From: a virus
Reading direction: 5' to 3' (one strand)
Length of the DNA stretch: 44,926 nucleotides
Virus record (IMG/VR): IMGVR_UViG_3300034069_000811
Location: 1 to 44,926 of that record
The notes under the pieces are model-generated. The model searched no databases, was not told the origin of the DNA, and saw only the letters and a program-made list of their open reading frames with translations. This document shows, one piece after another, positions 1 to 44,926 of this stretch; the first letter of the stretch is position 1; every line of letters begins with the position of its first letter. The position numbers and the translations under genes are program-made.

Positions 1-141
1 CGCTCGCATTCGCAATTCCTATTCTGCTCAGCTTGCAAGCCTGCAGCAGCGCGCCGATCGCAAGCCCGCCAGTCCAAGTGGAGTGCCCCAAGCCGCCCCC
101 GCTTGCCAAGGTGCCACTGGGGCCGAGCTTTCAAGACAGGA
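1..141. repeat. Terminal direct repeat, copy 1 of 2 (identical to 44786..44926); circular-contig overlap
   Basis: First and last 141 nt of the window are identical base for base (read directly). Plus-strand ORFs continue seamlessly across the junction. Confidence 0.95.
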
Positions 142-185
142 TGCAGGATTTCTTGTCGGCGAAGCTGCCCGTGCCGACGAACTGA
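1..185 (+). CDS. Rz1: o-spanin (Rz1-like lipoprotein), 3' portion of the ORF starting at 44779
   Basis: Continuation of the frame from ATG 44779. It reads ...SFQDRMQDFLSAKLPVPTN with TGA at 183-185. It is nested in the +1 frame of the Rz-like ORF. Confidence 0.7.
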   Translation, partial: LAFAIPILLSLQACSSAPIASPPVQVECPKPPPLAKVPLGPSFQDRMQDFLSAKLPVPTN

Positions 186-232
186 GGGCGGGGCTGGGTG
201 CTTGCTATTCGGCTTATGACGCGGTACGCTAA
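2..232 (+). CDS. Rz: i-spanin (Rz-like), 3' portion of the ORF starting at 44547
   Basis: Continuation of the frame from 44547. It reads ...ELRAGLGACYSAYDAVR with TAA at 230-232. Confidence 0.7.
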   Translation, partial: ARIRNSYSAQLASLQQRADRKPASPSGVPQAAPACQGATGAELSRQDAGFLVGEAARADELRAGLGACYSAYDAVR

Positions 233-729
233 GTATTTTCGATGATCGGGATTTCGCAGTTCTCAAGCGCCCAGTTGATCCAGAATTCGAGCCACAGTAG
301 GCGCGCCAGTGTATGGTCTTTGCCGTTATCGGTGCCGTCGTCCTCCCAAAAGCCAGGAGGCCTGCCGCCATTGGTTTGCTCACGGCGGATTCGGGCAGCG
401 CGCACATAGTCGAGGTCAGCGGGCAACAGCGGGGCAGCGCCAGGGTGCCCGGCAATCAGAGGCGATTCACGGTGGAACTCCTCGGAACATAGGCAGTTGC
501 GTCGTTCTTCTCGACTCCATCCTTGCCCGTAGAACAGTTCATAAATGCCAGCGTCCTTGCAGAAATCCGACCACGCCGAGTACGATGGGCTGCGGCTGTT
601 GCTTGTGCCGACAAATGGGTCATGCGCGGGCGCGTCCGGGCGATCCGCCCGCTCTGCGGCGATCCTGATGTGCTCATCGCCCTTGTAATAGTTCAGCTGA
701 GCATTGCCGATAGTAAATGTGTAGCCCAT
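229..729 (-). CDS. Hypothetical protein (166 aa), cargo gene of 85-bp promoter cassette copy A
   Basis: ORF from the track. The ATG is preceded by GGAGAACGAAG inside the repeated cassette. No family recognised. Confidence 0.75.
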   Translation of the reverse strand: MGYTFTIGNAQLNYYKGDEHIRIAAERADRPDAPAHDPFVGTSNSRSPSYSAWSDFCKDAGIYELFYGQGWSREERRNCLCSEEFHRESPLIAGHPGAAPLLPADLDYVRAARIRREQTNGGRPPGFWEDDGTDNGKDHTLARLLWLEFWINWALENCEIPIIENT

Positions 730-811
730 CTTCGTTCTCCAGTTCTCGCCGCGCCCAGTGCGCCGCCCATGTAAGAACTATAGCACAACCAAAAGATTGT
801 GCAAGTAGTTT
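727..811 (-). promoter_or_regulatory. 85-bp promoter/5'UTR/SD/ATG cassette, copy A (84/85 identical to 4071..4155)
   Basis: On the minus strand it reads TTGCAC-N16-TATAGT. A GCACAA-N8-TTGTGC palindrome (783-802) lies across the -35/spacer. A roughly 40-nt leader follows, ending in GGAGAACGAAGATG. Confidence 0.7.
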
Positions 812-2190
812 TATCGATAGCCGCGAACCTTCATAGCTTCCAGCAAAATATCCTGAGTCTCGCGCTTCGTCTCGACCCGCTTGAGCACCAGCTCGTCCAC
901 TGTCCCGGCTGCAATGATGTTGTGGATGAACATCGGCCTGTCGTGGCCGGCCTGCATCTGGCGCGTCGGCCCAATGCGCTCGATGATCTGCAGCCGGTTT
1001 TCAAGGTTCCAATCATGGCCGAAGAACACTAGGATGTTGCCGCCGTCCTGCAGATTCAAGCCGTGGCCGGCGCTGGCCGGATGGGCGAACAGGACCGGGA
1101 TCTTGCCGGCGTTCCAGTCGCGGATGGTCTGCGGATCGCTGTCCAGCGCACGGCCCTTGGGGAAGGCCTTGCGCAGCCTTGCGAGATCGCTCTTGAAGTT
1201 GTAGGCTACCAGCACCGGCATGCCGGCCGCCTCTTCCACGACGTCGTCTAGGGCCTGCAGCTTGGCGTCGTGGACCTCGACCCACTCTGAGTTACTTTCC
1301 CCTACGTAACAGGCTCCGTTGCACAACTGCAAACATTTTACAGTGCGCGCCGCCGCGCCGAACGCCTCCACCTCGTGGCCGGACAGCTCCATGAACATGC
1401 GCTTTTCCATGTCCTCGTACTTGGCGCGCGCCGCGGCTGGCAGGTCCACATAGATGTTGTTGACGATCGGCTCGTGCAGGTTGAACCAGTCCTTGGCGTC
1501 GATGGTCAGGCATAGATCGCGCAGCGCTTTCTGGATCTCGGCCTGGGCGTGCGGCCGGGCCTCCACCGAGAAGCCGTCGTAGGACTGGGTGAACCAGCGC
1601 TGTTTGAAAGCGTCGAACGTGCGTCCCAGCCGCTCGCCCTTGTCCAGGAACCAGATCTGGCCCCACAGGTCCATGAGACCGTTGGGCGATGGCGTGCCGG
1701 TCAGTTCGATGAACCGCTCGCACTGGGTATGCGCGATCCGGGCCAGAGCCTTGGCGCGCTGGGTGCCTTGCCGCAGGCGAAAGCCCTTGAGCTTGGTGCT
1801 CTCGTCCACCACCACGGTGCGGAAGGGCCAGGGGCGTTTCTCGTACTGCTCGACGAGCCACGGCAGCTGCTCGAAGTTCGTGGTGTAGACGTGGGCATCC
1901 TGGCGCAACGCGGCCAACCGTTCGCGCTCCGACCCGATGATCGGCAGGACGTGCATGTGGTTGAGGTGCGACCACTTGCGGGCCTCGTCCGGCCAGGTGG
2001 AGCGCGCCACGCGCAGCGGGGCAATGACGAGCTGGGGGCGGCTGTCGAGGGCTTGCAGGGTGTCCAGGGCGGTGAGGGTAGACACCGATTTCCCGAGCCC
2101 CATGCCGGCCCACACCCCCGGGCGATCGGTGTCGAGTATATGATCGATGATGAGGCCCTGGTAGGCGCGCGGGGTGTAGGTTTGGCTCAA
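811..2190 (-). CDS. SNF2/DEAD-like helicase
   Basis: 459 aa. Motifs read in the translation: GMGLGKS (motif I), VVVDEST (motif II), LTGTPSPNG (motif III), and a C-terminal helicase region with AGHGLNLQ. Confidence 0.9.
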   Translation of the reverse strand: MSQTYTPRAYQGLIIDHILDTDRPGVWAGMGLGKSVSTLTALDTLQALDSRPQLVIAPLRVARSTWPDEARKWSHLNHMHVLPIIGSERERLAALRQDAHVYTTNFEQLPWLVEQYEKRPWPFRTVVVDESTKLKGFRLRQGTQRAKALARIAHTQCERFIELTGTPSPNGLMDLWGQIWFLDKGERLGRTFDAFKQRWFTQSYDGFSVEARPHAQAEIQKALRDLCLTIDAKDWFNLHEPIVNNIYVDLPAAARAKYEDMEKRMFMELSGHEVEAFGAAARTVKCLQLCNGACYVGESNSEWVEVHDAKLQALDDVVEEAAGMPVLVAYNFKSDLARLRKAFPKGRALDSDPQTIRDWNAGKIPVLFAHPASAGHGLNLQDGGNILVFFGHDWNLENRLQIIERIGPTRQMQAGHDRPMFIHNIIAAGTVDELVLKRVETKRETQDILLEAMKVRGYR

Positions 2191-2414
2191 GGCAGCACCT
2201 CGACCTCGTCGACGAAGAAGGCCTCATATTCCAGTGGCTTACTGCCCTTACCGCTATGCCCGTGACGAAGCGCAAGTTCCCTGGCGTTGACTTCGAGCTG
2301 CCATTTCTCACGGCGCAGGGCGGCCCAAGCGCCGGCTTTTGTGAGGTGCAAAGATACCAACCCCGCGGCGGACTCAAAGATGCAAGGGTTCCTGAAATAG
2401 CCAAAGAGGATCAT
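2187..2414 (-). CDS. Hypothetical protein (75 aa)
   Basis: ORF from the track. It has 4-nt start/stop overlaps with both neighbours, suggesting translational coupling. Confidence 0.6.
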   Translation of the reverse strand: MILFGYFRNPCIFESAAGLVSLHLTKAGAWAALRREKWQLEVNARELALRHGHSGKGSKPLEYEAFFVDEVEVLP

Positions 2415-2743
2415 ACCGCCACCTCCTCAACCTCATCGCCAAATGCAGCGCGCACCACGGCGCGGCAGATGGCTTGCAGAGGCGTGTCGCCTTCTGCAAC
2501 AATAGTAGCCCCGGTTTTATTTAACAGACAAGCTAACCAATCTGTGTACATTTTCTCGATATCGATTTCATACTTATCGATCAGCGGCCCGCCCTGCGCC
2601 CAGTCGGTGGAAGGGCTATATGCTTTCCAACCTCTGGCTTTATCGTTGAGGCACTCGACCACCGGGGGCGGGGTTACTCCTACCTCTTCGGCCCGACCCA
2701 CCCAGTAGTCGAGCAATGCGCCGGTCAATTCTGCAGTTTTCAT
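2411..2743 (-). CDS. DUF2591/NinX-like phage protein
   Basis: 110 aa. The N-terminus MKTAELTGALLDYWVGRAEEV resembles the NinX/DUF2591 family start (from memory). GAGGA SD upstream. Confidence 0.6.
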   Translation of the reverse strand: MKTAELTGALLDYWVGRAEEVGVTPPPVVECLNDKARGWKAYSPSTDWAQGGPLIDKYEIDIEKMYTDWLACLLNKTGATIVAEGDTPLQAICRAVVRAAFGDEVEEVAV

Positions 2744-2750
2744 GGTGTCC

Positions 2751-2858
2751 TCAGCGAACGTACATCAGGGTTTCAGGGGCGACGCCAACGAAGATGGTCA
2801 GCGCCAGCATAATGGCACACAGCAGGACGAGGCCTACGGCTTGGGCTAGGATTTTCAT
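2751..2858 (-). CDS. Small hydrophobic protein, 35 aa (MKILAQAVGLVLLCAIMLALTIFVGVAPETLMYVR), not in the ORF track
   Basis: Its ATG overlaps the upstream TGA as ATGA. It fills the gap between two genes, has GC-rich third positions and one predicted TM segment. Confidence 0.5.
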   Translation of the reverse strand: MKILAQAVGLVLLCAIMLALTIFVGVAPETLMYVR

Positions 2859-3151
2859 TTATCTTCTCCAAAATAAGTTTTTCTGAACGCCGACGCCCCG
2901 AACTTATAGTTGTCGCCGTGCCTCATTTGCTTTTCCCGATTGCGAAGCGCATCTGCCAGGTTGAGCATCGCGCGGAGCTGGTCGCGTTCTTCGGTGACTT
3001 CGGCCAGTTGGCGCTGGAGTTCGGCGATTCGACGGTCTTCAGGTGTCTGAAATTGCGGGGGTTGAAACAGGTCCTCATCGGCATCGCACAAGGCGCAACG
3101 ATCACTATAGGTTGGTTCGCCGCACTCACACGTTTTTAATCTTTTGGTCAT
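2855..3151 (-). CDS. Hypothetical protein with N-terminal Cys4 zinc-ribbon-like motif and a coiled-coil-like segment
   Basis: 98 aa with CECG...CALC, then a charged heptad-like region. 4-nt overlap with the upstream gene. Confidence 0.7.
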   Translation of the reverse strand: MTKRLKTCECGEPTYSDRCALCDADEDLFQPPQFQTPEDRRIAELQRQLAEVTEERDQLRAMLNLADALRNREKQMRHGDNYKFGASAFRKTYFGEDK

Positions 3152-3654
3152 TTCAAAATCTCCTCAATTCGTTCGTAGCTGTCCACCACCTCGACGCGCT
3201 GCCCCATCTTGCGCATGCGCTCATGCTCGCGCAGCTGGTGCGCCGACACCTTGACGCCGGGTGCTTTGAGCTCGACCCAGATAGAGCGCGGCGGTTTAGG
3301 TACCGTCGAGCTAAGACTGCCCGCGATAGATACAGTATTAAAAAGCAACCGCTCGGGCAGCATCACCAGGCGATCCGGCGCACCGGCGCGGCCGACCCAC
3401 TTCACCTTGCGCACCTCGCCGCCGAGTTCCTTGACGCGCTGCACCAGGCGGTGTTCGATCTGCGATTCGCGCTTCGGTCCCTTGTCCTTGGGCGGTGGTG
3501 TGACGCCGGGCGGGTAGTTGGCCCGGATGCGGTGCGAGTAGCCGCATTCCTTGCAGAAGGTAGTCAGCACCTTGCCGGCGCTGGATGCGTTGCGGCGGAT
3601 TGTGATCGCATGCCCTTCCGGGCAGCGCGTCTTGTCTTCGTAGCGTTTCAGCAT
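3148..3654 (-). CDS. VRR-NUC domain nuclease with N-terminal zinc ribbon
   Basis: 168 aa. Motifs: ESQIEHRLVQRVKELGG, GAPD, WVELK, SAHQLREHERMRKMG (VRR-NUC pattern). N-terminal CPEGH...CKECG. Confidence 0.85.
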   Translation of the reverse strand: MLKRYEDKTRCPEGHAITIRRNASSAGKVLTTFCKECGYSHRIRANYPPGVTPPPKDKGPKRESQIEHRLVQRVKELGGEVRKVKWVGRAGAPDRLVMLPERLLFNTVSIAGSLSSTVPKPPRSIWVELKAPGVKVSAHQLREHERMRKMGQRVEVVDSYERIEEILK

Positions 3655-3761
3655 TGCAGCTCCAGATAGGTCAGGAAGATGATCAGGCCCGCGCCGACGA
3701 GGGCGAGGAAGTTCAGTGCGAAAACCAGTTTGCGTTCGACGGGGCAGTATTCGTATTGCAT
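3648..3761 (-). CDS. Small hydrophobic protein, 37 aa (MQYEYCPVERKLVFALNFLALVGAGLIIFLTYLELQC), not in the ORF track
   Basis: The ORF ends 7 nt inside the VRR-NUC start. GC-rich third positions and one TM segment. The SD is weak. Confidence 0.4.
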   Translation of the reverse strand: MQYEYCPVERKLVFALNFLALVGAGLIIFLTYLELQC

Positions 3762-3812
3762 TTTGTTCTGTGGGAGTGGTTGGCGCCCACCGTAGCGGGC
3801 GCGGGGTTGGTG

Positions 3813-4073
3813 TTAGGCGATGCGCAGCGTGGACAGGCGAGGCGAAAACGTCGATCCGTCTGGCTTATTGCGAACGCAACGTATGCGGTGCACCGAGGGG
3901 CGCGCTCCATCGAAGGTCGACCAGTCGCTATTGGACGCCATCAGGTGGACAGGCTGCGTGAGGCCCAACACCGTCACCGAAATGAGATCACCATTGTTCT
4001 TCATGTGGTTGAAGACCTTGCCGACCATGCGGTCGATGCTGCGGTATGCCTTGCGACGTTGTTGCGCGTTCAT
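3813..4073 (-). CDS. Hypothetical protein (86 aa), cargo gene of 85-bp promoter cassette copy B
   Basis: ORF from the track. Its ATG and SD lie inside the repeated cassette. No family recognised. Confidence 0.7.
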   Translation of the reverse strand: MNAQQRRKAYRSIDRMVGKVFNHMKNNGDLISVTVLGLTQPVHLMASNSDWSTFDGARPSVHRIRCVRNKPDGSTFSPRLSTLRIA

Positions 4074-4155
4074 CTTCGTTCTCCAGTTCTCGCCGCGCCC
4101 AATGCGCCGCCCATGTAAGAACTATAGCACAACCAAAAGATTGTGCAAGTAGTTT
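4071..4155 (-). promoter_or_regulatory. 85-bp promoter/5'UTR/SD/ATG cassette, copy B (84/85 identical to 727..811)
   Basis: Plus-strand coordinates: -35 at 4143-4148, -10 at 4121-4126, palindrome GCACAA 4127-4132 / TTGTGC 4141-4146. The single mismatch is a4102 versus g758. Confidence 0.7.
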
Positions 4156-6294
4156 CTACTCCTTTTTATAGCGCAGCGATTCGAACCCGGCCGCAGCCAG
4201 CGGCATGTCGGGCGCCCAGGGTGGGTTCGCGGCCAGCAGGGCGGACAGCCGTTCCGCGTTATGCTCGTCGGTGTCCGGTGCTTCTGTTACTAATTCATCA
4301 TGGACATGGAGCACGATTTCATAGCCGGCGTCTTCCACCGGGCGCATCGCACCGCCAAGCACGTCACGGGCAATTGCTTGCACCACATTCTCCGCCAGCT
4401 TGCCGGAATATGTGCGCAAGCGTTCCCACTTGCGGGTGTACTGGTTGTTGCCCATGTACGTCACGGTGTCGTCTACGATCTCAGGCGACGGGTAGCAAAG
4501 CACGCGGCCGGAGGGCAAGCCGATCCGCAGCCACTTGCCATCTCGCCGGACTTTGAGAACGCGGCATTGGAATGTCTTTCCGGGTACGTCAATTGCTTGG
4601 CGCACAGTTGCTTCCAGGTCGTTCCAAAGCGCTACGGTAGCCGGATGCGCCTCGCGCCACGCGAGCTTGAACGACTCGCACACAAGCCAAGCCTGTTTGG
4701 TCAGGCCGGTAGCCCCGGCCGGATCTTTCTTTTTCTTGTCACGATGCCATTCGAACATGATGTTCGCCTGTGCCATGACATGCTGCGGGATTGAGCGAAA
4801 CGCCTGCTCGGCCAATACCTCCAGGTCAATGCCATAGGCCGCGGCAAAGGTTAGGAACGCGCCCACGCCGCCGGCGTAGCCCAGGGCCAGCTCCATCACC
4901 TTGCCGATCTGGCGCATCTGCTTGTCCACGTCCTCGGGTGCCACGCCGAACGCTTTTGCGTATGCCAGCTTGTACAGATCGTGGCCGGTGCCCGCGTCGT
5001 AGTCGGCGAATGCCTTGACCTTCCATTTCTCACCAGCCAGCCAGGCCAGCACGCGGCCTTCGATGTTAGACAGGTCGGCCACCACCAGCTTCTTGCCTGG
5101 TGGCGCGATGATACAGCCGCGGATGGCGCTCGAGGTCAGCTCCATGACATTGTCGAACAGCAGGCCGGCACAATCGGCTTTAAGCGCATCAATGCCGGCA
5201 TCGATCTCGTCCTGCTTCAGCGCGGGGCGCGGCAGGTTATCGGGCTGGAATAGGCGGCCCGCCCAGCGCCCGGTGCGGAAAGCCCCACAGTATTGTTTCG
5301 TACCGCGCAGCCGGCCGTCGCTGCTCACAGACTTGAGCAATGTGTTGTATTTGCTGGTGCTGGTGCTGGATGCCTGGAGCCGGATTCTAAGCAGTTCGCG
5401 CAGCCCTTCCGGTAAGTCGGGATCCTGCGCCCGGCGCTCGATAGTCGACTTCTGCAGGTCCGGCAGATCCACCCCGTATTCGGCCAGGACATGCTCGAGC
5501 ATCGCGTCACGCTTCGTCGAGGATTCCACTTCGCCATTCGTCAGGTCAACAGTCCGCCGTTTTAGCTCAATCTGTGCCGCCCCCACAGCGCGCACAGCTG
5601 CAGACGCTAGCTCGGTGTCCATGTACATGCCGCGGTCGTTGATACGCTGGTCCAGCTGCCACAGCGCCAGTTCCTGGGCGTTAGCCGGATAGTTCCACTT
5701 CGGCATGCGCTTATGGCACTCGCGCATCGCCATGATGTCCAGGCCCGCATAGATCAGGAAGCGTTTCCACTCGGCCGGGTGCGTCTCGCGCGTGGCGCGG
5801 CCGCGCTTGAGGTTCGCGCCTGGCGGCTTGCAAAATAGCTGGATCAGCTGCTTGCCGGCCTTGTCCTTGGCGGCGTCCTGCGGCACCTTCAGCACTTCGC
5901 ACAGAGCGCCGAGCGAGCCGGGCAGGCTGTGGGCCAGGGCCTGGACCATGGTGTCACGCACGCGGTGCAGCGGCAGGTCGAAGCCGGCGTGACGCTCGAC
6001 GGTGCGGTCGAAGTGGCTGTTGTGAATCCAGATTTCTTGCTGCTGGTCTTCAAGGGCGTCATCGATGTCGTCGGTCAGGCCGCAAGGGCTGCGTTCGATA
6101 TCGTCGCCGATCAGGGTCCAGTAGTGGCCGCCAGGTGTCAGGTCACGGATCTGCACAAGGCCGTCATCCAGCGCCAGCGCGCGGATCAGTATCTCGCAGC
6201 CCTCAGCGTACTTGTGCGTGCCGTTAGTGATCGGCTCGGGGCTATAGGTTTCGTCGTCGAGCCAGATCACTTCCGGCCCCGTTCTTCGTCGCAA
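4156..6294 (-). CDS. Family-A DNA polymerase with 3'-5' exonuclease-like N-terminus
   Basis: 712 aa. Motifs: WLDDETY and HNSHFDR (exonuclease-like), ADLSNIEGRVLAW, RQIGKVMELALGYAGG, LHVHDELV. An alternative GTG start at 6270 would overlap the upstream stop as GTGA. Confidence 0.93.
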   Translation of the reverse strand: MRRRTGPEVIWLDDETYSPEPITNGTHKYAEGCEILIRALALDDGLVQIRDLTPGGHYWTLIGDDIERSPCGLTDDIDDALEDQQQEIWIHNSHFDRTVERHAGFDLPLHRVRDTMVQALAHSLPGSLGALCEVLKVPQDAAKDKAGKQLIQLFCKPPGANLKRGRATRETHPAEWKRFLIYAGLDIMAMRECHKRMPKWNYPANAQELALWQLDQRINDRGMYMDTELASAAVRAVGAAQIELKRRTVDLTNGEVESSTKRDAMLEHVLAEYGVDLPDLQKSTIERRAQDPDLPEGLRELLRIRLQASSTSTSKYNTLLKSVSSDGRLRGTKQYCGAFRTGRWAGRLFQPDNLPRPALKQDEIDAGIDALKADCAGLLFDNVMELTSSAIRGCIIAPPGKKLVVADLSNIEGRVLAWLAGEKWKVKAFADYDAGTGHDLYKLAYAKAFGVAPEDVDKQMRQIGKVMELALGYAGGVGAFLTFAAAYGIDLEVLAEQAFRSIPQHVMAQANIMFEWHRDKKKKDPAGATGLTKQAWLVCESFKLAWREAHPATVALWNDLEATVRQAIDVPGKTFQCRVLKVRRDGKWLRIGLPSGRVLCYPSPEIVDDTVTYMGNNQYTRKWERLRTYSGKLAENVVQAIARDVLGGAMRPVEDAGYEIVLHVHDELVTEAPDTDEHNAERLSALLAANPPWAPDMPLAAAGFESLRYKKE

Positions 6295-6521
6295 ACCTCG
6301 GTCATAAACCGCAAGGCCATGGCCGCCACCTGCATCGCTTCTTTACGCATAGCCGGAAGATCACGCCGTTTTTGATTCGTCCAGACGTGTTCCTTCAACT
6401 CATCAACTTCTTCCAGCAGAACGGCAAAGCCTTCATGCGCGCTGTTGAATCCGGGCCAATTTGCACGCGCATTTTCAACTTCCGAAACAACTTCAGAGAC
6501 TGCTATTTTTAAATCGGTCAT
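6267..6521 (-). CDS. Small all-alpha protein, possibly MazG-like NTP pyrophosphohydrolase fold
   Basis: 84 aa. HEGFAVLLEEVDELKEHV resembles the metal-binding helix of MazG-type proteins. The assignment is tentative. Confidence 0.45.
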   Translation of the reverse strand: MTDLKIAVSEVVSEVENARANWPGFNSAHEGFAVLLEEVDELKEHVWTNQKRRDLPAMRKEAMQVAAMALRFMTEVCDEERGRK

Positions 6522-6829
6522 GGTCTGAACTCCTCTGGAATCTCGTCATGCGGCACGCCCATAGCGCGCGCCTGGTTGTAATAGCCGTGCGGATGCTGGT
6601 CGCACAGCGGATGGGTGGTGCGGTGGGGGAAGTGCCGGCCGAACGCCATGTCGGGCCCGGAGCAGTGGCACAGCCCCCGCTTGTTATACGCACGCTGCTC
6701 GATGCGCCATCCCTTAGACGAACCGCAAACGGGGCAGGGCGGCACGCGCTTATAGTCGTCAGGGTGGATGCTCGCCACGCGGCGGTGGCGGCACTGGCCG
6801 TTGCGGCAGCGTAGCGAGTAGGTGGTCAT
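6518..6829 (-). CDS. Cys/His-rich (zinc-binding-like) hypothetical protein
   Basis: 103 aa with CRNGQC, CPVC, CHC and many His residues. 4-nt overlaps with both neighbours. Confidence 0.7.
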   Translation of the reverse strand: MTTYSLRCRNGQCRHRRVASIHPDDYKRVPPCPVCGSSKGWRIEQRAYNKRGLCHCSGPDMAFGRHFPHRTTHPLCDQHPHGYYNQARAMGVPHDEIPEEFRP

Positions 6830-7089
6830 TTTTGGAGCAGAGCGAGTGCGGCTTTTTTCTTCGTCAGGTTCTGCATGGATTTATCGAGGCGCTGTTCGAA
6901 CACCGCCACTTGGCGATTCGCTTCCGCGATAGCAAGCTCTCGTGATGAGAACAGCTTACTGACATGGTATGTCGTATTAGAACCAGCGATCTTTAGCCAC
7001 TTACTGCCATAGAATGCAAAAGCAACAACCTCCACTTCTTTCACTTTCAACGACGATGTTAGGAGAAAGGCTTTATATGGAAATTTCAT
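6826..7089 (-). CDS. Hypothetical protein (87 aa), visibly lower GC than its surroundings
   Basis: ORF from the track. A strong AAAGGAG SD lies upstream. AT-richer codon usage suggests separate acquisition. Confidence 0.7.
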   Translation of the reverse strand: MKFPYKAFLLTSSLKVKEVEVVAFAFYGSKWLKIAGSNTTYHVSKLFSSRELAIAEANRQVAVFEQRLDKSMQNLTKKKAALALLQK

Positions 7090-7090
7090 T

Positions 7091-7231
7091 TCAAGCTCCT
7101 TTAGCAGGCGGGCTGTAGACGTTTGCCGACGGCACGAACGGCTTGGGGCACCGGTCGGTGGCCGGGGTGTAGCTGGCCGAGTTGCCGTATGGTTTCGGTA
7201 CCGGGGCGGGCTGCGGCTTATTGGTTTCCAT
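7091..7231 (-). CDS. Pro-rich small protein, 46 aa (METNKPQPAPVPKPYGNSASYTPATDRCPKPFVPSANVYSPPAKGA), not in the ORF track
   Basis: A GGGAGAG SD lies 6 nt upstream of the ATG. Third positions are GC-rich. It fills the 7090-7217 gap and overlaps the ParB-like 3' end by 14 nt. Confidence 0.5.
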   Translation of the reverse strand: METNKPQPAPVPKPYGNSASYTPATDRCPKPFVPSANVYSPPAKGA

Positions 7232-8012
7232 TCTGCTCTCCCATGAACGCGTTAAAGTCTTCGATCATCTTGGCATCGCCGCAACGTTTCACGTGAAACC
7301 GAAGACGCCCCAGCAAGCCCATCGCCGTCTGCAACTTGCTCGGGCGCTGCGTGCTCGCCGTCTTGGCCGTCACCTTGTCCTTGCCGGCCGCCTTCGCAGC
7401 TTGCAGGTCGGCGGCCAGCACCTTGCCGGCGTCCGCGCCGTGCTTCTTGATCGTCTTGCGCACCACATCCGCCGACACCTGGTCGCGCTCCAGCATGCGC
7501 TTGACGTCCGGCGCGGCATCGGCTAGGGCGATGCAGTCTCGCACGTGCTGCACCGACTTGCCAGGGCGCGCAGCGATCTCGGCCGGCGTCCAGCCCAAGG
7601 CAATGAGCCGCGCGTACTGCACGCCCAGCTGGAGCGGCGTCATCGGCAGACCCTGCTGGCTGGTGATCATCAGCATGATGCGGTCGGGTTCCTCGCCGCG
7701 GAAGTGGCGCGCGTCCATGCGGCGCAGCTCCAGGCCTTCTTCGATGGCGAGCAGGGCGGATGCGTGGCGGTGGTGGCCGTCGACGATGAACACCTCGCCG
7801 TCCTCGACGCTCACCTCGATCGGTGGGAACGTGGCGCCATTCTTCCAGCCGTCGGCCATCTGGCGGACATGCGCGGCGTTGATGGGCCGGCCGTTGAACC
7901 CGGACTTGACCTTGAGGACGCGAGGGTCCACCTGGAAGCTGGTGGCCTTGCTCACCGCGTCAAGCTCCTTGTCTTCGGCCATCGTCTTTAGCGATACGTG
8001 TTTCTTTTCCAT
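7218..8012 (-). CDS. ParB-like nuclease-domain protein with C-terminal HTH-like region
   Basis: 264 aa. It has the FIVDGHHR motif typical of the ParB/Srx N-terminal domain. Confidence 0.85.
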   Translation of the reverse strand: MEKKHVSLKTMAEDKELDAVSKATSFQVDPRVLKVKSGFNGRPINAAHVRQMADGWKNGATFPPIEVSVEDGEVFIVDGHHRHASALLAIEEGLELRRMDARHFRGEEPDRIMLMITSQQGLPMTPLQLGVQYARLIALGWTPAEIAARPGKSVQHVRDCIALADAAPDVKRMLERDQVSADVVRKTIKKHGADAGKVLAADLQAAKAAGKDKVTAKTASTQRPSKLQTAMGLLGRLRFHVKRCGDAKMIEDFNAFMGEQNGNQ

Positions 8013-8060
8013 ATTCTTGTCCTATGGGAGAAGACGCCCGGCTCGCGCCGGGCCGGTTGA

Positions 8061-8615
8061 TCAAATCATGTCGTCGGCGTCCGCGCCATCGGTGATCTCG
8101 TCGAAGTCCGATTCGTCGGCCGAGCTGCCGCCGGCGAAGCGGTCGCCGTCCTTGACGAACTGGACGCCGAGCAGGCTCGCATTCACGCGTTTGCCGAACT
8201 TGTTGTCCTGGACCCACAGTTCGATCGAGGCATTGACGTAGCAGCCCGAGTAGGGCTTACCGTCTTCTTCCACCAGGGGGCTGCGGTCGCGGTTGATGAT
8301 CAGCGGGCGGCCTTGGTCGCTGGGGCGGGACGAGCTGACGAACATGTTGCCCTCGTAGCCGTCATATTGCGTCTTGGCATCGCCGTCGTGCAGTGCGACC
8401 TTGTCGCTTGCCTTCAGCTGTTTGAGGATGCCGTCGGCCTTGGCGCCCCACTTGCCTTTCGCCACTTCGTCGATCGCCTTCTCGATCGTCTTGATTTGCG
8501 GATCGCCGGCCTGCAGGATGAACGACGCGTTGAAGGTTTTCTTACCGCCTTCCTGCTCTTGCGGCTGGAAGAGGTGCGGGAAGGACATGCGGACGTTGGT
8601 CAGTTTGATTTTCAT
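8061..8615 (-). CDS. DUF2815-family protein (phage ssDNA-binding-like)
   Basis: 184 aa. The N-terminus MKIKLTNVRMSFPHLFQPQ and the acidic C-terminal tail are typical of DUF2815. It is syntenic with DUF2800 and PolA. Confidence 0.8.
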   Translation of the reverse strand: MKIKLTNVRMSFPHLFQPQEQEGGKKTFNASFILQAGDPQIKTIEKAIDEVAKGKWGAKADGILKQLKASDKVALHDGDAKTQYDGYEGNMFVSSSRPSDQGRPLIINRDRSPLVEEDGKPYSGCYVNASIELWVQDNKFGKRVNASLLGVQFVKDGDRFAGGSSADESDFDEITDGADADDMI

Positions 8616-8628
8616 AATGTGCTTTCAG

Positions 8629-10110
8629 TTAAATGAGGTTGTCGCTGTCATCGTCCAGCGCGTCGAATTGTTCTTCCACCTTGCCGATGTCCAAGGCGGG
8701 CCGTTTGTCGCTTGCCGGGGCTACGGACGGCTTGCCGTTGCTCCGGGAAATCAGGTCTTGCAGCTTGTCGTACTGGCGCGGCTTGATCGTGCCGGCGGCG
8801 TGCAACTTTTCAGCGGTCGTCGGGCTGATGAGCGACCAGTCGAACATGACATCGTTCTTGAGCCTGAACGACTTGAGCAGCTTCTCGGCCTCGGCCTCGT
8901 TGCTCCACGCCCGATTGCCCTGCTTGCCCTGTACCAGCTTCCAGCCTGGGACCGGCGTGCCGGCCAGCATGCGCCGCTCAACCTCCGCCCGCACCGCCTT
9001 GCACCACCCCTCGACCAGGTCGACCGAGTCCATGCAGATGGCCAGGTGATCGTCGTCCAGTTGCCCGATGCGGTCCTCTGGTGCATCCAGCGCAGGGCGG
9101 ATGGTGGGCTTCTTGACGATGAACACAGGGTGCTCTTTGTACACGCCGCTTTCCGACTGGTATTCGGTATTGGTCGAGAAGTCCACCGCCTTGGGCGCCA
9201 CGCCGTGCGCAGCCGCGATAATGCGTTCGGCTTCGCTGATGCTGACTGCGATCTCGCCGGACTTCAGTTTTTCCAGCGCGGTGATCATTTCCTGTGCGTT
9301 GTCGATAATTCGATTGGTCAAATCGACGTCATAAAAGTCCCCCGCCACCGTCGCCAGCACCTTGTCGCGCAGCGCCGGGCAATCGCCCTTTGCTTTGCAG
9401 AACTGGCATTGCTTGTCGCCGGGCCGCAGCGCAGACTGCATTACGCGGTCGCCACCGAGGTCCGCCCACTCCAACGCCTCGCGCCCTGCCGCCAAGGCTT
9501 CCTGTTCGAACTCCCGCAGTTCCTCGACCGTGCAAGTCCACTCGTCGACGTGGTCCAAGCGCGGCTGGTCGATGATCAGTACAACCTCGTCGAAGTCGTA
9601 CAACAGGCCGAACTCATCCAGGGCACCCAGTGCGTACAGCATCAGCTGCGGGTTGCGCTCGGCGAACACCTTGACGCCGCGGCCGTACTTCTTGTCGCGG
9701 ATACGCATCTGACGCTTGGCAGGCTTGATAATTAAGCAATCGCAGGTACCGAACTGCTCGGGCACGCCGGCATCGTTCCCGGCGAAGATCGGGAGCCGCT
9801 GCTCGACAAACAGTTCGTCACCTTCTTCCAGGTCGTGGCGGACGTGGTCCAGGTACTTCTGCACCTCGCGGGCCATGTCTGCCGAAACGACGGCCTGCTT
9901 CTCGACAACGTGGTCGGTGTAGCGGAAGTTGCTGCACACGCCGGCCGGGATCTTCATCTCGAGGCAGTGGGCCGCCACCGCGTGCGCCAGCGTGCCCTCG
10001 TCGGCAAACTCGCTGCTCTTGTCCGGGTAAGCGGACTCGAGCGCCAGGCTGCCGGGGCAGGCCATCCAGCGGTGCGCGCCGGACGGGCTGAGTTTGGCGT
10101 GGTCAGCCAT
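8629..10110 (-). CDS. DUF2800-family PD-(D/E)XK (Cas4/RecB-like) nuclease
   Basis: 493 aa. The N-terminus [21 protein letters not shown] is the hallmark start of DUF2800, and a Cys cluster ([10 protein letters not shown]) is present. Confidence 0.8.
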
Positions 10111-10112
10111 GA

Positions 10113-10646
10113 TCAGCCCGCCAGCAGCGCGTTGCCGTCGGCGACGATCGCGGCGAACTGATCAGCCTTCAGCGAGTCGCCGGTCTTGGCGCCGAACTTG
10201 TCCAGCAGGCCGCGCAGCGCTTCCTTGCCCTTGATCTTGGAAACCTGCAGCAGCACCGGGTAGACGTCCTTCTTGTAGTCCAAGGCGGCCTGTTCGGTAT
10301 CGTCTATGCCCAGCACCTTGGCCACGTCCTTCGCTTTTTGTTCGATCTTGTCGAGCGCGGCCTCGATCTCAGCGTCGGACTTGAGAGGTTTCTCGTTCGC
10401 CTTGGCGCCCTGTGCTGCGGCTTCCTTGGTCGCAGCGACGCGCTCGGTGCGGGCTTCGGCCAGCTCGGCGGCTTTGGCTTGAATCGGATCGCCCTCGGTG
10501 ATAGTGCCTTTCAGTTTGCGCACTTCGCCGTTAGTGACGGGGGCGATAGTCATAGCCGAACTGAACGGCACCCCCGTCGACTTGATTGCGGCCGCCAGTT
10601 CGCGCAGTGCACCGGCGTGTTCCAAAATTGCTTGTTCCATGCTCAT
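10113..10646 (-). CDS. Hypothetical protein (177 aa), first gene of the leftward arm
   Basis: ORF from the track. Ala/Lys/Glu-rich. GGAAGGAAAC SD upstream. Confidence 0.75.
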
Positions 10647-10794
10647 GTTGTTTCCTTCCGTATTTAGGTTGATCAGTGCGACGAATCAATGTTCCCACAA
10701 CTATTTTGTTTTCGCAAGCGATTCGTTGAAATATTTTTCTTGTGCTTAGATTCTAGTTGCGACATACTTTGCACAACTACACAACGGAGGTCGT
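10647..10794. promoter_or_regulatory. AT-rich divergent control region between the two genome arms
   Basis: 148 nt of non-coding AT-rich sequence. Inverted repeat ACGAATC (10681-87) / GATTCGT (10720-26). Rightward candidate promoter TTGTGC-N17-CATACT (10740-10768). Direct CACAAC repeats at 10772 and 10780. Confidence 0.6.
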
Positions 10795-11166
10795 ATGGAA
10801 AAGACGCAGTACACCGGCTTGCAGCGCGCGCTGATGGCCGTCGGCGATGTGCCTCGCCTGGCGCGTGCGCTGGGCGTGACGCAGAAGGTAATCAACAACT
10901 GGCTGCGCGAGGACGGCGTCACCCCGCCGCCGGAGACCCGGCCGGAAGACAGCGCCATCCGCCGCGCAGTGAAGCAGGCCGGCGGCTCGACCAAGATGGG
11001 CCTGGCGCTGGGCGTATCCCACCAGGCCGTCGAAGGCTGGATTCGCCAGGGCTACGTGCCCAAGGCCAGGGCGCAGGAGATCGAGCTGCAGTTCGGCGTG
11101 CCGCGCGTCGAGCTGATCTCGCCGAAGGTGCGTAACGAACTGGGACTTGGCGGGGGTGATCTGTGA
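10795..11166 (+). CDS. Tandem (duplicated) Cro/YdaS-type HTH regulator
   Basis: 123 aa. Two internal repeats, LARALGVTQKVINNWLRE and GLALGVSHQAVEGWIRQ. GGAGG SD. It is the first gene of the rightward arm. Confidence 0.8.
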   Translation: MEKTQYTGLQRALMAVGDVPRLARALGVTQKVINNWLREDGVTPPPETRPEDSAIRRAVKQAGGSTKMGLALGVSHQAVEGWIRQGYVPKARAQEIELQFGVPRVELISPKVRNELGLGGGDL

Positions 11167-11486
11167 ATACCGATCGCGAACTGCTCGAGCTGGCAGCTAA
11201 GGCAGCTGGACTGACTGTTATCGGCTGCTACGACGGGGACGATGCTGAATTCTGGGTTACCGTCGAACCCCGGCAGAAAGATCTCGGCTGGAACCCGCTG
11301 GCCGACGACGGCGATGCGCTACGCCTTGCGGTCCAACTAGGACTAGATCTCTCGCTACATGGGGATTCTGCGCTTGCCGGTGACATCTACAACGACCAAT
11401 GGGACTCTTGCGAAGTGTATGGCATGGACAAATTGGCCGCGGTACGCCGCGCCATCGTGGTAGCCGCTGCGGAGTATGCCAAATGA
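11163..11486 (+). CDS. Hypothetical phage protein (107 aa)
   Basis: ORF from the track, with a 4-nt overlap with the upstream gene. The motif WNPLADDGDALRLAV recurs in phage proteins (from memory). Confidence 0.75.
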   Translation: MNTDRELLELAAKAAGLTVIGCYDGDDAEFWVTVEPRQKDLGWNPLADDGDALRLAVQLGLDLSLHGDSALAGDIYNDQWDSCEVYGMDKLAAVRRAIVVAAAEYAK

Positions 11487-11620
11487 TCCGCATCTGGCGT
11501 CTCACCATCCACGGCCAGCCGCCGTACCTCGTCGCCGGCGATCGCAACGCGATCATGGACATGGCTTATGACAACGGGGCGCTGGGCGTCACCATTTTTG
11601 AAGCGGAGGAATTCAAATGA
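11483..11620 (+). CDS. Small protein, 45 aa (MIRIWRLTIHGQPPYLVAGDRNAIMDMAYDNGALGVTIFEAEEFK)
   Basis: The internal ATG of track ORF 11399..11620 forms an ATGA overlap with the upstream stop. Its own stop forms an ATGA overlap with the next start. Confidence 0.55.
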   Translation: MIRIWRLTIHGQPPYLVAGDRNAIMDMAYDNGALGVTIFEAEEFK

Positions 11621-12711
11621 ACAACATCGACCTGGCACAACTGGACACCATCCTGAAGCGGCTGTACGACGTTTTGCCCGCAAGCCCGAACGATGTGCCC
11701 GACGATTCGCGCGAACTCTGGGACATCTACGAAGACCTGCGCCAGCTTGCCCGCCGCTCCCTTACCAGTGCAGCGCCCGATCAGGCATCGCCTTGGTTCG
11801 ACTCTGCAATGGATACCGGCGTGCTCCCGGACGCCGCCCCTGTCCATGATGCCGCTGCCCCGAGCGCTGAACAAGCTATGTGCGACAGCTGCGATAACCT
11901 GGCGTCGATCAATAAAGATGGAAGTTGTGGTCCGTGCATTGAATGCCTAGAGTGGGAAGCTGAAATGGACGCAGAGACTTTTGACCGTCGTGCGCAATTT
12001 GAACGTTGGGCGTCGGGTGGCGCTCACGTCACTATGTCACATGTATTTAGCTTCACACGGCACCCTAACCTTAACCGTTATCTTGAGTGGACTACCGAAA
12101 TCTGCTGGCGCGTGTGGCGGGCAGCTACCGCTCTGTCGGCCGGTGCCGCTGCAAAGACCGATCATGCGAGCCGCGATTCGGATAAAAGCTTCCTGCAATG
12201 GATTCATGACCGCCTGCGCTTTGTCCATGCCGAGAATGAGAACTACGACTACATGCACAAGTTGCGCGCAATAATTGCCGCAATGTCGGGCAACGAAAGC
12301 ACGCCGAACGCGGCCAGCGCAGCAGGTGCAGGAAGCGAGCGGGACGACAGTGTATTGCGCACCGCCCACGAGCTAACCCTCGCTATCTGGCGTGGTTCTT
12401 GGGCTGATGTTTCTCCCAACTTTGAGCCCCTGCAAGACTTGCCAGGCCTTCTCTCGCAGATCGACAACATGACCTCGGGGATGGTGCGTGCACCCAGCGC
12501 TGCCGTACAGGACGAGCGAGCGTCGACCGATGCTGAGTTTTTGTCGAAGCGGCTTGCGCGGGTGGCAAAGCTGGTCGGCGCGCCCATTCCCGAACACTTC
12601 ACGCATGAGCAGGTCGCTGAAACCGCCGGCACGATCTTGGGCGAAATCGCCCGCAAGCTTGAGGCCCGCGCCGCTCACCCTGTCCAGGATGGCGAGAAGG
12701 ATGCGAAATGA
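11617..12711 (+). CDS. Hypothetical protein (364 aa) with a Cys-cluster (CDSCDN...CGPCIEC)
   Basis: ORF from the track. No family recognised. Confidence 0.8.
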   Translation: MNNIDLAQLDTILKRLYDVLPASPNDVPDDSRELWDIYEDLRQLARRSLTSAAPDQASPWFDSAMDTGVLPDAAPVHDAAAPSAEQAMCDSCDNLASINKDGSCGPCIECLEWEAEMDAETFDRRAQFERWASGGAHVTMSHVFSFTRHPNLNRYLEWTTEICWRVWRAATALSAGAAAKTDHASRDSDKSFLQWIHDRLRFVHAENENYDYMHKLRAIIAAMSGNESTPNAASAAGAGSERDDSVLRTAHELTLAIWRGSWADVSPNFEPLQDLPGLLSQIDNMTSGMVRAPSAAVQDERASTDAEFLSKRLARVAKLVGAPIPEHFTHEQVAETAGTILGEIARKLEARAAHPVQDGEKDAK

Positions 12712-12809
12712 AAATCATCCGAGCAATCCTAGCTGCCTGGCACACGTCGCCCGCCTGTCATTGCGATAGCAACCAGGGGCGGCGGCCGTGCCGATGCCGG
12801 CGCGCTTGA
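12708..12809 (+). CDS. Possible small Cys/Arg-rich protein, 33 aa (MKIIRAILAAWHTSPACHCDSNQGRRPCRCRRA)
   Basis: ATGA overlap with the upstream stop. It ends 13 nt before an intrinsic terminator. Not in the ORF track. Confidence 0.35.
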   Translation: MKIIRAILAAWHTSPACHCDSNQGRRPCRCRRA

Positions 12810-12821
12810 CCCTTATTCCCT

Positions 12822-12847
12822 GGCCGCCTTCGGGCGGCTTTTTGTTT
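12822..12847 (+). terminator. Rho-independent terminator
   Basis: GCCGCC-TTCG-GGCGGC stem-loop followed by TTTTTGTTT. Confidence 0.8.
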
Positions 12848-12946
12848 GGTGCAATAGATTAGAGGATCTATTCTAAAAGTGATTTGATATTGGTCAATTG
12901 TTCGGTGGTATTCTTGAACGGCCAACCTAGAATTTTAACCAATAGT

Positions 12947-13025
12947 CCCAGGAGGGAACCGTCGCCCGGTATTGGTCCGGTAGGTTTGGCGACTTAGACG
13001 GTTCCCTCCTGGGGCTTTCCTTTTT
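12947..13025 (+). other. Long hairpin (17-bp perfect stem, 33-nt loop) followed by a U-rich tract; terminator-like or structured element
   Basis: 12947-12963 CCCAGGAGGGAACCGTC pairs perfectly with 12997-13013 GACGGTTCCCTCCTGGG. GCTTTCCTTTTT follows. Confidence 0.6.
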
Positions 13026-13037
13026 GAAAGCCAAACC

Positions 13038-13274
13038 ATGCACTTCGACTTACTCAACACCACGCAGGCGGAACGCGACGCGAAAGACGCTGCCCGGTAT
13101 CGCTGGCTTTGTAATAACAATTTCGACAAGGAAGGGGTGTCTCAGATACATACCTTCCTTAAGACCTGGGAATCGCACTCCGCCACCGGCGAGCCCCAAC
13201 TGTGGTCGCAGAGGATCCGCGGCGGGGCCCTCGATTTGATAATTGATCGCGCAATGGCGGAGGATTCGAAATGA
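13038..13274 (+). CDS. Hypothetical protein (78 aa)
   Basis: ORF from the track. There is no obvious SD; the AGGAGG nearby is locked in the upstream hairpin. Confidence 0.6.
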   Translation: MHFDLLNTTQAERDAKDAARYRWLCNNNFDKEGVSQIHTFLKTWESHSATGEPQLWSQRIRGGALDLIIDRAMAEDSK

Positions 13275-13573
13275 TTTATGAGATCCTCCGAGGCGACGCC
13301 ATCGCCCAACTGCGCACTATTCCCGACAACACGTTCGACAGCATCGTCACCGACCCGCCCTACGAACTCGGCTTCATGGGTAAGGCCTGGGACGCCTCGG
13401 GCATCGCCAACAGCGTCGAGCTGTGGGCCGAGGCGCTGCGCGTGCTCAAGCCGGGCGGCCACCTGCTGGCGTTCAGCGGCTCGCGCACCTATCACCGTAT
13501 GGCCGTGGCCATCGAGCACGCCGACATCGCCGAGGGCCGGGCCATCCATGAGCTGACCGGGGGAATGCTGTGA
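13271..13573 (+). CDS. N-terminal fragment of a beta-class N6A/N4C DNA methyltransferase (truncated, probably non-functional)
   Basis: 100 aa carrying IVTDPPY (motif IV) and RVLKPGG. The frame stops before any FxGxG AdoMet-binding motif I, and the next gene starts at its stop codon. Confidence 0.7.
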   Translation: MIYEILRGDAIAQLRTIPDNTFDSIVTDPPYELGFMGKAWDASGIANSVELWAEALRVLKPGGHLLAFSGSRTYHRMAVAIEHADIAEGRAIHELTGGML

Positions 13574-15687
13574 TGGCCGCCACCGACGCCCGCAAAGTTC
13601 CTGTACAACTAAAGCCCGAAAACATCCCGGCATCCCTGCGCGCTGAACGACGATGGGTAGCTTGGCTTCCGAAATGGGCGGATGGTAAGTTCGGCAAGAA
13701 ACCCGGCCGCATCGATCGCCCGGGAATCGGCCTTACAAACTGGGCCAACGAGGGCTGGGTCGACTTTGACACCGCGGTGGCCGCCTGGCGTGCGAACCCG
13801 TCTATCTTCGGCGGCGTGGGCTACGTGATGACCGGCTCGTCCTGCGTCACCGGGGTCGACCTGGACGGCTGCATCGACGCTGCAGGCAATATAGCGCCGT
13901 GGGCCGCCGAGATCGTGCAGGGCCTGAACACCTACACCGAGGTGTCGCCGTCGGGCACGGGCATCCGCGCTTTCGTCGAAGGGCACCTGGAGGACTGGCA
14001 AACGCCGCGCGACGGCGAGGTCAAGATCGAGGTGTACGGCGGTTCGGCGGGGCGGTTCCTTACGGTGACTGGTGCGCACTTGGCCTCGTCCCCCGCCGAG
14101 GTCCGGCCTGCGCAATCTTCTGTCCTGGCCGACATGCGGGCGCGCTATAAAATGGCGCCGAAAGCGAAGGCCGAGGTAGAAGATTTGCATCTGCCCGACA
14201 TCATCCCTGAATGCCTGTTGCGCGATGTGTCTGAACTGAATCTTCCGGCGCACGCGCGCAATTTTTTATCGGACGGTCCAACCAGCACGGATCGCTCAAG
14301 CCAGTTGTTCGCCACGGCGCTAGCGCTGATTCAAGCTGGTGAGTCGCGCGAGCAGGTATATAGTCGGCTGGCCAACAACGAGCACGCGCTCAGCTTGGCC
14401 GAGGATCATTGGAAAGGCCATGCGGAGAAAGCATTACGCTACCTGTGGAAGCACAGCGCGCAAAAGGGCGAAGAGCGGGCCAAGCAAATAGGCCAGCAGC
14501 GTTTCGACGAGTTCGATGATCTCGAACCCGCTGCGGCGAGGGCCGAACAGGCCGCCCGGTCAGCGCCACAAGCCGTTGATTCTGCTGATGATTTTGACGA
14601 TCTAGACGCTTCCGAGCAGCGCCAAGTGGCCGCCGATAATCGGCACGTCGATCTGGCTCCTGTAAAAAGACACAGGTTCGACGTCGAGACTGTTGACCAG
14701 TTCCTACAGCACACGCCGCCTAAATGGATCGTCAAGAACGTCTTGCCTCGGGCCGGCCTGGCGGTGATCTACGGCGCGAGCAGTAGCGGCAAGACGTTCT
14801 TTACCCTGGATCTGGTCAGTGCGGTAGCGCGCGGCCAGGACTGGCGCGGGGCCAAGGTCAACAAGGGACGGGTGCTGTACGTGGTCGCCGAGGGTGCGGG
14901 CGGCTTTCGCAACAGGCTTCAAGCGTATTGCGATTTCCATGGCGTGGATCCGGGCCAGTTTGAGATTAGCCTGTTGCGTCAGGCCCCGAACCTGTTGACC
15001 AAGGACGATATTCGAGAGTTTCTGGAGAAGGTGGTACCGCTCGGCGGCTTCGACATCATCGTGATCGACACCTATGCGCGAGCCATGGCCGGCGGCAACG
15101 AGAACGACGCCAAGGACGTCGGCCAGGCGGTGGCGCACTGTGACGTCATCCACCGCAAGACGGGCGCTATGGTCGTACTCGTGCACCACAGCGGCAAGGA
15201 CGCGACGAAGGGCGCTCGAGGCTCGGGGGCGCTGCGGGCGGCCGCGGATCTTGAAATCGAGGTGGTGCAGACACGCGAGTACAGGGCGGCCACCGTCACA
15301 AAGCAGAAGGATGGCGCGGACGGGGCCGAATATCAGTTCAAACTGGCCGAGGTCGCGATTGGCGAGGATGAGGACGGCGAGACGATCACCTCCTGCGTGG
15401 TCGAGCATAAAGAGGGGTTGGCGCGGCCGAGTGTTCTGGGGCGAACTCTAAACCCGCTGCAGCGGATGGTGATGGACACCCTGCGTTCGCTGCTTGACCT
15501 GAGCGACGCGCCCACCTACTCCGAGGACCTGCGCACCGCGGTTTTGGCCAGGGTGCCGCGCAATCCGGACTCCAAACGGGACAACCGGCCGAGGGATATC
15601 AAGACCGCGATTGGTGCTTTGATCGAGGGCGGCGAGATCATCGAAGGTGAAAAGTCCGCTTTGGAACTTGCAAATAATGACGGGTAA
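13570..15687 (+). CDS. AEP-type primase-polymerase fused to a RepA/DnaB-like (AAA_25-type) ATPase
   Basis: 705 aa. Motifs: GVDLDGC and EVSPSGTGIRAF (AEP-like), Walker A GASSSGKT, VIVIDTY (Walker B-like). The start is GTG 13570 or ATG 13573. Confidence 0.85.
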   Translation: MMAATDARKVPVQLKPENIPASLRAERRWVAWLPKWADGKFGKKPGRIDRPGIGLTNWANEGWVDFDTAVAAWRANPSIFGGVGYVMTGSSCVTGVDLDGCIDAAGNIAPWAAEIVQGLNTYTEVSPSGTGIRAFVEGHLEDWQTPRDGEVKIEVYGGSAGRFLTVTGAHLASSPAEVRPAQSSVLADMRARYKMAPKAKAEVEDLHLPDIIPECLLRDVSELNLPAHARNFLSDGPTSTDRSSQLFATALALIQAGESREQVYSRLANNEHALSLAEDHWKGHAEKALRYLWKHSAQKGEERAKQIGQQRFDEFDDLEPAAARAEQAARSAPQAVDSADDFDDLDASEQRQVAADNRHVDLAPVKRHRFDVETVDQFLQHTPPKWIVKNVLPRAGLAVIYGASSSGKTFFTLDLVSAVARGQDWRGAKVNKGRVLYVVAEGAGGFRNRLQAYCDFHGVDPGQFEISLLRQAPNLLTKDDIREFLEKVVPLGGFDIIVIDTYARAMAGGNENDAKDVGQAVAHCDVIHRKTGAMVVLVHHSGKDATKGARGSGALRAAADLEIEVVQTREYRAATVTKQKDGADGAEYQFKLAEVAIGEDEDGETITSCVVEHKEGLARPSVLGRTLNPLQRMVMDTLRSLLDLSDAPTYSEDLRTAVLARVPRNPDSKRDNRPRDIKTAIGALIEGGEIIEGEKSALELANNDG

Positions 15688-15701
15688 GCAGTAATTTGCA
15701 T

Positions 15702-15830
15702 TGCTTCATTTGCTTCATCCTGCTTCATTTGCTTCATTTGAAGCAGGACCAAGACCTTCTTCTGCTTCATTTGCTTCACACTGTCTATAGACAGTGAAGC
15801 AATGAAGCAGTGGAAGGTGGCCTTGAAGCA
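15702..15830. repeat. Iteron-like array: 10 copies of the heptamer TGCTTCA (6 direct, 4 inverted) around an 18-bp perfect palindrome
   Basis: Direct copies start at 15702, 15711, 15721, 15730, 15763 and 15772. Inverted TGAAGCA copies start at 15739, 15795, 15803 and 15824. Palindrome CACTGTCTATAGACAGTG lies at 15779-15796. Confidence 0.85.
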
Positions 15831-15864
15831 AGATCTAGTAATTTTTTACAGACAGAGGTGGCAA

Positions 15865-16188
15865 ATGGCCTGGAGCAAAGAAAGTCGGCAAAGTCGTGGT
15901 TACGGACGCGAATGGGAAAAAGTTCGCAAGTTCGTAATGGAGCGCGACAAAGGCCTATGTCAGGTGTGCAAGCGGGAAGGTCGGGTGGGCATGGCGCAGG
16001 CGGTCGACCACATCGTGCCGAAAGCCGAGGCGAAGCGGCTCAGGTGGAGCCAGACCAAGATGGACCATCCATCTAATCTCCAAGCCATCTGCCAACCGCA
16101 CCACGATCAGAAATCGGCGGAAGAAACCGGCCGCAGCTACAACCCGAAAGTGGAGATCGGCCTGGACGGATGGCCGGTGGAAAAGTAG
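15865..16188 (+). CDS. HNH endonuclease of the terminase-associated (HK97 gp74-like) type
   Basis: RGYGREWEKVR, CQVC, VDHIVP and NLQAICQPHHDQK are present. ATG 15865 has a GAGGTGG SD. The track start at 15802 lies inside the heptamer array. Confidence 0.85.
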   Translation: MAWSKESRQSRGYGREWEKVRKFVMERDKGLCQVCKREGRVGMAQAVDHIVPKAEAKRLRWSQTKMDHPSNLQAICQPHHDQKSAEETGRSYNPKVEIGLDGWPVEK

Positions 16189-16218
16189 TTGACAGATCGC
16201 GGGGGTATGGCTGAAAAT
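16189..16218 (+). promoter_or_regulatory. Sigma70-like promoter directly after the HNH stop codon
   Basis: TTGACA (16189-94), a 17-18 nt spacer, then TGAAAAT (16212-18). Confidence 0.55.
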
Positions 16219-16224
16219 AAGTCC

Positions 16225-16469
16225 CATGTTACGCGCTTCTGCCGGTGAAAACCGGTAGGTAATCTTCCGAAAGGCTGGCGCGGCGTCGGGAGCCTAAACC
16301 GAACGGGCCTTGCGTAGGTGGAACTACAAGAGTCGGGAAAGCCACCCGTTCCCTTCACGGGTCTATGTGAAGGGGGAGATGCGAAGACACCATATCTCTA
16401 GGGCTTACAGACCATCTGTACCGGGCGCGGCACGCACTGAGAACCCGCCACACGGCGGGTTTTCTTTTG
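16225..16469 (+). ncRNA. Candidate structured non-coding RNA or leader (about 245 nt, class unknown)
   Basis: It is bounded by the promoter above and an intrinsic terminator. There is no SD-preceded ORF. It contains a GAAA-capped 9-bp helix (16238-59) plus several further hairpins, three of them mutually exclusive. Confidence 0.45.
16442..16469 (+). terminator. Rho-independent terminator
   Basis: AACCCGCC-ACAC-GGCGGGTT (8 bp) followed by TTTCTTTTG. Confidence 0.8.
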
Positions 16470-16495
16470 CCCGTACCACATTTCCTGTGTAGAAT
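16466..16495 (+). promoter_or_regulatory. Candidate promoter for the 16540 operon
   Basis: TTTGCC (16466-71), an 18-nt spacer, TAGAAT (16490-95). GAGAGGA SD before ATG 16540. Confidence 0.4.
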
Positions 16496-16539
16496 CAAGC
16501 ATCCCTCCCGCTTTCACCACGTCAACCCGAGAGGATGCG

Positions 16540-16890
16540 ATGCCCGACAGCCCACCCGACAAAATCATCTTTGGCATTGGCCAAGGCTTTACCCGCGGCA
16601 TGGTCCGCTTGGCCGATGACACCTATGCCGACCGCTACGCCCCTGCGTTCGGTGCTGGCATCGTGACCGACAACACCGGCGAGTTCACGTTCGACACGGT
16701 GTCGCTCGCCAGCGCAATGACTTACGACTCCGACGGCAACCAGACGTCGATCATTTACGGCCCGGATCCCATGGGGCGTCGCATCATGCAGACCAGCCAG
16801 TGGCAAGGTGGCAACTTGATGTCGGACTCGGACTGGCAGTTGGTCGATGCGACCGGCAACCCGGTGAATGGTGACGGGAGCCCGAAATGA
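16540..16890 (+). CDS. Hypothetical protein (116 aa)
   Basis: ORF from the track with a good SD. 4-nt overlap with the collagen-like gene. Confidence 0.75.
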
Positions 16891-18143
16891 CGGACGAGAA
16901 CCGGATCTACAAGCGGCTTCGAAATAACACCGTCCGCAACATCAAGGACGACACCGGCAAGACGGTGGCGATCGAGAGCGCGGACGGGACGCTTCGCCTG
17001 TCGACCACCGGCGAGGTGATGCAACCCGGACCTCGCGGTGAAGCCGGGCTGACGGGCCCCGCCGGTCCGCAAGGCCCCCAGGGCGCACCAGGAGCCCCAG
17101 GAAGCGACGGAAAGGACGGGGTAAGGGGTGCGGATGGTCTGAATGGTAAAGACGGCGCTACGGGCCCTGTAGGGGCTCAGGGGCCGGTCGGGCCGAAAGG
17201 TGATATCGGTGCTACCGGTCCGCGGGGCCAGCAAGGCGTTCCGGGCGACCCTGGCATGGACGGAGGTGTCGGTCCTGCGGGTCAAGCCGGGCCGGCCGGC
17301 CCTCAAGGCGCCAAGGGCGATGTTGGCCCGACTGGACCGGCCGGGCCCCAAGGATTGCGCGGGTACACCGGCGACACGGGAGCAACTGGCTCGATGGGGT
17401 TGACCGGTGCTCAAGGCCCGCAGGGCCTGCGTGGTGACCCAGGCGCTACGGGAGCGACAGGTCCGAAGGGGGATACCGGGGTTGCGGGTGCCGTTGGCCC
17501 GAAGGGCGATACCGGGGCGGTTGGCGCGACGGGACCAGCAGGATCAACCGGCGCTGTTGGCCCGAAAGGGGATACCGGCCCGGCAGGATCAACCGGTGCC
17601 AAAGGGGACACTGGCGCTACTGGCGCTACTGGTGCGAAAGGTGATACAGGAGCGGCGGGCGTTACCGGGTCGCAAGGGCCGATTGGCTTGACAGGAGCAA
17701 CAGGACCTGCAGGTCCAACCGGCGCTACTGGTGCGCAAGGTCCGAAGGGCGACACCGGCGCAACGGGACCGCAAGGGCCGGCGGCCACGGTGGTGCCGAT
17801 GGTTTACACTAACCCCACCCGGGCATTGAACACGGCTTTCCAGATCAGCAGCACGCGCGATGCGATGGCCACATACGCGGTCGACATCACGATCAATTCG
17901 CTGGTGACAATGGCCGAAGGCACGGTGTTCCTCGAATATGCGGACAACGCCGCCATGACGACGAACCTGGTCACGGTCGTGTCCAGCACCAGCCGGCTCG
18001 GCGGCGTGTTGAACATCGCCAATACCCAGACTGCAAACGTCGCCGGCATCATCCCGGCGGGCAAGTATGTCCGTATCCGCACCCTGGCAGCGGCAGGATC
18101 GCCAACTTTCGCTGGCAGGCAAGGTCAAGAGGTGCTAATCTAA
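16887..18143 (+). CDS. Collagen-like repeat protein with a C-terminal globular domain
   Basis: 418 aa. By hand count, 84 uninterrupted Gly-X-Y triplets (about aa 48-299, nt 17028-17783), followed by a roughly 119-aa non-repetitive C-terminus. Confidence 0.9.
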
Positions 18144-18191
18144 AATTTGTGGTAAGCTAAAACTTGTTTCAACCCTCCTACAGGATCAATC

Positions 18192-18380
18192 ATGGATGCT
18201 CAGCAACGTTCGGTAATTGAAGCGCTCATAGCAAAGGACAATGTGTACGTTGATCCTTACCAAAAGGCTCAGCTCGTTCTTCAACTTGCGATTTTGGATG
18301 TTCTTCGTAGAGTTGAAAATAATTTGTACGCGCAAAACGTACCCACCCTCGCAGGAGATCTGACATGTTTCCGCAAATAG
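18192..18380 (+). CDS. Hypothetical protein (62 aa), lower GC
   Basis: ORF from the track with AT-richer composition. Confidence 0.6.
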   Translation: MDAQQRSVIEALIAKDNVYVDPYQKAQLVLQLAILDVLRRVENNLYAQNVPTLAGDLTCFRK

Positions 18381-18565
18381 AACAAGTGGTGTACGAGGTC
18401 GGCGATTCGGAAGACGATTACGACCTCATCGAGGATTGCTTGGCGCCAGGTGCGGTGATGCTGCCGGCTAAGGCCGTCGAATTGCTTATGCTCGAGCACG
18501 GCATCAGCGTGTTCGACTTGGCCGAGTGTGGCGGTGTGGTACGCGAGAAGGAGACGATGCAATGA
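18365..18565 (+). CDS. Hypothetical acidic protein (66 aa)
   Basis: ORF from the track. It overlaps the upstream ORF by 16 nt. Confidence 0.6.
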   Translation: MFPQIEQVVYEVGDSEDDYDLIEDCLAPGAVMLPAKAVELLMLEHGISVFDLAECGGVVREKETMQ

Positions 18566-19092
18566 GTGACTTCCTCAAAGCAGCAGCCAGTTATTACGGC
18601 GTGCCGGCTGACATCATCAGTAAGTCGGAGTTCTTCGCGGCCGATGGCCAGTCCACGTTTGTGGTCGAGATCCCGGTTAGCACTGAGGATATGTTGGGCA
18701 TTGCGGATCGCATGAAGATGATGCGGGCGGAGGCCCAAGCCCAGCATGAGCAAGTGCGGAAGGAGATGGAGTATCCGGTAGCAGGCAGAGAGTTGATGCG
18801 CGCCGAGTACAACGGCATGGACCAGGTCACGCGGGGGCGCTTCGGTTCGTTCGCGGCGTACATGGCATGGCGTATGACAGAAGGTGCGAAACTCGGCAAG
18901 GAAGAGAGGGCGCTTCCGGCATACGTGTTGCTTGGCCGGGATGAAGTGACCGAGTTGCAGCGTGCGGGAAGCGGTGTCGATCCTGTGTCTGGCAAGTACA
19001 TGGTGCAGATTGAGGACTTGACGCCGCAGCAGTTGGCCGCGCATTTCGGTGTGACGTCCAATGCCGATGACTTTGGAGGAATGCCGGGATGA
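18562..19092 (+). CDS. Hypothetical protein (176 aa)
   Basis: The internal ATG of track ORF 18526..19092 gives an ATGA overlap with the upstream stop. The protein starts MSDFLKAAASYYG. Confidence 0.7.
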   Translation: MSDFLKAAASYYGVPADIISKSEFFAADGQSTFVVEIPVSTEDMLGIADRMKMMRAEAQAQHEQVRKEMEYPVAGRELMRAEYNGMDQVTRGRFGSFAAYMAWRMTEGAKLGKEERALPAYVLLGRDEVTELQRAGSGVDPVSGKYMVQIEDLTPQQLAAHFGVTSNADDFGGMPG

Positions 19093-19295
19093 ACATTAAA
19101 CAATTCGACGAGGTGTGCGAGATGGCACGCCGTTTCGGTATCAGCTTCGATGAGGCCGCTGAACGGTTCATGCTTCACGGCACGGGCGAACAGACGAACC
19201 GCGAACGAGAGCGTGCGGAATGGAATGCACGTATTGATGCCAAGAAACGTGCGCAAAAATACGTAGAAAAGTTGTTAAAAAATAAAGTTGCTTAA
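19089..19295 (+). CDS. Hypothetical protein (68 aa)
   Basis: ORF from the track with an ATGA overlap with the upstream gene. Confidence 0.65.
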   Translation: MNIKQFDEVCEMARRFGISFDEAAERFMLHGTGEQTNRERERAEWNARIDAKKRAQKYVEKLLKNKVA

Positions 19296-19408
19296 ATTTT
19301 AAGCAGTTCGAGGGAGGGGCGGGTCGAAAGTGGCCGACGCCCCTCCGCATAGGACCGCGCACAGCCTCTTTTCGAACGCTAACTCACAACTCCCCAGGAG
19401 TAACTTTC

Positions 19409-19660
19409 ATGGAAGAAACAAAAATTACGGTGCTAGTCGCTTGCAAATCACCGCTCACCGAGAGCGATCTAGACTGGCTTGAGCAGGATATTACGAGCAG
19501 GCTTAGAACGTCCCTTGTGCAGAAACTTGCAAGCGTTGAATTTACAGTTGTCAGGATCAGTCCCGATGACGGCGCGCACTTGGACGGACAGCGGTTCGTG
19601 GTCGACCCGCAGCCCATGGTGCCGATCGACGTCGTCCCGCGCGTGCTTACGGTGATCTGA
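19409..19660 (+). CDS. Hypothetical protein (83 aa) immediately upstream of terS
   Basis: ORF from the track with a CAGGAG SD. Confidence 0.7.
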   Translation: MEETKITVLVACKSPLTESDLDWLEQDITSRLRTSLVQKLASVEFTVVRISPDDGAHLDGQRFVVDPQPMVPIDVVPRVLTVI

Positions 19661-19661
19661 C

Positions 19662-20135
19662 ATGGCCACCACTAAAACGCGCCAGGCCCGTTCGGACAGC
19701 GCCACCGCTGCTATCGACGCTGCCAAGAATGCCGCACTGCCCGATCTTCGACCCCCGCCCCACGTGCAACTTTCTGCCGCCGCCGAGCCTTATTTCAGCG
19801 ATATCGTGCGCGCACGCGCGAGAGACGAGTGGAACGAGCATCAATTGACCATTGCCGCGCAATTAGCGGAATGCATGGCCGAACAGGTCGATGTCGGGGC
19901 CGAACTGGCGATAGAAGGCCGGGTGCTGAAGAACGACAAGGGCACCCGCGTGGCAAATCCGCTCATCTCGATCATGGAGCAGCTGGCTCGCCGGCAAATG
20001 GCGCTGGGCCGCAGCCTGCAGATGATTGGCCGCGCCATCGGCGACCCGCGCAAGCCGCAAGGTAAGCGCCAGCTGGAGAAGACCGCCCGGGGGCTGCGCG
20101 GCGAGGTGGAGCAAGAGGACGATCTCCTCGCATGA
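19662..20135 (+). CDS. terS: Terminase small subunit (P27-family-like)
   Basis: 157 aa. Its position directly upstream of TerL with a 4-nt overlap, and its size and sequence character, are consistent with the P27 family. Confidence 0.8.
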   Translation: MATTKTRQARSDSATAAIDAAKNAALPDLRPPPHVQLSAAAEPYFSDIVRARARDEWNEHQLTIAAQLAECMAEQVDVGAELAIEGRVLKNDKGTRVANPLISIMEQLARRQMALGRSLQMIGRAIGDPRKPQGKRQLEKTARGLRGEVEQEDDLLA

Positions 20136-21757
20136 AAGTCCGCCCAACAGATTCGCCGGGGATTCGTAAGCCCGCCTTCCCATTCCCGGTCACCCGGGGC
20201 CAGAGGGTGGTGGCGTTTATCGAGAAACATTGCCCGGTGCCGGAAGGCGACCTGCTTGGTCAGCCGATGCGCCTGGAGCCATTCCAGATCGATTTCATTC
20301 TGGATGTCTACGACAACCCGCACGGTACCCACACGGCAATCCTTTCGATCGGCCGGAAGAACGGCAAGACGGGTCTGATTGCCGGCTTGCTCCTGGCGCA
20401 TATCGCGGGGCCCGAGGCGGTGGAGAATTCGCAAATCGTCAGCGGGGCGCTGTCCAAGGATCAGGCCTCGATCGTGTTCAAGCTGGCGCGTAAGATGGTC
20501 GAGAGCTCGAAAACCCTTGAGCCCCGGGTTCGGATCTTCCCGTCCACGAAGGCGCTGATCGGCACATCCAAGAACGTCGAATACAACGCCCTGTCGGCCG
20601 AGGCCAAGACCAAACACGGTTTGTCGCCCATCTTGGTCATCTTCGACGAGGCGGGTCAGATCCGTGGACCGACGAACGACTTCTACACCGCTTTGGTCAC
20701 GGCGCAGGGCGCCTATGACAACGCGATGAAGATCATCATCAGCACCCAGGCGCCAACCGACGCCGACCTGCTCTCGGTGATGATCGACAACCAGGCGAAA
20801 GATCCCGACCAGCATGTGGTGTGTCACGTTTACAGTAGCTTGATGGAGCGGCTGGGCGTGGACGGCAAGATGGAAGAGGTGCCGCTCGATGACGAGGAAG
20901 CTTGGGCGGCGTCAAATCCGGCGCTCGGCATTTTCCGGTCCCTGAACGATATGCGCAAGCTGGCGCGCGACGCCATGACGACGCCGTCCTTCGAGCCCGA
21001 ATTCCGGAACCTGAACTTGAACCAGCGGGTGGAGGCGGTAGCCCCGTTCGTGTCGCGCTCCATCTGGCAGGCCAATGGTGCGCTTCCCACGAATCGGCCA
21101 CGCCCCCGCGTCTACGGCGGACTGGACTTGTCCAGCGTCAGCGACCTGACCGCGGCGGTGCTGATCGACGCCGACGACGGCAGCGTCTACCCGACTTTCT
21201 GGCTCCCCGAAGAGGGCCTGCGCGAGCGCGCCAAGAAGGATAAGGTGAAGTACGACGTCTGGCACGACCAAGGTTTCCTGAAAACCACGCCAGGCAAGGC
21301 GATCCAGTACAAATTCGTGGCGCTGGAATTGCGCCGGATCTTCGACAACTTCGACGTTCAGCTGTTCGGATTCGACCGGTATTTGATGGCTTTCTTGAAG
21401 GAATGGATGCAGAAAGTTGACGAAAAGACAGGCAAACCCCTCTTTTCCGAAGAAGAACTTGCAAAATTCGTTGATTTCGGGCAGGGTACTGCAAGCATGA
21501 CGCCCGCGCTGCGGGATCTTGAGGTAAAATTACTCGAAGAACAACTGCGCCACGGAAACCACCCGATTCTGACCATGTGCTTTGCAAATGCGCGTGTGGT
21601 CGGCGACAGCGGGGCGCGGAAGTTCGACAAGAAGCACATTCGCGGTCGGATCGACGGCGCGGTGGCCGCAGCGATTGCCGTCGGCGTGATGCCGCAACCA
21701 GTGGAAGAGGAAGAAGGCACTTTGGACGATTGGCTCAACGACCCGGTGATGTTCTGA
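20132..21757 (+). CDS. terL: Terminase large subunit
   Basis: 541 aa. Walker A-like GRKNGKTG, Walker B-like ILVIFDEAG and a C-terminal nuclease region. Syntenic with the portal gene. Confidence 0.93.
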   Translation: MKVRPTDSPGIRKPAFPFPVTRGQRVVAFIEKHCPVPEGDLLGQPMRLEPFQIDFILDVYDNPHGTHTAILSIGRKNGKTGLIAGLLLAHIAGPEAVENSQIVSGALSKDQASIVFKLARKMVESSKTLEPRVRIFPSTKALIGTSKNVEYNALSAEAKTKHGLSPILVIFDEAGQIRGPTNDFYTALVTAQGAYDNAMKIIISTQAPTDADLLSVMIDNQAKDPDQHVVCHVYSSLMERLGVDGKMEEVPLDDEEAWAASNPALGIFRSLNDMRKLARDAMTTPSFEPEFRNLNLNQRVEAVAPFVSRSIWQANGALPTNRPRPRVYGGLDLSSVSDLTAAVLIDADDGSVYPTFWLPEEGLRERAKKDKVKYDVWHDQGFLKTTPGKAIQYKFVALELRRIFDNFDVQLFGFDRYLMAFLKEWMQKVDEKTGKPLFSEEELAKFVDFGQGTASMTPALRDLEVKLLEEQLRHGNHPILTMCFANARVVGDSGARKFDKKHIRGRIDGAVAAAIAVGVMPQPVEEEEGTLDDWLNDPVMF

Positions 21758-23043
21758 TGGCGATGCGCGCCAAAGCACAGGCCATGCTACGCAAAGCCGT
21801 GAGCTATGTGTCGCGCTCGTTCGGCCTTTCTGATGTTGAGGGGGCGCGTGAAGCGCTTGGCGGCAACAATCCGAGTGGTCAGAGCGTCACCGTCGACAGC
21901 GCCCTCCAGCTGTCCGTCATCTTCGCCGGCGTTCGCCTGGTGGCGCAGACGGTGGCCACGCTTCCATGCCTGGTGTACCGGAAAAAGAACGGCGGCGGGC
22001 GCGAGGTGGACACAGGCCACCCGCTTTATGCTCTCCTGCACGATTCCCCGAATGCTGACCAGACCGCGGTTGAGTTCTGGGAAGAGGTCATTACCTACAT
22101 CGCCCTACGCGGTCGCGCGCACATCCTCAAGACGTTCGATGTGACCGGCACGATCATCGCGCTGACGCCGCTGCACCCGGACCGAATGGGCGCGCGCCGG
22201 CTGCTGACGAACGGCACCTACATCTACCCGTATAACCACCCGGTGCGCGGTCTGGTCGAGTATAGCGAGAACGAGATCTGGCTCCAGCGCGGCTACCTGG
22301 GCTTGTCGGTGATCCAGTACGGCGCGCGCTCCATGGGCGCAGCCATGGCCAGCGAGAACGCGGCCAGCAAGTTGTTCGACAACGACATGCGCCCGATAGC
22401 GGTGCTCTCCCGCGACGAGTTCTTCACCAAGGATCAGCGTCGGCAGTTTAAGGAAGTCGTTGAAGACGGGATGTTGCAAACTCGCATCGGCGGTAACATG
22501 CGACTGATCGAAGGCGGCACCAAGTACCAGCAGCTTTCCCTCACCGCTGAGGACGCGCAGCTCTTGGAAACCCGCCAGTTCAGCGTCGAGGACCTGTGTC
22601 GGTGGATTGGTGTGCCCCCGTCCATGATCGGTCACGGCACCGCGGTGTCGAACTGGGGTACCGGCCGCGAGCAGATCAACCTGTCGTTCCTGCAATACGT
22701 CCTTGGCGCTTACACCGAGCGGCTCGAGCAGGGCATCACCAAGAACTTGTTGCGGCCGGAAGAACGCCGCCGGGTGTACGCCGAGTTCAGCGTCGAAGGG
22801 CTGCTGCGCGCGGACAGCGCCGGCCGCGCCACGTTCTACAGCACCATGGTGCAGAATGGGATCATGACCCGGAACGAGGTGCGCGAGCTGGAGAACTGGC
22901 CGACGAAAGAAGGCGGCGACGACCTGACTGTGCAGTCCAACTTGATTCCTGTATCATTGTTGGGGACGGCAAACACTTCCACCGATGCAATTAACAACCT
23001 GAAGCAGTTGCTCGGGATTGAGGAAAAGAGCGATGCGACGTAA
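21757..23043 (+). CDS. Portal protein, HK97 family
   Basis: The start MAMRAKAQ overlaps the terL stop (TGATG). GHPLYALLHDSPNADQTAVEFWE is typical of HK97-family portals. The track ORF extends upstream spuriously. Confidence 0.9.
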   Translation: MAMRAKAQAMLRKAVSYVSRSFGLSDVEGAREALGGNNPSGQSVTVDSALQLSVIFAGVRLVAQTVATLPCLVYRKKNGGGREVDTGHPLYALLHDSPNADQTAVEFWEEVITYIALRGRAHILKTFDVTGTIIALTPLHPDRMGARRLLTNGTYIYPYNHPVRGLVEYSENEIWLQRGYLGLSVIQYGARSMGAAMASENAASKLFDNDMRPIAVLSRDEFFTKDQRRQFKEVVEDGMLQTRIGGNMRLIEGGTKYQQLSLTAEDAQLLETRQFSVEDLCRWIGVPPSMIGHGTAVSNWGTGREQINLSFLQYVLGAYTERLEQGITKNLLRPEERRRVYAEFSVEGLLRADSAGRATFYSTMVQNGIMTRNEVRELENWPTKEGGDDLTVQSNLIPVSLLGTANTSTDAINNLKQLLGIEEKSDAT

Positions 23044-23731
23044 AGACACTGGCGGCATGCTGCACAAGCAGATCGCGTTCAAGGCCGAGGCGGTCAAGGA
23101 CGACGGTACCTTCTCGGGCTACGGCTCGGTGTTCGGCAACGTCGATAGCTACCGCGAAATCGTCGCGCCCGGCGCGTTCAAGTCGAGCCTGGCGGCGATC
23201 AAGTCCGCCGGCGACCCGCTGCCGGTGCTGTGGCAGCATAACCCCGACCAGCCCATCGGCGGCTATACCGATCTGGGCGAGGACGAGCGCGGCCTCAAGG
23301 TGTCCGGCTTCCTCCTCAAGGATGACGTGGCGCTGGCGCGCGAGGCCTATGCCTTGATGCGCGCGCGCGTGGTCAAGGGCCTGTCGATCGGCTACTACGT
23401 TCAGGGTGACTCCTACGACGAGAAGTCCAGTATCCGCACTTTGACGGAATTGGACTTGCGCGAGATCAGCGTCGTGACGTTCCCGGCCAACGAGCAGGCC
23501 CAGGTGGAGAACGTCAAGGCGGCGTTTCAGCAGATGCTCAAGGCCGGTCAACTACCGGCGCTCAAGGATTTCGAAGACTTCCTGCGTGAGGCAGGGTTTT
23601 CCAAAACGCAGGCCGCGTTTATCGCCAACAACGGCCTGTCGAAGCTGCATCGGGGTGAGCCCGACGGCGAAAAAGGCGACGCACTTATGACCGCATTGCG
23701 CGGTTTCAAACTCACCCCAACAGGAATCTAA
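23033..23731 (+). CDS. Prohead maturation protease, HK97 family
   Basis: FSGYGSVFGNVDSYREIVAPGAFK and PVLWQHN motifs are present. ATG 23033 has a GAGGAA SD. Confidence 0.9.
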   Translation: MRRKDTGGMLHKQIAFKAEAVKDDGTFSGYGSVFGNVDSYREIVAPGAFKSSLAAIKSAGDPLPVLWQHNPDQPIGGYTDLGEDERGLKVSGFLLKDDVALAREAYALMRARVVKGLSIGYYVQGDSYDEKSSIRTLTELDLREISVVTFPANEQAQVENVKAAFQQMLKAGQLPALKDFEDFLREAGFSKTQAAFIANNGLSKLHRGEPDGEKGDALMTALRGFKLTPTGI

Positions 23732-23732
23732 A

Positions 23733-25022
23733 ATGAAAATTCTCAAACTCCGGATCAAGTACTTCCTGCTCGAAATGCTGGCCATCGCGGCGCGTCCGCT
23801 CGGCCGTATGTTCTACACCAAGCTGGCGGCATTCGATGCCGATCCCGCGGAGGTGCTGAAAACCCTGAACCAGATCAGTGCCGACGTGAAGGCGGAAGGC
23901 GCCAAGGCCATCGAAATGGCCAAGAAGGCCGGCGACATGAGCGCCGAGCAGAAGGAAAAGATCGACGGCATGCTGCTGAAGCAGGGCGAACTGCAGGAAG
24001 CACTGCGCGAAGTGCAGCAGAAGCAGGCGCGCGCCGGTGAAGTCGACCAGGGCACCAAGTCGATGGGCCAGCAAGCCATTGAAAGCGACACCATCAAGTC
24101 GTTCGCTTCCAGCGGCCAGCGTCTGCGCAAGGGGCAGTCGCTCGAGATCGCCACCAAAGCGACCATTACCAGCGGCACCGCCGCCGGCGCGGGCAACGTC
24201 GGCCTGGCCATCGCGCCGGACCGCCGCACCGAGATCCTGCGCATTCCGGATCGTCGCTTCACCATCCGCGACCTGGTCGCCCCGGGCCAGACCTCGGCCC
24301 CGGTGATCATCTACCCGAAGGAAACCGGCTACACCAACAATGCCGCGCCGGTCGCCGAGGGCACTCGGAAGCCGCAGTCGGATATCTCGATGACGATCGT
24401 TACCGAGACCGTCAAGAAGCTGGCGACCTTCATGAAGGCCTCGACCGAGATTCTGTCTGACCTGCCGGCGCTGCGCTCGTTCATCGACTACCGTCTGCGC
24501 TATATGCTGCGTTTCCGCGAAGAAGCCCAGCTGCTGATGGGCTCGGGCGTCGGCAACAACCTGAACGGCATCTACACCCAGGCAACCGCCTACGCGGCCC
24601 CGACCGGCGCGACTGCACCCACCACCCCGATCGACAAGCTGCGCCTGGCCCTGCTGCAGGCCGAGCTGGCCGAGTTCCCGTCCGACGGCCTGGTGTTGCA
24701 CCCGACCGACTGGGCCAACATCGAGCTGCAGAAGGACACCCAAGGCCGCTACCTGATCGGCAATCCGCAAGGCACGATCGCACCGACCCTGTGGAACCGC
24801 CCGGTGGTCGCCACCCAGGCCATGACCGTAGGCCAGTTCCTCGCCGGCGCATTCCAGCTGGGTGCCCAGATCTTCGATCGTGAAGACGCGGCCGTCGTGA
24901 TCGCCACCGAAAACGAAGACGATTTCGTCCAGAACTTGGTGACGATTCTGATCGAGGAACGTCTGGCTCTTGCAGTTTACCGGCCCGAAGCGTTTGTAAA
25001 AGGGGCATTGGCCGTCGCGTAA
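23733..25022 (+). CDS. Major capsid protein, HK97 fold, with an N-terminal delta-like coiled-coil region
   Basis: 429 aa. It directly follows the protease gene, and its translation reads like an HK97-family capsid protein (from memory, not searched). Confidence 0.9.
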   Translation: MKILKLRIKYFLLEMLAIAARPLGRMFYTKLAAFDADPAEVLKTLNQISADVKAEGAKAIEMAKKAGDMSAEQKEKIDGMLLKQGELQEALREVQQKQARAGEVDQGTKSMGQQAIESDTIKSFASSGQRLRKGQSLEIATKATITSGTAAGAGNVGLAIAPDRRTEILRIPDRRFTIRDLVAPGQTSAPVIIYPKETGYTNNAAPVAEGTRKPQSDISMTIVTETVKKLATFMKASTEILSDLPALRSFIDYRLRYMLRFREEAQLLMGSGVGNNLNGIYTQATAYAAPTGATAPTTPIDKLRLALLQAELAEFPSDGLVLHPTDWANIELQKDTQGRYLIGNPQGTIAPTLWNRPVVATQAMTVGQFLAGAFQLGAQIFDREDAAVVIATENEDDFVQNLVTILIEERLALAVYRPEAFVKGALAVA

Positions 25023-25030
25023 CAAAACAA

Positions 25031-25065
25031 AAACCCCGGCTTGCGTCAACAGGTCGGGGTTTTCT
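25031..25065 (+). terminator. Rho-independent terminator after the capsid gene
   Basis: AAACCCCG ... CGGGGTTT stem followed by TTTCT. Confidence 0.65.
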
Positions 25066-25092
25066 AACCATCACTGAAACGGGAGTTCGGCC

Positions 25093-25695
25093 ATGGCTGA
25101 AGTAGATCTTAGCACGAAAGCGTGCGGCAAGTGCAAAGTGGTTAAAGCGTTTTCTGAGTTCAACAAAAACAAGAATAGGCCCGATGGGCTAGCTTGGGAT
25201 TGCAGAGCATGTAATAAAGATAGGTGCAAAAAGCATTTTATAGCGGCACCGGAAAAGTATAATGCGGCTAGCAAAGCCGATTACGAAAAGAATAAAGAAA
25301 AATACCTAGCGCAAGCTAAGCAATGGGCGGCCAAGAATAAAGAAAAACGTAGAGAAGTGACGCGGGCTTACGTTAAGCGCAATCCGGAAAAGCGATACGA
25401 GACACAGAAAAACAATAGGATTTCTAACCCCGGATACTATCGAGCACATTTCAAGAAGCGCCAGCAGCTAAAGCGGAAAGCGATGCCGCCCTGGGCGAAT
25501 GAAGCGGCGATTAGGGCGATCTACGAAGAGTGCTCTCGGATAAGTAAAGAAACCGGAGTGAAGCACCACGTAGATCATTTCTACCCGCTTCAAAACGAAC
25601 TGGTGTGTGGTTTGCATTGCGAATACAATTTACGCATTATCACCGCCTTCGATAATTTATCGAAGGGCAACAGTTTTCCATCGGAGGAATTATGA
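25093..25695 (+). CDS. Free-standing HNH homing-type endonuclease (low-GC insertion)
   Basis: 200 aa. N-terminal CGKC...CRAC zinc motif, a Lys-rich middle, and a C-terminal HHVDHFYPL...GLH...NL...N..K.N HNH core. Composition is markedly AT-richer. Confidence 0.8.
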   Translation: MAEVDLSTKACGKCKVVKAFSEFNKNKNRPDGLAWDCRACNKDRCKKHFIAAPEKYNAASKADYEKNKEKYLAQAKQWAAKNKEKRREVTRAYVKRNPEKRYETQKNNRISNPGYYRAHFKKRQQLKRKAMPPWANEAAIRAIYEECSRISKETGVKHHVDHFYPLQNELVCGLHCEYNLRIITAFDNLSKGNSFPSEEL

Positions 25696-25982
25696 CCAAG
25701 ATCAATGTGAAGGCGCTCCAGACCTTCTCGCACGGCAACGTCGACGCCAAAGAGGGCGGCACCTACGCCTTCAACAAGGGCGACGCCCTGGAACTGGAAA
25801 AGGCTGGCTTCGTGTCCATGGGCGGCGGCGATGCCGAGCAGACCCAGGTGGACCAGCCGGGGCAGAAGAAAAACCCGGGCGACGTGGTGGTCGACGACCA
25901 CGACGACATGCTGGGCGAAAGCAAGATGGCCGAGACGGCCGACAACAAGATGGAACGCCCCACCAGCAACAAGCGGAAGTAA
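25692..25982 (+). CDS. Hypothetical acidic protein (96 aa)
   Basis: ORF from the track with an ATGA overlap with the HNH gene. Confidence 0.7.
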   Translation: MTKINVKALQTFSHGNVDAKEGGTYAFNKGDALELEKAGFVSMGGGDAEQTQVDQPGQKKNPGDVVVDDHDDMLGESKMAETADNKMERPTSNKRK

Positions 25983-25985
25983 GCC

Positions 25986-28568
25986 ATGGCCGCTAAATCC
26001 CTCCCACAGATCAAAATTCAAAATGTTGGCGGCGTGCAGACCAACGTGCCGTTCACCCTCGGCCATGCGTTCGCCCCCGGCGACCTGGCACCGACGGACG
26101 GTTTGACAGGCGGCGCGCTGCCGCTGCAGGTTGACGTCAAGGCGACGCACGCCGACGGCTCGGTGCGGCACGCGATCCTGTCCGGTGTGCTGCCGAAGTT
26201 GGCGGCCGGCGAGACGATTGCGTTGCAGCTGGCGAAGGCGGTGCGAGATACCGGTCCCGCCGTGAAATTCGTTGAGCTGAGCGAATTTCCACTGGCAGCA
26301 GTGTCCGTTACCGTTGACGGGATTTCGTACCAGGCAAAGACCACGGACGCCGGCACAATCGCACCCTGGCTCAGTGGCAATATCGTCGGCGAATGGTTTG
26401 CGCCGGTTCCACTTAAGAATGCAGATGGCCAAGAGCACCCGCTGCTGACGAGTCGTTTCGGTGTGCGGTACTTCCCCGACGCCGAGGCCGCGCGGGTCGA
26501 ATTCGTCATCGAGAACACCAACACCTTTGGCCAGCCGGCGCAGGCTTTTACCTACGATGTCGAGCTGCAGGTCGCCGGTAAAGCCGTGTATTCGCAGAAA
26601 GCATTGCGCCACTTCCATCACTCGCGATGGCACCAGTACTTCTGGACTGGCACGACTTCGCAGATCTACATCCAGCACGACACCGCATACCTGATCGCGA
26701 CCAAGGCCGTCGCGAACTATGACCAAAGCACGCCACCGGCCGAAAAGGTGCTGGCCGCCATGGTCGGCTCGATTGGCGCCGGCAACACCGGTCCAATGTC
26801 GATCGGTACGGTGAATCCGAATATGGCCATGGCCGGCGGCCGCGGTGACATCGGCCCGCTGCCGGACTGGGCTGTCAACTACCTGCTGTCGATGGACAAG
26901 CGTGCCTACGATGTCATGATGGCCAACGCAGACGCGTCCGGGTCGCTGTCGATGCACTACCGTGACGAAACCACCGGTTACCCGGTCCGCACGGACAATG
27001 ACAAGAACGCGCGGATCTCCCTCCACCAGAACATGGCCAGCACCGGCCCGCTGCCGGTCCCGCGCTTCGCCACGGACGCTGACGGCGGTTCGCCCTACAA
27101 CGTAGACTTGGGCCACATGCCATCCTTGGCCTTTCTGCCGTACCTGCAGACCGGCGACTACTACTATCTCGAAGAAATGCAGTTCCTTTCGGCCTTCTAC
27201 CCGATCGGCACCGACCCGGGCTACAACGGCAATGGCAAGGGTCTTCTGCGCTGGCATCAGGTACGTGGCCAGGCGTGGGGTCTGCGCAGCCTGGGCGAAG
27301 CCGCCGCATTTACGCCCGACGCCCATCCGCTTAAGACCTACTTTGCCCAGCAGCTGGACAACAACCTGTCGTTCTACGCCCAGACCTACGTGGCCGGTAA
27401 CCCGAACAACCTAGGCATGTACGACGGCTCGGGCGAGGGATCGGCAACCATCACCGGCTGCGCACCATGGCAAGACGACTTCCTGACGTGGTCTTTCAGC
27501 CACCTGGGCGAACTCGGATTCGACAAGGCTCGTCCAATCGCTGAGTGGAAAGCCAAGTTCCCGGTGGGCCGGCTGGTCGGCGAGGGTTTCTGCTACGTCC
27601 TCGCCGCACACTATGCTTTCCCGTTCATCCGGGACGACAGCGGCAAAATCTATGCTTCTTTCAAGGATCTGTACAGCGGCAACTTTTACCGTGACCTGAT
27701 CCCGACGGATGGCTGGGAGCTCAAGCCAGAGCGCAAGCCATCCGGCGTGAACTGGTTTGACCTGCCGTGCGGGAGTCAGGCGCAGGCCGACTTCCTAGGC
27801 GCCATCAACGGCTACGGCTGGGAGCGAGGCCGGATGGTCGGCTATGCGGATTCGGTGATCGGCTACCTGGCCAACATGCAGCCTGCCGCTGCTGCTGCAG
27901 CTGACCTCGGGATTCCTGGTGCAGACAAGGCCTGGGCGTTGTTCGCTGCGCGTAAGGTCCAGCCGGACTACACCCAGAACCCGCAATGGAACATCATCCC
28001 GCGCACTGCCGTGCAGGTAGCCGCGCCGACTGTGACGCCATCCACTCCGGCCCCGATTTCTACGGCACCTGTTCCTGTCGCTTCGACCGCGGCACCGCTG
28101 AAGATCGGTGCACAGCCGAAGCAGGCCGGCACCTGGAAAAAGGTCGGCGCAGAGAATGAAAAGGTCAGCCTGCCGATTGATTCGCAAGTACGTTACGGGG
28201 CCGAGGGAAAAGGATACATCTATGCGACTACCGTGGTTAAAGAGTTCCAGGCGACTAATGCGGTCTTTGGCTCGGATCCGGCCGTCAATGTCGTCAAGCA
28301 GGTTGACCTGTTCACTGCGTCGCAGCCCGCGCGTTTGAAGACCTCGGCCAACACGCTCCTGAAGAAATTAACCGAGCTGGTAGTGAAGGTAGTTGATCCG
28401 AAAACATTGCAGATCGTAAGCAAATTCAGTGGCGTGACTGCCTCGTCTACGGGTATCATTACCGTGTCCGGCCCTGACCTCATGGCGAAGGCAGTTTACG
28501 CTGTGGTGGTAGAGAATGCAGCCGGCAAGGTGCTCGATATCATGTTCCCCGTAACCGCAACCGCATAA
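25986..28568 (+). CDS. Large virion-associated-type protein (860 aa), possible polysaccharide-degrading enzyme; function tentative
   Basis: ORF from the track. The central region is rich in W/Y/D and reads enzyme-like. No family is confidently recognised. Confidence 0.6.
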   Translation: MAAKSLPQIKIQNVGGVQTNVPFTLGHAFAPGDLAPTDGLTGGALPLQVDVKATHADGSVRHAILSGVLPKLAAGETIALQLAKAVRDTGPAVKFVELSEFPLAAVSVTVDGISYQAKTTDAGTIAPWLSGNIVGEWFAPVPLKNADGQEHPLLTSRFGVRYFPDAEAARVEFVIENTNTFGQPAQAFTYDVELQVAGKAVYSQKALRHFHHSRWHQYFWTGTTSQIYIQHDTAYLIATKAVANYDQSTPPAEKVLAAMVGSIGAGNTGPMSIGTVNPNMAMAGGRGDIGPLPDWAVNYLLSMDKRAYDVMMANADASGSLSMHYRDETTGYPVRTDNDKNARISLHQNMASTGPLPVPRFATDADGGSPYNVDLGHMPSLAFLPYLQTGDYYYLEEMQFLSAFYPIGTDPGYNGNGKGLLRWHQVRGQAWGLRSLGEAAAFTPDAHPLKTYFAQQLDNNLSFYAQTYVAGNPNNLGMYDGSGEGSATITGCAPWQDDFLTWSFSHLGELGFDKARPIAEWKAKFPVGRLVGEGFCYVLAAHYAFPFIRDDSGKIYASFKDLYSGNFYRDLIPTDGWELKPERKPSGVNWFDLPCGSQAQADFLGAINGYGWERGRMVGYADSVIGYLANMQPAAAAAADLGIPGADKAWALFAARKVQPDYTQNPQWNIIPRTAVQVAAPTVTPSTPAPISTAPVPVASTAAPLKIGAQPKQAGTWKKVGAENEKVSLPIDSQVRYGAEGKGYIYATTVVKEFQATNAVFGSDPAVNVVKQVDLFTASQPARLKTSANTLLKKLTELVVKVVDPKTLQIVSKFSGVTASSTGIITVSGPDLMAKAVYAVVVENAAGKVLDIMFPVTATA

Positions 28569-28580
28569 GAGAAAACGCAA

Positions 28581-30872
28581 ATGGCCAACGCGAACCGCGT
28601 CAAGGAAACAACCACCGCCACCAGCCTGGCGACGATTGCCCTCGGCGGCGCGGTCGCTAGTTTTCGGACCTTCGCCGCTGGCTTGGCTACTGGAGTAAAA
28701 CGCACAGGGATCAAGGTTCAAGTCGGCCCTGATGCTAACGGCGCGTGGCTGATTGGCGTCTACGACCTCACTACTGACAGCACGCTGACACGCCGGGCCA
28801 TTCTGGATAGTTCAGCGAACGGCGCGGATGTTACACTCGCGGCGGGTTCGAAGGAAGTTTCGAACACGATCTCGGCCGGCCAGGGCGACAAGTGGGACAA
28901 CAGCACATCAACTCGCGTGGTGTATCTCTCGAATTATGTCGACTCCGATACTGATCTGAGTATGTACTCGCCGGTAGCCGGCGTAGATCAACGCGCGAAA
29001 ATTCAAGCAGTGCTCGACCTGCCTGGATCGCTTCGCCTTGTGTGGGATGTAAAAGTCACGCTTGCAAATCGTCCTGACGGCTCGGGCGACACGCTGCGCA
29101 TCCACGGAAACACTGAGATTATCGCGCTCAACGGTTGCGGCGCGCTGCAGGCTGCAGGATCCACTGGCCGTATGTTCCTGAACGCGAATCCTACGGTTAC
29201 GGCTCAGAACTCCCATCAATACATTGTTGACGAAAACATCAAGATCGATGGTGGGATCTGGCACGGCAACGTTAGCGGGCAGACCGGGAAGAACGATGTC
29301 TTCAATTTCTTCGGCGTCCGTAACCTGGTAACGAAAAACTATAAGATCATTCGCGCGTCCGGCATGGCTCACCGGTGCATCAACGTTGACCAGATGGTCA
29401 ACAGCAACTATCTGATCGATTTCGGCGCTGGCAACACTACGCCGAACACGGACGGCATGCACTTCCACGGCCCGCTTTCGGGCCTGCGCGACCACAACGG
29501 GAAAATCTACAATTGCGGTGATGACTCGTTCGCGCTGAACGCGGATGATGCATGGGGCGAGGCCAATTTCACGGGTCCTTATGACAACGTCTACGGTCCG
29601 ATCCAGGACGTGAAAGTGTCTAACCTCACGTTCAATGCGGCCCTGTTTGGCGTGCGGTTGCTGTCCGGTGCATCCCGGCTCACTGATATCACGTTCACTA
29701 ACACGAACGGCGCGACGACCGGCTATGGCTTCTTGATCGACAACTATCTGAATCCACCGCGCCTGGTGCAGGCTGGACCGGGTAACTTCGGGGCGATCAC
29801 CATTGATGGCTGGAACGTCAAGACGACGTACCACACCCCTGGCGATGCTGCAGAGTTCAATATGGCCATGCACATCACAGCTAAGGTCGAGCAGCTGAAC
29901 TTGCTCAACATCTTGAAACGGGACTTCAACAATCAGCTCTATCCAGCTATCCGCATCGGCGCAAAAGCTGATATCGATCAGTTGCGGATTGGTTATATGA
30001 GCCGGAACTATAACGGCGGCACGTATCTTACGGACCAAATCGAGTTCGTGGGGGGTGCGAAAGTAAATCAAGCCATTATCAACTCGAATGCGTACTCGGC
30101 CGCGGTTCTCTCCGGTTCCGTTGTCAGGATCCGATCGGGAGCAAGCGTGAGCCAATTGCTCTTGTCCGGTATCGCTACGAATTTCACCTCGATGTTGCTG
30201 AACGAAGGTTTTGTCGGCGGATTGCACGATACAAGCTTTGTTGACGGTCAAGGAGCAAATTGGGTGACGCAGGCTGGCGCCCCTTGGGCCCAGAGCAGTA
30301 GCTCCACCGATATCAGTTACAACGGCCCTTATCCAGGTATCGTTGCGTACGCGAGAAGGACTCCGCTCGATACGTTTGGGGGCAACGTTCAGCTTTCCAA
30401 TCAGATCTCATTTGGCGGTGGATCGAAACAGTCTGGCTTGCATGCCGCGCTCATTGTTCGCGGAACAAACATCGTCACTTCCAGCTCGACTGCGCGGAAC
30501 TGCTACGGCGTTGATATCCAACTCGATAATGGCGGCAGCTTTAGCTTCTTCAAGTTCGTCAACGGTACGCAAAGTGGGGTCGGAGCGGGGGTGCAAGTAG
30601 GGTTTGAATTGAATACGGCTTATCGATTCAGTTTGACTGCCAAGACGAACGGCAGCGGAGTGACCACGCTCTCCGCGACCGCGCAGCGGGTTTCTGATAG
30701 CTTCTGGCTGCAGCCGAACGGGACGTGGGCGGCAGCGGCAGCAACCGCGCTTACCGCGACCGATTCCTCGTTGCCTGCTGCGGCAAGCGAGTATGGCTAC
30801 TACGCGTACAACGAGGCGAATAACGGCGTGAATATCGGATTTACGCAGCTGTCCATCGTGGCGGCACCGTAA
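28581..30872 (+). CDS. Tailspike/depolymerase-like protein with a right-handed beta-helix (GH28/pectin-lyase-like) core
   Basis: 763 aa. The N-terminus MANANRVKETTTATSLATIALGGA resembles phage fibre anchor domains. NTDGMHFHG and NCGDDSFALN resemble the GH28 NTDG/GDD motifs. Confidence 0.7.
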   Translation: MANANRVKETTTATSLATIALGGAVASFRTFAAGLATGVKRTGIKVQVGPDANGAWLIGVYDLTTDSTLTRRAILDSSANGADVTLAAGSKEVSNTISAGQGDKWDNSTSTRVVYLSNYVDSDTDLSMYSPVAGVDQRAKIQAVLDLPGSLRLVWDVKVTLANRPDGSGDTLRIHGNTEIIALNGCGALQAAGSTGRMFLNANPTVTAQNSHQYIVDENIKIDGGIWHGNVSGQTGKNDVFNFFGVRNLVTKNYKIIRASGMAHRCINVDQMVNSNYLIDFGAGNTTPNTDGMHFHGPLSGLRDHNGKIYNCGDDSFALNADDAWGEANFTGPYDNVYGPIQDVKVSNLTFNAALFGVRLLSGASRLTDITFTNTNGATTGYGFLIDNYLNPPRLVQAGPGNFGAITIDGWNVKTTYHTPGDAAEFNMAMHITAKVEQLNLLNILKRDFNNQLYPAIRIGAKADIDQLRIGYMSRNYNGGTYLTDQIEFVGGAKVNQAIINSNAYSAAVLSGSVVRIRSGASVSQLLLSGIATNFTSMLLNEGFVGGLHDTSFVDGQGANWVTQAGAPWAQSSSSTDISYNGPYPGIVAYARRTPLDTFGGNVQLSNQISFGGGSKQSGLHAALIVRGTNIVTSSSTARNCYGVDIQLDNGGSFSFFKFVNGTQSGVGAGVQVGFELNTAYRFSLTAKTNGSGVTTLSATAQRVSDSFWLQPNGTWAAAAATALTATDSSLPAAASEYGYYAYNEANNGVNIGFTQLSIVAAP

Positions 30873-30874
30873 TC

Positions 30875-31360
30875 ATGTACGGCGTATCTACTTACGGATC
30901 ATCAGCTTACGGCGCTTCGGCGGGGGCGGCTTACGTGCCGCCGGTGCCGACGCCAGACACCACGGCCCCCGCGATGTCAGGAAATCCGGTCGTGTCCGCG
31001 GTGACAGCCACCAGCGCGCACGTAACCTGGCCGGCAGGGACCGACAATGTGGGAGTGGCTGGTTACGAGTTCAGTTGCGATACGGGCACGCCGACCTGGG
31101 TTGATGTCGGCAACGTCCTGAGCGCGGATCCATCCGGCCTTAACCCGTCGACGAGCTATACTGTGCGGGTGCGCGATTATGACGCCGCCGGCAATCGCTC
31201 CGCGGCAACCACTGCGCCGCTCACGACTTCGGCCGCCCCTGTCACGCCACAGCCCGGCACGATCGACGCGACAAAGGTGCCGACCTCGCGCCGCGTGGTG
31301 TTCGAAGGCAGCAAGCGCGTTGTATCTTTTGAAGGCAGCATTCGGAAAGTGAGATTCTAA
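30875..31360 (+). CDS. Fibronectin type III domain protein
   Basis: 161 aa. TATSAHVTWPAGTDNVGVAGYEF ... YTVRVRDYDAAGNRS is a typical FN3 pattern. Confidence 0.75.
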   Translation: MYGVSTYGSSAYGASAGAAYVPPVPTPDTTAPAMSGNPVVSAVTATSAHVTWPAGTDNVGVAGYEFSCDTGTPTWVDVGNVLSADPSGLNPSTSYTVRVRDYDAAGNRSAATTAPLTTSAAPVTPQPGTIDATKVPTSRRVVFEGSKRVVSFEGSIRKVRF

Positions 31361-31680
31361 TGGCGACCAGTACCGAACCAAAACTGAGCAACGGCAAGTG
31401 GACGTTGCAGGTCGATCCGGACGACGAGGTCTACTACGTCTGGGACGTGACCCAGTGGCTGATCGACAACGCCACCACGGCGTCGTCCTTCGAACTGGTG
31501 CCGGTCGGCGTGACGGTCCTGCTCAAAGGATCGCCGCAGGGCGATCGTAGCGGCCTCCTGCCGGCCAAGCTGAAGCTCACTGAGGGCGCCACCGGCGAAC
31601 GGTATTGCACGGCCCGTGTGACCACTGCGGACGGCCAGAAGTTCGACAAGACCATGTACTTCACCGCGGTGCAGAACTGA
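31360..31680 (+). CDS. Hypothetical structural-module protein (106 aa)
   Basis: ORF from the track with a TAATG overlap with the upstream gene. Confidence 0.7.
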   Translation: MATSTEPKLSNGKWTLQVDPDDEVYYVWDVTQWLIDNATTASSFELVPVGVTVLLKGSPQGDRSGLLPAKLKLTEGATGERYCTARVTTADGQKFDKTMYFTAVQN

Positions 31681-32291
31681 TGATCGACGCTACAAAACTG
31701 GTCGCGCGGTCGGCGGAAACAATCACGGTGCAAGACACCGACGAGACGCTTGAGCCGATCACGCTGGACGAAGCGAAGAAGCATCTGCGCGTCGTGACCC
31801 CTGACGAGGACGACTACATCCTGGGCTTGATTACCGCTGCGCGCCAGATGGCCGAGGGCCGGCTGAACCGCACGCTAATGCTGCGTACGCGCCGCCAGGT
31901 GTTCGACCTCGACAGCACGTCCTACGCGCTTCGTAAGCCACCGGTGGTGAGTGTCGACGAGGTGTCGGTGCTGGACTCGTCCAGCGCGACTACGGTGCTC
32001 GATGCGACGGCGTTTCGCGTTCGCCAGTATGGTGAGGACGCGCCGCCAGAGATCGAAGCACTACCGGGGGCGGAGTGGCCCGGTCAGTTGCGCACCGGCA
32101 GCTTGCTTGCCGTCGACTACTTGGCTGGGTACCCGGTCGGAGAGGTGCCGGCCCCGATCATCGCTTGGATGAAGCTGGTGATTGGTGCACTGTACGAGCA
32201 GCGCGAGAGCATGGTCGTCGGGGTCTCGGTGTCGATGATCCCGGAAGAATTTAATAGTTGGCTCCTGCAGCAGTACATGGTGTACGAATGA
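31680..32291 (+). CDS. Head-tail connector (gp6-like / DNA-packaging QLRG-type)
   Basis: The start MIDATKLV overlaps the upstream stop (TGATG). ITLDEAKKHLRVVTPDEDDYILGLITAARQMAEG is the family signature. Confidence 0.8.
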   Translation: MIDATKLVARSAETITVQDTDETLEPITLDEAKKHLRVVTPDEDDYILGLITAARQMAEGRLNRTLMLRTRRQVFDLDSTSYALRKPPVVSVDEVSVLDSSSATTVLDATAFRVRQYGEDAPPEIEALPGAEWPGQLRTGSLLAVDYLAGYPVGEVPAPIIAWMKLVIGALYEQRESMVVGVSVSMIPEEFNSWLLQQYMVYE

Positions 32292-32626
32292 AAAGCGGTG
32301 ATCTCGACCGGCGCATCACCATCCAGCGCCCTGCAACCGTCGAAACGGAGTGGGGACCGCAGGACGGCGGGTGGGAGGATGTGGCAGCACGCCTACCGGC
32401 CCAGGTGCAAGATAATTTGCCCAGCAATTCGGAATCGGTACAGGGCGGGCTGCGACTCGCTAATCGCCCTGGGCGTGTTCGGATTCGCTACATGCGCGGC
32501 TTGTCGTCTGATATGCGGATTATCGTGCACGACGAGGAAGATCGTATTTGCGAGATGAGCAGCGAACCAGCGGAGATCGGTCGCCGTGAGTGGACCGAGT
32601 TCACCATTCAGGACTTTTCGTCATGA
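32288..32626 (+). CDS. Head-tail adaptor / head closure protein (SPP1 gp16-like)
   Basis: The start MKSGDLDRRITIQRP comes from an ATGA overlap. The DLDRRITIQ signature is present. Confidence 0.8.
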   Translation: MKSGDLDRRITIQRPATVETEWGPQDGGWEDVAARLPAQVQDNLPSNSESVQGGLRLANRPGRVRIRYMRGLSSDMRIIVHDEEDRICEMSSEPAEIGRREWTEFTIQDFSS

Positions 32627-33180
32627 GCATTCAAGAAGAGAGCGTCACCGGTGGCCGGCAGCTCGATGAGTTGCTACAGACCTTGCCCGTCAAGATGGAA
32701 AAGAACATCTTGCGTTCGGCCATGCGTGCCGGCGCGGCGGCCGTCCTGCCAGATGTCAAGGCGCGCATCCCGGTCGACCACGGCGACTTGCGCGCCAGCG
32801 CCAGGATCACCACCAGTGCGCGGCGCGGCACCGTGTCGGCCAGTATCAAGGTCGGCAACCGCAAGGTCTACTACGCCAGCATGGTGGAATTCGGCACGCG
32901 ACCGCACGTCATCAAGGCGGATGATCGTGACCGCGGTATCAATCACCGCACGGGCCGGCAAATTTCTATCACCACTGTGAACCGGCACCTTCGCCTCGGC
33001 CTGCGTTTGGTCGGGCCATCGGTGTCTCACCCCGGTTCGCGCGCGCATCCGTTCTTGCGCCCAGCGGCGGACGCCGGCCTTAGTGCGATCGTGCGTGCTT
33101 CGACGGCCAAGATCCGCGAGCGCTTGTCCAAGCAGGGGCTGAACGTGCCGGCACCGCCCACCGGAGACCCGACGGAATGA
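32623..33180 (+). CDS. HK97 gp10-family tail component
   Basis: The start MSIQEES comes from an ATGA overlap. The DHGDLRAS motif and synteny support the call. Confidence 0.75.
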   Translation: MSIQEESVTGGRQLDELLQTLPVKMEKNILRSAMRAGAAAVLPDVKARIPVDHGDLRASARITTSARRGTVSASIKVGNRKVYYASMVEFGTRPHVIKADDRDRGINHRTGRQISITTVNRHLRLGLRLVGPSVSHPGSRAHPFLRPAADAGLSAIVRASTAKIRERLSKQGLNVPAPPTGDPTE

Positions 33181-33602
33181 GCGGCACAGCTATCATCCGC
33201 GCGCTGCTGGTGGCGCACGCGCCACTCACAACCCTGGTGCCGGCGGATCGTATCCGCGCCGGTATCTTGCCGGAAAAAACCGTGCTGCCTGCGGTGAGCG
33301 TGACCAGCATCAGCGAGAACGAACAGGAAACAACCGCGCGCAACTTGCCGGGTAAGATGATCAAGGAGCGGGTCCAGGTGACGGTGCTGACCAAGGATGC
33401 CGGCGACGGAGTTGCATACGTCTCGATGAAGCGCGCGCTCAGGGCCGCCGCGCTCGGCCCCGGAGTCCATACGGGGGTGATTGCTGGCTACCACGTGTGC
33501 AGCGTTCTGCCCTGGGGTGTCGGGCCTGAGATCCCACCCGGTGACGATAAAATTTATGAGCAATCGCGCGATTTTATGGTAACTTTCATCGAAGCAAACT
33601 AG
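33177..33602 (+). CDS. DUF3168-type tail terminator/completion protein
   Basis: 141 aa. IIRALLVAHAPLTTLVPADRIRAGILPE is typical of the family, and synteny agrees. Confidence 0.75.
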   Translation: MSGTAIIRALLVAHAPLTTLVPADRIRAGILPEKTVLPAVSVTSISENEQETTARNLPGKMIKERVQVTVLTKDAGDGVAYVSMKRALRAAALGPGVHTGVIAGYHVCSVLPWGVGPEIPPGDDKIYEQSRDFMVTFIEAN

Positions 33603-33670
33603 AATGGTAGAATGCTTCAGCCCGCCCGTATCGCATTCCGCGCGCGGGCTTTAAATCAGGAGAAAACGAA

Positions 33671-34168
33671 ATGCCATTGCCCTTCGAAGAGATTCAGGAA
33701 ACCTACGCCGGGTCGCGCGTCTTCATCAAGGCCGGCCGGCCGGCCACCAACACCGAGGCCGACTGGGAAACCTTCTTCGGTACCGGTGCGAAAGAGATCA
33801 CCATCACCTCGGTGCCCTCGTTCGGCGGCCGCGAATACTCCGACGCCAGCATCTCGGTCGTGAGCGATGGCCGCAACCGCCGCGCCAAGGGCGAGTTCAA
33901 TTACCCGAATTCCGACTTCCCGGTCCTGTGGCTGCCCGACCAGCCCGGCCAGGTGGAAGCCGTCCTTGCCAGTGAGAGCTATGCGCAATGGAGCCTGGCG
34001 CTCGTCGGTCAGCTGGGCGACGTCCGCTACGCCGCCGGTCAGGTGTCGACGTTCATGGAAACCGGCGGCGGCAACAACGACACACGTGTCGGTACCATGA
34101 CCTTCCTGCGTCAATCGGACGTGGTGTACGCGGCCACGCCGGTCGTGCCGGTCGAGGACGACGAGTAA
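33671..34168 (+). CDS. Major tail (tube) protein, assigned by position
   Basis: 165 aa with a strong AGGAGA SD. It lies between the tail terminator and the chaperone genes. Confidence 0.65.
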   Translation: MPLPFEEIQETYAGSRVFIKAGRPATNTEADWETFFGTGAKEITITSVPSFGGREYSDASISVVSDGRNRRAKGEFNYPNSDFPVLWLPDQPGQVEAVLASESYAQWSLALVGQLGDVRYAAGQVSTFMETGGGNNDTRVGTMTFLRQSDVVYAATPVVPVEDDE

Positions 34169-34250
34169 GTTTCGGCCTTCGGGCCTGTACCTGGCACCTA
34201 CTGCGCGTGTGTCTTCCCTGTGGGAGGGAGCGCACGCGCAGCAAGGGCAA

Positions 34251-34271
34251 TAATTCACTCCCATAGGAAAA
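34251..34271 (+). repeat. 21-nt direct repeat, copy 1 (TAATTCACTCCCATAGGAAAA)
   Basis: 20/21 identical to 34451..34471, exactly 200 bp downstream. Each copy ends 5 nt before an ATG. Confidence 0.85.
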
Positions 34272-34276
34272 TAATC

Positions 34277-34453
34277 ATGGAAAAAGCCGTATTCGCACCG
34301 GGGGGTATCGTAATTATCCGCTGTCAGGACTGGTTGACTAAAGAGCAGCGCGAAAAGCTTCGGGACAGTCTTAAAGAAAACTTTCTCGATGCGACTCAGA
34401 TTGTTGTCTTGGAAGGCGGCCTCTCCGTTGAATTTGTTAGCCGTAAAAACTAA
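34277..34453 (+). CDS. Small low-GC protein, 58 aa (MEKAVFAPGGIVIIRCQDW...), moron-like insertion
   Basis: It uses the internal ATG of track ORF 34220..34453. It is AT-richer and is bracketed by the 21-nt direct repeats. Confidence 0.6.
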   Translation: MEKAVFAPGGIVIIRCQDWLTKEQREKLRDSLKENFLDATQIVVLEGGLSVEFVSRKN

Positions 34454-34471
34454 TCCACTCCCATAGGAAAA
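34451..34471 (+). repeat. 21-nt direct repeat, copy 2 (TAATCCACTCCCATAGGAAAA)
   Basis: See copy 1. This copy precedes the tail chaperone ATG at 34477. Confidence 0.85.
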
Positions 34472-34476
34472 AAGAC

Positions 34477-34902
34477 ATGTTCGATATCAACCAGCTCGAA
34501 ACCACCGACACCGCGAAGTTCCACGTCAAGGACGCCAAGGGCCGCCCGCAATTCGACGGCGACAAGCCCATTACCATCACCGCCTACGGTCCCGGCAGCA
34601 AGGTAGCCGCCGGCGCCAAGTTCGCCTACGACAGCAAGCGCAGCGATCGCACCATCGAGAAGATCGGCGGCAAGGTGGAATCGCGTACCGAAGACGTCGA
34701 CCGCCGCGAGCGCGCGGCGTACCTGGGCCAGCTGGTGGCGTCCCTGGACTTCCCGTGCACTGGCGGCGCGACGGCGCTGTTCGCCAACCCGAAGCTGCGC
34801 TTCCTGGCCGACGACTTCGAAAAGTGGTGGAATGACGCGGGAAACTTCACCGCGGACTCGCCGAGCGATGCGTCGAGTTCGTCCGATATGCAGCCTGGCT
34901 AA
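34477..34902 (+). CDS. Tail assembly chaperone (gpG-like)
   Basis: 141 aa. It lies between the tube and tape-measure genes and contains a slippery heptamer near its 3' end. Confidence 0.8.
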   Translation: MFDINQLETTDTAKFHVKDAKGRPQFDGDKPITITAYGPGSKVAAGAKFAYDSKRSDRTIEKIGGKVESRTEDVDRRERAAYLGQLVASLDFPCTGGATALFANPKLRFLADDFEKWWNDAGNFTADSPSDASSSSDMQPG

Positions 34903-35273
34903 ACGTCGCGCCGGAAGCCCCTAGTGACAAAGGGCCGAAGCCCCGGGTGCGGCGCGTAGAAGTTGAGGAAGTGATGGGCCGCGTGCCGGCCCCGCCCCTG
35001 GAAGAAGGAATGTACCTGGTCGATGTGCTGTTCAAGATCGGCCCGGTAAAGCATGAATCGCCACTCTCAGAAGGAGATCTTGAGCCTTGGGAGCGGCGGC
35101 GCGGCATCCAGTTGGCACCGTGGCAAGCCGAGTTGATTGTCGACATGTCCAAGGCTTATCTGGGTGAGATGTACAATGCGCGGCAAGTAAGTTCGATTTG
35201 CCCCTGGGAGCCCGGCCGTAAGCTCTGGATGTACGTGCAGGACGAGTTGCACGCAACGCCGAAGAAAAAGTGA
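34477..35273 (+). CDS. Tail assembly chaperone frameshift product (gpGT-like) via -1 slip at 34839-34845
   Basis: The -1 frame is open from 34836 to the stop at 35271-73 (checked codon by codon to 34949, then track ORF 34947..35273). Confidence 0.7.
34839..34845 (+). promoter_or_regulatory. -1 programmed ribosomal frameshift slippery site G_GGA_AAC
   Basis: The X_XXY_YYZ heptamer is in the correct phase of the chaperone frame (GGA at 34840, AAC at 34843). Confidence 0.7.
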
Positions 35274-35288
35274 AAGGAACACCGCGCA

Positions 35289-38200
35289 ATGGCAGTCGTC
35301 AGCGACATTGAATTAGTAATTCGGGCTGGCGTTGCGCGGCTCCAACAGGACATGCAGGCCGTTCGGCGAACGGTCGATAACGGATTGGGTAGCGTCGCCC
35401 GTACCGTGAGCACGGTCAAGACGGCCCTGGGCGGTCTGGCGGCCGGTTTTGCAGTCAAGGAACTGCTGAGCAAGGTGATCGACGCGCAGCGCGAGTTCGA
35501 TAAGCTTAACGCTTCCCTTGAGACGGCAACAGGATCTACGGCAAACGCAGCGCAGGCATTCGCCGCGCTTCAGAAATTCGCAGCTACCACCCCCTTTAGC
35601 GTGGCCGAAGCCACCGAGGCTTTTATCAAGCTGCGTAATCAAGGTCTTAATCCGTCCGAAGCTGCTTTGCGTTCTTATGGCAATACCGCTTCTGGGGCAA
35701 ACAAGAGTCTTGACCAATTCATTGAAGCGGTGGCCGATGCTTCTCGCAGTCAGTTCGAACGTCTGCAAGAGTTCGCGATTGCTGCAAAACAAAATGGCTC
35801 TCAAGTAACTTTCACTTTCCAGGGCCTTTCCAAAACGGTAGGGAATAACTCCAAGGAAATCCAGGCCTACCTGCAATCAATCGGTAACGTGCAGTTCGCT
35901 GGCGCGATGGAGAAACAGGCCAACACCCTCAATGGGGCTATTAATAATCTTGGCGACACCTGGCAAGGATTGTTGCGCACGATTGCGCAGAACGGCATTG
36001 GAGAAGCCGTACGATCGGCCACGACACAGCTCGGCGGTGCGCTGTCCGACCTCGGTGTAATTCTCGATATCGTCGGCGGTAAGGCAAAGGCCGAAGGTAA
36101 GGCGATGTCCGATGCCGGGGCGTTTCACACGATTATGACCGGCATCTTCAAGGCGTTGGGTGTGGGCGGGGTGTTCCTGACCAATGTGCTCGGTGGCTTG
36201 GCCGATTCTGTAGTTGCGCTTGCTTCCAGCGCCGCCCTAGCGGCTAAAGGTGATTTTGCTGGTGCGAAGAAGATATTGGAAGACGCGAGCAAGGCTGGGA
36301 AAGAACGAGTAAACAATATCGGAGTTGAGCTGAAAGCGGTGTTGGGCGCATCCGCGCAGAAACAGGCGGCGGCCGAAGCTGAAGCGGCCGCCACGAAGAA
36401 ATCCTCGGGTGACCAGCTAGCGGGATATGAAGTGGTGCTGACCGCGCAGCAAAAACAGGATAAAGCCCTGAATGATTCTTTGGAGCTACGTAATCGCTTA
36501 AACGGTACGAACGCCCAGACCGCCGGCGACCTGAAAAAGCTGAAGGAAGCCTACGACACCGGCGGCATCACCCTGGCTCAATACAATAAGTTCGTTGCCC
36601 AGATCAACAAGGAAACGGCGCTGTCGTCCACCGCTTACAAGGACAGTGTCAAGGCCATCGATCTGTCCGCCGCCGCGATTCAGCGGCGCGCCGCCGCGCA
36701 GGCTTTCGCCAACCAGCAGGCACAGGAGAACTTGGACTTCCTAAAGCGCACCGGCCAGCTGAACGAAGAGGATTACATCAAGAAAAGTGCGGACGCTGAC
36801 ATCAAAGCGCTGCAGGACGCAAAAACCGCGCTCGAGGCCACCCGTGACTTGGAAGCCCGGAAGATCGACAACCGGGTCAAGGTGATGGATCTGAACGGCC
36901 AGATCGACGAGCAGGAGCGCAAGATTGCAGCCCGCCGGACGAAGACGGGCCAGGATGAGTTCGAGCTTGAGCAGAAGCTCTATCGTGAAGCCGTCAACAA
37001 CACGGCCGACCTGATCGAAGCGGCACAGGTCGAAGCCAAGACGCAGAAGGATCGTACGCGCGACATGCAGGACGAGATCGATATGCTCGGTCTTACTGGC
37101 AAACAAATCGCCGAGGTGACCGCTGCCCGCCTTCGCGACCAGGCCGCGGCGCTTGACCGGGGCGCCGAGATCGGCACTATCGAAGAAGTCAACGACGCTC
37201 TGCGGGCCCAGGCCGAGGAACTGCGCAAGCAAGCGGATCTCGGCTTGACTAAAGAGCGGGTGCAGGAGCAGCAGAAGTTCTGGGGCGACATCGAGCAGAC
37301 CGCACACGACACCTTCGTATCTATCGCCGACGGGGGCAAGGGCGCGTTCCAGCGGCTCAAGGACTCGGCCAAGAACATCTTCTTCGAGTGGCTGTACCAG
37401 ATGACTCTCAAGAAGTGGATCGTCAACATCGGCGCCTCTACCGACGGAGTGGCGGCGACCGCAGGCTTGGTCAGCGGCGGCGGTAGCGGTAGCTCGCTCC
37501 TGAACGCGGCATCGAATATTGGAAGCCTGTACAAGTCGATCACCGGCCTGGCCAGCGGGAATCTCGGCACCGGCTTCTTGGGCAGCTTGGTCGGCGGGTT
37601 GAACGGAGCGGGTGCCGGGGCACCGCTGGGGTCAGCGCTTGGCGTTCAGATCGGTAACACTATCGCGAACACCCTTGGCCCGACGCTATCCGGGGCGCTC
37701 TCCACCGGCATCAGCGGCTTGGCCACCGCTCTACCCTGGGTGGGCGGGGCAGTGGCTGTCTATAGCTTGGCGAAAGCGGCATTCGGCATGGGGCCGAAGC
37801 AATACGCAGATAGCAGTACGCTCACCGGCACCCTGGGTGCGGGCGGTTTCAGCGGCTCAGTGAATACCGCCTGGACCCAGAAGGGTGGCTGGCTGCGCAG
37901 CAATAAGAGCGGCACCGATAAGGCCGCAGTGGACGCCGTGCTGGCCAGCGGCCTCGCATCGACCTATGACGCGATCAAGACCGCCACGAAAGGCTATGCC
38001 GATGTGCTGGGCTTGAACGCTGCCAGCATCGCCGATCGCACTCAGACCTTGAACATCGCACTTGGCAAGGACGAAGCGGCGAATCAGAAAGCCATTGCCG
38101 ACTTCTTCACTGGGGTTAGCGACACGATCGCTACCGAGGTGCTACCGAGCATCAGCCAGTTCCAGGCATCCGGGGAGAACGCTGGCGCTACCCTGCAGCG

Positions 38201-39503
38201 CCTGGCAACCGATTTCGCTGGTGTCAATGCGTTAATGGAGAAGGTAGGCATAGACCTTGGGCGGGCGTTTAAAGACACCGGGGTTGCCGCAATCGCTGCG
38301 CGAGAACGCATCGTTTCTCTGGCTGGCGGACTGGATGCACTGGGAACGCAACTCGACTTCTATTATTCCAATTTCTTGGCGGCGGCTGAGCGTATTCAAC
38401 CGTTGCAAAAGCAAATTACGGATCAGCTGGCCACTCTTGGGGTGCCCTGGATCAAGAGCGCGGCGGACTACCGTCTCGCAGTCGAGCATCTGGTCAATTC
38501 CGGTGAGGCCGCTACTGAGTCCGGCGCGGCGCTTTACACTGGTCTGTTGAAGTTGGCTCCGGCTTTCAAGTCGATGACTGATGCGGTCAAAGAACTGAAT
38601 CAAGCCGCCGTAGACCGTGCTTTTGCAGCGCTCAGCCGCGCCGTGAATGCCCAGAAAGACGTGGTGACCGAAGCCTACAATGCCGCGATGGCCGTGCTCG
38701 ACTCGCGCATTACTGGGTTGAACGACACTATCTCGCGCACCACCGAGCTATCCCAAGAACTTAAGCGGGCGTTCCAAGGCATCGACACCCCACAGGCGGC
38801 CGGCTATGCTCGACAAGCTGCGCAAGCTCAGATCACTGCATTCTTGGCCATCGCCAGGGCCGGGGGCGCGTTGCCGTCCGCATCGGATATCCAGAGTGCC
38901 GTAAGCGCTCTTAGCAACGACGCTTCAGGTCAATATTCCACTCTTGCGGATTATCAACGCGACGTGGCAAGGACCAATAACGAGTTGGAGCAGCTTGGCG
39001 TATTGACGGACGGCCAGCTGAGCGCGGCGCAGCAGCAACTGGCGGTGCTGCAGGATCAAAAAACGATTGCCCAAACCGCCTATGAAGCTGAAATTGCGAG
39101 ATTGGATTCTCTCGGCGTTAAAGCACAGGCTCAGCTCGACGCGATCAATGGGGTGGATACCAGCGTGAAGACCGTCGCAGAAGCGCTCGCCGAAGTCAAC
39201 GTGGCGCTTCTGGCCTTGAACGGACCGTACGGCACCCCGGCTGCGCCGATTATCGGAGGTGCATCCGTCCTTTCGGGAATCCTCAGTAAGGTGTACACCC
39301 AGGCCGTACCTATAGCCGAGGATACTTCTTCGGTTTCCTACGGTACAATGTCTTCCAGCAACGCGGATATGGGTATGGTTTTGGATCGACTGGCCTCTAT
39401 GGAAGAAAACATGGCGACCACGGCTCGCGCCACCCAGCAATTGGCCGGTCAGTTTAATCAGATATCCGGTGGGGGCAACGCGCTCCTAGTGGAGCAAGCT
39501 TAA
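35289..39503 (+). CDS. Tail tape measure protein
   Basis: 1404 aa, Ala/Gly/Gln-rich and coiled-coil-like. The N-terminal TPFSVAEATEAFIKLRNQGLNPS segment is typical of tape-measure proteins. Confidence 0.93.
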   Translation: MAVVSDIELVIRAGVARLQQDMQAVRRTVDNGLGSVARTVSTVKTALGGLAAGFAVKELLSKVIDAQREFDKLNASLETATGSTANAAQAFAALQKFAATTPFSVAEATEAFIKLRNQGLNPSEAALRSYGNTASGANKSLDQFIEAVADASRSQFERLQEFAIAAKQNGSQVTFTFQGLSKTVGNNSKEIQAYLQSIGNVQFAGAMEKQANTLNGAINNLGDTWQGLLRTIAQNGIGEAVRSATTQLGGALSDLGVILDIVGGKAKAEGKAMSDAGAFHTIMTGIFKALGVGGVFLTNVLGGLADSVVALASSAALAAKGDFAGAKKILEDASKAGKERVNNIGVELKAVLGASAQKQAAAEAEAAATKKSSGDQLAGYEVVLTAQQKQDKALNDSLELRNRLNGTNAQTAGDLKKLKEAYDTGGITLAQYNKFVAQINKETALSSTAYKDSVKAIDLSAAAIQRRAAAQAFANQQAQENLDFLKRTGQLNEEDYIKKSADADIKALQDAKTALEATRDLEARKIDNRVKVMDLNGQIDEQERKIAARRTKTGQDEFELEQKLYREAVNNTADLIEAAQVEAKTQKDRTRDMQDEIDMLGLTGKQIAEVTAARLRDQAAALDRGAEIGTIEEVNDALRAQAEELRKQADLGLTKERVQEQQKFWGDIEQTAHDTFVSIADGGKGAFQRLKDSAKNIFFEWLYQMTLKKWIVNIGASTDGVAATAGLVSGGGSGSSLLNAASNIGSLYKSITGLASGNLGTGFLGSLVGGLNGAGAGAPLGSALGVQIGNTIANTLGPTLSGALSTGISGLATALPWVGGAVAVYSLAKAAFGMGPKQYADSSTLTGTLGAGGFSGSVNTAWTQKGGWLRSNKSGTDKAAVDAVLASGLASTYDAIKTATKGYADVLGLNAASIADRTQTLNIALGKDEAANQKAIADFFTGVSDTIATEVLPSISQFQASGENAGATLQRLATDFAGVNALMEKVGIDLGRAFKDTGVAAIAARERIVSLAGGLDALGTQLDFYYSNFLAAAERIQPLQKQITDQLATLGVPWIKSAADYRLAVEHLVNSGEAATESGAALYTGLLKLAPAFKSMTDAVKELNQAAVDRAFAALSRAVNAQKDVVTEAYNAAMAVLDSRITGLNDTISRTTELSQELKRAFQGIDTPQAAGYARQAAQAQITAFLAIARAGGALPSASDIQSAVSALSNDASGQYSTLADYQRDVARTNNELEQLGVLTDGQLSAAQQQLAVLQDQKTIAQTAYEAEIARLDSLGVKAQAQLDAINGVDTSVKTVAEALAEVNVALLALNGPYGTPAAPIIGGASVLSGILSKVYTQAVPIAEDTSSVSYGTMSSSNADMGMVLDRLASMEENMATTARATQQLAGQFNQISGGGNALLVEQA

Positions 39504-39515
39504 GAAAGCGATCAC

Positions 39516-40499
39516 ATGATTGATCAGGCATTCGATGACGAGAGCACCGACGACGCATGTAGCGTACTGGTGCCCGTAGACGGTACTATCCCCGGAGTAC
39601 TTCAGTCTATGCAAGGTGGGGGCGCGGACTTGCCGGAAGATCCTTCCGCGCAGTGGAGTGCAACGGTCACTTACAAAATCGGGGATCGCACTCATCTGAA
39701 CAACACGCATCGGGTCTATGAAAGCATAAAAGACGGAAACACAGGGAGAGATCCGTCGTCTCCAGAAAACCAATACAATGCGGCCGCCGTTCCGACCTGG
39801 TGGATAGATATCGGCCCCACCAACAAGTTCGCGCTCTTTGATGGCCTTGTAAGTTCGCAGACGTCATCGCCGTCGCCACTGGTTATTAAGCTCACGCCGG
39901 GGTCTTTTAACGGCTTTGCGCTGTTCGGCTTGGACGCGGACTCGTATTCTGTAGAGGTGAGAGACCGTCCGAATGGCGCGATAATTTTTGCGGAATACAA
40001 CGTCTCTTTGGACGGGACCGACCCCGCGGACTATTACGAATATTTCTTTAGCCGTTTTAAAGCCAAACGTCAGGTAATCAAAACCGGGATTGAGCCATAT
40101 TCGACTTCCGAGATAACGCTATCCCTGTACCGAGGGAGCGAGAACGTAAAAATAGGAATGTTCGCCATCGGGGATTTACGTCCGGTAGGCATACCCCAGA
40201 GAGACGCAAGTGTGGAGCCTCAAGACTTCAGCTACGTTAAGCAAGATGCGTTTGGTAATACCACGGTGCAGAGGAGAGCTAACGCCACCGGCATGTCGAT
40301 TAGTACGATGATGTACAAAGACGATGCCGGTGCCGTCCTAGAAACGTTGAGAGAAGTGCTAGGAACCCCGGTTGTCGTGGTCGGAAGTCGCGCTGAAAAT
40401 TTTGAATGGCTTACGGTTTTTGGGCTTGTAAGTGGCAGGCTCACCCCGGCCAAATATCCGTACGTTACTTTGAGCATAAACGTTAAAGGCCTAATATAA
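39516..40499 (+). CDS. Distal tail / baseplate protein (position-based; function tentative)
   Basis: 327 aa, immediately after the tape measure. GC is somewhat lower. Confidence 0.6.
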   Translation: MIDQAFDDESTDDACSVLVPVDGTIPGVLQSMQGGGADLPEDPSAQWSATVTYKIGDRTHLNNTHRVYESIKDGNTGRDPSSPENQYNAAAVPTWWIDIGPTNKFALFDGLVSSQTSSPSPLVIKLTPGSFNGFALFGLDADSYSVEVRDRPNGAIIFAEYNVSLDGTDPADYYEYFFSRFKAKRQVIKTGIEPYSTSEITLSLYRGSENVKIGMFAIGDLRPVGIPQRDASVEPQDFSYVKQDAFGNTTVQRRANATGMSISTMMYKDDAGAVLETLREVLGTPVVVVGSRAENFEWLTVFGLVSGRLTPAKYPYVTLSINVKGLI

Positions 40500-42442
40500 T
40501 GCCGCAATTCACAAATCCTCCACCAGCTCCGATTCGCGGGGATCGCGCGACCTTTTCAGGGCGCGTAGACGCTTTCCTTCAATGGCTTGTCGTGTTTGTC
40601 AGCCAACTCAATATTTTTGCGGCCAATCTCAATGCGCGAGATGCCGGGGGCGCAGGCACCTTTTCTTTTACCTTCGACCCATCTACCTCGGATTCCGACC
40701 CTGGCCCCGGGAAGCTGCGTTTTGATTCTGCCACGCAGAACGCCGCGGTGACGATCCGAATCGACAACAGCACCGATTCAAACATTGACATCGGTGCGTA
40801 TCTGCAATCTTTGCAGAACGGCACTAGCAACGTAAAAGGTAACCTTCGGGTAGAAAAAGCCAAGAATCCTGGCTCGTGGATCTTGTTCGATATCTTTACA
40901 GTTACTGACGCGAGCGGGTATCGCAACCTCTCTGTTATTCCTCGGGCGAGCAGTTCAGTCAATCCGTTTTCCGCTGGTGATCCTCTTGTCGTCTTTTTTG
41001 ATCGGGCGGGTGACCGGGGCGATGGTGGAAATACACCTACCCAGCAACAGATCCGGGATGCTATCGGGGTTGTCCCTGTTACCAGTGGCGGTACCGGCGC
41101 AACAGCTGCCTCCCAGGCACTTTCCAACTTGGGAGGCCTTGCTAGAGTAAATCTGGATCCTATTTTGGCTAGCGGTGAAATTGGCAGATTCGCGGCGGGA
41201 GTTCCCGTGGACGGGGTGTCGGCTAGGTTCATGGCGACTCAGCAAATCGCATCTCACGCGCAATATGCTTTTCTGGACAACTCGACCATCACCTACGCGC
41301 AGGCCGGCTTCCAGGGCCATGCCAGCTTCAACGACAACGTGAAGCATACTGGGTCGCAAAACTCAGACCACCACCACAGCTTCCAGGCCTACCCGCACTA
41401 CGGCAACACTGGCACGATCGGTCGGCTGTCCTGTTTCTGGTCGCAGCCGGACGTCACGGCCGGTACGGTTACCGAGTTGTCGCAGTTCAAGGCATCAAAC
41501 CCGCTCGGTAGTGGCACTATTTCGAGCCTCTATGGGCTGTATATCGAGCCGCTGACGCGCGGCACAGCCAACTACGCGATTTACGTGGCCGGTACCACCG
41601 TCTCGTACTTTGGCGGCGCTTTGGCGCTGGGCCAGATCGCGAACCCGGCGTACGTCATGTACAACCCGAACAGCGGCAATCTCGACCTGACCCCGCGCAC
41701 GGGCTACGGCGTGGCCGTCGTCGGCGGTCCGCTGCTATTTGGGGCAGACACCGGCTCGCCGGCCAAGATCGCGTACAACGCGAACGGTAACCTGGACTTT
41801 ACGCCGCGCGCCGGCTACCACACGACTGTCACGGCGGGCTCGCTGCTGATCGGCCCATCCCTGCCGGCCGCCGGCGAGAAACTGAATGTGACCGGCGCTA
41901 CGTCGGACTTCTTGGCGCGCCTGTACAACAACGACACCAATCCTAAGGGAATCGCTCTCGTCTATGGTGGCGCGTCGCCGAACGGTACCGGTAATGAGTT
42001 CTTGTACTGCCAGGATTCGACTGGTATTCGGGCAAAGATTTTGTCTAACGGCAACGTGCAGAACTTGAATAACAGCTATGGCGGTCTGTCCGATCGAAAG
42101 CTAAAAGAGAACATTGTCGATGCGTCACCCAAGCTGGCAGACCTGCTGCGTGTGCGGATTGTCAACGCGAATTTCATTAATGATCCGAGCAAGGCCAAAC
42201 AGCTATGCGTGATCGCGCAAGAGCTGGCGCCCATTTTCCCGGGCCTGGTTGAAGAAACCATCGACTACGAATACGTCGAAGTCGAGCCGGGCAAATTAGA
42301 ACGACGCCCGACCGGCACCACCACGTTGTCGGTCAAGTACTCCGTGTTCGTCCCCATATTGATCAAGGCCATGCAGGAGCAAGAAGAAGAGAAAAAAGGA
42401 ATCATGCAGCGGCTGGAGGCTCTCGAGAGACATTTCTCGTAG
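40499..42442 (+). CDS. Tail fibre protein with a C-terminal intramolecular chaperone (peptidase S74-type) domain
   Basis: 647 aa. SDRKLKENIVDASPKLADLLRVRIVNANF...VIAQELAPIFPGLV matches the S74 auto-cleaving chaperone signature. Confidence 0.8.
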   Translation: MPQFTNPPPAPIRGDRATFSGRVDAFLQWLVVFVSQLNIFAANLNARDAGGAGTFSFTFDPSTSDSDPGPGKLRFDSATQNAAVTIRIDNSTDSNIDIGAYLQSLQNGTSNVKGNLRVEKAKNPGSWILFDIFTVTDASGYRNLSVIPRASSSVNPFSAGDPLVVFFDRAGDRGDGGNTPTQQQIRDAIGVVPVTSGGTGATAASQALSNLGGLARVNLDPILASGEIGRFAAGVPVDGVSARFMATQQIASHAQYAFLDNSTITYAQAGFQGHASFNDNVKHTGSQNSDHHHSFQAYPHYGNTGTIGRLSCFWSQPDVTAGTVTELSQFKASNPLGSGTISSLYGLYIEPLTRGTANYAIYVAGTTVSYFGGALALGQIANPAYVMYNPNSGNLDLTPRTGYGVAVVGGPLLFGADTGSPAKIAYNANGNLDFTPRAGYHTTVTAGSLLIGPSLPAAGEKLNVTGATSDFLARLYNNDTNPKGIALVYGGASPNGTGNEFLYCQDSTGIRAKILSNGNVQNLNNSYGGLSDRKLKENIVDASPKLADLLRVRIVNANFINDPSKAKQLCVIAQELAPIFPGLVEETIDYEYVEVEPGKLERRPTGTTTLSVKYSVFVPILIKAMQEQEEEKKGIMQRLEALERHFS

Positions 42443-42504
42443 ACAAGGTTTGACCCTGAACTAATCCACCCGTACAATTCGGACTCACCAACAGGAGAAT
42501 TACC

Positions 42505-42645
42505 ATGTGCGACCCCGATCCGATCGACCCGCTGAAAACCGGCAACGGCAACCCCCCGCCGAAACAGCCGCCGAAGAAAGAAGATCCGCCGACTACCGAC
42601 AGCGTCGAGGATACCGGCAACGGTAACCCGCCGCCGAAGGGCTAA
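42505..42645 (+). CDS. Pro-rich small protein, 46 aa (MCDPDPIDPLKTGNGNPPPKQPPKKEDPPTTDSVEDTGNGNPPPKG), not in the ORF track
   Basis: An AGGAGA SD lies 7 nt upstream. The internal repeat TGNGNPPPK occurs twice. Confidence 0.5.
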   Translation: MCDPDPIDPLKTGNGNPPPKQPPKKEDPPTTDSVEDTGNGNPPPKG

Positions 42646-42646
42646 A

Positions 42647-43042
42647 GTGTATCAACTGACATGCGCTAGTTTTTTATTGAGTTCGTTTGTGCTCAATTTA
42701 AAAGACTGGCGCATGTTAGTTTTGAGCACGCTGGTAGGGGTTAGTATATTCGTACCAGTCCCATCGAATACCGCAGCAGAGTTTTATTCATTTTGCGCGC
42801 TGTTCGAAATATTTGTCGGCGCTTGCGCTCTACTCACTAGGTCCGAGGCCGGTTTTCTCATAGCTACTGCTTGTGTATTGTTGGTCATCGCGCACGCGAT
42901 GGGGTACGCTACTGATGGAAGCGCACCGCTATCTCCCTACCACGTCATCGTGAAGACGCTTGAACTGACAGAATTGTTAGTATGCGTGGCCCTTTCACCG
43001 GTGATAGCCCCTATACTGAGAAATCAACATGCGACTCAATGA
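42647..43042 (+). CDS. Multi-pass membrane protein (low GC); start uncertain (GTG 42647 or ATG 42713)
   Basis: 131 aa with 3-4 hydrophobic segments and markedly AT-richer composition. Confidence 0.65.
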   Translation: MYQLTCASFLLSSFVLNLKDWRMLVLSTLVGVSIFVPVPSNTAAEFYSFCALFEIFVGACALLTRSEAGFLIATACVLLVIAHAMGYATDGSAPLSPYHVIVKTLELTELLVCVALSPVIAPILRNQHATQ

Positions 43043-43478
43043 CTACTACCCGAGTGTTTTTCGAATGTCGCTGGGCGTAAATGCGTTGGTGTCTTGGTAC
43101 AACGCAATGAACGATCCTAATTCTGGATTGTGGCGGATCGGGCGTCACGAATACGGCGGAACTCTACTTTGGTTCATGGGCTTCTTGGGTGCCGTAATAG
43201 CTATTGATGTTTTATTAAACGATTGGACGCCGCAGAGATTCCGGGTAGGCCCCCTGAATGTTAAATTGCACTGGCCAAAGATTTGGCGGCAGCGACATTG
43301 GTTGTTTGTTGGCACAGCGATTTGTTACGCAGGGCAACCTTATGTTGCGGTAATGGGCGGCTACGGTGTATCATTGCAAGTGTATTTCTATACGTGTGCC
43401 TTAACTAATCTAGCGGTAGCTTTCATGGACGCCGCTGACAGATCACGGAGCCAAGGGTGGGAAAAAGCATACAAGTAA
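43029..43478 (+). CDS. Membrane protein (low GC), 149 aa
   Basis: ORF from the track with several hydrophobic segments. It overlaps both neighbours. Confidence 0.65.
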   Translation: MRLNDYYPSVFRMSLGVNALVSWYNAMNDPNSGLWRIGRHEYGGTLLWFMGFLGAVIAIDVLLNDWTPQRFRVGPLNVKLHWPKIWRQRHWLFVGTAICYAGQPYVAVMGGYGVSLQVYFYTCALTNLAVAFMDAADRSRSQGWEKAYK

Positions 43479-43909
43479 AGCTTTGCGCCCTGGTCCATCT
43501 ACTAATTATTGGTACTGCTTTCGCGTACGCTGCTGACGCCAACGATTTTGTAGCCGGTATTGAATCGATCCCCCTCGACGCTTTCAAGTATGTGGCTATG
43601 GTCGCGTTCGCCGCAGGGACAGGAGCCACTTTGATCAAAGTGGCTCGGCCCGATGTTGTCGTTAAGCGTCTGCCCATAGAAATAGCGAAAGACCTATTCT
43701 GCTCTGGGTTGGCAGGGATGCTCGTATTCTTCTTTACAAGTTGGGTCGGCCTGACCATTTGGCCCCAACTTATTTTGATTCTACTGGCCGGCTTCGGCGG
43801 CACTCAAGTGCTTGATGTCGCGTTGGCCAAGGGCTTTTTCCCTTGGCTCAGTACTGTACTAGGCCGCTTGAGCGGTCCTGTCCCTCCGTCCGACTCCTCC
43901 AAGCCTTAA
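43457..43909 (+). CDS. Membrane protein with signal-peptide-like N-terminus; holin candidate by position
   Basis: 150 aa. GTG start with a GGAG 6 nt upstream. AFAYA-AD cleavage-like site followed by three hydrophobic segments. It lies directly upstream of the endolysin. Confidence 0.55.
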   Translation: MGKSIQVKLCALVHLLIIGTAFAYAADANDFVAGIESIPLDAFKYVAMVAFAAGTGATLIKVARPDVVVKRLPIEIAKDLFCSGLAGMLVFFFTSWVGLTIWPQLILILLAGFGGTQVLDVALAKGFFPWLSTVLGRLSGPVPPSDSSKP

Positions 43910-43919
43910 AGAAAAACGT

Positions 43920-44459
43920 ATGCCACGACTTACCGTAGACCAGATGATCGATGAACTTATCCGCCGCGAAGGGGGATATGTCAACAACCCGGCGGATAAG
44001 GGTGGCGAGACGAACTTCGGTATTACCATTGGCACCGCGCGCAACTACGGCTACACCGGCCACATGTACGACCTGCCGCGCGGCGTGGCCGAGGCGATCT
44101 ACCGGAAACAGTACTTCACCGATCCTGGCTTCGACCGCGTGGCGCTGGTCTCCATGCCGGTGGCCGAGGAGCTGTTTGACACTGGGGTGAACATGGGCGT
44201 CTCGGTGCCAGGGCCTTGGCTGCAGCGCTGGCTCAACGCGTTCCTGGAGGCTGCGCCGCTCGTCGTGGACGGTGCCATCGGTCCGGCTACGATCAATGCT
44301 CTGCGGGCCTTCCTGGCGCGCCGCGGTACCGAGGGTGAGACGGTGCTGGTACGCGGCCTCAACTGCCTGCAAGGCGCGCGGTACTTGGACCTGACCGAGC
44401 ACCGCGTCGCGAACAAGGCGTTCATCTATGGCTGGATGCTGAATCGAGTCGGGTCTTGA
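43920..44459 (+). CDS. Endolysin: GH108 N-acetylmuramidase with a C-terminal peptidoglycan-binding domain
   Basis: 179 aa. REGGYVNNPADKGGETNFGIT is the GH108 signature. VVDGAIGPATINALRAF is PG-binding-like. Confidence 0.9.
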   Translation: MPRLTVDQMIDELIRREGGYVNNPADKGGETNFGITIGTARNYGYTGHMYDLPRGVAEAIYRKQYFTDPGFDRVALVSMPVAEELFDTGVNMGVSVPGPWLQRWLNAFLEAAPLVVDGAIGPATINALRAFLARRGTEGETVLVRGLNCLQGARYLDLTEHRVANKAFIYGWMLNRVGS

Positions 44460-44460
44460 T

Positions 44461-44550
44461 ATGCGATACGAGATTTCTCTCCGCGTCCTGGCTTTTCTGT
44501 TTGGATTTACGGAAGGAATTTTACTCACTCTATGGTGGACCGCGAAATGA
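44461..44550 (+). CDS. Small hydrophobic peptide, 29 aa (MRYEISLRVLAFLFGFTEGILLTLWWTAK), not in the ORF track
   Basis: It starts 1 nt after the endolysin stop. Its TGA overlaps the Rz-like ATG as ATGA. Confidence 0.4.
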   Translation: MRYEISLRVLAFLFGFTEGILLTLWWTAK

Positions 44551-44926
44551 AACTGATCCCCACTTGGCCGATCGCAGCGTCTCTGCTGTTTGCTGGATTC
44601 ATTTTCGGTGGTACGGTCTCGTACAAGATCATGGACGGCCGCATCGACAAGATGAACGCGGCGCATGCCGAGGAACTGCGCCAGCGTGAAGTGAAGCGGG
44701 CCGACGACGAGCGGATCGCGCGTAACAACGAACGCCAGATGACCGAGGCCGTGGGTCTGGCCGAACAGGACAAACAAAATGAAATCGCTCGCATTCGCAA
44801 TTCCTATTCTGCTCAGCTTGCAAGCCTGCAGCAGCGCGCCGATCGCAAGCCCGCCAGTCCAAGTGGAGTGCCCCAAGCCGCCCCCGCTTGCCAAGGTGCC
44901 ACTGGGGCCGAGCTTTCAAGACAGGA
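44547..44926 (+). CDS. Rz: i-spanin (Rz-like), 5' portion; continues at 2..232 (about 156 aa in total)
   Basis: N-terminal TM segment MKLIPTWPIAASLLFAGFIFGG, then a charged coiled-coil-like region. The frame stays open to the window end. An alternative in-frame ATG lies at 44532. Confidence 0.75.
   Translation, partial: MKLIPTWPIAASLLFAGFIFGGTVSYKIMDGRIDKMNAAHAEELRQREVKRADDERIARNNERQMTEAVGLAEQDKQNEIARIRNSYSAQLASLQQRADRKPASPSGVPQAAPACQGATGAELSRQ
44779..44926 (+). CDS. Rz1: o-spanin (Rz1-like lipoprotein), 5' portion; continues at 1..185 (63 aa in total)
   Basis: MKSLAFAIPILLSLQAC lipobox-like signal. The mature part is Pro-rich. It is embedded entirely in the +1 frame of the Rz-like gene. 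Confidence 0.75.
   Translation, partial: MKSLAFAIPILLSLQACSSAPIASPPVQVECPKPPPLAKVPLGPSFQDR
44786..44926. repeat. Terminal direct repeat, copy 2 of 2 (identical to 1..141)
   Basis: See copy 1. Confidence 0.95.

Follow-up and report, generated by a model that had tools for sequence, protein, structure and literature searches.

A heptamer array directly 3′ of a primase-helicase gene is a probable iteron-type replication origin in a group of uncultured phages

What is the function of ten short repeats packed around a palindrome between a primase-helicase gene and an HNH endonuclease gene in an uncultured phage? We analysed the IMG/VR virus record that carries them, complete at 44,926 bp (hereafter, the window); its ends are arbitrary, as the terminal repeat of 141 bp stems from overlap in the assembly. 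A first-pass annotation of the same DNA had proposed that the repeats form an iteron-type replication origin, a packaging site recognised by TerS or HNH, or a centromere-like site for a ParB-like protein, three candidate functions which could not be distinguished from one sequence. As judged by comparison with related loci, the three are now separated. The gap holding the repeats is probably an iteron-type replication origin recognised by the primase-helicase encoded just upstream. This reading is supported since the array follows the primase-helicase gene in about 80 of 91 relatives, and since the heptamer covaries with residues in the third helix of a winged-helix (WH) domain predicted in the same protein. 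The gap and its two flanking genes are the following:

15688..15864, no strand: whole non-coding gap, proposed replication origin; 42% GC against 59.5% for the window
13570..15687, + strand: primase-helicase, 705 aa, proposed initiator; AEP primase-polymerase, AAA_25 helicase and predicted C-terminal winged helix
15865..16188, + strand: HNH endonuclease of the HK97-gp74 terminase-associated type (PF01844, phrog_144)

The first-pass names of both flanking genes stand. The N-terminal part of the primase-helicase is an AEP primase, with PDB profile matches of E 1e-21 to 1e-30 that include SaPI5 PriRep5 (7OLA, E 1e-30) and the NrS-1 primase (E ~5e-21). The central helicase matches Pfam AAA_25 (E 9e-41) and, in PDB profile searches, RSF1010 RepA (1G8Y); no SF3 or MCM match to it was found in the Pfam and PDB profile searches. 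The protein also matches phrog DNA primase/helicase families, and about 90 residues beyond the helicase part constitute its C-terminal tail. The HNH gene is a neighbour of the proposed origin, located outside the origin itself, and is followed on its 3′ side by a collagen-like gene, then by terS and terL at 19.7–21.8 kb. On the leftward arm lie genes for a family-A DNA polymerase, a SNF2 protein, an Enc34-type ssDNA-binding protein, a DUF2800/PD-(D/E)XK nuclease and a protein (7218–8012) which had been labelled ParB-like. An HTH_ParB match does exist for the latter, yet it is the sole basis of the label and is sub-threshold (E 1.5e-4).

As previously described, the gap is AT-richer than the genome and non-coding. 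The primase-helicase stops at 15687 and the HNH gene starts at ATG 15865, with a GAGGTGG ribosome site ahead, and homologues in relatives begin M-A/P-W-S-K-E-S-R there. Since the HNH homologues of relatives start at the position of ATG 15865, the other in-frame ATG, at 15802, is a by-product of the repeats. Comparison of the gap with Rfam gave no family near threshold, and the only matches, on both strands, were far-sub-threshold hairpins (miRNA precursors) which arise because of the dyad described below. GC skew showed no extremum at the array and turns near 10 kb, where the transcription direction changes. An AT-rich island is also present at 12848–13037 and could be an alternative origin.

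Ten exact copies of the heptamer TGCTTCA/TGAAGCA lie within 129 bp (15702–15830) and surround the palindrome, the first of them 14 nt past the primase-helicase stop codon. All ten starts given by the first-pass annotation proved exact, and the perfect 18-bp palindrome is present where it had been placed. The elements of the gap are:

15702..15736, + strand: four direct iterons TGCTTCA, starting at 15702, 15711, 15721 and 15730; period 9–10 bp
15739..15745, - strand: inverted iteron (TGAAGCA on the + strand), 2 nt past the fourth direct copy
15754..15818, no strand: 65-nt imperfect dyad spanning the 2+2 convergent iterons and the palindrome; 18-nt arms, 89% complementary
15763..15778, + strand: two direct iterons facing the palindrome, starting at 15763 and 15772; pair kept in nearly all relatives
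15779..15796, no strand: perfect 18-bp palindrome (9+9) CACTGTCTATAGACAGTG centred on TATA; proposed element for melting or hairpin formation
15795..15809, - strand: two inverted iterons (TGAAGCA, starting at 15795 and 15803) facing back to the palindrome; conserved in relatives
15824..15830, - strand: outlying inverted iteron, an exact heptamer copy
15837..15852, + strand: AT-rich right flank AGTAATTTTTTACAGA, ~25–30% GC; possible unwinding element

The heptamer is strongly over-represented and concentrated at this single place. The whole window contains 18 exact copies, compared to 5.6 +/- 2.6 in shuffled sequences (none of 100 shuffles reached 18), and 10 of these 18 fall inside the 129-bp stretch. 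When one mismatch was allowed, the density was 11 per 200 nt at the array against a window mean of 0.57. No second cluster, of the crr kind, was found in the 44.9-kb window, where the next densest 200 nt held 5 one-mismatch copies. Tandem Repeats Finder described the direct iterons as 4.3 copies with a period of 9. The fourth direct and the first inverted copy form a dyad, TGCTTCA-TT-TGAAGCA, and the resulting pattern of four direct copies followed by one inverted copy is also seen in relatives.

Folded as ssDNA, the 65-nt dyad reached -23.6 kcal/mol (z = -9.6), and none of 200 shuffles folded as well; cruciform extrusion of 15754–15818 could therefore be envisaged. The octamer AGTAATTT of the right flank is repeated on the left flank (15690–15697). 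Arrays of relatives are likewise flanked by related TGCAAA-w-TTAC motifs, and within the window the flanking motif GCAAA-N(2-6)-TTAC is not recurrent.

The first-pass annotation had proposed to check whether the array is conserved in related genomes. Protein-guided scans and look-ups provided a comparison set of 91 assessable loci, with primase-helicases 32–72% identical to that of the window. In 82 of the 91, the strongest heptamer cluster (4–11 exact copies) lies 0–520 nt past the primase-helicase stop, with an insert of 220–520 nt between gene and cluster in about 10 of those; elsewhere in the same loci the heptamer reached a maximum of 3–5 copies per 260 nt. About 80 of the 91 share not only the position directly 3′ of the gene but the layout: 3–4 direct copies, 1–2 inverted copies, a spacer, 2 direct copies, a small palindrome and 2 inverted copies. 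Several loci scored as weak have degenerate arrays with the same layout. In a few relatives (L018/L020, L092 and L007), no array was found 3′ of the primase-helicase gene.

The heptamer itself is lineage-specific, with the general form T-G-n-n-n-C-A, and types found in relatives include TGAAGCA, TGTTGCA, TGGAACA, TGTGGGA, CGTGTAC, TGATCCA and TGGAGCA, among others. The palindrome behaves similarly. At the same position, a palindrome with arms of at least 5 bp occurs in 75% of 51 distinct loci compared to 8% of length-matched controls. Its arms differ between relatives yet stay complementary (CCCCTTTAGGGG, CTGTCTATAGACAG, CCTCTTTAGAGG, TACCTTTAGGTA, CCCTATATATAGGG and others). Thus, as judged by these loci, it is the symmetry of the palindrome that is conserved and not its sequence.

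A nucleotide search of isolated phages returned no relatives, and a scan of genome contigs gave one distant relative only. The nearest isolates by protein, Caulobacter phages GB2A/RW (40% identity), lack an array, their gap after the gene being of only 63 nt.

An array located exactly at the boundary between early and late genes, as this one is, might instead be an operator, at which the WH domain or another regulator would control transcription from the early genes into HNH and the late genes, acting as a roadblock or a timing switch. Initiators that bind beside their own gene often act as regulators too. A promoter and terminator scan of 15688–15864 detected neither a sigma-70-like promoter nor an intrinsic terminator, and HNH is therefore probably read through from upstream; in addition, relatives carry a conserved AT-rich motif ahead of the HNH ribosome site. 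Nevertheless, the layout is unchanged in more than 50 relatives whose arrays are followed by a group-specific gene other than HNH. A dyad prone to melting between convergent 2+2 sites, and the association with a helicase, also match origins (PMC9371898). We therefore consider an operator unlikely as the main function of the array, while a regulatory role may coexist with that of an origin.

A candidate DNA-binding domain is predicted in the C-terminal tail of the primase-helicase:

15454..15669, + strand: coding part of the predicted C-terminal winged helix, residues ~629–700 (AlphaFold model and Foldseek)

The AlphaFold model of the tail, built on a 74-row alignment, has the topology H-S-H-H-S-S, with a pLDDT of ~90 over the domain. 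In a Foldseek search of the PDB, the top matches were all winged-helix domains, including those of MCM and ORC, with weak E-values (0.017 and above). The tail is thus predicted to be a winged-helix domain, one for which no sequence homology to PriRep5 or other solved initiators was found. Helix 3 of the model comprises residues 673–686 (15586–15627). A D-x-R motif is nearly invariant at its start (D671-N672-R673 in the window), and N672, encoded by the AAC codon at 15583–15585, occupies the N-cap.

Iteron and tail vary together among the relatives. In L009, L010 and L011, tails 47–65% identical to that of the window are accompanied by TGCTTCA at the same positions, and their spacers and palindrome differ from those of the window despite the same heptamer. 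L004 and its group combine a helicase part of up to 86% identity to that of the window with an unalignable C-terminus, and their heptamer is GTACACG.

Position by position, the association is centred on the start of helix 3. Heptamers were scored in the orientation of the copies right of the palindrome, and for 11 heptamer types the register had been fixed manually ahead of the scoring of base 4. Residue 672 predicted base 4 in 46 of 46 distinct helix/iteron combinations, a protein/DNA association inflated by co-inheritance through linkage, as the WH-coding DNA lies only 20–230 nt from the array. Base 4 was A with N, Q or Y at this residue (22/22 combinations), G with R (10/10) and T with T, S, M, L or K (14/14). 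Phylogeny was controlled for with a tree of the helicase core from which the tail was excluded, and on which at least 26 switches of iteron type are seen. Phylogenetically independent pairs followed the same rule, with R/G in 5 of 5, N-Q/A in 7 of 7 (p 0.016) and T-S-M-L/T in 4 of 4. For seven further relatives, the iteron class (base 4) was predicted from the protein before the DNA was fetched, and all seven predictions were correct.

When mutual information was computed between each column of the domain and each position of the iteron, N672/base 4 ranked first (z 19.5), with R675/base 4, N672/base 3 and D676/base 3 also among the top five. With their i, i+3, i+4 spacing, N672, R675 and D676 lie on the same side of helix 3, in its first turn. 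The residue–base pairings make chemical sense, with Arg paired to G and Asn or Gln to A. These observations are compatible with a rule in which the helix 3 N-cap would set base 4 (Asn/Gln for A, Arg for G, Thr/Ser/Met for T) and residues i+3 and i+4 would tune bases 3–4. The WH domain and its array would then be a swappable module that passes between phages and would have given dozens of mutually orthogonal initiator/origin pairs on one scaffold. We regard this rule as plausible, with the chances for and against it about evenly balanced. The contact geometry proposed for helix 3 may be wrong, given by analogy that PriRep5 reads bases by its wing. If the rule is true, such pairs would be re-targetable by point mutation, and it could account for the way in which co-infecting relatives keep from activating one another's origins.

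Linkage also raises the question of whether the heptamers are recognised by a different DNA-binding protein, of phage or host origin, in which case proximity alone would account for the covariation with the WH domain. Lying side by side, the array and the DNA for the WH domain would be exchanged together in recombination, and linkage alone can give a strong association. However, the signal is concentrated in three residues that share a face of helix 3 instead of being spread over the domain, the chemically sensible pairings recur across different iteron families, and no other gene accompanies the array consistently. This makes recognition by some other protein very unlikely.

The array adjoins an HNH gene of the HK97-gp74 type. 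Proteins of this type work with terminase at cos sites, and repeat arrays are known from some TerS binding sites. Both points favour the packaging candidate of the first-pass annotation, a cosB- or pac-like site read by TerS and/or the HNH endonuclease. Comparison does not support it, since HNH is absent near most arrays: a homologue is encoded within 3 kb in fewer than 25 of the 91 loci, and more than 50 array-bearing loci are without one. Moreover, the identity of neither protein follows the iteron type. The HNH of L096 (TGTGGGA) is 74% identical to that of the window and the HNH of L009 (TGAAGCA) 64%, while TerS is 77–79% identical in relatives with TGAAGAA and in relatives with TGTGGGA. 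Three 'linear' relatives from independent samples share the end sequences CCTYYTTT... and, on the other side, ...AGGAC, 37–40 nt upstream of terS. These conserved contig ends, which are probably cos ends, lie 1.3–4.1 kb from the arrays; the array of the window is 3.8 kb from terS, and the end motif was not found in the window. We judge a packaging function extremely unlikely.

Finally, a centromere-like partition site for the ParB-like protein (7218–8012) is barely credible: clustered short repeats in both orientations do resemble some plasmid and prophage centromeres and the window does encode a protein with a weak ParB-HTH match, but that gene is absent from 4 of 5 array-bearing relatives of 93–100% completeness, no ParA was found, the HTH_ParB Pfam match is below threshold, and the heptamer covaries with the WH domain of the primase-helicase.

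As a replication origin, by contrast with these alternatives, the array could work as follows. The WH domains of a primase-helicase oligomer would bind the TGAAGCA heptamers, with helix 3 reading the variable centre of each site through N672, R675 and D676 opposite bases 3–4. The 9–10 bp spacing would allow neighbouring subunits of one ring to bind side by side, and two direct copies on one side of the palindrome and two inverted ones on the other, all pointing towards it, would set two assemblies face to face. The TATA-centred palindrome, within its 65-nt dyad and with the AT-rich flanks, would then melt or extrude. The helicase would load itself, and the primase domain would lay the first primers for the family-A DNA polymerase of the phage.

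An uncultured 45-kb phage and about 80 related metagenomic phages thereby gain a probable replication origin and a named initiator. The element is otherwise of an expected and familiar kind; what is added here is a comparison on this scale, together with the residue-to-base rule. The latter is a hypothesis on the diversification of origin specificity which mutagenesis can test, and hints at a possible source of orthogonal replicons. The design in which a self-loading primase-helicase is combined with an adjacent iteron origin, as in SaPIs, P4 and pRN1, would also be extended beyond SF3/MCM helicases, since here an AEP primase is fused to a RepA-like helicase of the RecA fold. Our literature search found no paper on the origin of this phage family, and the element is best placed by comparison with known systems.

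The closest resemblance is to the origins of SaPIs. SaPI Rep and PriRep5 origins have 6–12 iterons directly after rep, with at least 2 on each side in opposite orientation (PMC9371898), and these are read by the C-terminal WH domain of a self-loading helicase (PMC9371898; bioRxiv 10.64898/2026.10.17.759575). In SaPI5, the TGCAACC iterons have a spacing of 9 bp, and three direct copies plus an inverted one are bound by four CTDs; the cryo-EM structure of PriRep5 with DNA shows that the wing, and not the helix, reads the bases (bioRxiv 10.64898/2026.10.17.759575). Similarly, the iterons of the window and of 82/91 relatives are directly 3′ of the initiator-helicase gene. At least two opposed iterons lie on each side of the centre (15763 and 15772 against 15795 and 15803), and the iteron covaries with the predicted C-terminal WH domain. 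With SaPI5 in particular, the window shares a homologous primase domain (7OLA, E 1e-30), the 9-bp spacing and the arrangement of 3–4 direct copies then one inverted.

The two systems nevertheless differ in several respects. SaPI helicases are SF3 or MCM-like AAA+ proteins whereas that of the window is of the RecA fold and RepA-like (AAA_25). The centre of SaPI origins is an AT-rich tract of ~80–100 bp, in contrast to an 18-bp palindrome within a 65-nt dyad, in a gap that is only moderately AT-enriched (42% GC). The WH domains of PriRep5 and the window are unalignable by sequence, and covariation in the latter points to helix 3 where PriRep5 uses its wing. Lastly, SaPIs are satellites while the window is a 45-kb phage with its own polymerase.

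The alpha protein of satellite phage P4 carries primase, helicase and a C-terminal WH domain in one polypeptide and binds short iterons in both orientations, which is also the organisation predicted here: primase, helicase and a putative C-terminal WH domain in one chain, and short iterons in both orientations. The P4 system is discussed in PMC4234260. Its primase is of the Toprim/DnaG type and its helicase of SF3, and P4 depends on ori and crr, which are separate sites in cis. In the window there is instead a single array, with an AEP primase and an AAA_25 helicase. In RSF1010 and IncQ plasmids, the RepA helicase, the RepB′ primase and the iteron-binding initiator RepC act with 20-bp iterons and separate ssi priming sites. 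The helicase family is the same (AAA_25; 1G8Y match) and the origin is iteron-based in both cases, but the three proteins are separate there, whereas in the window the three activities appear to be fused and the iterons are of 7 bp. Origins of the lambda type differ in having their iterons inside the initiator gene; the array of the window is entirely intergenic.

The archaeal plasmid pRN1 offers a parallel for the dyad. Its ORF904 combines an AEP prim-pol, a helicase and a C-terminal winged helix, and its origin lies directly past the stop codon, with a stem-loop of conserved structure, but not sequence, which is required for replication (PMC4234260); Bordetella phage BIP-1 has been discussed alongside it (PMC4234260). 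A structure-conserved dyad directly after a gene for prim-pol, helicase and predicted WH domain is likewise present in the window, where the palindrome persists in relatives with changed arms. The pRN1 origin is without iterons, its stem-loop is of ~100 nt and its helicase is of SF3, while the dyad of the window is embedded in iterons. Taken together, these comparisons support an element that would work like the origins of SaPIs, P4 or pRN1, yet stands outside those families.

In most of the related loci carrying a primase-helicase homologue, the heptamer (iteron) array lies directly 3′ of that gene, whereas in about ten relatives (L039, L042, L043, L046, L059, L063, L065, L069, L080, L084 and L088) it lies 220-520 nt past the stop codon. 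In these relatives there is an insertion between the primase-helicase gene and the array. A close primase-helicase relative, together with a TGTGGGA-type array and an HNH gene, was also found on a 41-kb contig (P0008 / L095; JAUUCP010000125.1, GCA_030979865.1) labelled Acer saccharum (sugar maple), which is probably phage or bacterial contamination of the plant assembly.

The arrays of many relatives are bordered by an AT-rich motif, TGCAAA-w(3-6)-TTAC, located immediately 5′ of the HNH ribosome site. Only degenerate versions, AGTAATTT, are present in the window on both flanks of the TGCTTCA/TGAAGCA array:

15690-15700, degenerate AT-rich motif on one flank of the array
15837-15852, degenerate AT-rich motif on the other flank

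When the window was scanned, the motif did not occur genome-wide. It may help the DNA to unwind, act as a promoter or be the site of a second protein. A further heptamer with one mismatch, TGGAGCA, is found at 15870-15876, within the first HNH codons (M-A-W-S-K). Since these codons are kept across HNH homologues regardless of iteron type, this occurrence is probably a coincidence.

The first-pass annotation had considered the array as a possible centromere-like site for a ParB-like protein (7218-8012, minus strand). The sole match behind this label is to HTH_ParB and is sub-threshold (E 1.5e-4). A homologue (52% identity) is present in only one of five near-complete relatives, and the gene is therefore accessory among these phages. 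Elsewhere in the window, the SNF2 gene and the DNA polymerase gene each carry, at the 3′ end, one copy of an 85-bp direct repeat with 99% identity (727-811 and 4071-4155).

Three relatives from separate assemblies (L106, L107 and L104) are 'linear', and their terS-side contig ends all fall at the conserved sequence CCTYYTTT(C)TCAA..CTAA..ACACAACTTGC, 37-40 nt before terS begins. The opposite ends of all three read ...(A/C)AGGAC (tails of L004, L014 and L021). These are probably true cos ends; a search of the window with the cos-end motif of the relatives gave no match.

One large group of relatives (L027-L051) carries a TGCAACA iteron with 2-nt spacers. This is nearly identical to the TGCAACC iteron, with AA spacers, of the Staphylococcus aureus pathogenicity island SaPI5 (bioRxiv 10.64898/2026.10.17.759575). 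The winged-helix domains cannot be aligned in sequence. The iteron resemblance could reflect either convergence or very old common descent.

Follow-up and report, generated by a model that had tools for sequence, protein, structure and literature searches.

A probable orphan non-coding RNA gene in a promoter-to-terminator cassette beside the HNH endonuclease gene of an HK97-like phage

The window, as the whole analysed stretch of 44,926 nt of viral DNA will be called, carries an HK97-type packaging and head module, whose terminase large subunit gene shows 65-67% nucleotide identity to that of HK97 over about 560 nt. No integrase was found within the window. Between the HNH endonuclease gene and an operon for a 116-aa protein and a collagen-like protein lies an interval that a sequence-only reading of this DNA had described as a promoter-to-terminator unit lacking ORFs. 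The features of the locus are as follows:

15865..16188, + strand: HNH endonuclease gene (107 aa, packaging-associated type; Pfam HNH and PHROG HNH families), the left border of the slot
16189..16218, + strand: cassette promoter, with -35 TTGACA (16189-94), an 18-nt spacer and -10 GAAAAT (16213-18)
16225..16469, + strand: predicted non-coding transcript of ~245 nt, 5′ end deduced from the -10 box and 3′ end from the U-tract
16232..16429, + strand: predicted long-range closing helix P1 (7 bp), CGCGCUU (16232-38) with GGGCGCG (16423-29), pair probabilities 0.9-0.99
16238..16259, + strand: predicted hairpin H1, 9-bp stem with a GAAA tetraloop, pair probabilities 0.95-1.0
16265..16291, + strand: tentative hairpin H2 (16265-70/16286-91), from the RNAalifold consensus, probability about 0.5
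16351..16420, + strand: predicted hairpins H5, H6 and H7 (16351-58/16367-74, 16376-81/16393-98 and 16406-11/16415-20), probabilities 0.74-1.0
16442..16469, + strand: intrinsic terminator, AACCCGCC-ACAC-GGCGGGTT followed by TTCTTTT, stem pair probabilities 1.0
16467..16495, + strand: promoter of the 116-aa/collagen-like operon, TTGCCC-N17-TAGAAT, outside the RNA unit
16496..16539, + strand: true leader of the 116-aa gene, in which the SD GAGAGGA (16529-35) is predicted to be sequestered by an invariant CCCTCCC box (16503-09)
16540..16890, + strand: 116-aa gene, the right border of the slot
16887-18143, + strand: collagen-like gene, matching Pfam Collagen and tail-fibre PHROGs

The HNH gene is also called at 107 aa in a Logan copy of the locus (L006), and it has more than 150 homologues, the nearest named ones coming from Massilia; the host of the phage probably belongs to the Oxalobacteraceae. 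The 116-aa protein is a member of a family of 38 proteins, all of them metagenomic, for which searches of Pfam and PHROG gave no match.

The organization of this region was compared across about 30 related loci. In most of the relatives (at least 15 loci; L007, L009-L018, L020, L036-37 and L038) a gap of 46-85 nt separates the HNH gene from the 116-aa gene, as against 351 nt in the window, which therefore holds an inserted cassette of roughly 300 bases. Other relatives carry different cargo in the same slot: a gene for a protein of 57-60 aa with its SD (L008, L019, L033 and L035), three tRNA genes in a cassette that is truncated at the 5′ end and has no terminator hairpin (L028/29), or unrelated, helix-rich sequence that is free of ORFs (L024-27), and in L022 and L023 the slot is occupied without the shared promoter and terminator. 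The HNH gene of L033 is 98% identical to that of the window, yet it is followed by protein cargo, so the swapping of cargo is recent. The comparison shows the unit to be inserted in a recombination hot spot, with cargo exchanged among close relatives. A transposon-like insertion was also considered, and filled and empty sites show neither a target-site duplication nor terminal inverted repeats.

The consensus -35 box previously noticed at 16189-94 does start on the first base past the HNH stop codon, and with its 18-nt spacer and the -10 box it matches the consensus at 10 of 12 positions. Two promoter-like sites were found in a scan of 3 kb, where 0.6 were expected, and this pair flanks the RNA unit. 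TTGACA directly behind the HNH stop codon also heads the cassettes of L008, L019 and L024-27, and TTGACT that of L033. The terminator proposed at 16442-69 can be read directly in the sequence, has a stem probability of 1.0 and recurs in more than 10 related cassettes; the protein-coding cassettes, like others, are closed by the homologous CCCGC-TTCG-GCGGG-TTTTCTTTT preceded by CACTGA. A simple terminator scan missed it, probably owing to the pairing of GAGAA with part of the U-tract. The cargo is bracketed by a predicted promoter and terminator, both conserved across cassettes whose cargo differs.

Three copies of the RNA were found (the window together with L006, L021 and L034), which represent two alleles. 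The RNA body is identical at 217 of 223 positions (97%) across the copies, and the terminator at 28 of 28, whereas outside the body identity amounts to 85-90% in the HNH coding sequence, 70-85% in the stretch after the terminator and 80-84% in the leader. The -35 hexamer is the same in the other two copies (6/6) and the -10 hexamer is kept at 5/6, although the spacer between them has diverged by 50% (9 of 18 positions identical). Identity falls sharply at about 16205 and about 16473, and these drops look like recombination boundaries. The high identity of the body could stem from a recent transfer of the cassette instead of selection.

Three of the five internal substitutions of the body lie in H1 and preserve its pairing, in a comparison of two alleles only that leaves 172 nt invariant. 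In L021 and L034 the U-A pair that closes the loop is changed to C-G (16246/16251) and a C-G pair to U-G (16242), with the GAAA loop unchanged. The chance of finding at least one compensatory pair like that of H1 among five random transitions is about 0.02, a covariation that amounts to one base pair from two alleles. H2, which in the RNAalifold consensus encloses a small GCUG/CGGC hairpin and a second GAAA, remains paired in that model despite the changes at 16266 and 16268, but not in the single-sequence MFE. The GAAA loops beside the substitutions stay unaltered. As for the rest of the fold, the predicted P1 surrounds all the internal hairpins and is seen in the alifold consensus, and the three copies offer no variation that bears on P1 and are invariant in H5-H7.

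All the hairpins listed in the sequence-only reading do exist as possible pairings (16238-46/16251-59 with its GAAA loop, 16309-30, 16334-48, 16344-62, 16351-74, 16376-98 and 16406-20), but the richness in hairpins attributed to the interval does not exceed chance: without the terminator, the folding z score is -1.15 or -2.1, as compared to -1.9 for the HNH coding sequence used as a control. A z of -3.0 in one fold run hinged on the terminator and on a closing helix using bases past the U-tract. Neither did the idea of serially exclusive hairpins hold, since the ensemble shows no real competition, with probabilities of ~1.0 for 16351-74, ~0 for 16344-62 and ~0.55 for 16334-48, the last of which is compatible with 16351-74.

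The many inverted repeats of the region could also be read at the level of DNA, as a packaging (cos) site or an array of protein-binding sites beside the packaging HNH nuclease; HK97-type phages have their cos site downstream of the HNH gene. Such a reading seems, in any case, highly improbable here, as the element is dispensable in most relatives and its borders coincide exactly with a promoter and a terminator of the same strand. Moreover, G-U pairs favour the fold of the + strand RNA (z of -2.1 or -3.0, versus -1.4 for the - strand), and the gene for the small terminase subunit lies 3 kb downstream with a 570-nt gap of its own before it. In L034 this subunit is of the Hendrixvirinae type.

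A different question is whether a small protein or peptide is made from the interval. Several frames are present, namely a 60-aa TTG ORF (16310..16492), an internal 37-aa AUG ORF at 16380, a 27-aa GTG ORF at 16318 and a 9-codon ORF at 16226, and AAGGGGG (16370-76) is a possible SD for the AUG at 16380, at a short spacing of 3 nt. However, the 60-aa ORF passes through the terminator with no stop codon ahead of it, as had been noted before, and the long ORFs in general do so. The 60-aa ORF fell into no protein family when compared with 1.84 billion representatives, a single repetitive match being spurious, and it had no match in Pfam. Variation of this ORF among the copies is non-synonymous (TEN to TDN; ARTTFPV versus ARITYPV versus ARQLFPV), and the 9-codon ORF shows two residue changes (A to V and N to S). 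A conserved small frame with a synonymous substitution pattern, which the earlier reading had named as the observation that would speak against an RNA gene, was not seen. Likewise, its failure to find an SD-preceded ORF was borne out, none of the candidates being credible, and gene calling on three independent assemblies put no gene in the interval. The usual marks of coding sequence (a credible ribosome-binding site, a stop codon ahead of the terminator, homologues and a synonymous bias) are missing from the interval, and a small protein product is considered very unlikely.

On the other hand, the cargo might be the decayed remnant of the cassette gene for the 57-60 aa protein (L008, L019 and L033), its frame and stop codon lost, with a working promoter and terminator that would yield a functionless transcript. 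The window has the same ACCCGTTCC (codons T-R-S, 16344-52) as L008 and L019, and the local alignment to L019 gives a z of 2.55 (p about 0.03). In another frame, TAC AGA CCA TCT ... GCG GCA (16406-32) would read YRPS..AA, comparable to the C-terminus YRPSAL(A/T)AA of the family, with synonymous differences in YRPS, and it directly precedes the shared ACGCACTGA, as though the stop codon and about 10 nt had been deleted. Against such an origin, an HMM of five family members gives the cargo of the window an E-value of about 1, no better than for unrelated cargos, and the tblastn E-values are 0.08-0.2 in a search space of 312 nt. The first 120 nt at the 5′ side correspond to nothing in the AT-rich UTR that the protein cassettes have, and the two islands lie 40 nt too close together. 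A compensatory change in a stem or 172 invariant bases would be unexpected in a relic as well, the latter being explicable by recent transfer. The pseudogene signal is suggestive but not significant, and a relic is regarded as an unlikely origin of the cargo.

The sequence-only reading had also offered the interval as a riboswitch-like or attenuator leader that would govern read-through into the 116-aa/collagen-like operon, on whose strand it lies upstream, with overlapping alternative hairpins and a terminator at its end. This part of the proposal did not survive the comparison with the relatives. The operon has a promoter of its own, TTGCCC-N17-TAGAAT at 16467-95, with an SD and then the ATG (16540) behind it, so that the separate promoter and SD previously assigned to this gene stand. 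A TAnAAT-type -10 box at an equal distance from the leader box occurs in about 25 relatives, including cassette-free ones, and a conserved -10 box and leader of the operon itself are present in every relative, with or without a cassette. In the window the leader hairpin is predicted to run from G16499-C16538 through C16507-G16529, and 14 of the 16 distinct relatives have an equivalent predicted pairing of box and SD, with covariation in the lower stem.

Most relatives that bear the same operon lack the element, whereas L034 holds the RNA cassette without the 116-aa and collagen-like genes; the element neither co-occurs with the operon nor, apparently, lies in the 5′ UTR of a gene that it could regulate. 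Its terminator is a generic one of the cassettes, found also behind protein-coding cargo. Nor are there mutually exclusive terminator and antiterminator structures, since no upstream sequence is complementary to the 5′ arm of the terminator and the "competing" hairpin at 16344-62 has a probability of about 0. Finally, no Rfam aptamer matches the element even at E-values up to 10. The comparative data have largely refuted a riboswitch already, and we regard such a leader as most improbable. The collagen-like operon would be controlled by its own promoter and its conserved, SD-sequestering leader, not by the cassette element, which corrects the first reading.

Searches for relatives of the RNA and for its possible partners gave few matches. 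The earlier reading could place the element in no RNA family, and cmscan of the whole window against Rfam 15 agrees, with 0 matches at the gathering threshold (families including GEMM-I, tRNA, tmRNA, C4, 6S, CRISPR-DR, GOLLD, ROOL and HEARO); with nine loci at the same threshold, and with queries of 1.4 kb and 258 nt at E-values up to 10, terminator-like partial matches were the only ones. ARAGORN detected no tRNA or tmRNA in the element. BLAST of the element gave no match in 50,697 phage records and just terminator matches of about 30 nt in plasmids. Exact and degenerate pattern scans with segments of the RNA yielded 0 matches in IMG/VR and 0 in GTDB genomes, and scans with the terminator pattern yielded two IMG/VR loci with other cargo (L030 and L031) and, from a Desulfarculia MAG, a terminator that is unrelated. 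A covariance model built from the three copies and run against 28 loci (184 kb) recovered those three as full matches, and elsewhere the terminator only.

Among the possible targets, an antisense site inside the phage genome was rejected, as matches of 11-12 nt occur at the shuffled rate (one 12-mer versus 0.8 expected). Pairing of the RNA with the invariant CCCUCCC box of the leader, which would free the SD, was discarded too: the duplex z is -2.0 in the window, -0.2 in L034 and nothing for other cargos, and the duplex predicted with the operon leader varies among the copies. A role as a CsrA/RsmA sponge was likewise set aside, with four GGA motifs counted by eye, about the chance expectation. 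Pfam and PHROG scans of about 35 proteins of the window revealed no gene for an RNA-binding partner (no reverse transcriptase, Cas, Ro or ligase).

Altogether, the interval is a probable orphan phage non-coding RNA gene of the "moron" kind, and the most likely product of the cassette is a free-standing non-coding RNA about 245 bases long. The suggestion of a stand-alone phage RNA, which the sequence-only reading had set beside the riboswitch, is the one that gains support, from the insertion itself, the conserved promoter hexamers, a body more conserved than its flanks and a slot shared with tRNA and ORF-less cargo. The best overall explanation, to which we give a probability of about 0.5, is an autonomous promoter-cargo-terminator cassette for a structured non-coding RNA that acts in trans. 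The cassette would be a moron in the HK97 sense, inserted where the HNH gene meets the promoter of the 116-aa/collagen-like operon in an HK97-like siphophage. The sigma-70 RNA polymerase of the host would start near 16225 and stop at the terminator (16442-69), producing a structured RNA of ~245 nt whose ends would be joined by P1 (16232-38/16423-29) around H1-H7, with the terminator hairpin and a U-tail at its 3′ end. We infer that this RNA accumulates, adopts the overall fold described and targets a factor of the host or the phage in trans, rather than the downstream operon in cis. Its GC-rich terminator stem followed by UUUUCUUUU provides the intrinsic hairpin and 3′ U-tail expected of an Hfq-type sRNA. 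As to the kind of trans role, a base-pairing sRNA with such a 3′ end is a tentative possibility, and a decoy of a protein or defence factor a rather doubtful one.

A broader and speculative proposal, which we hold as unlikely in its full extent, is that the junction of the HNH gene and the late operon is a hot-swappable slot largely for RNA genes (tRNAs, an undescribed family of RNAs with long helices, and the 245-nt RNA) in a clade of HK97-like soil phages. The RNA of the window would then found a new structured class, possibly with a GAAA tetraloop-receptor contact, whose trans action would bear on host translation or on defence against phages.

If real, this orphan structured RNA would join the short list of phage non-coding RNAs beyond those of enterobacterial model phages. 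The slot is well defined, and in it related phages trade cargo under a common promoter and terminator, be it tRNAs, two or more unknown RNA types or a small protein, which makes it a natural place to seek RNA-based functions of counter-defence or of modulation of translation. It also offers ready isogenic comparisons among near-identical backbones whose slot is empty or filled with protein, tRNA or RNA cargo.

With regard to known systems, the c-di-GMP-I (GEMM-I) riboswitches (RF01051) occur in phages and have terminators after them, and the RNA of the window shares with them a hairpin with a GAAA tetraloop. Furthermore, CCUAAAC...GUAGG (16293-99/16314-18) presumably resembles the tetraloop receptor of the Vibrio Vc2 aptamer, a likeness taken as a lead only. 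Membership of this family was rejected, as cmscan with a 258-nt query gave no match to RF01051 at E-values up to 10, the sequence lacks the conserved ACGCAAAGC junction, the ensemble gives the receptor-like hairpin a probability of about 0 and the element does not lie in the 5′ UTR of a regulated gene.

The tRNA gene cluster of phage T4 encodes the stable species 1 and 2 RNAs, whose function is unknown and which are processed from a tRNA precursor. The type of locus is shared with tRNA genes in both cases, since tRNAs fill the slot in L028 and L029, whereas there is no similarity of sequence and the RNA of the window has its own promoter and terminator, with no adjoining tRNA.

Morons are extra phage genes with their own promoter and terminator, placed between genes that are adjacent in relatives, and were first defined in the lambdoid phages HK97 and HK022. 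As in morons, the unit of the window combines a sigma-70-type promoter and an intrinsic terminator, lies between its usual neighbours, which are themselves adjacent in related phages, and has variable cargo. Unlike the classical ones, which carry a protein gene, its cargo is ORF-less, and the sister cassettes hold tRNAs or other ORF-less, RNA-like sequences.

A last comparison concerns AgvB and AsxR, the prophage-encoded trans-acting sRNAs (anti-sRNAs) of enterohaemorrhagic E. coli (PMC4104026). The RNA of the window shows no kinship to them in sequence or Rfam family, and with its 245 nt and its closed multi-hairpin fold it would be longer and more structured than typical seed-type sRNAs. The putative small RNA gene of the window shares with theirs an accessory position in a phage genome, a promoter of its own and, at the end, an intrinsic terminator, the kind of 3′ end to which Hfq usually binds.

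The phage has an HK97-like siphophage genome of ~45 kb (59.5% GC), whose large terminase subunit shows 65-67% nucleotide identity to HK97-type phages across ~560 nt, and which also encodes portal, HK97-type capsid, tape-measure and endolysin, as well as a replication module with a family A DNA polymerase, an SNF2 helicase, a DUF2800 nuclease and a primase/AAA_25 protein; no integrase was detected in the window. The elements that delimit the cassette are as follows:

15865 (true start): HNH endonuclease gene, 107 aa, left border
16189-16218 (+): cassette promoter, TTGACA-N18-GAAAAT
16225-16469 (+): predicted ~245-nt transcript
16442-69 (+): terminator
16467-95: operon promoter, TTGCCC-N17-TAGAAT
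16540-16890: 116-aa gene, right border
Directly after the 116-aa gene: collagen-like tail-fibre-type gene

The 38 homologues of the 116-aa protein are all metagenomic, and the HNH protein has >150, the closest named ones being from Massilia (~60% identity). In the gap between the primase/AAA_25 and HNH genes (15696-15831, 44-45% GC), TGCTTCA occurs seven times in direct and TGAAGCA four times in inverted orientation, with a ~65-nt near-palindrome (15754-15818, centre CACTGTCTA|TAGACAGTG) among these repeats; they gave spurious miRNA-precursor matches in Rfam, and such an iteron-like array may serve as an origin of replication or as a site where a regulator binds. Straight after the collagen-like gene, an AT-richer patch (18100-18400, 44-45% GC versus ~60% in the genome) spans small ORFs at 18192-18380 and 18365-18565 and may be another imported module.

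Homologues of the 116-aa and HNH proteins led to ~30 related loci, in most of which the HNH stop and the 116-aa start lie 46-85 nt apart (L007, L009-L018, L020, L036/37 and L038, with L007 directly seen as an empty site), and therefore the ~300 nt of the window are an insertion. Most filled cassettes carry an identical TTGACA right after the HNH stop and end in a homologous terminator, (CA)CTGA-AACCCGC-TTCG-GCGGGTTTTCTTTT, the exceptions to both being L022, L023 and the 5′-truncated L028/29. The cargo differs among these loci:

L008, L019, L033, L035: 57-60 aa gene with SD
L028/29: three tRNA genes
L022, L023, L024/26, L025/27: ORF-less, 365-603 nt, many long helices

The HNH protein of L033 is 98% identical to that of the window and its cargo is a protein gene, which indicates that the exchange of cargos is recent.

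The promoter of the unit, its terminator and hairpins, and the second promoter ahead of the operon, all proposed by a sequence-only reading, are present where that reading placed them, and a 3-kb scan returned two promoter-like sites (0.6 expected), exactly the cassette and operon promoters. The absence of a credible ORF also holds: the sole sizeable one (60 aa, 16310-16492) reads through the terminator, has no Pfam match and joins no family when compared with 1.84 billion protein representatives, and its differences between RNA copies are non-synonymous. The interval carries no gene call in three independent assemblies, and that it encodes a peptide is very improbable. A search of the whole window with cmscan (Rfam 15) gave no match to a known family at the gathering threshold, at E up to 10 the unit yielded only terminator-like fragments, and ARAGORN found no tRNA or tmRNA in it.

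Two structural claims of that reading were not borne out. Regarding the supposed richness in hairpins, the folding z without the terminator is -1.15 or -2.1, and that of the HNH coding sequence is -1.9. As to three mutually exclusive hairpins, ensemble pair probabilities reveal no competition: the one at 16351-74 dominates (probability ~1), that at 16344-62 is at ~0, and that at 16334-48 can form alongside the dominant hairpin. The predicted fold comprises:

5′ end: 7-nt tail
16232-38/16423-29 (+): P1, long-range closing helix, probability 0.9-0.99
16238-59 (+): hairpin H1, high probability
Within 16351-16420 (+): hairpins H5, H6 and H7, high probability each (outermost H7 pairs ~0.75)
Remainder: ambiguous centre, short linker, then terminator hairpin and U-tail

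Two more copies of the RNA were found, in L021 (an NCBI metagenome contig) and L034 (a Logan contig), with RNA bodies identical to each other.

Identity between the window and L021/L034
HNH coding sequence: 85-90%
-35 hexamer: 6/6
Promoter spacer: 9/18
-10 hexamer: 5/6
RNA body (16219-16441): 217/223
Terminator: 28/28
Post-terminator stretch: 70-85%
Leader: 80-84%

Identity falls sharply at ~16205 and ~16473, edges that are also the trace expected of a recent horizontal cassette transfer, so that high identity alone is no proof of selection. Of the six differences in the RNA body, five are internal (16242-16268) and the sixth (16441) adjoins the terminator stem, positions 16269-16440 being invariant among the three copies. 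Pairing in H1 is kept in three of the five internal changes, although between two alleles only: a C-G pair becomes U-G, and the loop-closing U-A becomes C-G through a double change, with the same GAAA loop. If five transitions are placed at random, a compensatory change of this sort is expected in ~2% of cases. The remaining two pair in a tentative helix H2 (16265-91) of the alifold model, not in the single-sequence MFE structure, and were left uncounted as support. That the interval acts as an element at the DNA level is hardly to be expected. A covariance model of the three copies retrieved nothing further beyond the common terminator from 184 kb of related loci, and neither pattern scans of IMG/VR and GTDB genomes nor BLAST of phage and plasmid collections added copies.

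The same loci bear on the proposal of a riboswitch or attenuator ahead of the collagen-like operon. Whether or not they carry a cassette, all relatives show upstream of the 116-aa gene a TAnAAT -10, a CCCTCCC box, a C/A-rich loop and the SD. This leader spans 16496-16539 in the window and has its counterpart in ~25 related loci. The box, anti-SD-like and invariant, lies 5-10 nt downstream of the -10, and for 14 of the 16 distinct leaders its pairing with the SD is predicted, with a covarying lower stem (GCAUCC/GGAUGC, AUGUCC/GGACAU or GCC/GGC). On this comparison and the predicted pairing, the hairpin at 16499-16538 is the operon's real leader. In L034 the RNA cassette, operon promoter and leader are all present and the 116-aa and collagen genes are absent, which makes the collagen-like pair itself an accessory module; there (771-2913), a 62-aa gene is fused to the leader and ATG that belong to the 116-aa gene. 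Moreover, the cassette terminator also closes protein-coding cargo, and no antiterminator partner for it was found in the predicted ensemble. The riboswitch reading thus fails on each defining feature, the operon having its own promoter and leader, and a riboswitch leader is highly improbable. Opening of the SD-sequestering leader by the ~245-nt RNA was considered and rejected, the duplex prediction giving no support.

Regarding the other occupants of the slot, L028 (36-289) and likewise L029 hold tRNA genes with encoded CCA, Ser-UGA and two with Leu anticodons (UAG, UAA) that, at only 77-78 nt in L028, are too short for the long variable arm that tRNA-Leu typically has; upstream lies a hairpin-NCCA motif interrupted by the contig end. 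An undescribed ORF-less family (L022 2535-3000; L023 220-822; L025 979-1500; L030 8910-9360, minus strand; L031 ~4560-4760), with no Rfam match, shows perfect 16-22 bp helices whose base is conserved, CACCACAC/GTGTGGTG (CCATCAAC/GTTGATGG in L030), and whose outer part covaries; these helices surround 34-69 nt, with TGAAT and a hairpin after them, in tandem in some cases. Its plus-strand folding z is -5.4 in L030 and weaker in L022 and L025; L023 contains a T-loop-like GGTTCAAGTCC, and the L030 member sits in another context, beside an apparent 3′ fragment of a tRNA and a reverse-strand ORF that carries no annotation.

The small cassette genes (L008 2699-2872; L019 ~2547-2729; L033 2889-3065) have a CCTCCC box immediately upstream of their SD, resembling the operon-leader CCCTCCC, and encode the pattern M..(K)(x)GQKV...TR(S/D)G...G.(R/K)G(S/A)(F/Y)(V/L)(E/D)V(D/E)H...YRPSAL(A/T)AA, with no PHROG match for the L008 member and just two matches in a 5.8-billion-protein index. 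The main rival explanation, that the window's cargo is a decayed remnant of such a gene, draws on two short colinear islands of similarity, T-R-S codons at 16344-52 and YRPS..AA at 16406-32, the latter adjoining common pre-terminator sequence. However, the family HMM scores this cargo no better than unrelated ones and its 5′ half has no counterpart, so a remnant seems unlikely.

A stand-alone phage ncRNA is the best-supported picture, although its action in trans and its fold are predictions. The host sigma-70 polymerase would read the autonomous unit into a ~245-nt RNA, whose predicted architecture fits a stable trans-acting RNA, and which would either pair with a target as an Hfq-dependent sRNA does or bind a protein; in the phage's own genome, no complementarity above chance was found. 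The slot neighbours, tRNAs and other structured RNAs, hint by analogy at a translation- or defence-related role.

Phage morons are a known kind of element. So are phage- and prophage-encoded sRNAs (PMC4104026). Among these kinds, the ~245-nt RNA would be a new orphan, with thin comparative support. The slot itself is less usual: in it, close relatives exchange cargos of RNA, tRNA and protein type that share a promoter and terminator.
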